Shown here: piece after piece, positions 1 through 4,218 of the stretch
Layout of the letters: every line of letters starts with the position of its first letter
Position numbering within the stretch: position 1 is the stretch's first letter
Source of the DNA: Escherichia phage Qbeta
Strand: one strand, 5' to 3'
Sequence record: FJ483842.1
Length of the DNA: 4,218 nucleotides
Made by a program: the position numbers and the translations under genes
Notes under the pieces: generated by a model
Seen by the model: only the letters and a program-made list of their open reading frames with translations
The model's database searches: none
What the model was told of the DNA's origin: nothing

Positions 1-61
1 GGGGGACCCCCCTTAGGGGGTCACCTCACACAGCAGTATTTCACTGAGTATAAGAGGACAT
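1..61 (+). promoter_or_regulatory. 5' untranslated leader of a ssRNA phage genome, with a terminal G/C hairpin (C-run 7..12 pairing with G-run 16..20) and the A2 ribosome binding site (GAGG at 54..57)
   Basis: Seen in sequence: the window opens GGGGGACCCCCCTTAGGGGG, in which five Cs can pair with five Gs around a 3-4 nt loop; purine-rich AAGAGGA (52..58) lies 4 nt upstream of the ATG at 62. Established knowledge: levivirus genomes start with a G-run and a stable 5' hairpin, whose complement is the 3' end of the minus strand. Confidence 0.6.
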
Positions 62-1324
62 ATGCCTAAATTACCACGTGGTCTGCGTTTCGGAGCCGAT
101 AATGAAATTCTTAATGATTTTCAGGAGCTCTGGTTTCCAGATCTCTTTATCGAATCTTCCGACACGCATCCGTGGTACACACTGAAAGGTCGTGTGTTGA
201 ACGCTCACATGGATGACCGCTTACCTAATGTAAGTGGTCGCCAAGTACGGCGTACTCCACATCGCGCTACTGTTCCGATTGCCTCTACAGGCCTTCGTCC
301 AGTAACAACCGTTCAGTATGATCCCGCAGCACTATCGTTCTTATTGAACGCTCGTGTTGATTGGGATTTCGGTAATGGCGACAGTGCGGACCTTGTCATT
401 AAAGACTTTGTTTTCCGTACCTTTGCACCTAAGGATTTCGATTTCTCGAATTCCTTAGCTCCTCGTTATACCCAGGCCTTCTCCGCCTTTAATGCCAAAT
501 ATGGCGTTATGATCGGTGAAGGGCTCGAGACTATAAAATATCTCGGGCTTTTACTGCGCAGACTGCGTGAGGGTTACCGCGCTGTTAAGCGCGGCGATTT
601 ACGTGCTCTTCGCAGGGTTATCCAGTCTTACCATAAAGGTAAATGGAAACCGACTACTGCTGGTAATCTCTGGCTTGAATTTCGTTATGGCCTTATGCCT
701 CTCTTCTACGACATCAGAGATGTTATGTTAGATTGGCAGAGCCGCCATGATAAGATTCAACGCCTCCTTCGATTTTCAGTTGGTCATGGTGAGGACTACG
801 TTGTCAAGTTTGACAACTTGTATCCCGCCTTAGCCTACTTTAAACTGAAAGGTGAGATTACTCTCGAACGCCGTCATCGTCATGGCATATCTTACGCGAA
901 TCGCGAAGGATATGCTGTTTTCGATAACGGTTCCCTTCGGCCTGTGTCCGATTGGAAGGAACTTGCCGTCGCGTTCATCAATCCTCACGAAGTTGCTTGG
1001 GAGTTAACTCCTTACAGCTTCGTTGCCGATTGGTTTTTGAACGTTGGCGACATACTTGCTCAGCAAGGTCAGCTATATCATAATATCGAGATCGTAGATG
1101 GTTTCGACAGACGTGACATACGGTTCAAATCATTCACTATTAAAGGTGAACGAAATGGACAGCCTGTTAACGTATCTGCGGACTTATCTACTATCGATAC
1201 ATTTTATAGTCGACTTCATGCTAGCAATATTCCGTTCGCTACACTAGATCTCGATACTACCTTTAGTTCGTTTAAACACGTCCTAGATAGTATCTTTTTA
1301 TTAACCCAACGCATTAAGCGTTGA
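62..1324 (+). CDS. A2: Maturation protein A2 (pilus attachment protein; in Qbeta also the lysis protein, a MurA inhibitor)
   Basis: ORF of 420 aa, ATG at 62 preceded by a Shine-Dalgarno-like AAGAGGA, TGA stop at 1322..1324. It is the first gene, as in the levivirus order maturation - coat - replicase. The protein (MPKLPRGLRFGADNEILNDFQELWFPDLFIESSDTHPWYTLKGRV...) matches my recollection of Qbeta A2 along its whole length, with scattered substitutions; Qbeta A2 is also 420 aa. Confidence 0.93.
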   Translation: MPKLPRGLRFGADNEILNDFQELWFPDLFIESSDTHPWYTLKGRVLNAHMDDRLPNVSGRQVRRTPHRATVPIASTGLRPVTTVQYDPAALSFLLNARVDWDFGNGDSADLVIKDFVFRTFAPKDFDFSNSLAPRYTQAFSAFNAKYGVMIGEGLETIKYLGLLLRRLREGYRAVKRGDLRALRRVIQSYHKGKWKPTTAGNLWLEFRYGLMPLFYDIRDVMLDWQSRHDKIQRLLRFSVGHGEDYVVKFDNLYPALAYFKLKGEITLERRHRHGISYANREGYAVFDNGSLRPVSDWKELAVAFINPHEVAWELTPYSFVADWFLNVGDILAQQGQLYHNIEIVDGFDRRDIRFKSFTIKGERNGQPVNVSADLSTIDTFYSRLHASNIPFATLDLDTTFSSFKHVLDSIFLLTQRIKR

Positions 1325-1345
1325 AACTTTGGGTCAATTTGATCA
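1250..1345 (+). promoter_or_regulatory. Probable S-site region (S1/replicase binding site upstream of the coat start), including a U-rich tract near 1290..1310
   Basis: Seen in sequence: an A/U-rich stretch (TATCTTTTTATTAA at about 1293..1306) at the 3' end of A2, just upstream of the coat initiation region. Established knowledge: Qbeta replicase binds an S-site at about nt 1247..1346 through ribosomal protein S1, which represses coat translation. The boundaries are taken from the literature by position, not derived from this sequence. Confidence 0.35.
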
Positions 1346-1746
1346 TGGCAAAATTAGAGACTGTTACTTTAAGTAACATCGGGAAAGATGGAAAGCAAAC
1401 TCTGGTCCTCAACCCGCGTGGGGTAAATCCCACTAACGGTGTTGCCTCGCTTTCAGAAGCGGGTGCAGTTCCTGCATTGGAGAAGCGTGTTACCGTTTCG
1501 GTATCTCAGCCTTCTCGTAATCGTAAGAACTACAAGGTCCAGGTTAAAATCCAGAACCCGACCGCTTGTCCTGCAAACGGTTCTTGTGACCCATCCGTTA
1601 CTCGCCAGGCATATGCTGACGTGACTTTTTCGTTCACGCAGTATAGCACCGATGAGGAACGAGCTTTTGTTCGTACAGAGCTTGCTGCTCTGCTCGCTGG
1701 TCCTCTGCTGATCGATGCTATCGATCGACTGAACCCAGCGTATTGA
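1345..1746 (+). CDS. cp: Major coat (capsid) protein
   Basis: ATG at 1345..1347 and leaky TGA stop at 1744..1746 give 133 codons. The translation (MAKLETVTLSNIGKDGKQTLVLNPRGVNPTNGVASLSEAGAVPALEKRVTVSVSQPSRNRKNYKVQVKIQNPTACPANGSCDPSVTRQAYADVTFSFTQYSTDEERAFVRTELAALLAGPLLIDAIDRLNPAY) is near-identical to the Qbeta coat as I recall it, including the two Cys of the disulfide-forming loop. The ORF-track start at 1321 is a TTG that overlaps the A2 stop and is not the true start. Confidence 0.95.
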   Translation: MAKLETVTLSNIGKDGKQTLVLNPRGVNPTNGVASLSEAGAVPALEKRVTVSVSQPSRNRKNYKVQVKIQNPTACPANGSCDPSVTRQAYADVTFSFTQYSTDEERAFVRTELAALLAGPLLIDAIDRLNPAY

Positions 1747-2334
1747 ACATTGCTCATTGCCGGTGGTGGCTCAGGGGAAAACCCCGATCCGGTTGATCCG
1801 GATCCACCGATTGATCCGCCGCCAGGGACAGGTAGTTATACTTGTCCCTTCGCAATTTGGTCTCTGGAAGAGGTTTATGAGCCTCCTACCATTGATCGAC
1901 CGTGGCCTATCTATCGTGCTGTTGAACTCTCGTCTCGCAAGTTTGATGTTGCCCTTGATGATCTCTTGGGTAACACTAAATGGCGTGACTGGGATTCTCG
2001 GCTTAGGTATACCACGTTCCGCGGTTGCCGTGGCAATGGTTATATTGACCTTGATGCGACTTATCTCGCTACTGATCAAGCTATGCTCGATCAGAAGTAC
2101 GATATTCGCACGGGCAAAAGACCTGGTGCCTTTGGCAAAATTGAACAATTTATTTATCTTAAGTCGATAAATGCATATTGTTCTCTCAGCGATATTGCGG
2201 CCTATCACGCCGACGGCGTAATAGTTGGCTTTTGGCGCGATCCATCTAGTGGTGGTGCCATACCGTTTGACTTCACTCAGTTTGATAAGACTAAATGTCC
2301 TATTCAAGCCGTGATAGTCGTTCCTCGTGCTTAG
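1345..2334 (+). CDS. A1: A1 read-through protein (minor capsid protein): coat protein extended through the UGA at 1744..1746, about 329 codons
   Basis: Seen in sequence: the 1750..2334 ORF is in the same frame as the coat, and only the single TGA at 1744..1746 separates them. The stop is followed by A (UGA-A, a leaky context). The extension begins with a Gly/Pro-rich linker (GGGSGENPDPVDPDPPIDPPPGTGS) and ends ...CPIQAVIVVPRA, followed by tandem stops TAG TAA (2332..2337). Established knowledge: Qbeta A1 arises from low-frequency read-through of the coat UGA by tRNA-Trp and is needed for infectivity. Confidence 0.85.
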
Positions 2335-2348
2335 TAACTAAGGATGAA

Positions 2349-2368
2349 ATGCATGTCTAAGACAGCAT
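2349..2368 (+). promoter_or_regulatory. Replicase translational operator hairpin (coat-protein binding site) enclosing the replicase start codon
   Basis: Seen in sequence: ATGCATGTCTAAGACAGCAT folds as an 8-bp stem (2349-2352 and 2354-2357 pairing with 2361-2368), with a bulged A at 2353 and a 3-nt loop UAA (2358..2360). The replicase ATG (2353..2355) lies inside the stem. Established knowledge: this is the architecture of the Qbeta operator through which coat protein dimers repress replicase translation. Confidence 0.7.
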
Positions 2369-4122
2369 CTTCGCATAACTCTCTTAGCGCACAATTGCGC
2401 CGAGCTGCGAACACAAGAATTGAGGTTGAAGGTAACCTCGCACTTTCCATTGCCAACGACTTAATGTTGGCATATGGTCAATCGCCATTTAGTTCTGAGT
2501 CTGAGTGTATTTCACTCAGCCCGAAATTCGACGGAACCCCGGATAACTTTAGGATAAATTATCTTAAAGCCGAGATCATGTCGAAGTATGACGATTTCAG
2601 CCTAGGTATTGATACCGAAGCTGCTGCATGGAAGAAGTTTCTAGCAGCAGAGGCTGAATGTGCTTTAACGAACGCTCGTCTCTATAGACCTAACTACAGT
2701 GAGGATTTCAATTTCTCACTGGGTGAGTCGTGTCTTCACATGGCTCGCCGAAAAATAGTTAAGTTGATAGGAGATGCTCCGTCCGTTGAGGGTATGTTGC
2801 GTCATTGCCGATTTTCTGGCGGTGCCACAACAACGAATAACCGTTCATATGGTCATCCGTCCTTCAAGTTTGCGCTTCCACAAGCGTGTACGCCTCGGGC
2901 TTTGAAATATGTTTTGGCTCTTAGAGCTTCAACGCATTTCGATATCAGAGTTTCTGATATTAGCCCTTTTAATAAAGCAGTTACTGTACCAAAGAACAGT
3001 AAAACCGATCGCTGTATTGCTATCGAACCCGGTTGGAATATGTTTTTCCAATTAGGTATCGGTGGCATTTTACGTGATCGGTTGCGTTGTTGGGGTATCG
3101 ACCTGAATGATCAGACGATAAACCAGCACCGCGCTCACGAGGGCTCCGTTACTAATGATTTAGCAACGGTTGATCTCTCAGCGGCAAGCGATTCTATATC
3201 TCTTGCTCTCTGTGAGCTCTTATTACCTCCAGGTTGGTTTGAGGTCCTTACGGATCTCAGATCACCTAAGGGGCAATTGCCTGACGGTAGTGTTATTACC
3301 TATGAGAAAATTTCTTCCATGGGTAATGGTTACACATTCGAGCTCGAGTCGCTTATTTTTGCTTCTCTCGCCCGTTCCGTTTGTGAGATACTGGACTTAG
3401 ACTCATCTGAGGTCACTGTTTACGGAGATGACATTATTTTGCCATCCCGTGCAGTCCCTGCTCTTCAGGAAGTCTTTAAGTATGTTGGTTTTACTACCAA
3501 TACTAAAAAGACTTTCTCTGAGGGGCCGTTCAGAGAGTCGTGCGGTAAGCACTACTATTCTGGCGTAGATGTTACTCCCTTTTACATACGTCGCCGCATA
3601 GTGAGTCCTGCCGATTTAATATTGGTTTTGAATAACCTATATCGGTGGGCCACGATTGACGGCGTATGGGATCCTAGAGCCCATTCTGTATATCTCAAGT
3701 ATCGTAAGCTGCTGCCTAAACAGCTGCAGCGTAATACTATACCTGATGGTTACGGTGATGGTGCTCTCGTCGGATCGGTCTTGATCAATCCTTTCGCGAA
3801 AAACCGCGGGTGGATCCGGTATGTTCCGGTGATCATAGACCATACAAGGGACCGAGAACGCACTGAGTCAGGATCGTATCTCTACGATCTTTTCTCGCGC
3901 TGCTTCTCGGAAAGTAACGATGGGTTGCCTCTAAGGGGTCCGTCGAGTTGCGATCCTGTATATCCACTTGCCATAGATCAGCTTATATGTAAGAGTAATC
4001 CTACAAAAATAAGCAGATCTACTGGTAAGTTTGATGTACAGTATATCGCGTGCAGTAGCCGTGTTCTGGCACCCTACGGGGTCTTCCAGGGCACGAAGGT
4101 TGCGTCTCTACACGAGGCGTAA
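2353..4122 (+). CDS. rep: RNA-dependent RNA polymerase, replicase beta subunit
   Basis: ORF ending at TAA 4120..4122. Starting at ATG 2353 (AGGA at 2341..2344, 8 nt spacer) gives 589 aa, the size of the Qbeta beta subunit; the in-frame ATG at 2344 would add MKC but sits on top of the SD. Catalytic motifs are intact: motif A Asp at 3172..3174 (VDLSAASD) and motif C YGDD at 3421..3432. The sequence MSKTASSHNSLSAQLRRAANTRIEVEGN... matches my recollection of Qbeta replicase, with substitutions. Confidence 0.95.
   Translation: MSKTASSHNSLSAQLRRAANTRIEVEGNLALSIANDLMLAYGQSPFSSESECISLSPKFDGTPDNFRINYLKAEIMSKYDDFSLGIDTEAAAWKKFLAAEAECALTNARLYRPNYSEDFNFSLGESCLHMARRKIVKLIGDAPSVEGMLRHCRFSGGATTTNNRSYGHPSFKFALPQACTPRALKYVLALRASTHFDIRVSDISPFNKAVTVPKNSKTDRCIAIEPGWNMFFQLGIGGILRDRLRCWGIDLNDQTINQHRAHEGSVTNDLATVDLSAASDSISLALCELLLPPGWFEVLTDLRSPKGQLPDGSVITYEKISSMGNGYTFELESLIFASLARSVCEILDLDSSEVTVYGDDIILPSRAVPALQEVFKYVGFTTNTKKTFSEGPFRESCGKHYYSGVDVTPFYIRRRIVSPADLILVLNNLYRWATIDGVWDPRAHSVYLKYRKLLPKQLQRNTIPDGYGDGALVGSVLINPFAKNRGWIRYVPVIIDHTRDRERTESGSYLYDLFSRCFSESNDGLPLRGPSSCDPVYPLAIDQLICKSNPTKISRSTGKFDVQYIACSSRVLAPYGVFQGTKVASLHEA
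2545..2870 (+). promoter_or_regulatory. Approximate M-site (internal replicase binding site) within the replicase gene
   Basis: Established knowledge only: in Qbeta the M-site lies at about nt 2545..2867. It is placed here by positional homology, since the window appears collinear with Qbeta with a +1 offset. I did not fold this region and cannot confirm the branched structure. Confidence 0.3.
2973..2980 (+). other. Candidate upstream partner of the long-range pseudoknot with the 3'-terminal hairpin loop
   Basis: Seen in sequence: TAAAGCAG (2973..2980) can pair antiparallel with CTGCTTTG (4196..4203) in the loop of the 3'-terminal hairpin, 7 Watson-Crick pairs plus one G-U. Established knowledge: Qbeta needs a pseudoknot between the 3' hairpin loop and a sequence about 1200 nt upstream, near the M-site; the distance here is about 1220 nt. 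Confidence 0.45.
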
Positions 4123-4218
4123 CCTGGGAGGGCGCTATTATAGCGCCTAGTTGTGAATCAATTATCACAACTACTCTTACGAGTGAGAGAGGGATCTGCT
4201 TTGCCCTCTCTCCTCCCA
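4123..4218 (+). promoter_or_regulatory. 3' untranslated region with three hairpins (4131..4147, 4151..4170, 4185..4212) and the 3'-terminal CUCCCA tail, the initiation site for minus-strand synthesis
   Basis: Seen in sequence: GGCGCTA/TAGCGCC stem (4131-4137 with 4141-4147, loop TTA); TTGTGA/TCACAA stem (4151-4156 with 4165-4170); GAGAGAGGG/CCCTCTCTC 9-bp stem (4185-4193 with 4204-4212, 10-nt loop ATCTGCTTTG), followed by a single-stranded CTCCCA 3' end. Established knowledge: levivirus RNAs end in ...CCCA, with replicase initiating opposite the penultimate C. Confidence 0.7.

Follow-up and report, generated by a model that had tools for sequence, protein, structure and literature searches.

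A 4218-nt sequence read as the full plus-strand genome of a naturally occurring Qbeta strain

Identity and kinship of the genome

The stretch of DNA analysed here (the window, 4218 nt) almost certainly represents the whole plus-strand genome of a naturally occurring strain of Qbeta, the F-pilus-specific RNA phage of Escherichia coli, with strain VK as its nearest relative. By sequence comparison it is placed in the family Fiersviridae, genus Qubevirus, species Qubevirus durum, i.e., the former Allolevivirus genogroup III. The strain is already deposited, by the order of accessions almost certainly as FJ483842: its A2, coat and replicase proteins agree in every residue with ACT66737.1, ACT66738.1 and ACT66740.1, recorded as Escherichia phage Qbeta. 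A reading made earlier from the sequence alone had described the system as well known rather than novel, and these exact GenBank entries bear it out; this is a textbook system, and there is no departure from known Qbeta biology.

1..4218, plus strand: complete genome, written as DNA (T for U), with an end-to-end collinear match to FJ483843.1 (VK)

The sequence-only reading had also proposed a complete Qbeta-like genome, and the full-length collinear matches, which are to Qubevirus genomes only, sustain this. In megablast, 33 records span at least 80% of the window and all matches are to Qubevirus; the best aligns window positions 1–4218 with 1–4218 of FJ483843.1 at 95.7% identity without an indel, while Qbeta proper, TW18, BZ1 and HL4-9 stand at about 92%. 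Six Qbeta strains fall between 92 and 96% nucleotide identity, and the best matches are all classified as Qubevirus durum. The similarity is even along the genome, indels are absent relative to both VK and TW18, and the coding sequences lie at the same coordinates as those annotated in these two strains. Sliding-window identity gave no sign of mosaicism or recombination, with VK the closest strain in 26 of 27 windows; the sole exception is 1501–1800, where BZ1 reaches an identity of 0.970 as against 0.967 for VK. These strain genomes were probably introduced by Friedman et al. in J Virol in 2009. The wider comparisons used below cover ten Qubevirus genomes, namely eight of Qubevirus durum together with NL95 and SP.

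That the window might instead descend from prototype Qbeta by laboratory evolution or engineering is suggested by the origin of most Qbeta records found by megablast, which were generated in evolution experiments (hosts 'Hfr Hayes' and 'IJ1862'). This is nevertheless very unlikely: 8% of positions differ from prototype Qbeta, far beyond the divergence of passage experiments, with the changes distributed evenly over the genome. In number, synonymous changes exceed non-synonymous ones by about 2.4 to 1 (231.5 vs 97.5 over the four frames), with per-site dS of 0.13–0.38 and dN of 0.017–0.06. Moreover, the nearest relative, VK, is a natural Japanese isolate, and the protein accessions sit within a natural-strain series, between those of FJ483841 (ACT66733-36) and FJ483843 (ACT66741-44).

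Even less credence attaches to the window being a DNA copy of the Qbeta genome, either a cDNA clone in a plasmid or an endogenous insertion in a bacterial chromosome. Laboratories do have plasmids with infectious Qbeta cDNA, and the sequence is written with T, but no search result favours such a copy. The window opens at the first genomic G and closes at the terminal CCCA, matching VK from first to last base with no vector or host flank, and the record that carries the identical proteins is a contig of precisely 4218 nt. A search of 5,426 E. coli genomes and 72,556 plasmids found no sequence similar to the window, which speaks against its being embedded in a larger DNA replicon. For a genome that would physically be single-stranded plus-sense RNA without a DNA stage the evidence is indirect, namely this missing DNA counterpart, the predicted structure along the whole length (mean z of -6.8) and the records of related phages, which describe genomic RNA.

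Membership of Qubevirus faecium (genogroup IV: SP, FI and NL95) or of another genus of Fiersviridae such as the MS2-like Emesvirus has a negligible probability and is refuted by the nucleotide matches, product sizes and amino acid identities: gene order, read-through and terminal sequences are common to both Qubevirus species, but identity to NL95 and SP is only 49–50% in A2 and 57–58% in the replicase and the product sizes differ, whereas MS2-like phages carry a dedicated lysis gene and lack the read-through domain, which the window possesses alongside no conserved overlapping ORF.

Genes, read-through and selection

The window has the architecture characteristic of Qubevirus: one molecule of some 4.2 kb carries the genes for A2, coat and replicase in this order, all on the plus strand. 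The order proposed earlier, with A1 as a read-through product of the coat gene, is recovered both in the open reading frames and in four Pfam families, each matched far above its cut-off, and the products have the predicted sizes of 420, 133, about 329 and 589 aa. A2, the A1 domain and the replicase likewise match solved Qbeta structures. The genomic RNA would itself serve as the messenger for the following features.

52-58, plus strand: Shine-Dalgarno sequence of A2, AAGAGGA
62..1324, plus strand: A2 maturation/lysis protein gene, 420 aa (Pfam PF03863, Phage_mat-A, E = 1.6e-134)
1345..1746, plus strand: coat gene, 133 codons, with the putative leaky UGA at 1744-1746 (PF01819, Levi_coat, E = 3.8e-60)
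1747..2334, plus strand: A1 read-through extension, A1 being 1345-2334, 329 aa (PF16814, Read-through, E = 1.1e-96)
2353..4122, plus strand: replicase beta subunit (RNA-dependent RNA polymerase), 589 aa (PF03431, RNA_replicase_B, E = 1.1e-216)

Purifying selection acts on all four reading frames, the read-through extension among them, with dN/dS of 0.03–0.29 against the five close strains (0.03–0.13 against VK). The A2 protein matches the Qbeta A2 of PDB 5vlz/5vm7 over its full length (925 bits), with 93.6% amino acid identity and a dN/dS of 0.06–0.12. Members of Qubevirus have no dedicated lysis gene and rely on the maturation protein for lysis. Qbeta A2 inhibits MurA and has been solved in complex with it (PMC10610835). 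By analogy, the product of 62-1324 would be the single maturation protein that binds the F pilus, and would also lyse the cell through inhibition of MurA.

At the level of sequence, a candidate leaky UGA is followed by an in-frame read-through domain, as in other Qubevirus members. The UGA precedes a purine in all ten genomes (as UGA-A in the eight genomes of Qubevirus durum and as UGA-G in NL95 and SP), and local structure around it (1725-1790) gave no signal (z = 0.02). The extended frame closes with the tandem stops UAG UAA, the UAG lying at 2332-2334; it matches the A1 protein of PDB 3rlc/3rlk (E = 3e-118), and its dN/dS of 0.10–0.21 points to purifying selection. Occasional read-through of the coat UGA as far as 2334 would, as in Qbeta, yield the minor capsid protein A1.

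The replicase, whose 589 residues are counted from the AUG that comes second in the frame (the computed ORF opens three codons upstream, at 2344), matches the Qbeta replicase of PDB 3mmp/4q7j/3agp over residues 1–589 (1285 bits). It carries YGDD at residues 357–360 (nt 3421-3432), a motif conserved in 10/10 genomes, with GDD at residue 358 in each of them.

Two further open reading frames are long enough to attract attention.

1757-2170, plus strand: 137-aa ORF with a UUG start, in another frame and overlapping the read-through domain
1771-2307, minus strand: 178-aa ORF

Translation of either would make it a strain-specific overlapping gene, a notion against which the evidence speaks strongly enough to render it highly improbable. 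Both are uninterrupted only in the window strain and contain one to four stops in each of the five nearest strains. More generally, the 137-aa plus-strand frame and the other alternative-frame ORFs of at least 68 aa are each broken in at least one of these strains, and three short ones (51–61 aa) are open in all five and broken only in M11/MX1. Alternative-frame and minus-strand ORFs were rejected as genes for want of conservation, in keeping with the earlier view that minus-strand frames are irrelevant here; the minus strands of Qbeta-type phages are not known to be translated.

RNA structures and their probable roles

Other signals in the window are accordingly to be read as features of a plus-strand RNA, i.e., hairpins, translational coupling and read-through, and not as the promoters, terminators or minus-strand genes of bacteria or DNA phages. 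That the signals would be RNA structures had been anticipated, and the structures are indeed conserved with compensatory changes. Along the whole length of the plus strand the predicted fold is far stronger than that of shuffled controls, with a mean MFE z of -6.8 over ten consecutive 400-nt segments. An Rfam search at a permissive E-value returned as its sole match a chance miRNA (E = 0.076, far below the gathering score); since Rfam holds no family for the Qbeta operator or 3' domain, the absence of a match is uninformative.

1..27, plus strand: predicted 5' terminal G-run hairpin, GGGGGACCCCCCUUAGGGGGUCACC (MFE of nt 1-61)
2349..2368, plus strand: predicted coat-protein translational operator hairpin (MFE fold of 2335-2380)
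2546..2868, plus strand: region homologous to the Qbeta M-site (internal replicase/S1 binding site), placed by homology only
2974..2980, plus strand: putative internal pseudoknot partner AAAGCAG, complementary to the 3' hairpin loop and unique in the window
4125..4218, plus strand: predicted 3' terminal domain of four hairpins, the closing helix including the 3' CCCA
4196-4202, plus strand: putative 3' partner of the pseudoknot, the loop CUGCUUU of the 3' terminal hairpin, unique in the window

The functions of these elements are suggested by where they lie and how well they are conserved in comparison with Qbeta. The window starts with GGGGGACCCCCC and finishes with CUCCUCCCA, ends common to all ten genomes compared, with GGGGG at 1-5 and CCCA at 4215-4218. 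The ends and length had been called canonical: the G-run, the CCCA and the length of VK agree with this, but the length of prototype Qbeta (4217 nt) does not. The last 8 nt are identical in 10/10 genomes; the last 20 show no change in five of the six close strains (HL4-9 has one difference) and a single difference in M11, MX1, NL95 and SP. Over nt 1-61 the MFE is -23.6 kcal/mol (z = -3.05); a terminal G-run is seen at each of the ten aligned 5' ends, the hairpin itself being predicted for the window only. The 3' domain has an MFE of -48.1 kcal/mol (z = -6.73), with none of 200 shuffles folding as well. Across the ten genomes 89% of its cells are paired and 11 pairs have changed on both sides, a result matched by 0/500 shuffles.

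The modelled operator hairpin has an 8-bp stem, a 3-nt loop UAA and a bulged A2353, which is the A of the replicase AUG; in structure prediction, then, the window has the Qubevirus arrangement of an operator hairpin containing the replicase start codon. Over the ten genomes 91% of cells are paired, as against 16–48% with the partner slid, and two pairs covary. The coat protein is described as a translational regulator acting at the operator (PMC10610835), and by analogy coat dimers would bind the 2349-2368 hairpin, switching off replicase translation and nucleating packaging.

The M-site of Qbeta occupies nt 2545-2867, and its role has been considered together with long-range interactions and S1 (PMC4176380). 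The homologous region is displaced by +1 in the window because the sole indel relative to Qbeta is the extra 5' G. It is 92.9% identical to Qbeta, and 83.6% identical to M11 as against 72% for the whole replicase gene. The complementary 7-mers of the candidate long-range pseudoknot span about 1.2 kb: AAAGCAG occupies the homologous place in 10/10 genomes, 1213–1244 nt from the 3' end, and the loop CUGCUUU is kept in nine of the ten, HL4-9 having CUGCUUA. The interaction itself goes back to Klovins & van Duin 1999, as cited in PMC4176380. The replicase beta subunit would join host EF-Tu, EF-Ts and S1 in a complex that copies the RNA from the 3' CCCA, probably helped by the internal M-site and by the long-range pseudoknot (2974-2980 with 4196-4202).

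Comparison with known Qubevirus genomes

The biological novelty of the window is nil, as it belongs to one of the best-studied viruses, and its small use lies in adding a natural sequence to covariation analysis of Qbeta RNA. A pair in the first hairpin of the 3' UTR (4136/4142) serves as an illustration: it is C-G in Qbeta, U-G in VK, which stands half-way, and U-A in the window, where the compensatory change is complete. VK (FJ483843.1, Japan) shares with the window its length of 4218 nt and its CDS coordinates, with no indel and 95.7% nucleotide identity; the amino acid identities are 97.4% for A2, 99.2% for the coat, 94.9% for the read-through extension and 98.3% for the replicase. It differs by about 180 substitutions, which are mostly synonymous.

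Prototype Qbeta (AB971354.1, isolate Anc(P1)) has the same four genes with equal product lengths at 92.0% nucleotide identity, and the intergenic regions, the replicase operator hairpin and the final 20 nt do not differ between the two. At 4217 nt, however, it has one 5' G fewer and 8% substitutions, and the amino acid identities are correspondingly 93.6% (A2), 96.2% (coat), 90.8% (read-through extension) and 94.2% (replicase). The divergent branch of Qubevirus durum represented by M11 and MX1 retains the architecture, the UGA-A context, YGDD, the pseudoknot 7-mers and the 5' GGG and 3' CCCA of the window, while its nucleotide identity is 70–71% over the full alignment (75–76% over the 82% aligned by megablast) and its products include an A2 of 421 aa and a replicase of 586–588 aa, as against 420 and 589 aa in the window.

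In Qubevirus faecium (SP and NL95, genogroup IV) the gene order, the read-through A1 and the conserved 3' end resemble those of the window. Its genomes are longer (4248–4276 nt), with an A2 of 442–450 aa and a replicase of 576 aa, and amino acid identity to the window is 77–81% in the coat and 42–59% in the other three parts (A2, read-through extension, replicase). The operator core GCAUGUC-NAA-GACAG is likewise common to Qubevirus faecium and the window.

Genome architecture and nucleotide relatives

The observation that the window is a complete Qbeta-like genome is confirmed, and its interpretation as such is supported by the ORFs, full-length nucleotide matches, proteins and RNA elements. 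All four protein-coding frames lie on the plus strand:

62-1324, plus strand: A2, the maturation and lysis protein, 420 aa (Pfam Phage_mat-A, E = 1.6e-134)
1345-1746, plus strand: coat, 133 aa, UGA stop (Levi_coat, E = 3.8e-60)
Coat frame past the UGA, open up to the UAG at 2332-2334, plus strand: A1, 329 aa (extension: Read-through, E = 1.1e-96)
2353-4122, plus strand: replicase (beta subunit), 589 aa counted from the second AUG (RNA_replicase_B, E = 1.1e-216)

A UAA immediately follows the A1 UAG. The 5' end reads GGGGGACCCCCC and the 3' end CUCCUCCCA; thus, the ORF coordinates and terminal sequences show the product sizes and ends given by the sequence-only reading to be correct. Five Gs open the window, as they do the other FJ4838xx strain genomes, against four in Qbeta isolate Anc(P1); this accounts for the lengths of 4218 and 4217 nt and may reflect either true variation or the way in which the 5' end was determined. 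The replicase in the mechanical ORF list begins at 2344, 3 codons upstream of 2353, the start annotated in all relatives. This in-frame AUG (2344-2346; MKC-MSKT...) falls within a Shine-Dalgarno-like AAGGAUGA, unchanged among the six close Qbeta strains (the window, VK, BZ1, TW18, prototype Qbeta and HL4-9).

A megablast of the window against 50,697 phage records matched 84, every one a Qbeta-group phage, with a single place spanning at least 80% of the window in 33 of them. The match is collinear, as the sequence-only reading had anticipated:

FJ483843.1, Qbeta VK (Japan): 95.7% identity, 1-4218 against 1-4218
FJ483844.1, BZ1: 92.8%
FJ483840.1, TW18: 92.1%
AB971354.1, prototype Qbeta, i.e., Anc(P1): 92.0%
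FJ483841.1, HL4-9: 91.8%
AF052431.1 and AF059242.1, M11 and MX1: 75–76% over the aligned 82%

In whole-genome alignments, VK and TW18 show zero indels relative to the window, and their annotated CDS coordinates are the same as its ORFs; the sole indel relative to the prototype is the extra 5' G of the window. Identity to VK is uniform along the genome (92–98% per 300-nt window), with no sign of mosaicism. The RefSeq entry NC_001890.1 (4215 nt), titled 'Escherichia phage Qbeta' and annotated with a 'head maturation protease' and a 'minor head protein', matches the window exactly as MX1 AF059242.1 does (both 75.3% identity, with equal coordinates and bit score); hence, it looks like MX1 with generic annotation, and a RefSeq-only comparison would understate the similarity of the window to Qbeta proper (92%).

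A location within a larger DNA replicon finds no backing: searches of 5,426 complete E. coli genomes and of 72,556 plasmids yielded no similar DNA, and the window ends are the genome ends, with zero sequence beyond.

Proteins, selection and alternative frames

In addition to the Pfam families, the four proteins match solved Qbeta structures over their full length, namely A2 (5vlz/5vm7), the A1 read-through domain (3rlc) and replicase (3mmp, 3agp). The replicase YGDD (residues 357-360) is the same in all relatives compared. The 90%-identity protein cluster of the replicase also contains many 283-aa EF-Ts from Pectobacterium, Kluyvera and Klebsiella, likely because PDB fusion chains of EF-Ts-EF-Tu-linker-replicase (3agp_A, 1289 aa) bridge unrelated proteins; the mixed cluster is a clustering artefact with no biology.

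By the Nei-Gojobori method, dN/dS relative to the five close strains is 0.03–0.29 across all frames. The read-through extension (1747-2334), at 0.10–0.21, is thus genuinely coding and subject to purifying selection. It is also the least constrained coding region (replicase, 0.05–0.09), holds 16 of the 57 window-private substitutions in just 14% of the genome and carries a 3-nt insertion in HL4-9.

Two long candidates in other frames, a 137-aa plus-strand ORF (1757-2170) and a 178-aa minus-strand ORF (1771-2307), are uninterrupted in the window only and carry 1–4 stop codons in each of the five nearest strains, which argues against them as genes. Other alternative-frame ORFs of at least 68 aa are each interrupted in at least one of these strains, while three short ones (51–61 aa) run uninterrupted in every one of the five and are disrupted solely in M11 and MX1. 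As none shows gene-like conservation across these seven genomes, they are probably chance occurrences, and the window is therefore treated as having no separate lysis gene.

RNA elements

Elements predicted or located on the plus strand are as follows:

1-27, plus strand: predicted G-run hairpin of the 5' end
2349-2368, plus strand: predicted operator hairpin (8-bp stem, UAA loop, bulged A)
2546-2868, plus strand: region homologous to the M-site, the internal replicase/S1 binding site at Qbeta nt 2545-2867 (PMC4176380)
2974-2980, plus strand: AAAGCAG, putative internal pseudoknot partner, once in the window
4123-4218, plus strand: 3' untranslated region, predicted fold of -48.1 kcal/mol, z = -6.7
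4196-4202, plus strand: CUGCUUU in the last hairpin loop, putative 3' pseudoknot partner, once in the window

The bulged A of the hairpin at 2349-2368 is the first base of the replicase AUG; across ten Qubevirus genomes (the six strains, M11, MX1, NL95 and SP), its pairing holds in 91% of cells, against 16–48% with the partner slid, with two covarying pairs. It corresponds to the coat-protein translational operator (PMC10610835). In the predicted 3' fold, the terminal CCCA lies within a helix closing four hairpins; 89% of cells are paired and 11 pairs changed on both sides in the ten genomes, equalled by none of 500 shuffles. Stepwise compensatory substitutions are visible in two separate hairpins, at 4136/4142 (window U-A, VK U-G, Qbeta C-G) and 4150/4171 (window and VK G-C, Qbeta A-U).

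AAAGCAG is kept at the homologous position in all ten genomes and its complement CUGCUUU in nine, the exception being HL4-9 (CUGCUUA). These 7-mers fit the long-range pseudoknot that Qbeta replication requires according to Klovins & van Duin 1999, as cited in PMC4176380. The M-site region is 83.6% identical to M11, above the 72% of the whole replicase gene. In each of ten consecutive 400-nt segments, the predicted fold is much more stable than those of dinucleotide shuffles (mean z-score -6.8 on the plus strand, -6.1 on the complement), as expected of the pervasive structure of a levivirus-like genome. In practice, other signals in the window are to be read as RNA features.

Comparison with the Qbeta system

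With parts seen in the window and functions that we infer from Qbeta, the genomic RNA would itself be the messenger: A2 would act as both pilus-binding maturation protein and lysis protein; the coat would build the capsid and block replicase translation via the operator hairpin; and infrequent UGA read-through would yield A1. Minus-strand synthesis would begin from the 3' end, carried out by the beta subunit in complex with host EF-Tu, EF-Ts and S1, with the M-site and the long-range pseudoknot directing initiation. In Qubevirus, A2 lyses the host by MurA inhibition (PMC10610835), an arrangement that the apparent absence of a separate lysis gene fits. The description of the system as well known rather than novel is borne out by exact GenBank entries (Escherichia phage Qbeta) for A2 (ACT66737.1), coat (ACT66738.1) and replicase (ACT66740.1), each placed on a 4218-nt contig and numbered between those of HL4-9 (FJ483841; ACT66733-36) and VK (FJ483843; ACT66741-44). 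By this accession order, the window is almost certainly record FJ483842. The genome is thus already known, being a deposited strain of a textbook virus.

Follow-up and report, generated by a model that had tools for sequence, protein, structure and literature searches.

Introduction

Lysis by the maturation protein A2 through inhibition of MurA is the textbook mechanism of phage Qbeta, A2 being able to lyse cells when it is the only phage protein expressed. Qbeta A2, a single-gene lysis protein (Sgl) of type I, binds the closed, UDP-GlcNAc-bound form of MurA, with most of the contacts placed in a beta-region of residues 30-120 (PMC12856241 for this range), and the shortest lytic fragment of the protein is formed by residues 1-180 (Cui 2017, as cited in PMC12856241). 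At the C-terminus, cytosolic lysis depends on T415, on Q416 and on the stretch as far as R417 (2026, Genes to Cells, PMC12856241); the substitutions V418S and V418E kept lysis, and a phage carrying A2-V418K was defective in cytosolic lysis yet infectious (PMC12856241), so that even in Qbeta free A2 may not fully explain release. Lysis by A2 alone, its suppression by excess MurA or by resistant murA alleles, and the inhibition of MurA in vitro are established for canonical Qbeta only; the resistant allele rat is reportedly L138Q. Poor lysis was reported for the original 'Q' isolate, and the lytic strength of A2 may therefore vary in nature; mutation within the Qbeta lineage is said to have raised this strength, and A2 production responds to single base changes.

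Lysis genes of other kinds have been described in related phages. The L gene of MS2 (1678..1905), whose product is a type II Sgl, bridges coat and replicase, and MS2-type L genes use termination-reinitiation. De novo origin in alternative reading frames is known for genes of the sgl type, and genes that arose in this way need not be conserved. In a published screen, ∼22 of the 158 sgl candidates that combined a minimum length, a Shine-Dalgarno (SD) sequence and a transmembrane domain (TMD) were active, overt lysis was seen for 7 of 293, and 178 TMD-bearing candidates had no effect. For Qbeta itself, a cryptic lysis gene of 67 aa has been described in the +1 frame close to where the replicase gene begins, with a mechanism distinct from that of A2 (Nishihara 2004, as cited in PMC12856241). 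According to the same account, its product arises either by a +1 shift after GAG in the sequence GAGGUUG or by a restart at UUG. The ORF has also been put forward as an explanation for the release of Qbeta particles independently of A2.

Results

Gene content and closest relatives

The window analysed, a stretch of 4218 nt (FJ483842.1), is the full-length genome of a Qbeta-group ssRNA coliphage (Qubevirus durum), referred to below as the isolate. Megablast matched it to 84 phage records, the best of which was strain VK (FJ483843; 95.7% over the full length); the identity to canonical Qbeta (AB971354) was 92.0% at the nucleotide level. An IMG/VR contig of 2890 nt (3300019216_000421, hereafter L023) is nearer than VK, with 96.9% nucleotide identity.

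The genome encodes four proteins, A2, coat, A1 and replicase, all on the plus strand, and the identical four-gene layout is annotated in every Qbeta-group record fetched. The 5′-proximal gene, at 62..1324 including the stop codon (ATG at 62, TGA at 1322..1324; 420 aa), is that of the A2 maturation/lysis protein: its product matches Pfam PF03863 (Phage_mat-A, E = 1.6e-134) over residues 36-420 and PHROG 4286 with E = 2.4e-141, in agreement, to the exact coordinates, with an earlier note on this DNA that had taken this ORF for A2. The coat gene follows at 1345..1746 (Levi_coat, E = 3.8e-60, and the annotation of relatives) and ends in a leaky UGA (1744..1746), beyond which the A1 read-through extension occupies 1747..2334 (Read-through, PF16814, at 1750..2331, E = 1.1e-96; annotated in relatives as well). 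The replicase beta subunit gene lies at 2353..4122 (RNA_replicase_B, E = 1.1e-216).

The A1 read-through domain fills the interval between coat and replicase, which leaves no room at this junction for a lysis gene of the MS2 type, and the ORF map combined with the Pfam matches revealed no ORF bridging the two genes in the isolate. The earlier note had described the interval in these terms, and had set the genome apart from MS2; on both points the present data bear it out.

Conservation of A2

The A2 of the isolate aligns end to end and without gaps with the Qbeta A2 chains 5VLZ, 5VM7 and 7LHD (E = 5.9e-278), which come from structures of the virion and of the complex with MurA (5VM7). It shares with Qbeta A2 (PDB 5MNT, 5VLZ, 5VM7, 7LHD) its length of 420 aa, its genomic position and its Pfam family, within a four-gene genome that likewise bears an A1 read-through. 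The two proteins are identical at 393 of 420 positions (93.6%) and differ by 27 substitutions and no indels; in the closest genomes, VK and L023, A2 is 97.4% and 98% identical, respectively, to that of the isolate. Four of the isolate's residues are missing from all 13 other genomes compared (N227S, V322A, D343E and A377T), none of them in residues 1-180. The C-terminus reads ...LLTQRIKR, so that T415, Q416 and R417 are as in Qbeta, and I418 (V418I relative to Qbeta) is the majority natural allele.

The segment homologous to the shortest lytic fragment of Qbeta A2 (residues 1-180, encoded at 62..601) is identical to that of Qbeta at 170 of 180 positions (94.4%). Its ten substitutions are L50M, G58S, V69A, S76T, N110D, N114K, L117V, E125D, V133A and T149V. 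None of the ten residues is confined to the isolate among natural genomes, since nine recur in named isolates and M50 in L023; at position 50, VK, MX1 and M11 have I or F. No weight was placed here on the por substitutions, reportedly L28P, D52N and E125G. The first seven of these changes fall within residues 30-120 (149..421), the region with most of the reported MurA contacts, in which 84 of 91 residues are identical to those of Qbeta and 80 of the 91 do not vary across 11 Qbeta-type genomes.

A2 is under strong purifying selection: over the same 11 genomes, dN/dS was 0.078 for the whole protein, 0.083 for residues 1-180 and 0.074 for residues 30-120. The beta-region also binds the F-pilus, so that conservation there is not specific to lysis, and the selection observed could reflect pilus binding.

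The seven substitutions in the reported contact region could be taken to mean that the A2 of the isolate binds MurA weakly, leading to poor lysis or to chronic phage production, as for the original 'Q' isolate; that the lytic strength of A2 has been mutable in the Qbeta lineage, and that single base changes affect A2 production, would fit such a reading. How the seven would bear on lysis was judged from their conservative nature or from their being shared with other plaque-forming isolates. All seven residues occur elsewhere: M50 in L023, the other six in isolates that were obtained by plating on E. coli. The region that contains them is under strong purifying selection (dN/dS 0.074, as above). 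A weakly lytic A2 is, on this evidence, highly improbable.

Alternative-frame candidates in the genome

A total of 61 alternative-frame starts on the plus strand open at least 25 codons. They were filtered with the criteria for sgl candidates of Chamakura et al. 2020 (at least 25 codons, an SD sequence and a TMD), using as cut-offs an anti-SD duplex energy of at most −4 kcal/mol and a 19-residue Kyte-Doolittle mean (KD19) of at least 1.6. Three loci passed: ATG1155..1247 (30 aa, within A2), TTG1793/ATG1877..2170 (within the read-through domain) and TTG3656..3784 (42 aa, within replicase), all in the +1 frame. From the sequence alone, the statement in the earlier note that no extra ORF is supportable would not be evident, since three ORFs satisfy the sgl criteria; it held once comparative tests were applied.

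The ability of these tests to detect a genuine embedded lysis gene was apparent in a positive control with seven MS2-group genomes. The part of replicase lying under L had a dS of 0.027, compared with 0.405 downstream, a 15-fold fall in the overlapped gene, and dN/dS in the L frame was 0.37, the median elsewhere being 1.88. When the Qbeta-group alignment was scanned in segments of 45 codons, no L-like collapse of dS was found (median 0.25, minimum 0.073); the minima lay at the coat start, at 2500-2700 and 3520-3670 in replicase, and in the 150 nt immediately preceding the replicase gene. The +1-frame dN/dS went down to 0.58 at the lowest among the 45-codon segments, and the own-frame dN/dS of all candidate ORFs was at least 0.89. 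There is thus no comparative sign of another coding overlap in the genome. None of the candidate peptides resembled MS2 L or a PHROG in similarity searches.

The ORF starting at TTG3656 has an SD-like sequence and encodes a hydrophobic peptide, and in 13 of 13 genomes it remains open and its start is preserved; its own-frame dN/dS is 0.89, the replicase-frame dN is 0.004, and the hydrophobicity is lost in MX1 and M11. The ATG1155 ORF, which has a weak SD sequence and is also hydrophobic, is likewise open in 13 of 13 genomes, and the stretch enclosing it has an own-frame dN/dS of 1.58. Both remain open because the protein that each overlaps is strongly conserved; showing no selection of their own, they were rejected and are judged incidental. 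A minus-strand ORF of 178 aa (1771..2307) was rejected too, as it is interrupted by stops in all 12 relatives and its length is within reach of chance (P = 0.21); translation of levivirus minus strands is not known.

An isolate-specific +1 ORF in the read-through domain

The most conspicuous of the candidates belongs to a +1-frame stretch of 145 codons without a stop (1733..2170), which overlaps the read-through domain. The ORF within it, 1757..2170, would encode 137 aa from TTG1757 or 97 aa from ATG1877. A membrane-active lysis protein translated from TTG1757, GTG1763, GTG1766 or ATG1877 up to 2170, and adding to A2 or replacing it, would agree with several of its features: a basic N-terminus, a very hydrophobic segment (maximum KD19 of 2.54, compared with 1.74 for MS2 L), an SD-like AGAGG ahead of ATG1877 (duplex energy −5.2 kcal/mol) and the known de novo origin of sgl genes in alternative frames. 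Moreover, the three early starts lie 11-20 nt past the UGA of the heavily translated coat gene, making termination-reinitiation conceivable. The likeness to MS2 L extends to the outline only, namely a +1-embedded ORF starting near the coat stop, whose product has a basic N-terminus and then a hydrophobic segment. These features, and the LS/IS dipeptides that the peptide also contains, carry little information; no alignment with MS2 L was obtained at E ≤ 100, nor does the ORF show the conservation or the selection signature of L, and what the coat-replicase junction of the isolate holds in place of such a gene is A1.

The comparison with relatives argues strongly against a function. The full ORF is open in the isolate only, where a TGG codon in the +1 frame (1865..1867) stands in place of the stop codon present in 13 of 13 relatives (the 12 Qbeta/MX1/M11 genomes and L023), including the two nearest genomes, VK and L023, which consequently lack the 137-aa ORF. 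The sequence at this point is CTG GAA in the isolate, CTA GAA in L023 and CTA GAG in VK, so that a single CTA>CTG change (1864..1866), synonymous in the A1 frame, removed the +1 stop and opened the ORF. Metagenome contigs contained no exact match to a 28-mer around the TGG variant. The internal ATG1877 is ACG in 8 of 13 genomes.

Neither the length of the ORF nor its substitution pattern calls for a coding function. In 1000 shuffles, the longest alternative-frame run reached at least 145 codons in 14.5% of cases when codons were permuted and in 10.9% when synonymous codons were shuffled (P 0.11-0.15). The own-frame dN/dS was 1.4-1.6, and the A1-frame dS over the ORF (0.296) was higher than the domain mean (0.204). 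As for the internal start, AUG1877 and the SD-like GAGG take part in the base pairing of a local hairpin with an energy of −12.6 kcal/mol; for segments of equal size, the fold energy came to −2.9 around the coat start, −4.4 around that of A2 and −8.1 for the replicase operator. Considering also the low yield of active candidates in the published screen (∼22 of 158, with 7 of 293 overt) and the lack of similarity to MS2 L or any PHROG, it is highly improbable that this ORF provides a lysis protein. The stretch 1733..2170 was accordingly rejected as a hidden gene, since its length is in the chance range, it is open in a single genome, it is unselected and its internal AUG is sequestered; the ORF is judged non-functional. 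It would take ribosomes reinitiating after the coat UGA for the CTA>CTG change, by joining a start region near the coat stop to a hydrophobic frame, to have created a newborn second lysis gene, targeted to the membrane, and we regard this as a far-fetched outcome.

The cryptic +1 ORF at the start of replicase

The earlier note had concluded that a separate lysis gene is absent. That part stands insofar as none is conserved or selected, but the note had overlooked the cryptic gene published for the +1 replicase frame, which is truncated here. When the gene was reconstructed in canonical Qbeta, 24 replicase codons plus 43 +1-frame codons gave exactly 67 aa. Both the locus and the GAGGUUG site are common to Qbeta and the isolate, which keeps GAGGTTG at 2422..2428 with the UUG at 2426; in the isolate, however, the +1 frame ends after 12 codons at a TAA (2462..2464), owing to an ATG in place of CTG at replicase codon 38. 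The remnant (2422..2464) would thus yield a product of 36 aa in total, with 31 of the 43 +1-frame residues lost.

The same ORF is broken in 7 of 12 Qbeta-type genomes. VK, BZ1 and L023 carry the isolate's TAA, and TW18, FrSangria and GIII_C carry a TAG at codon 25. The UUG was found in Qbeta and the isolate only, and the own-frame dN/dS was 1.58. Together, the breaks in relatives, the rarity of the UUG and this dN/dS value indicate that the ORF is not a conserved feature of the group: the cryptic gene is not conserved across the Qbeta group and is disabled in the isolate. A contribution to lysis from a +1-frame protein made at the replicase start has in its favour the description of such a protein for canonical Qbeta (67 aa, with a mechanism other than that of A2, in the account cited above) and the retention of the shift/restart site. 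Given that merely 36 aa could be produced, and that the gene is cryptic even in Qbeta, the chance of such a contribution is negligible, and the ORF was rejected as the lysis gene of the isolate on account of its truncation.

Discussion

The results make it very probable that the isolate lyses its host through A2 and that it has no separate lysis gene under selection. That its own A2 binds MurA and lyses cells is expected from homology, as the earlier note had also cautioned. The proposal in the earlier note that A2 acts as the lysin through MurA is supported as far as a sequence comparison can take it, with 93.6% identity to Qbeta A2 (94.4% in residues 1-180) and T415, Q416 and R417 intact. 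By analogy with Qbeta, once enough A2 had accumulated, its N-terminal beta-region would bind host MurA in the closed, UDP-GlcNAc-loaded form; murein precursor synthesis would then be blocked at its first committed step, and growing cells would burst at the septum.

Lysis through A2, as expected for the isolate, matches established knowledge of Qbeta. The mechanism being the textbook one and the genome a natural variant of the same species, the finding has little importance beyond correct annotation. The facts added are modest, namely that the cryptic +1 ORF is truncated in the isolate, and that an isolate-specific +1 ORF exists which has no comparative support. Two consequences may nevertheless be of use. 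The combination of ORF finding with SD and TMD criteria flagged several candidates, none of which is under selection, and this counsels caution in the prediction of sgl genes in metagenomic leviviruses. In addition, the isolate, VK, BZ1 and L023 naturally lack an intact cryptic +1 ORF, and they might therefore serve as a natural control for the idea that this ORF underlies A2-independent release of Qbeta particles.

Synonymous divergence along the genome

To describe synonymous change, 11 Qbeta-type genomes were scanned in windows of 45 codons, for which the genome median dS was 0.25. The coat gene (1345..1746) showed a dS of 0.119, compared with 0.290 for A2, which encodes the maturation protein, and 0.232 for the replicase gene, i.e. 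a synonymous divergence two to three times below that of either. The minimum within the coat gene (0.073) was located at 1360..1494. No conserved ORF overlapping the coat gene was found in these 11 genomes, and the depressed synonymous rate is probably due to constraints acting at the RNA level.

Further local minima, with dS values of ∼0.09–0.11, were seen at 2500..2700, 3520..3670 and 2185..2319. The first of these falls where, in phage SP, an internal replicase-binding region ('m') is annotated, while that at 2185..2319 sits immediately upstream of the replicase start and its operator. A dS peak of 0.5–0.62, more than twice the genome median, covers positions 692..916 (A2 residues ∼211–285).

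The 42-codon ORF at 3656..3784, which lies in the +1 frame and begins with TTG, is open and retains its start codon in all 13 of the Qbeta, MX1 and M11 genomes compared. This can be accounted for without invoking a gene, since its own-frame dN/dS is 0.89 and the replicase sequence that it overlaps is near-invariant.

Length variation was observed at the start of the read-through extension (∼1780..1815), where Qbeta-type strains differ by in-frame indels of 3–9 nt. These indels, evident from alignment gap counts and A1 lengths, lie in a Pro/Asp-rich linker past the coat stop codon.

Related genomes and their annotation

Among the Qbeta strains TW18 (FJ483840), HL4-9 (FJ483841), VK (FJ483843) and BZ1 (FJ483844), the one nearest to the 4218-nt window is VK. 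In LC710219.1, the record of a relative, the name 'lysis protein A2' has been given to the coat ORF, and 'capsid protein A1' to the read-through ORF; this looks like mislabelling. The maturation-protein family is called 'head maturation protease' both in PHROGs (PHROG 4286) and in RefSeq (MX1p1, MS2g1), and the product of 62..1324 belongs to the family so named (PHROG 4286); in the literature consulted, no description of a protease function was found for these proteins. RefSeq entry NC_001890.1 is titled 'Escherichia phage Qbeta' but bears MX1 locus tags, and shares only ∼74% nucleotide identity with the Qbeta-type genome of the window, with A2 identity at only 65%. Homology 'to Qbeta' argued via this RefSeq entry is in reality homology to MX1.

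Follow-up and report, generated by a model that had tools for sequence, protein, structure and literature searches.

We found that the stretch of DNA analysed here, a window of 4218 nt, almost certainly carries coat/A1 from a strain of Qβ (Qubevirus durum), in which the A1 protein is made by read-through of the UGA codon that closes the coat reading frame. An earlier note on this DNA had proposed a recoding event and not a separate gene, and this proposal is borne out by the homology of the extension to the A1 domain, the conservation of the in-frame UGA, purifying selection and the absence of initiation signals. The feature is a classical case, already known and annotated in dozens of records; the coat read-through of Qβ was the first programmed stop-codon read-through to be described (PMC13517186). 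It matters little as a discovery, and the recoding event was recognised correctly from raw sequence alone. Our data indicate that the diagnostic signals are a UGA that stays invariant while the other stops drift, indels of whole codons only, and an extension that is under purifying selection and homologous to a known domain. Neither the tetranucleotide UGA-A nor the double stop that closes the extension is diagnostic.

The window spans a whole Qβ-type genome

The sequence belongs to a Qβ-type ssRNA phage (Qubevirus durum), whose genome is complete in the window. Strain VK (FJ483843) aligned with it from end to end at 95.7% identity and was the best match in the phage collection, and approximately 30 further Qβ genomes aligned at approximately 92% identity. 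Exact GenBank matches were found for A2 (ACT66737.1), for the coat protein (ACT66738.1, "capsid protein [Escherichia phage Qbeta]") and for the replicase (ACT66740.1). As these accessions lie between those of FJ483841 (ACT66733-36) and FJ483843 (ACT66741-44), the window very probably corresponds to FJ483842 of that deposited series. Along the window the Pfam domains follow the order PF03863, PF01819, PF16814 and PF03431 (maturation, Levivirus coat, read-through domain and replicase β-chain), such that A2, coat/A1 and the replicase β subunit all lie within approximately 4.2 kb. The genome begins 5' GGGG... and ends ...UCCUCCCA 3' (...tctcctccca), which fits the 3'-end signature quoted for the Qβ type (PMC6071253). 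Many bacterial elongation factor Ts proteins (283 aa) share the 90%-identity protein cluster of the replicase (2353..4119); these are presumably a clustering artefact of engineered replicase/EF-Ts fusions and do not reflect the biology of the window.

The coat frame continues for 195 codons beyond a single UGA

The coat gene with its stop, the extension with its terminators, the stem-loop domain at 1762..1823 and the hairpin at 2330..2342 lie on the plus strand. Translation of 1345..2340 gave a coat ORF of 133 codons, a single stop, 195 sense codons and two further stops. The coat CDS, which is also the N-terminal part of A1, occupies 1345..1743 (133 codons including the initiator Met) and matches PF01819 (Levi_coat) over its full length (E = 3.8e-60); its coordinates are those of the annotated capsid CDS of strain VK. 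The leaky stop signal lies at 1744..1749, with UGA at 1744..1746 followed by ACA, the A being at 1747. The A1 read-through extension runs in the coat frame from 1747 to 2331 (195 sense codons, assigned to PF16814 and to the structures 3RLC/3RLK) and is closed by tandem terminators at 2332..2337, UAG at 2332..2334 and UAA at 2335..2337. Each element that the earlier note had described, namely the single UGA closing the coat ORF and the same frame open for 195 codons beyond it, was thus found where it had been placed. With the base composition of the window, the probability that 195 codons beyond a stop stay open by chance is approximately 5e-5, and 1 in 20,000 shuffles of the 585 nt lacked an in-frame stop. 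The remaining two frames over the same stretch contain 5 and 23 stops.

Coat, Trp and extension together, minus the initiator Met, have a computed mass of 35.99 kDa, in agreement with the fused product of approximately 36 kDa that had been expected. The predicted tryptic peptide across the junction, LNPAY-W-TLLIAGGGSGENPDPV...TIDR, is approximately 56 residues long. The extension opens with a Gly-rich and then Pro-rich segment, TLLIAGGGSGENPDPVDPDPPIDPPPGTGS (1747..1836), in which Gly and Pro make up 47% of the first 30 residues, compared to 18% over the whole extension. The description of this segment as a flexible Gly/Pro-rich linker holds for its composition, but not for its flexibility throughout, since a review of the crystal structure describes the Pro-rich part of the A1 linker as a long helix of the polyproline type II (PMC8067240).

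The extension is the A1 read-through domain

We found that the extension matches the Pfam family PF16814, "Read-through domain", at E = 1.1e-96 over residues 17-194 (322 bits vs a cut-off of 27) and the solved Qβ A1 domain (PDB 3RLC/3RLK) at E = 3e-118 over residues 12-195, the structure being approximately 90% identical. The extension is 94.9% identical to that of VK, 90.8% to that of laboratory Qβ and 73-74% to those of M11 and MX1. The comparison with the Qβ A1 read-through domain that had been suggested as a check therefore came out in favour of the proposal, by identity, by structure and by family.

A translated search found relatives of the extension in 85 phage records. Among the matches listed, all lie under a read-through/A1 CDS except for one partial entry that has no feature there; the CDS under the match in SP is labelled "hypothetical protein" and carries a readthrough note. 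In VK and TW18, the coat and read-through CDSs are annotated at the coordinates of the window (in VK, 1345..1746 and 1345..2334). Neither the exact 329-aa A1, with W or X at the stop, nor the exact TTG-initiated product of 194 aa was found in the protein collection, and in both searches the control from strain VK was likewise not found, so that these absences carry no weight.

An independent gene within 1750..2334, starting from the TTG three bases past the coat stop or from an internal start and yielding a free protein of approximately 21 kDa, is very improbable. The mechanical ORF list does give 1750..2334 with a TTG start (194 aa), just as the earlier note had said. The further expectation that the stretch would be miscalled as an independent ORF by annotation did not hold in the records examined, all of which give a fused CDS that begins with the coat gene; wherever a record has a feature under the match, that feature is the fused product, which counts against a separate gene. 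No Shine-Dalgarno-like match was found within 20 nt upstream of TTG 1750, and the other in-frame start-type codons, TTG 1966, ATG 2083 and GTG 2311, are also without one. In contrast, the replicase AUG is preceded by UAAGGA. At the sequence level the extension thus has no ribosome-binding site and start of its own, in line with the claim that start-site signals are absent. The TTG itself, the codon for residue Leu2 of the extension, is replaced by CTG in laboratory Qβ and by GCG or GCA (Ala) in M11, MX1, SP, FI and NL95, and therefore no start codon is conserved at 1750. Furthermore, the frame relation to the coat gene survives every indel.

Two other reading frames overlap the extension. The ORF at 1757..2170 (137 aa, +1 frame) was rejected as a chance ORF, as its 140 codons are open in this strain alone; in nearly all the other Qβ strains the frame is closed at codon 39-42, and other relatives stop elsewhere. 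An ORF is also present on the minus strand at 1771..2307; no translation of the complementary strand is known in ssRNA phages.

The in-frame arrangement is conserved and under purifying selection

We compared 12 genomes from both Qubevirus species, nine of Q. durum (including M11 and MX1) and three of Q. faecium (SP, FI and NL95), and in addition two environmental contigs (IMG/VR). One in-frame UGA is present at the end of the coat gene in 12/12 genomes and 2/2 contigs, down to 40% amino-acid identity. The extension is open for 195-199 codons in the relatives and none has an in-frame stop. Indels in the extension comprise whole codons only, and most lie within the Gly/Pro-rich segment. The stop codons of the other genes drift among the genomes (A2, UGA or UAA; replicase, UAA, UAG or UGA; A1, UAG or UAA), whereas that of the coat gene is always UGA.

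The extension has a dN/dS of 0.10-0.22 (Nei-Gojobori, against 8 relatives, with saturation for SP and NL95), comparable to 0.03-0.29 for the coat gene, and third-position changes dominate. This purifying selection indicates that the extension is translated in the coat frame and is functional. The arrangement that the earlier note had expected to persist in relatives, if read-through were the explanation, is accordingly present throughout the 12 genomes and 2 contigs, with an extension under purifying selection.

These data bear on whether the read-through could be background noise at an ordinary UGA, with a functionless frame downstream, which we judge highly unlikely. Basal read-through of UGA is measurable in E. 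coli, and the stop context is not special, the A2 gene also ending in UGA-A. Noise does not account for an extension with a dN/dS of 0.10-0.22 that forms a folded domain of solved structure, nor for a frame that stays open in genomes only 40% identical (chance approximately 5e-5), nor for a coat stop that is always UGA where the other stops vary among UGA, UAA and UAG.

The least probable reading, to which we give almost no weight, is that the UGA is not a stop (a sense codon of an alternative code, a selenocysteine codon or a sequencing error of UGG): a stable downstream structure superficially recalls a bacterial SECIS element, but this structure starts 15-17 nt past the UGA and does not adjoin it, no SECIS or other Rfam family was found even at E <= 1, the close relatives all have E. 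coli as host and the standard code, UGA is present in 14 independent sequences, the coat protein of 132/133 residues is the major capsid subunit, of which structures have been solved (PDB entries), and Trp is reported at this position in the Qβ literature (PMC6526423, PMC6071253). The Rfam scan covered the whole window at E <= 1 and returned only a sub-threshold plant miRNA (25.5 bits vs a gathering cut-off of 74), which we attribute to chance.

Stop codon context does not distinguish the coat stop

The presence of A after UGA is reported to make this stop codon leaky in E. coli. The earlier note had relied on a leaky UGA-A context, and UGA followed by A is indeed what the window contains. As a discriminating sign it fails: the coat UGA is followed by A in the Qβ/M11/MX1 group and by G in SP, FI and NL95, and A2 ends in UGA-A as well. 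Because A2 ends in the same tetranucleotide and the genogroup IV relatives use UGA-G, we reason from the sequence comparison that UGA-A alone cannot explain why the coat stop would be "programmed". In a 2026 review, the hexanucleotides are given as UGAACU and UGAGCR and are not counted among the standard classes of read-through (PMC13517186).

The UGA-A of the A2 gene lies at 1322..1325, and the next in-frame stop, also UGA, follows five codons on (1322..1342 in the window). In BZ1 and MX1, A2 and the coat gene share one reading frame, and read-through there would extend for 140 codons, into and through the coat ORF.

The closing UAG UAA had also been taken as part of the signature. The two stops are present at 2332..2337, but they are restricted to the Qβ/M11/MX1 group: UAG UAA is kept in nine of the nine Q. 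durum genomes and in both environmental contigs, and SP, FI and NL95 have a single UAA.

Proposed course of A1 synthesis

Under the read-through explanation, ribosomes would start at the coat AUG at 1345 and would mostly terminate at the UGA at 1744..1746, so that the product is the major coat protein of 14 kDa. In a few percent of cases, release factor 2 would lose out to Trp-tRNA(Trp) at this codon, and translation would continue in frame for 195 more codons up to UAG UAA at 2332..2337, giving the 36-kDa minor capsid protein A1. A1 would join the capsid via its coat part and display the globular read-through domain on a Gly/Pro-rich stalk, and would be required for infectious particles. For this isolate, we infer the insertion of Trp, read-through of approximately 3-7%, incorporation into virions and essentiality from published work on Qβ itself, whose extension is 91% identical.

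In Qβ, A1 shares the start of the coat protein and the UGA is read as Trp, with read-through rates given as 3-5%, approximately 5% or 1/15 (PMC6526423, PMC6071253, PMC8067240, PMC7026636, PMC13517186). Read-through of UGA in E. coli is a competition between the ternary complex of Trp-tRNA(Trp) and RF2. A1 is present in a few copies per Qβ virion and is needed for infectivity, its exact role being unknown (PMC6071253, PMC7026636, PMC8067240). Reviews report that Qβ infectivity is lost when the UGA is changed to UAA or when the extension is truncated (PMC6071253, PMC7026636).

A conserved RNA structure lies downstream of the UGA

We found a predicted RNA stem-loop domain at 1762..1823, beginning 15-17 nt 3' of the UGA, which is supported by minimum-free-energy (MFE) and centroid folds, an RNAalifold consensus and covariation. 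Its outer helix pairs GGUGGUGG (1762..1769, Gly codons 6-8) with CCGCCGCC (1816..1823, Pro codons 24-26). The MFE and centroid folds agree, and the domain has a z of -4.6 vs shuffles; in a sliding scan of the genome (195 segments of 126 nt), the stretch 3' of the UGA ranked within the three most stable segments. Across the 12 genomes, 94.4% of cells are paired and 7 pairs are changed on both sides, with the covariation coming mostly from the split between the two species and so amounting to few independent events, and with Gly (GGN) and Pro (CCN) codons being inherently complementary. In the covariation controls, 0/500 shuffles scored as high, and the slid controls collapsed. The same bases encode the Gly/Pro-rich protein linker and the RNA helix.

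A distance of 15-17 nt from the stop, judged by ribosome footprints, is probably too far for the helix to abut a ribosome with UGA in its A site. We consider a role of the 1762..1823 helix in read-through possible but unlikely. By the same measure, it is doubtful that the helix tunes read-through by slowing the ribosome or shaping the mRNA and, separately, that the hairpin at the A1 terminators (2330..2342) couples A1 termination to initiation of the replicase. The downstream structure of Qβ is listed as "not determined" in the 2026 review (PMC13517186).

Directly 3' of the helix lies a perfect 11-bp hairpin, GGGACAGGUAG-UUAU-ACUUGUCCC (1824..1849), the sequence of which shows good conservation within the Qβ group and weaker conservation in SP, FI and NL95. 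A hairpin of 4 bp that would place the UGA in its loop (1737..1754) was rejected, as across the genomes it shows only one-sided changes and some broken pairs. The conserved RNA structures that flank the extension are cheap targets for work on what sets the level of read-through and replicase translation in display and evolution systems based on Qβ.

Relation to known phages and to other leaky coat stops

The architecture described here is identical to that of A1 in VK, TW18, BZ1, HL4-9, laboratory Qβ, M11 and MX1, and VK and TW18 have the same coordinates. With these two strains the window shares the 133-codon coat ORF, UGA-A, the 195-codon extension and UAG UAA. The differences are substitutions at strain level; compared to laboratory Qβ, for example, 18 of the 195 extension residues differ, mostly in the linker and the first third of the domain. 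HL4-9 and FrMerlot have 1- and 3-codon insertions in the linker, which the strain in the window does not have.

Members of Qubevirus faecium (SP, FI and NL95; former Allolevivirus genogroup IV) have a single UGA and an in-frame extension of 197-199 codons with a domain of the same family. They retain the Gly/Pro-rich start, the downstream helix and the hairpin at the stop and Shine-Dalgarno sequence, with compensatory changes. They differ in having UGA-G, a single UAA terminator, and an extension that is 40-46% identical and carries extra residues.

The MS2-type phages (former Levivirus) have the same order of maturation, coat and replicase genes, a coat protein of the same fold family (PF01819) and an operator hairpin at the replicase start. 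Unlike the phage described here, they have no read-through extension and contain a separate lysis gene; in the Qβ type, lysis is performed by A2 (PMC6071253).

Outside the phages, a comparable arrangement is found in luteoviruses and poleroviruses (BYDV, BWYV), which differ in that their read-through proteins are unrelated to A1 and their translation system is eukaryotic. Their extension also begins Pro-rich; read-through there takes place at a UAG codon and relies on C-rich repeats further downstream together with a distal element. As in Qβ, beside which they are listed, a leaky coat stop leads to a minor capsid component, in their case with a C-terminal surface domain required for transmission (PMC7026636 Table 1).

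The A1 terminators, the replicase start and the 3' region

The A1 stops lie within a predicted hairpin, CUUAG-UAA-CUAAG (2330..2342), that also holds the 5' part of the replicase Shine-Dalgarno sequence (UAAGGA). Pairing within this hairpin amounts to 97.5% over the 12 genomes, and 3/5 pairs show compensatory changes. Because the double stop sits in a conserved hairpin together with the replicase Shine-Dalgarno sequence, constraints on the RNA may preserve the bases of UAG UAA no less than a need for fail-safe termination does.

The mechanical ORF of the replicase starts at ATG 2344, but the close relatives all annotate the equivalent of ATG 2353. The AUG at 2353 lies within a bulged hairpin, AUGCAUGUCUAAGACAGCAU (2349..2368), that is 92% paired across the 12 genomes and whose position and shape are those of the coat-protein operator. 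At the other end of the replicase gene, this strain has an in-frame UAG six codons past the replicase UAA (4120..4143); in VK, laboratory Qβ, BZ1 and TW18, the frame past the replicase UAA is open to the 3' end of the genome.

Follow-up and report, generated by a model that had tools for sequence, protein, structure and literature searches.

A new Qβ isolate with the classic replicase operator: a coat-binding hairpin on the replicase start codon, with initiation at the second of two in-frame AUGs

The hairpin bound by the coat protein of phage Qβ was reportedly described by Lim, Spingola and Peabody in 1996 and by Rumnieks and Tars in 2014. A shared logic is seen in the operator of MS2/R17 (Emesvirus), i.e., a coat dimer binds a hairpin at the replicase start codon, represses translation and nucleates assembly. 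In MS2 the stem is 7 bp long and the loop 4 nt, and the AUG lies at the 3′ foot of the hairpin. In both the MS2 and Qβ operators a purine of the stem is unpaired and a loop adenine is critical (PMC3561173, PMC12724129); the two differ in loop size and stem length (PMC12724129). The essential features of the Qβ operator are an 8-bp stem and a 3-nt loop, the last adenine of which fills an adenine pocket in the coat protein and is required (PMC12724129). The complex of this operator with the coat protein has been crystallized (PDB 4L8H, cited by PMC12724129 and PMC11724954); in this structure the bulged A stacks on coat residue Tyr89 (PMC11724954). N58, R59, K63, and Y89 are named as the residues that contact RNA (PMC11724954). 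Ribosomes moving along the coat gene open up the replicase start (PMC2978339), and excess coat protein later binds to the replicase cistron and represses it (PMC2978339, PMC6526423). The hairpin at the replicase initiation codon serves as the operator and is likely also an encapsidation site (PMC3561173), and the Qβ virion has 33 stem-loops in like contact with coat dimers, the operator among them (PMC10610835). The mechanism of repression and coupling is already stated in the literature (PMC2978339, PMC3561173, PMC10610835, PMC6526423).

[quoted passage not shown] Its end-to-end identity is 95.7% to Qβ strain VK (FJ483843) and ~92% to laboratory Qβ, and IMG/VR includes two environmental contigs that share 97% identity with it. 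We compared the replicase start region across Qβ strains, M11, MX1, SP, NL95, three FI strains, and the metagenomic sequence MAVO01000019; of these, SP, NL95, and FI belong to Qubevirus faecium, and the replicases of Qβ and SP share only 56% identity. The IMG/VR and JGI metagenomes contained near-identical Qβ contigs, copies of SP and FI, and two MAVO contigs, and added little diversity. The minus strand of the window contains only short mechanical ORFs, with nothing relevant among them. The genes of the window follow the order that is usual for such phages, and the features used in our analysis are as follows.

Positions 62-1324, plus strand: gene for the A2 maturation protein
Positions 1345-1746, plus strand: coat protein gene, encoding the operator-binding, trans-acting repressor (match to Qβ coat chains at E = 1e-80)
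Positions 1592-1612, plus strand: coat-gene segment complementary to the replicase leader, from the minimum-energy fold of 1300-2500
Ending at position 2334, plus strand: A1 read-through protein, with stop codons UAG UAA at 2332-2337
Positions 2325-2347, plus strand: upstream hairpin, a predicted fold; the same two-hairpin layout is found in eight lineages
Positions 2339-2344, plus strand: Shine-Dalgarno sequence UAAGGA, the full extent of the anti-16S complementarity, 8 nt from AUG 2353
Positions 2344-2346, plus strand: upstream in-frame AUG, overlapping the Shine-Dalgarno sequence, with a spacer of zero
Positions 2349-2368, plus strand: replicase translational operator hairpin, from the fold, the pair probabilities, the published identity, and the covariation
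Positions 2349-2360, plus strand: out-of-frame mini-ORF AUG CAU GUC UAA, inside the operator, with the loop UAA as its stop
Positions 2353-4122, plus strand: replicase (beta subunit) coding sequence, 589 aa from the second ATG, from the annotation of relatives and conservation

Positions 2349-2368 read AUGCAUGUCUAAGACAGCAU and fold as ((((.((((...)))))))) at -5.7 kcal/mol, with 2349-2352 paired to 2365-2368 and 2354-2357 paired to 2361-2364 (8 bp), and with a loop formed by U2358, A2359, and A2360. This 20-mer is letter-for-letter the published Qβ RNA operator, and the 8-bp stem and 3-nt loop described for that operator are both present in the window (PMC12724129). A single bulged A (A2353, the first base of the initiator) lies between the fourth and fifth pairs, the last loop base is the adenine expected by the coat adenine pocket (A2360), and the initiation codon, AUG 2353-2355, falls inside the hairpin. 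Our preliminary description of this region had claimed an 8-bp hairpin with a bulged A and a UAA loop, having the form of a coat-binding operator, and both the structure and this form are borne out by the fold, by the identity of the 20-mer with the Qβ operator, and by the presence of a cognate coat protein with its contact residues. Compared with the Qβ operator, the window has the same 20 nt, stem, bulge, loop, AUG position, and flanking leader, and a near-identical coat protein; the element itself shows no differences, and only the genome that hosts it is a different isolate. We therefore regard the element as already known: what the new isolate carries is the classic replicase operator of Qβ. 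Unlike the MS2 operator, the hairpin in the window has a 3-nt loop, 8 bp, and the AUG in its 5′ arm; membership of the MS2/R17 type was rejected on loop size and stem length, and we consider the two to work alike while being of different types.

The coat protein encoded in the window matches Qβ coat chains, including that of 4L8H, with E = 1e-80 and five substitutions, none of which touches N58, R59, K63, or Y89, all four being retained. Coat binding and repression, which the literature establishes for the identical RNA of Qβ, would carry over to this isolate. The hairpin persists in every folding context tried, with pair probabilities of 0.66-1.0 in contexts of 120-1200 nt and of 0.8-1.0 at 400-1200 nt. 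The free hairpin is nevertheless marginal when compared with shuffled sequences (z = -2.4, with 7 of 200 shuffles folding equally well). The preliminary description had called the start codon "sequestered" in this hairpin: a hairpin does lie on the AUG, but this wording is slightly strong, given the weakness of the free hairpin, in which no pair involves the A of the AUG. It had also assigned to the hairpin the shut-off of replicase synthesis, which the literature supports; since the free hairpin is weak, repression would come from the bound coat dimer, and not from hairpin stability or sequestration alone.

Conservation of this hairpin extends across the eight Qubevirus lineages compared. In all of them the loop has the form NAA, being either UAA or AAA with U or A as its first base, and the upper stem UGUC/GACA and the initiator AUG are found at the same place, with a mismatch in SP as the exception. 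The two lowest pairs covary, being AU/UA in Qβ, UA/AU in SP and FI, AA/UU in NL95, UU/AA in FI4184b, and CG/UA in M11 and MX1, so that 2 of the 8 operator pairs show compensatory change and the structure is kept by such change among relatives. When the alignment was scored, 98.4% of operator cells were paired, compared to 16-44% with the partner columns slid, and the covariation score was reached by none of 500 shuffles. The synonymous alternatives to the stem codons AAG and ACA are never used in these lineages. At least 61 of ~68 records of the Qβ clade share an identical 50-nt start region, even though the genomes differ by ~8%.

Several lineages depart from the Qβ geometry. For example, the operators of M11 (2348-2369) and MX1 (2347-2368) have two extra nucleotides on the 3′ side relative to Qβ, and because of these the predicted fold pairs the A of the AUG with a U and has a C bulging opposite, giving 9 bp at -8.3 kcal/mol; this would be a variant geometry of the Qβ-type operator. 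In phage SP (2438-2457), an upper-stem U is replaced by C (codon 2 is CCA, Pro, compared to UCN, Ser), which breaks one pair and leaves a predicted hairpin of only -1.8 kcal/mol; the closely related FI strains retain the U. The metagenomic sequence MAVO01000019.1 (1730-1790) encodes a coat protein 86% identical to that of the window and combines the UAAGGA of Qβ with a lower stem of the SP type (UAGC/GCUA), and from its sequence looks like an intermediate lineage.

Variants are also present among Qβ stocks. The laboratory stock "QB_ancestral" (GQ153931) and two lines evolved in the laboratory (GQ153929 and GQ153930) have a G at the position of A2353, i.e., a GUG initiator together with a bulged G in the operator; a third evolved line, GQ153928, has an A at this position. 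A literature search for the publication behind GQ153931 did not find it. Since the GUG stock is viable, the bulged A and the AUG are not strictly essential, and a bulged A is not universal, being G in GQ153929-31 and predicted to be paired in M11 and MX1. A clone from a 5-azacytidine-mutagenized Qβ population (KC137682) has a U to A change at the equivalent of position 2368, by which the lowest A-U pair is lost.

With very high confidence we read this hairpin as the operator that controls replicase translation in a Qβ-type phage, with the start at AUG 2353. This reading draws here on the identity of the operator sequence, its fold and covariation, the conservation of the start codon, and the conserved coat protein, with coat binding and repression taken from the literature. 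Under this reading, UAAGGA would guide ribosomes to AUG 2353, located 8 nt downstream, with the A of this codon predicted to be bulged and its U and G to be held in the stem of a weak 8-bp hairpin. As coat protein accumulates, a dimer would bind the hairpin by recognizing the stem geometry and the final adenine of the loop, and the bound dimer would exclude the 30S subunit, so that replicase synthesis would stop. The same coat-operator complex would double as a high-affinity site for packaging and assembly. Two further layers, made of RNA only, would lie upstream, i.e., the conserved hairpin at 2325-2347 and probably a long-range pairing with 1592-1612, these being mutually exclusive, and via either of them translation of the replicase would need ribosomes to traverse the coat gene first.

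The alternative that fares best is that the hairpin is mainly a signal for packaging and the nucleation of assembly, with translational repression incidental to it. We consider this improbable, because the hairpin lies exactly on the initiator in every lineage, where its stem costs synonymous freedom in the first four codons, and there would be no need for a pure packaging signal to lie across the AUG. In any case the literature assigns both roles to this hairpin, and they are not exclusive.

As claimed in the preliminary description, two in-frame ATGs are present 9 nt apart, at 2344-2346 and 2353-2355. The AGGA at 2341-2344 is separated from the second ATG by an 8-nt spacer (2345-2352), and overlaps the first, with the last A of AGGA being the A of ATG 2344. 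An automated list of open reading frames does mis-start the gene at 2344, which lengthens the product from 589 to 592 aa. The second ATG, which had been proposed as the initiator, is supported in this role by annotation, conservation, and spacing, and although the upstream in-frame AUG is real, the "ambiguous" start suggested earlier is ambiguous only for a naive ORF caller. ATG 2353 is the annotated replicase start in all 15 GenBank relatives that we checked, including the original replicase mRNA entry (X14764, annotated "(AA 1-589)"), and it is the sole start conserved genus-wide, i.e., in every Qubevirus lineage compared. Replicase chains in the PDB also align from MSKTASS, which is weak and not independent evidence, because these are recombinant constructs and their start is the choice of the depositors. 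On database annotation and comparative evidence, the in vivo N-terminus of the replicase would lie at ATG 2353.

AUG 2344 is found in the Qβ clade only, and is absent from M11, MX1, SP, NL95, FI, and MAVO01000019, where the corresponding site reads GGAGAU.. or GGAUUAGC with an in-frame stop further upstream. Unlike the Qβ clade, M11, MX1, SP, NL95, and FI have a GGAG Shine-Dalgarno sequence and no upstream ATG. The Qβ Shine-Dalgarno sequence is the weaker one, with a duplex to the 3′ end of 16S RNA of -5.8 kcal/mol, compared to -8.2 to -8.8 kcal/mol for the GGAG of M11, MX1, SP, and FI. In none of the folding contexts is AUG 2344 predicted to be free (unpaired probability 0.00-0.09); this codon has neither a usable Shine-Dalgarno distance, nor an accessible AUG, nor the conservation of a functional start, and is probably not an initiator. 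The mini-ORF at 2349-2360, whose AUG is out of frame, begins 4 nt after the Shine-Dalgarno sequence and occurs only in the Qβ clade; its AUG is missing in M11 and MX1 (CUGC), SP and FI (UAGC), NL95 (AAGC), and FI4184b (UUGC), and it is probably a by-product of the stem sequence.

It is conceivable that AUG 2344 and the out-of-frame AUG 2349 act as back-up or decoy initiation sites that tune replicase output, e.g., in stocks with a GUG initiator (GQ153929-31). The GUG variant is the only observation that gives the upstream AUG room for such a role, and we think a tuning function of this kind very unlikely. Translation that begins at AUG 2344 itself, adding Met-Lys-Cys to the replicase, or the use of both AUGs, appears less likely still. 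This codon is in frame with no stop between it and 2353, it is kept in every Qβ-clade record that we examined, and the viability of a laboratory stock with GUG at the downstream start makes an upstream back-up start conceivable; however, E. coli normally initiates at GUG as well, and among the three evolved lines one reverted to AUG. The overlap of AUG 2344 with the Shine-Dalgarno sequence, which leaves no spacer, and its low unpaired probability also count against its use, the lineages without it have an upstream in-frame stop and no alternative start, and no database record uses a start at 2344.

A hairpin of the operator form, i.e., two all-Watson-Crick helices of 4 bp separated by a 1-nt bulge and closed by a 3-nt loop with A as its last base, has a chance expectation of 0.013 per dinucleotide-shuffled 4218-nt genome, and in the window such a hairpin is found exactly on the start codon. 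That this is a chance stem-loop, conserved merely through the N-terminal peptide MSKT, can be dismissed with near certainty: the upper stem and loop are coding, and protein constraint could add to their invariance, but in addition to the low chance expectation, the 5′ arm of the lower stem is non-coding yet covaries with codons 5-6, third codon positions in the stem are invariant while the loop position varies, and the sequence is identical to the RNA crystallized with coat protein. The sole other perfect hairpin of this form in the genome, at 2543-2562 (AUAACUUUAGGAUAAAUUAU), has an all-AU stem, a bulged C, and the loop GGA. We rejected it as a second operator, since it is not the local minimum-energy fold, and regard it as due to chance or, at best, as an "operator-like" loop; outside the Qβ clade no homologous hairpin was located, the peptide motif that served to find it being unmatched in M11, MX1, SP, NL95, and FI. 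Rfam contains no family for the operator, and the only match in a scan of the window (E ≤ 1) was to the miRNA model MIR9560, which is spurious (25.5 bits, against a gathering threshold of 74).

In the predicted hairpin at 2325-2347, upstream of the operator, the A1 stop codons UAG UAA fall within the 5′ arm and the loop, and the 3′ arm contains the Shine-Dalgarno sequence together with the first AUG, which this hairpin would sequester. When the lineages are compared, both partners differ in 5 of the 7 inner pairs. The minimum-energy fold of 1300-2500 pairs the leader with the coat gene: CAUCC at 1592-1596 with GGAUG at 2342-2346, GUUACU at 1597-1602 with AGUAAC at 2333-2338, and 1607-1612 with 2327-2332. 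This duplex has an energy of -17.0 kcal/mol in the window and involves coat codons from Pro-Ser-Val-Thr onward; in M11 the pairing forms a continuous 12 bp with changed (compensatory) bases, at -19.0 kcal/mol. Genome-wide, 1592-1612 is the best non-local partner of the leader in the window, Qβ, and M11, and the third best in MX1, although it beats the next best by only ~2.4 kcal/mol. In SP and NL95 no such pairing could be found at the homologous site, and we therefore make no claim for it across the genus.

The pairing of 1592-1612 with 2327-2346 is a candidate for a long-range closure of the start site, which would be opened by ribosomes translating the coat gene. A comparable pairing between the coat gene and the replicase start is the Min Jou interaction of MS2, and the candidate in the window would likewise make the replicase depend on translation of the coat protein. 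By analogy with this interaction, and with moderate support, the long-range pairing would be the physical basis of coat-replicase coupling; compared with the Min Jou interaction of MS2, the Qβ partners given here are computed, and their support is likewise moderate. The local hairpin at 2325-2347 and the long-range pairing are probably mutually exclusive. A reason for the extra AUG may also lie here, again with moderate support: Qβ would carry GGAUG because this sequence serves both as the complement of the coat CAUCC and as part of the Shine-Dalgarno sequence, so that AUG 2344 would be a by-product confined to the Qβ clade.

These findings bear on the annotation of Qβ-type genomes, in that the replicase starts at 2353 and not at 2344, and a naive six-frame call adds three false residues (MKC) in genomes of the Qβ clade. 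They also serve as a positive control, as a textbook RNA operator was correctly recovered from sequence alone. Coat-mediated shut-off of the replicase, the packaging signal, and the coupling to coat translation have long been established; to these our analysis makes small additions, i.e., evidence from across the genus that the base pairs of a start region with two hairpins covary, and a coat-gene segment as the candidate partner of the replicase leader.

Follow-up and report, generated by a model that had tools for sequence, protein, structure and literature searches.

The window analysed here, a stretch of 4,218 nt, is the complete genome of an RNA phage of the Qβ group (Qubevirus durum), as judged by megablast against a phage collection. 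The closest match in that collection was Qβ strain VK (FJ483843; 95.7% identity over the full length), and laboratory Qβ was ~92% identical to the window. Its open reading frames match the genes annotated for maturation protein, coat and read-through protein (A1), and replicase, and these four genes are arranged in the same order as in VK. The genus, Qubevirus, was formerly named Allolevivirus. Our analysis concerns the loop of the 3'-terminal hairpin, U1, and a short segment of the replicase gene with which this loop is predicted to pair. The relevant features are the following.

2353–4122, plus strand: replicase beta-subunit ORF (coordinates as annotated in strain VK), which holds the internal partner
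2546–2868, plus strand: approximate M-site (internal replicase/S1 binding region), transferred from Qβ nt 2545–2867 and given for context only
2941–2961, plus strand: hairpin 5' of the internal site, predicted by folding, in which relatives show two-sided changes at five pairs
2973–2980, plus strand: 5' strand of the predicted pseudoknot helix, UAAAGCAG, in the replicase ORF (codons N207-K208-A209-V210)
2981–3002, plus strand: hairpin immediately downstream of the internal site, predicted by folding (stem 2981–2987/2996–3002; 94.5% of cells paired)
4125–4130, plus strand: 5' strand of the domain-closing helix, predicted by folding, whose partner is the last six nucleotides (4213–4218)
4185–4212, plus strand: 3'-terminal hairpin U1, predicted by folding (stem 4185–4193/4204–4212; loop 4194–4203)
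4194–4195, plus strand: unpaired loop nucleotides AU, which would bridge the pseudoknot helix in the manner of loop 1 of an H-type pseudoknot
4196–4203, plus strand: 3' strand of the predicted pseudoknot helix, CUGCUUUG, within the U1 loop
4213–4218, plus strand: 3'-terminal CUCCCA, sequestered in the domain-closing helix (folding; PMC8880383)

In the predicted fold, the last 99 nt form a four-hairpin domain (-48.1 kcal/mol; z = -7.5), and its closing helix, 4125–4130/4213–4218, agrees with the cryo-EM model of Qβ, in which the last six nucleotides are paired with residues 4124–4129 (Qβ numbering; PMC8880383). The stem of U1 covaries among relatives, with both sides changed at two pairs, and its 10-nt loop is AUCUGCUUUG (4194–4203), where position 4194 is A or C among relatives. 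A reading made from the sequence only had proposed that this loop forms 8 bp, one of them G-U, with 2973–2980, and both the coordinates and the sequences proved exact: CUGCUUUG and UAAAGCAG can form eight contiguous pairs, seven of them Watson-Crick and one G-U (C4196-G2980, U4197-A2979, G4198-C2978, C4199-G2977, U4200-A2976, U4201-A2975, U4202-A2974, and G4203-U2973). The energy of this duplex is -8.9 kcal/mol, and its strands lie 1216 nt apart, close to the ~1220 nt given in the earlier reading. In the 1999 description of the Qβ pseudoknot, the helix is likewise said to comprise 8 nt, with single mismatches rescued by second-site changes.

The internal strand is predicted to be a single-stranded linker between hairpins 2941–2961 and 2981–3002; partition-function folding of 2850–4218 yields unpaired probabilities of 0.56–0.98 for 2973–2980 and of 0.82–1.0 for the loop. 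From the sequence, the arrangement at the loop is that of an H-type pseudoknot: G4203 directly adjoins the closing C4204, and two nucleotides (A4194 and U4195) are left on the 5' side. Because no nucleotide separates G4203 from C4204, the pseudoknot helix can stack on the U1 stem, and it probably does so. The connecting loop of ~1.2 kb is nonetheless far from classical H-type geometry, and the location of the internal partner, in a linker between two hairpins and not in a loop, sets the contact apart from a kissing loop. A scan of the window with Rfam returned no curated family at the gathering score, the sole match being a chance miRNA (25.5 vs 74 bits); a 1.2-kb pseudoknot cannot be encoded by covariance models.

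The earlier reading had also placed the partner just downstream of the presumed M-site, which agrees with the positions given for this region in Qβ and SP. The M-site of Qβ comprises nt 2545–2867 (PMC4176380), and the internal site lies ~105 nt downstream of the transferred end of this region; in phage SP, where the counterpart is annotated as 'replicase binding region m' at 2629–2956, the distance is 106 nt. For Qβ, a long-range pseudoknot has been described (Klovins & van Duin, J Mol Biol 1999;294:875, cited in PMC4176380 and PMC4200798) in which the U1 loop pairs with an interdomain sequence ~1200 nt upstream, and later papers describe it as essential for replication (PMC4176380, PMC3561173). 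According to the work cited there, disruption of the helix abolishes Qβ replication and restored complementarity rescues it. The window belongs to the same genus and species-level group as Qβ, and its element has the same hairpin, loop (AUCUGCUUUG), and internal segment (UAAAGCAG) as Qβ, with no difference of substance beyond the window being a different isolate.

When the genome was shuffled with its dinucleotides preserved, 52% of the shuffles contained a match to the loop of at least 8 bp with no more than one G-U pair (0.65 such matches per shuffled genome on average), and the real genome contains two such sites. In a single sequence, the complementarity of loop and site alone is not beyond chance. 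The principal alternative, favoured by shuffled matches of equal quality, is that the complementarity would be coincidental and no helix would form, with the U1 loop conserved for maturation protein A2 or the replicase, and the internal sequence AAUAAAGCAGU conserved either for the coding of N-K-A-V or for the binding of S1 or Hfq to an A/U-rich single strand beside the M-site.

The conservation of the two segments was examined in 13 Qubevirus genomes (VK, BZ1, TW18, Qβ, HL4-9, FrMerlot, M11, MX1, SP, NL95, FI, HB-P24, and BR8), all from cultured phages, whose replicase genes are 59–96% identical to that of the window. The internal sequence AAUAAAGCAGU is identical in all 13 and in the window, and the 11-nt invariant run at 2971–2981 ties for the longest in the replicase ORF. 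This run spans codons N207-K208-A209 and therefore includes three synonymous positions (2973, 2976, and 2979), each of which is invariant across the 14 genomes, an observation that coding alone leaves unexplained and that speaks against a coincidental match. Among codons with a conserved, degenerate amino acid, just 14.8% are fully invariant, and only 2 of 103 testable triplets of consecutive codons are fully invariant, N207-K208-A209 being one and a triplet at 3766 the other. These comparisons show an RNA-level constraint on the predicted partner at 2971–2981.

Outside HL4-9, the loop in cultured Qubevirus genomes reads (A/C)UCUGCUUUG, and CUGCUUUG is kept in 12 of the 13 complete genomes. 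The loop of HL4-9 (FJ483841) is CUGCUUAG, with a change at the position equivalent to 4202 that breaks the U4202-A2974 pair and leaves the internal site unchanged; the change may stem from faulty sequencing so close to the 3' terminus or may be a mismatch that the phage tolerates, and in the latter case it would sit well with the coincidental reading. By formal pair count, 99% of cells in the helix are paired across the 13 genomes, complementarity being kept in both group III and group IV, and no covariation was detected within the helix among cultured Qubevirus genomes, 7 of the 8 pairs being without any variation. This absence also agrees with coincidence, although the covariation test is uninformative within the cultured Qβ group because both segments are invariant.

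Two further features of the conserved replicase sequence may be recorded. The Lys208 codon (2974–2976) is AAA in 24 of 24 Qβ-like genomes, though AAG would retain a U-G wobble, and in an outgroup at ~40% identity the corresponding Lys is encoded by AAA or AAG; the uniform use of AAA suggests a constraint beyond simple pairing. Separately, the runs at 3667–3677 (UGGGAUCCUAG) and 3766–3775 (CUCGUCGGAU) are among the other longest invariant runs of the replicase gene. In the minimum-energy fold they are predicted to pair with each other (3670–3674/3772–3776 and 3676–3677/3766–3767), and they look like two frozen strands of one conserved helix.

Sequence variation at the internal site was found among uncultured relatives. 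A replicase protein search recovered uncultured lineages at 46–72% identity, most of them with read-through domains, and at least eight Qβ-like lineages are represented among the Logan, JGI, and ENA contigs numbered L100–L122, one of them (L114) corresponding to 'Chimba virus'. The 3' regions of L100, L101, L103, L106, L107, L111, and L114 had no blast match in the phage collection, the exception among the blasted uncultured lineages being L105, an FI-like contig. At the pseudoknot site, the uncultured lineages fall into N-K-A-V and N-K-A-T types, and position 2980 (G in the Val codon, A in the Thr codon) has changed state at least twice on a neighbour-joining replicase tree. The alleles of the site are distributed as follows.

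UAAAGCAG: Qβ, M11, SP, and L101/L122
CAAAGCAG: the FI-like L105
UAAAGCAA: L100, L102–104, L114, and L116
CAAAGCAA: L106 and L115
UAAAGCGA: L117–121
CAAAGCGA: L108–113

In L105, U2973 is replaced by C, whereby the wobble becomes a G-C pair, and the 3' end of this contig is itself missing. None of the contigs L100–L107 and L110–L121 extends past the 5' arm of U1, each lacking ~25 nt or more of the true 3' terminus, and the functionally important terminal loop is systematically missing from public-read assemblies of these phages. L122 (N-K-A-V type; 63% identity) extends further than the other contigs, with most of the loop retained, and both partners are kept as far as this ENA contig reads. At the other extremity of L117 (positions 1–29), 29 nt ending in ...CACCCA precede the genomic 5' GGGG, and the tail of this contig departs from its sister contigs after GGGCUAACGCCC; L117 looks chimeric, and the piece ending in CCCA is unlike the U1 hairpin.

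The 3' end was recovered for one lineage, P0014, the replicase of which is 49% identical to that of the window. Its 3' end was taken from two permuted JGI contigs from different samples, both of which read across the 3'-to-5' junction (L108 3500–3545 and L109 1–75). These contigs are permuted or concatemeric assemblies in which the true 3' hairpin is preserved; over L108 3500–3560 and L109 1–90, the genomic 3' end (...CCCCUCC) runs directly into the 5' end (GGGGUAGGG...). The 3' domain of P0014 has the same four-hairpin architecture, and its U1 hairpin is GGGGACAGG-UUUGCUUUG-CCUGUUCCCC. Between the loop, UUGCUUUG, and the site, CAAAGCGA, all 8 bp are preserved: relative to Qβ, one C-G pair has become U-A, a compensatory change, while U-A to U-G and G-U to G-C are one-sided (in the formal count, one pair changed on both sides and two on one side, with 99% of cells paired). 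The homologous site, 1186 nt from the 3' end, is the sole match in the P0014 genome of at least 8 bp with no more than one G-U pair. As P0014 is one lineage and hence represents one evolutionary event, its covariation is modest evidence; given A at the site, U has a chance of ~1 in 3–4 of standing opposite. Covariation had been put forward as a check on the proposed pairing, and the outcome was divided, with the cultured Qβ group uninformative (7 of 8 pairs frozen) and one compensatory change contributed by the P0014 lineage.

Other collections yielded little variation at the site. A degenerate-codon pattern scan for synonymous variants of the site gave 0 matches in metagenome_contigs, and the same scan of viral_contigs returned just SP, FI, and one Qβ fragment. 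Approximately 75 IMG/VR contigs at ~40% identity in the replicase alignment have N-K-V/I (AAUAAGGU...) at the site, and their true 3' ends are missing; for these two reasons they could not be used for covariation. In several relatives at ~40% identity (L024, L027, L028, L055, L070, and L075), the 3' UTR contains small hairpins (UGC-GAAA-GCA or CUGC-GAAA-GCAG) whose two halves, linked by a tetraloop, are similar to the loop and site of Qβ; the likeness may be fortuitous.

The comparison with other genera bears on what may be concluded from the loop itself. In MS2, GA, M, PRR1, PP7, and AP205, the U1 loop finds no complement in the codons homologous to N-K-A, and the pairing at this position is thus specific to the Qβ-like clade. 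Conservation of the loop core UGCU(U) is nevertheless widespread, with UGCUU-type loops in MS2, GA, PRR1, and AP205 in the absence of a complementary homologous replicase site; a conserved loop, taken by itself, is therefore no evidence of pairing. Moreover, the maturation protein binds U1 in the virion, and deletion of U1 or alteration of its loop abolishes infectivity (PMC8880383, in which the pseudoknot is not mentioned). The loop thus has a second reader, and these two sets of observations, both congenial to a coincidental match, mean that loop invariance has other possible causes. Coincidence nevertheless has to contend with the invariant synonymous positions, with a lineage whose site differs at three positions and whose loop restores all eight pairs, and with the published reports that the pseudoknot is essential for Qβ replication. 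On balance, we regard a fortuitous match without a helix as improbable.

The other alternative, that the true partner is the nearer AAGCAGAU (4011–4018) in a local pseudoknot spanning ~180 nt instead of 1.2 kb, is highly implausible, for although this segment is a perfect Watson-Crick complement of loop nucleotides AUCUGCUU (4194–4201), the sole 8-bp match in the genome without a G-U pair, and has a slightly better duplex energy (-9.6 vs -8.9 kcal/mol), its sequence differs among members of the Qβ clade (AAGUAGAU in TW18 and HL4-9, AAGCAGGU in Qβ), M11, MX1, and group IV possess nothing equivalent to it, and the predicted fold places it in the paired part of a stable local hairpin (unpaired probability of ~0). 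The presence of a better-looking decoy in the same genome means that conservation and accessibility are needed to choose the correct partner. A 9-bp match with three G-U pairs at 1456–1464 was also considered as a partner of the loop and was rejected, its pairing being broken in group IV.

We therefore return to the pairing of the U1 loop with 2973–2980. Its identification with the long-range pseudoknot of Qβ, as the sequence-only reading had suggested, is supported by conservation, by predicted accessibility, and by one natural compensatory change, and we hold with high confidence that the feature is the Qβ long-range 3' pseudoknot in a genome of the Qβ group (Qubevirus durum). The pseudoknot itself is already known for phage Qβ. 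The replication requirement comes from literature on Qβ proper and would extend to the present strain by analogy.

In the mechanism envisaged for the pseudoknot, the U1 loop of the plus strand (4196–4203) would pair with the linker at 2973–2980 in the replicase gene, and the replicase holoenzyme would dock, through ribosomal protein S1, at the M-site ~105 nt upstream of that linker. The loop-linker helix, probably stacked on U1, would then tether the 3' domain, which is otherwise closed, to the region of the M-site. With the 3'-terminal domain tied to the internal binding site, the 3' end would in consequence be held near the polymerase active site, where minus-strand synthesis could be initiated. 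In the literature on Qβ, two long-range interactions are invoked to account for the way in which a replicase anchored through S1 draws the 3' end into the active site (PMC4176380, PMC4200798). The other of these, which serves the same purpose in the published model, is the contact between the M-site region and the 3' domain (Klovins, Berzins & van Duin, RNA 1998;4:948); it differs from the pseudoknot in being an ordinary long-distance helix that closes a domain and involves different nucleotides. The G-U pair of the window, as well as the U-G pair of P0014, would be a C-A mismatch in the complementary strand, and such wobble pairs fit, as we infer, a role specific to the plus strand.

Given the binding of U1 by the maturation protein, a further reading of the loop can be offered tentatively: U1 may constitute a two-state switch, in which pairing with 2973–2980 would mark the genome as a replication template, and capture by A2 would exclude the pseudoknot and commit the genome to packaging. 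The invariance of both strands, including the AAA codon of K208, would then reflect two overlapping readers. We consider this switch possible, with the balance of probability on the other side.

Several related long-range contacts may be compared with the U1 pseudoknot. Putative U1-loop pseudoknots have been proposed for other ssRNA phages, among them phage M, with a UUGCU loop and AGCAA ~1215 nt upstream (PMC3561173); they are similar to that of Qβ in the UGCU core and in the distance spanned, but, given the codon comparison above, any such pairing in those phages would not be positionally homologous. In the packaged Qβ genome, kissing-loop contacts have been reported between 2844-UCGU and 1876-ACGA and between 2811-UUUUC and 2749-GAAAA (PMC8880383), the latter being modelled by cryo-EM as a branched kissing loop in which the 2749-GAAAA-2753 bulge pairs with 2811-UUUUC-2815 (PMC8880383). 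We note that another invariant run, GAAAAAUA (2750–2757), coincides with the 2749-GAAAA-2753 bulge in Qβ numbering. These virion contacts resemble the U1 pseudoknot in being long-range RNA-RNA interactions within coding sequence that show conservation at synonymous sites; they differ in joining loop to loop or loop to bulge and in being linked to packaging, whereas the pseudoknot joins a loop to a linker and is linked to replication. Beyond the RNA phages, the HCV 5BSL3.2-3'X contact and the long-range elements of tombusviruses likewise involve a 3'-terminal loop and an element in the polymerase gene that together control minus-strand synthesis. The logic is the same as in Qβ, but the viruses and sequences are unrelated and the contacts are mostly loop-loop, so that the parallel is one of analogy only.

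To the known pseudoknot, the present analysis makes modest additions: a decoy site in the same genome, the finding that cultured genomes leave the covariation test empty, and, in an uncultured relative, a single compensatory change of natural origin. In public read archives, the internal site does vary among uncultured relatives, and in the one lineage whose 3' end could be recovered, the changes in loop and site match. For Qβ, the element accounts for the ability of a replicase docked 1.4 kb away from the 3' end to start copying there.
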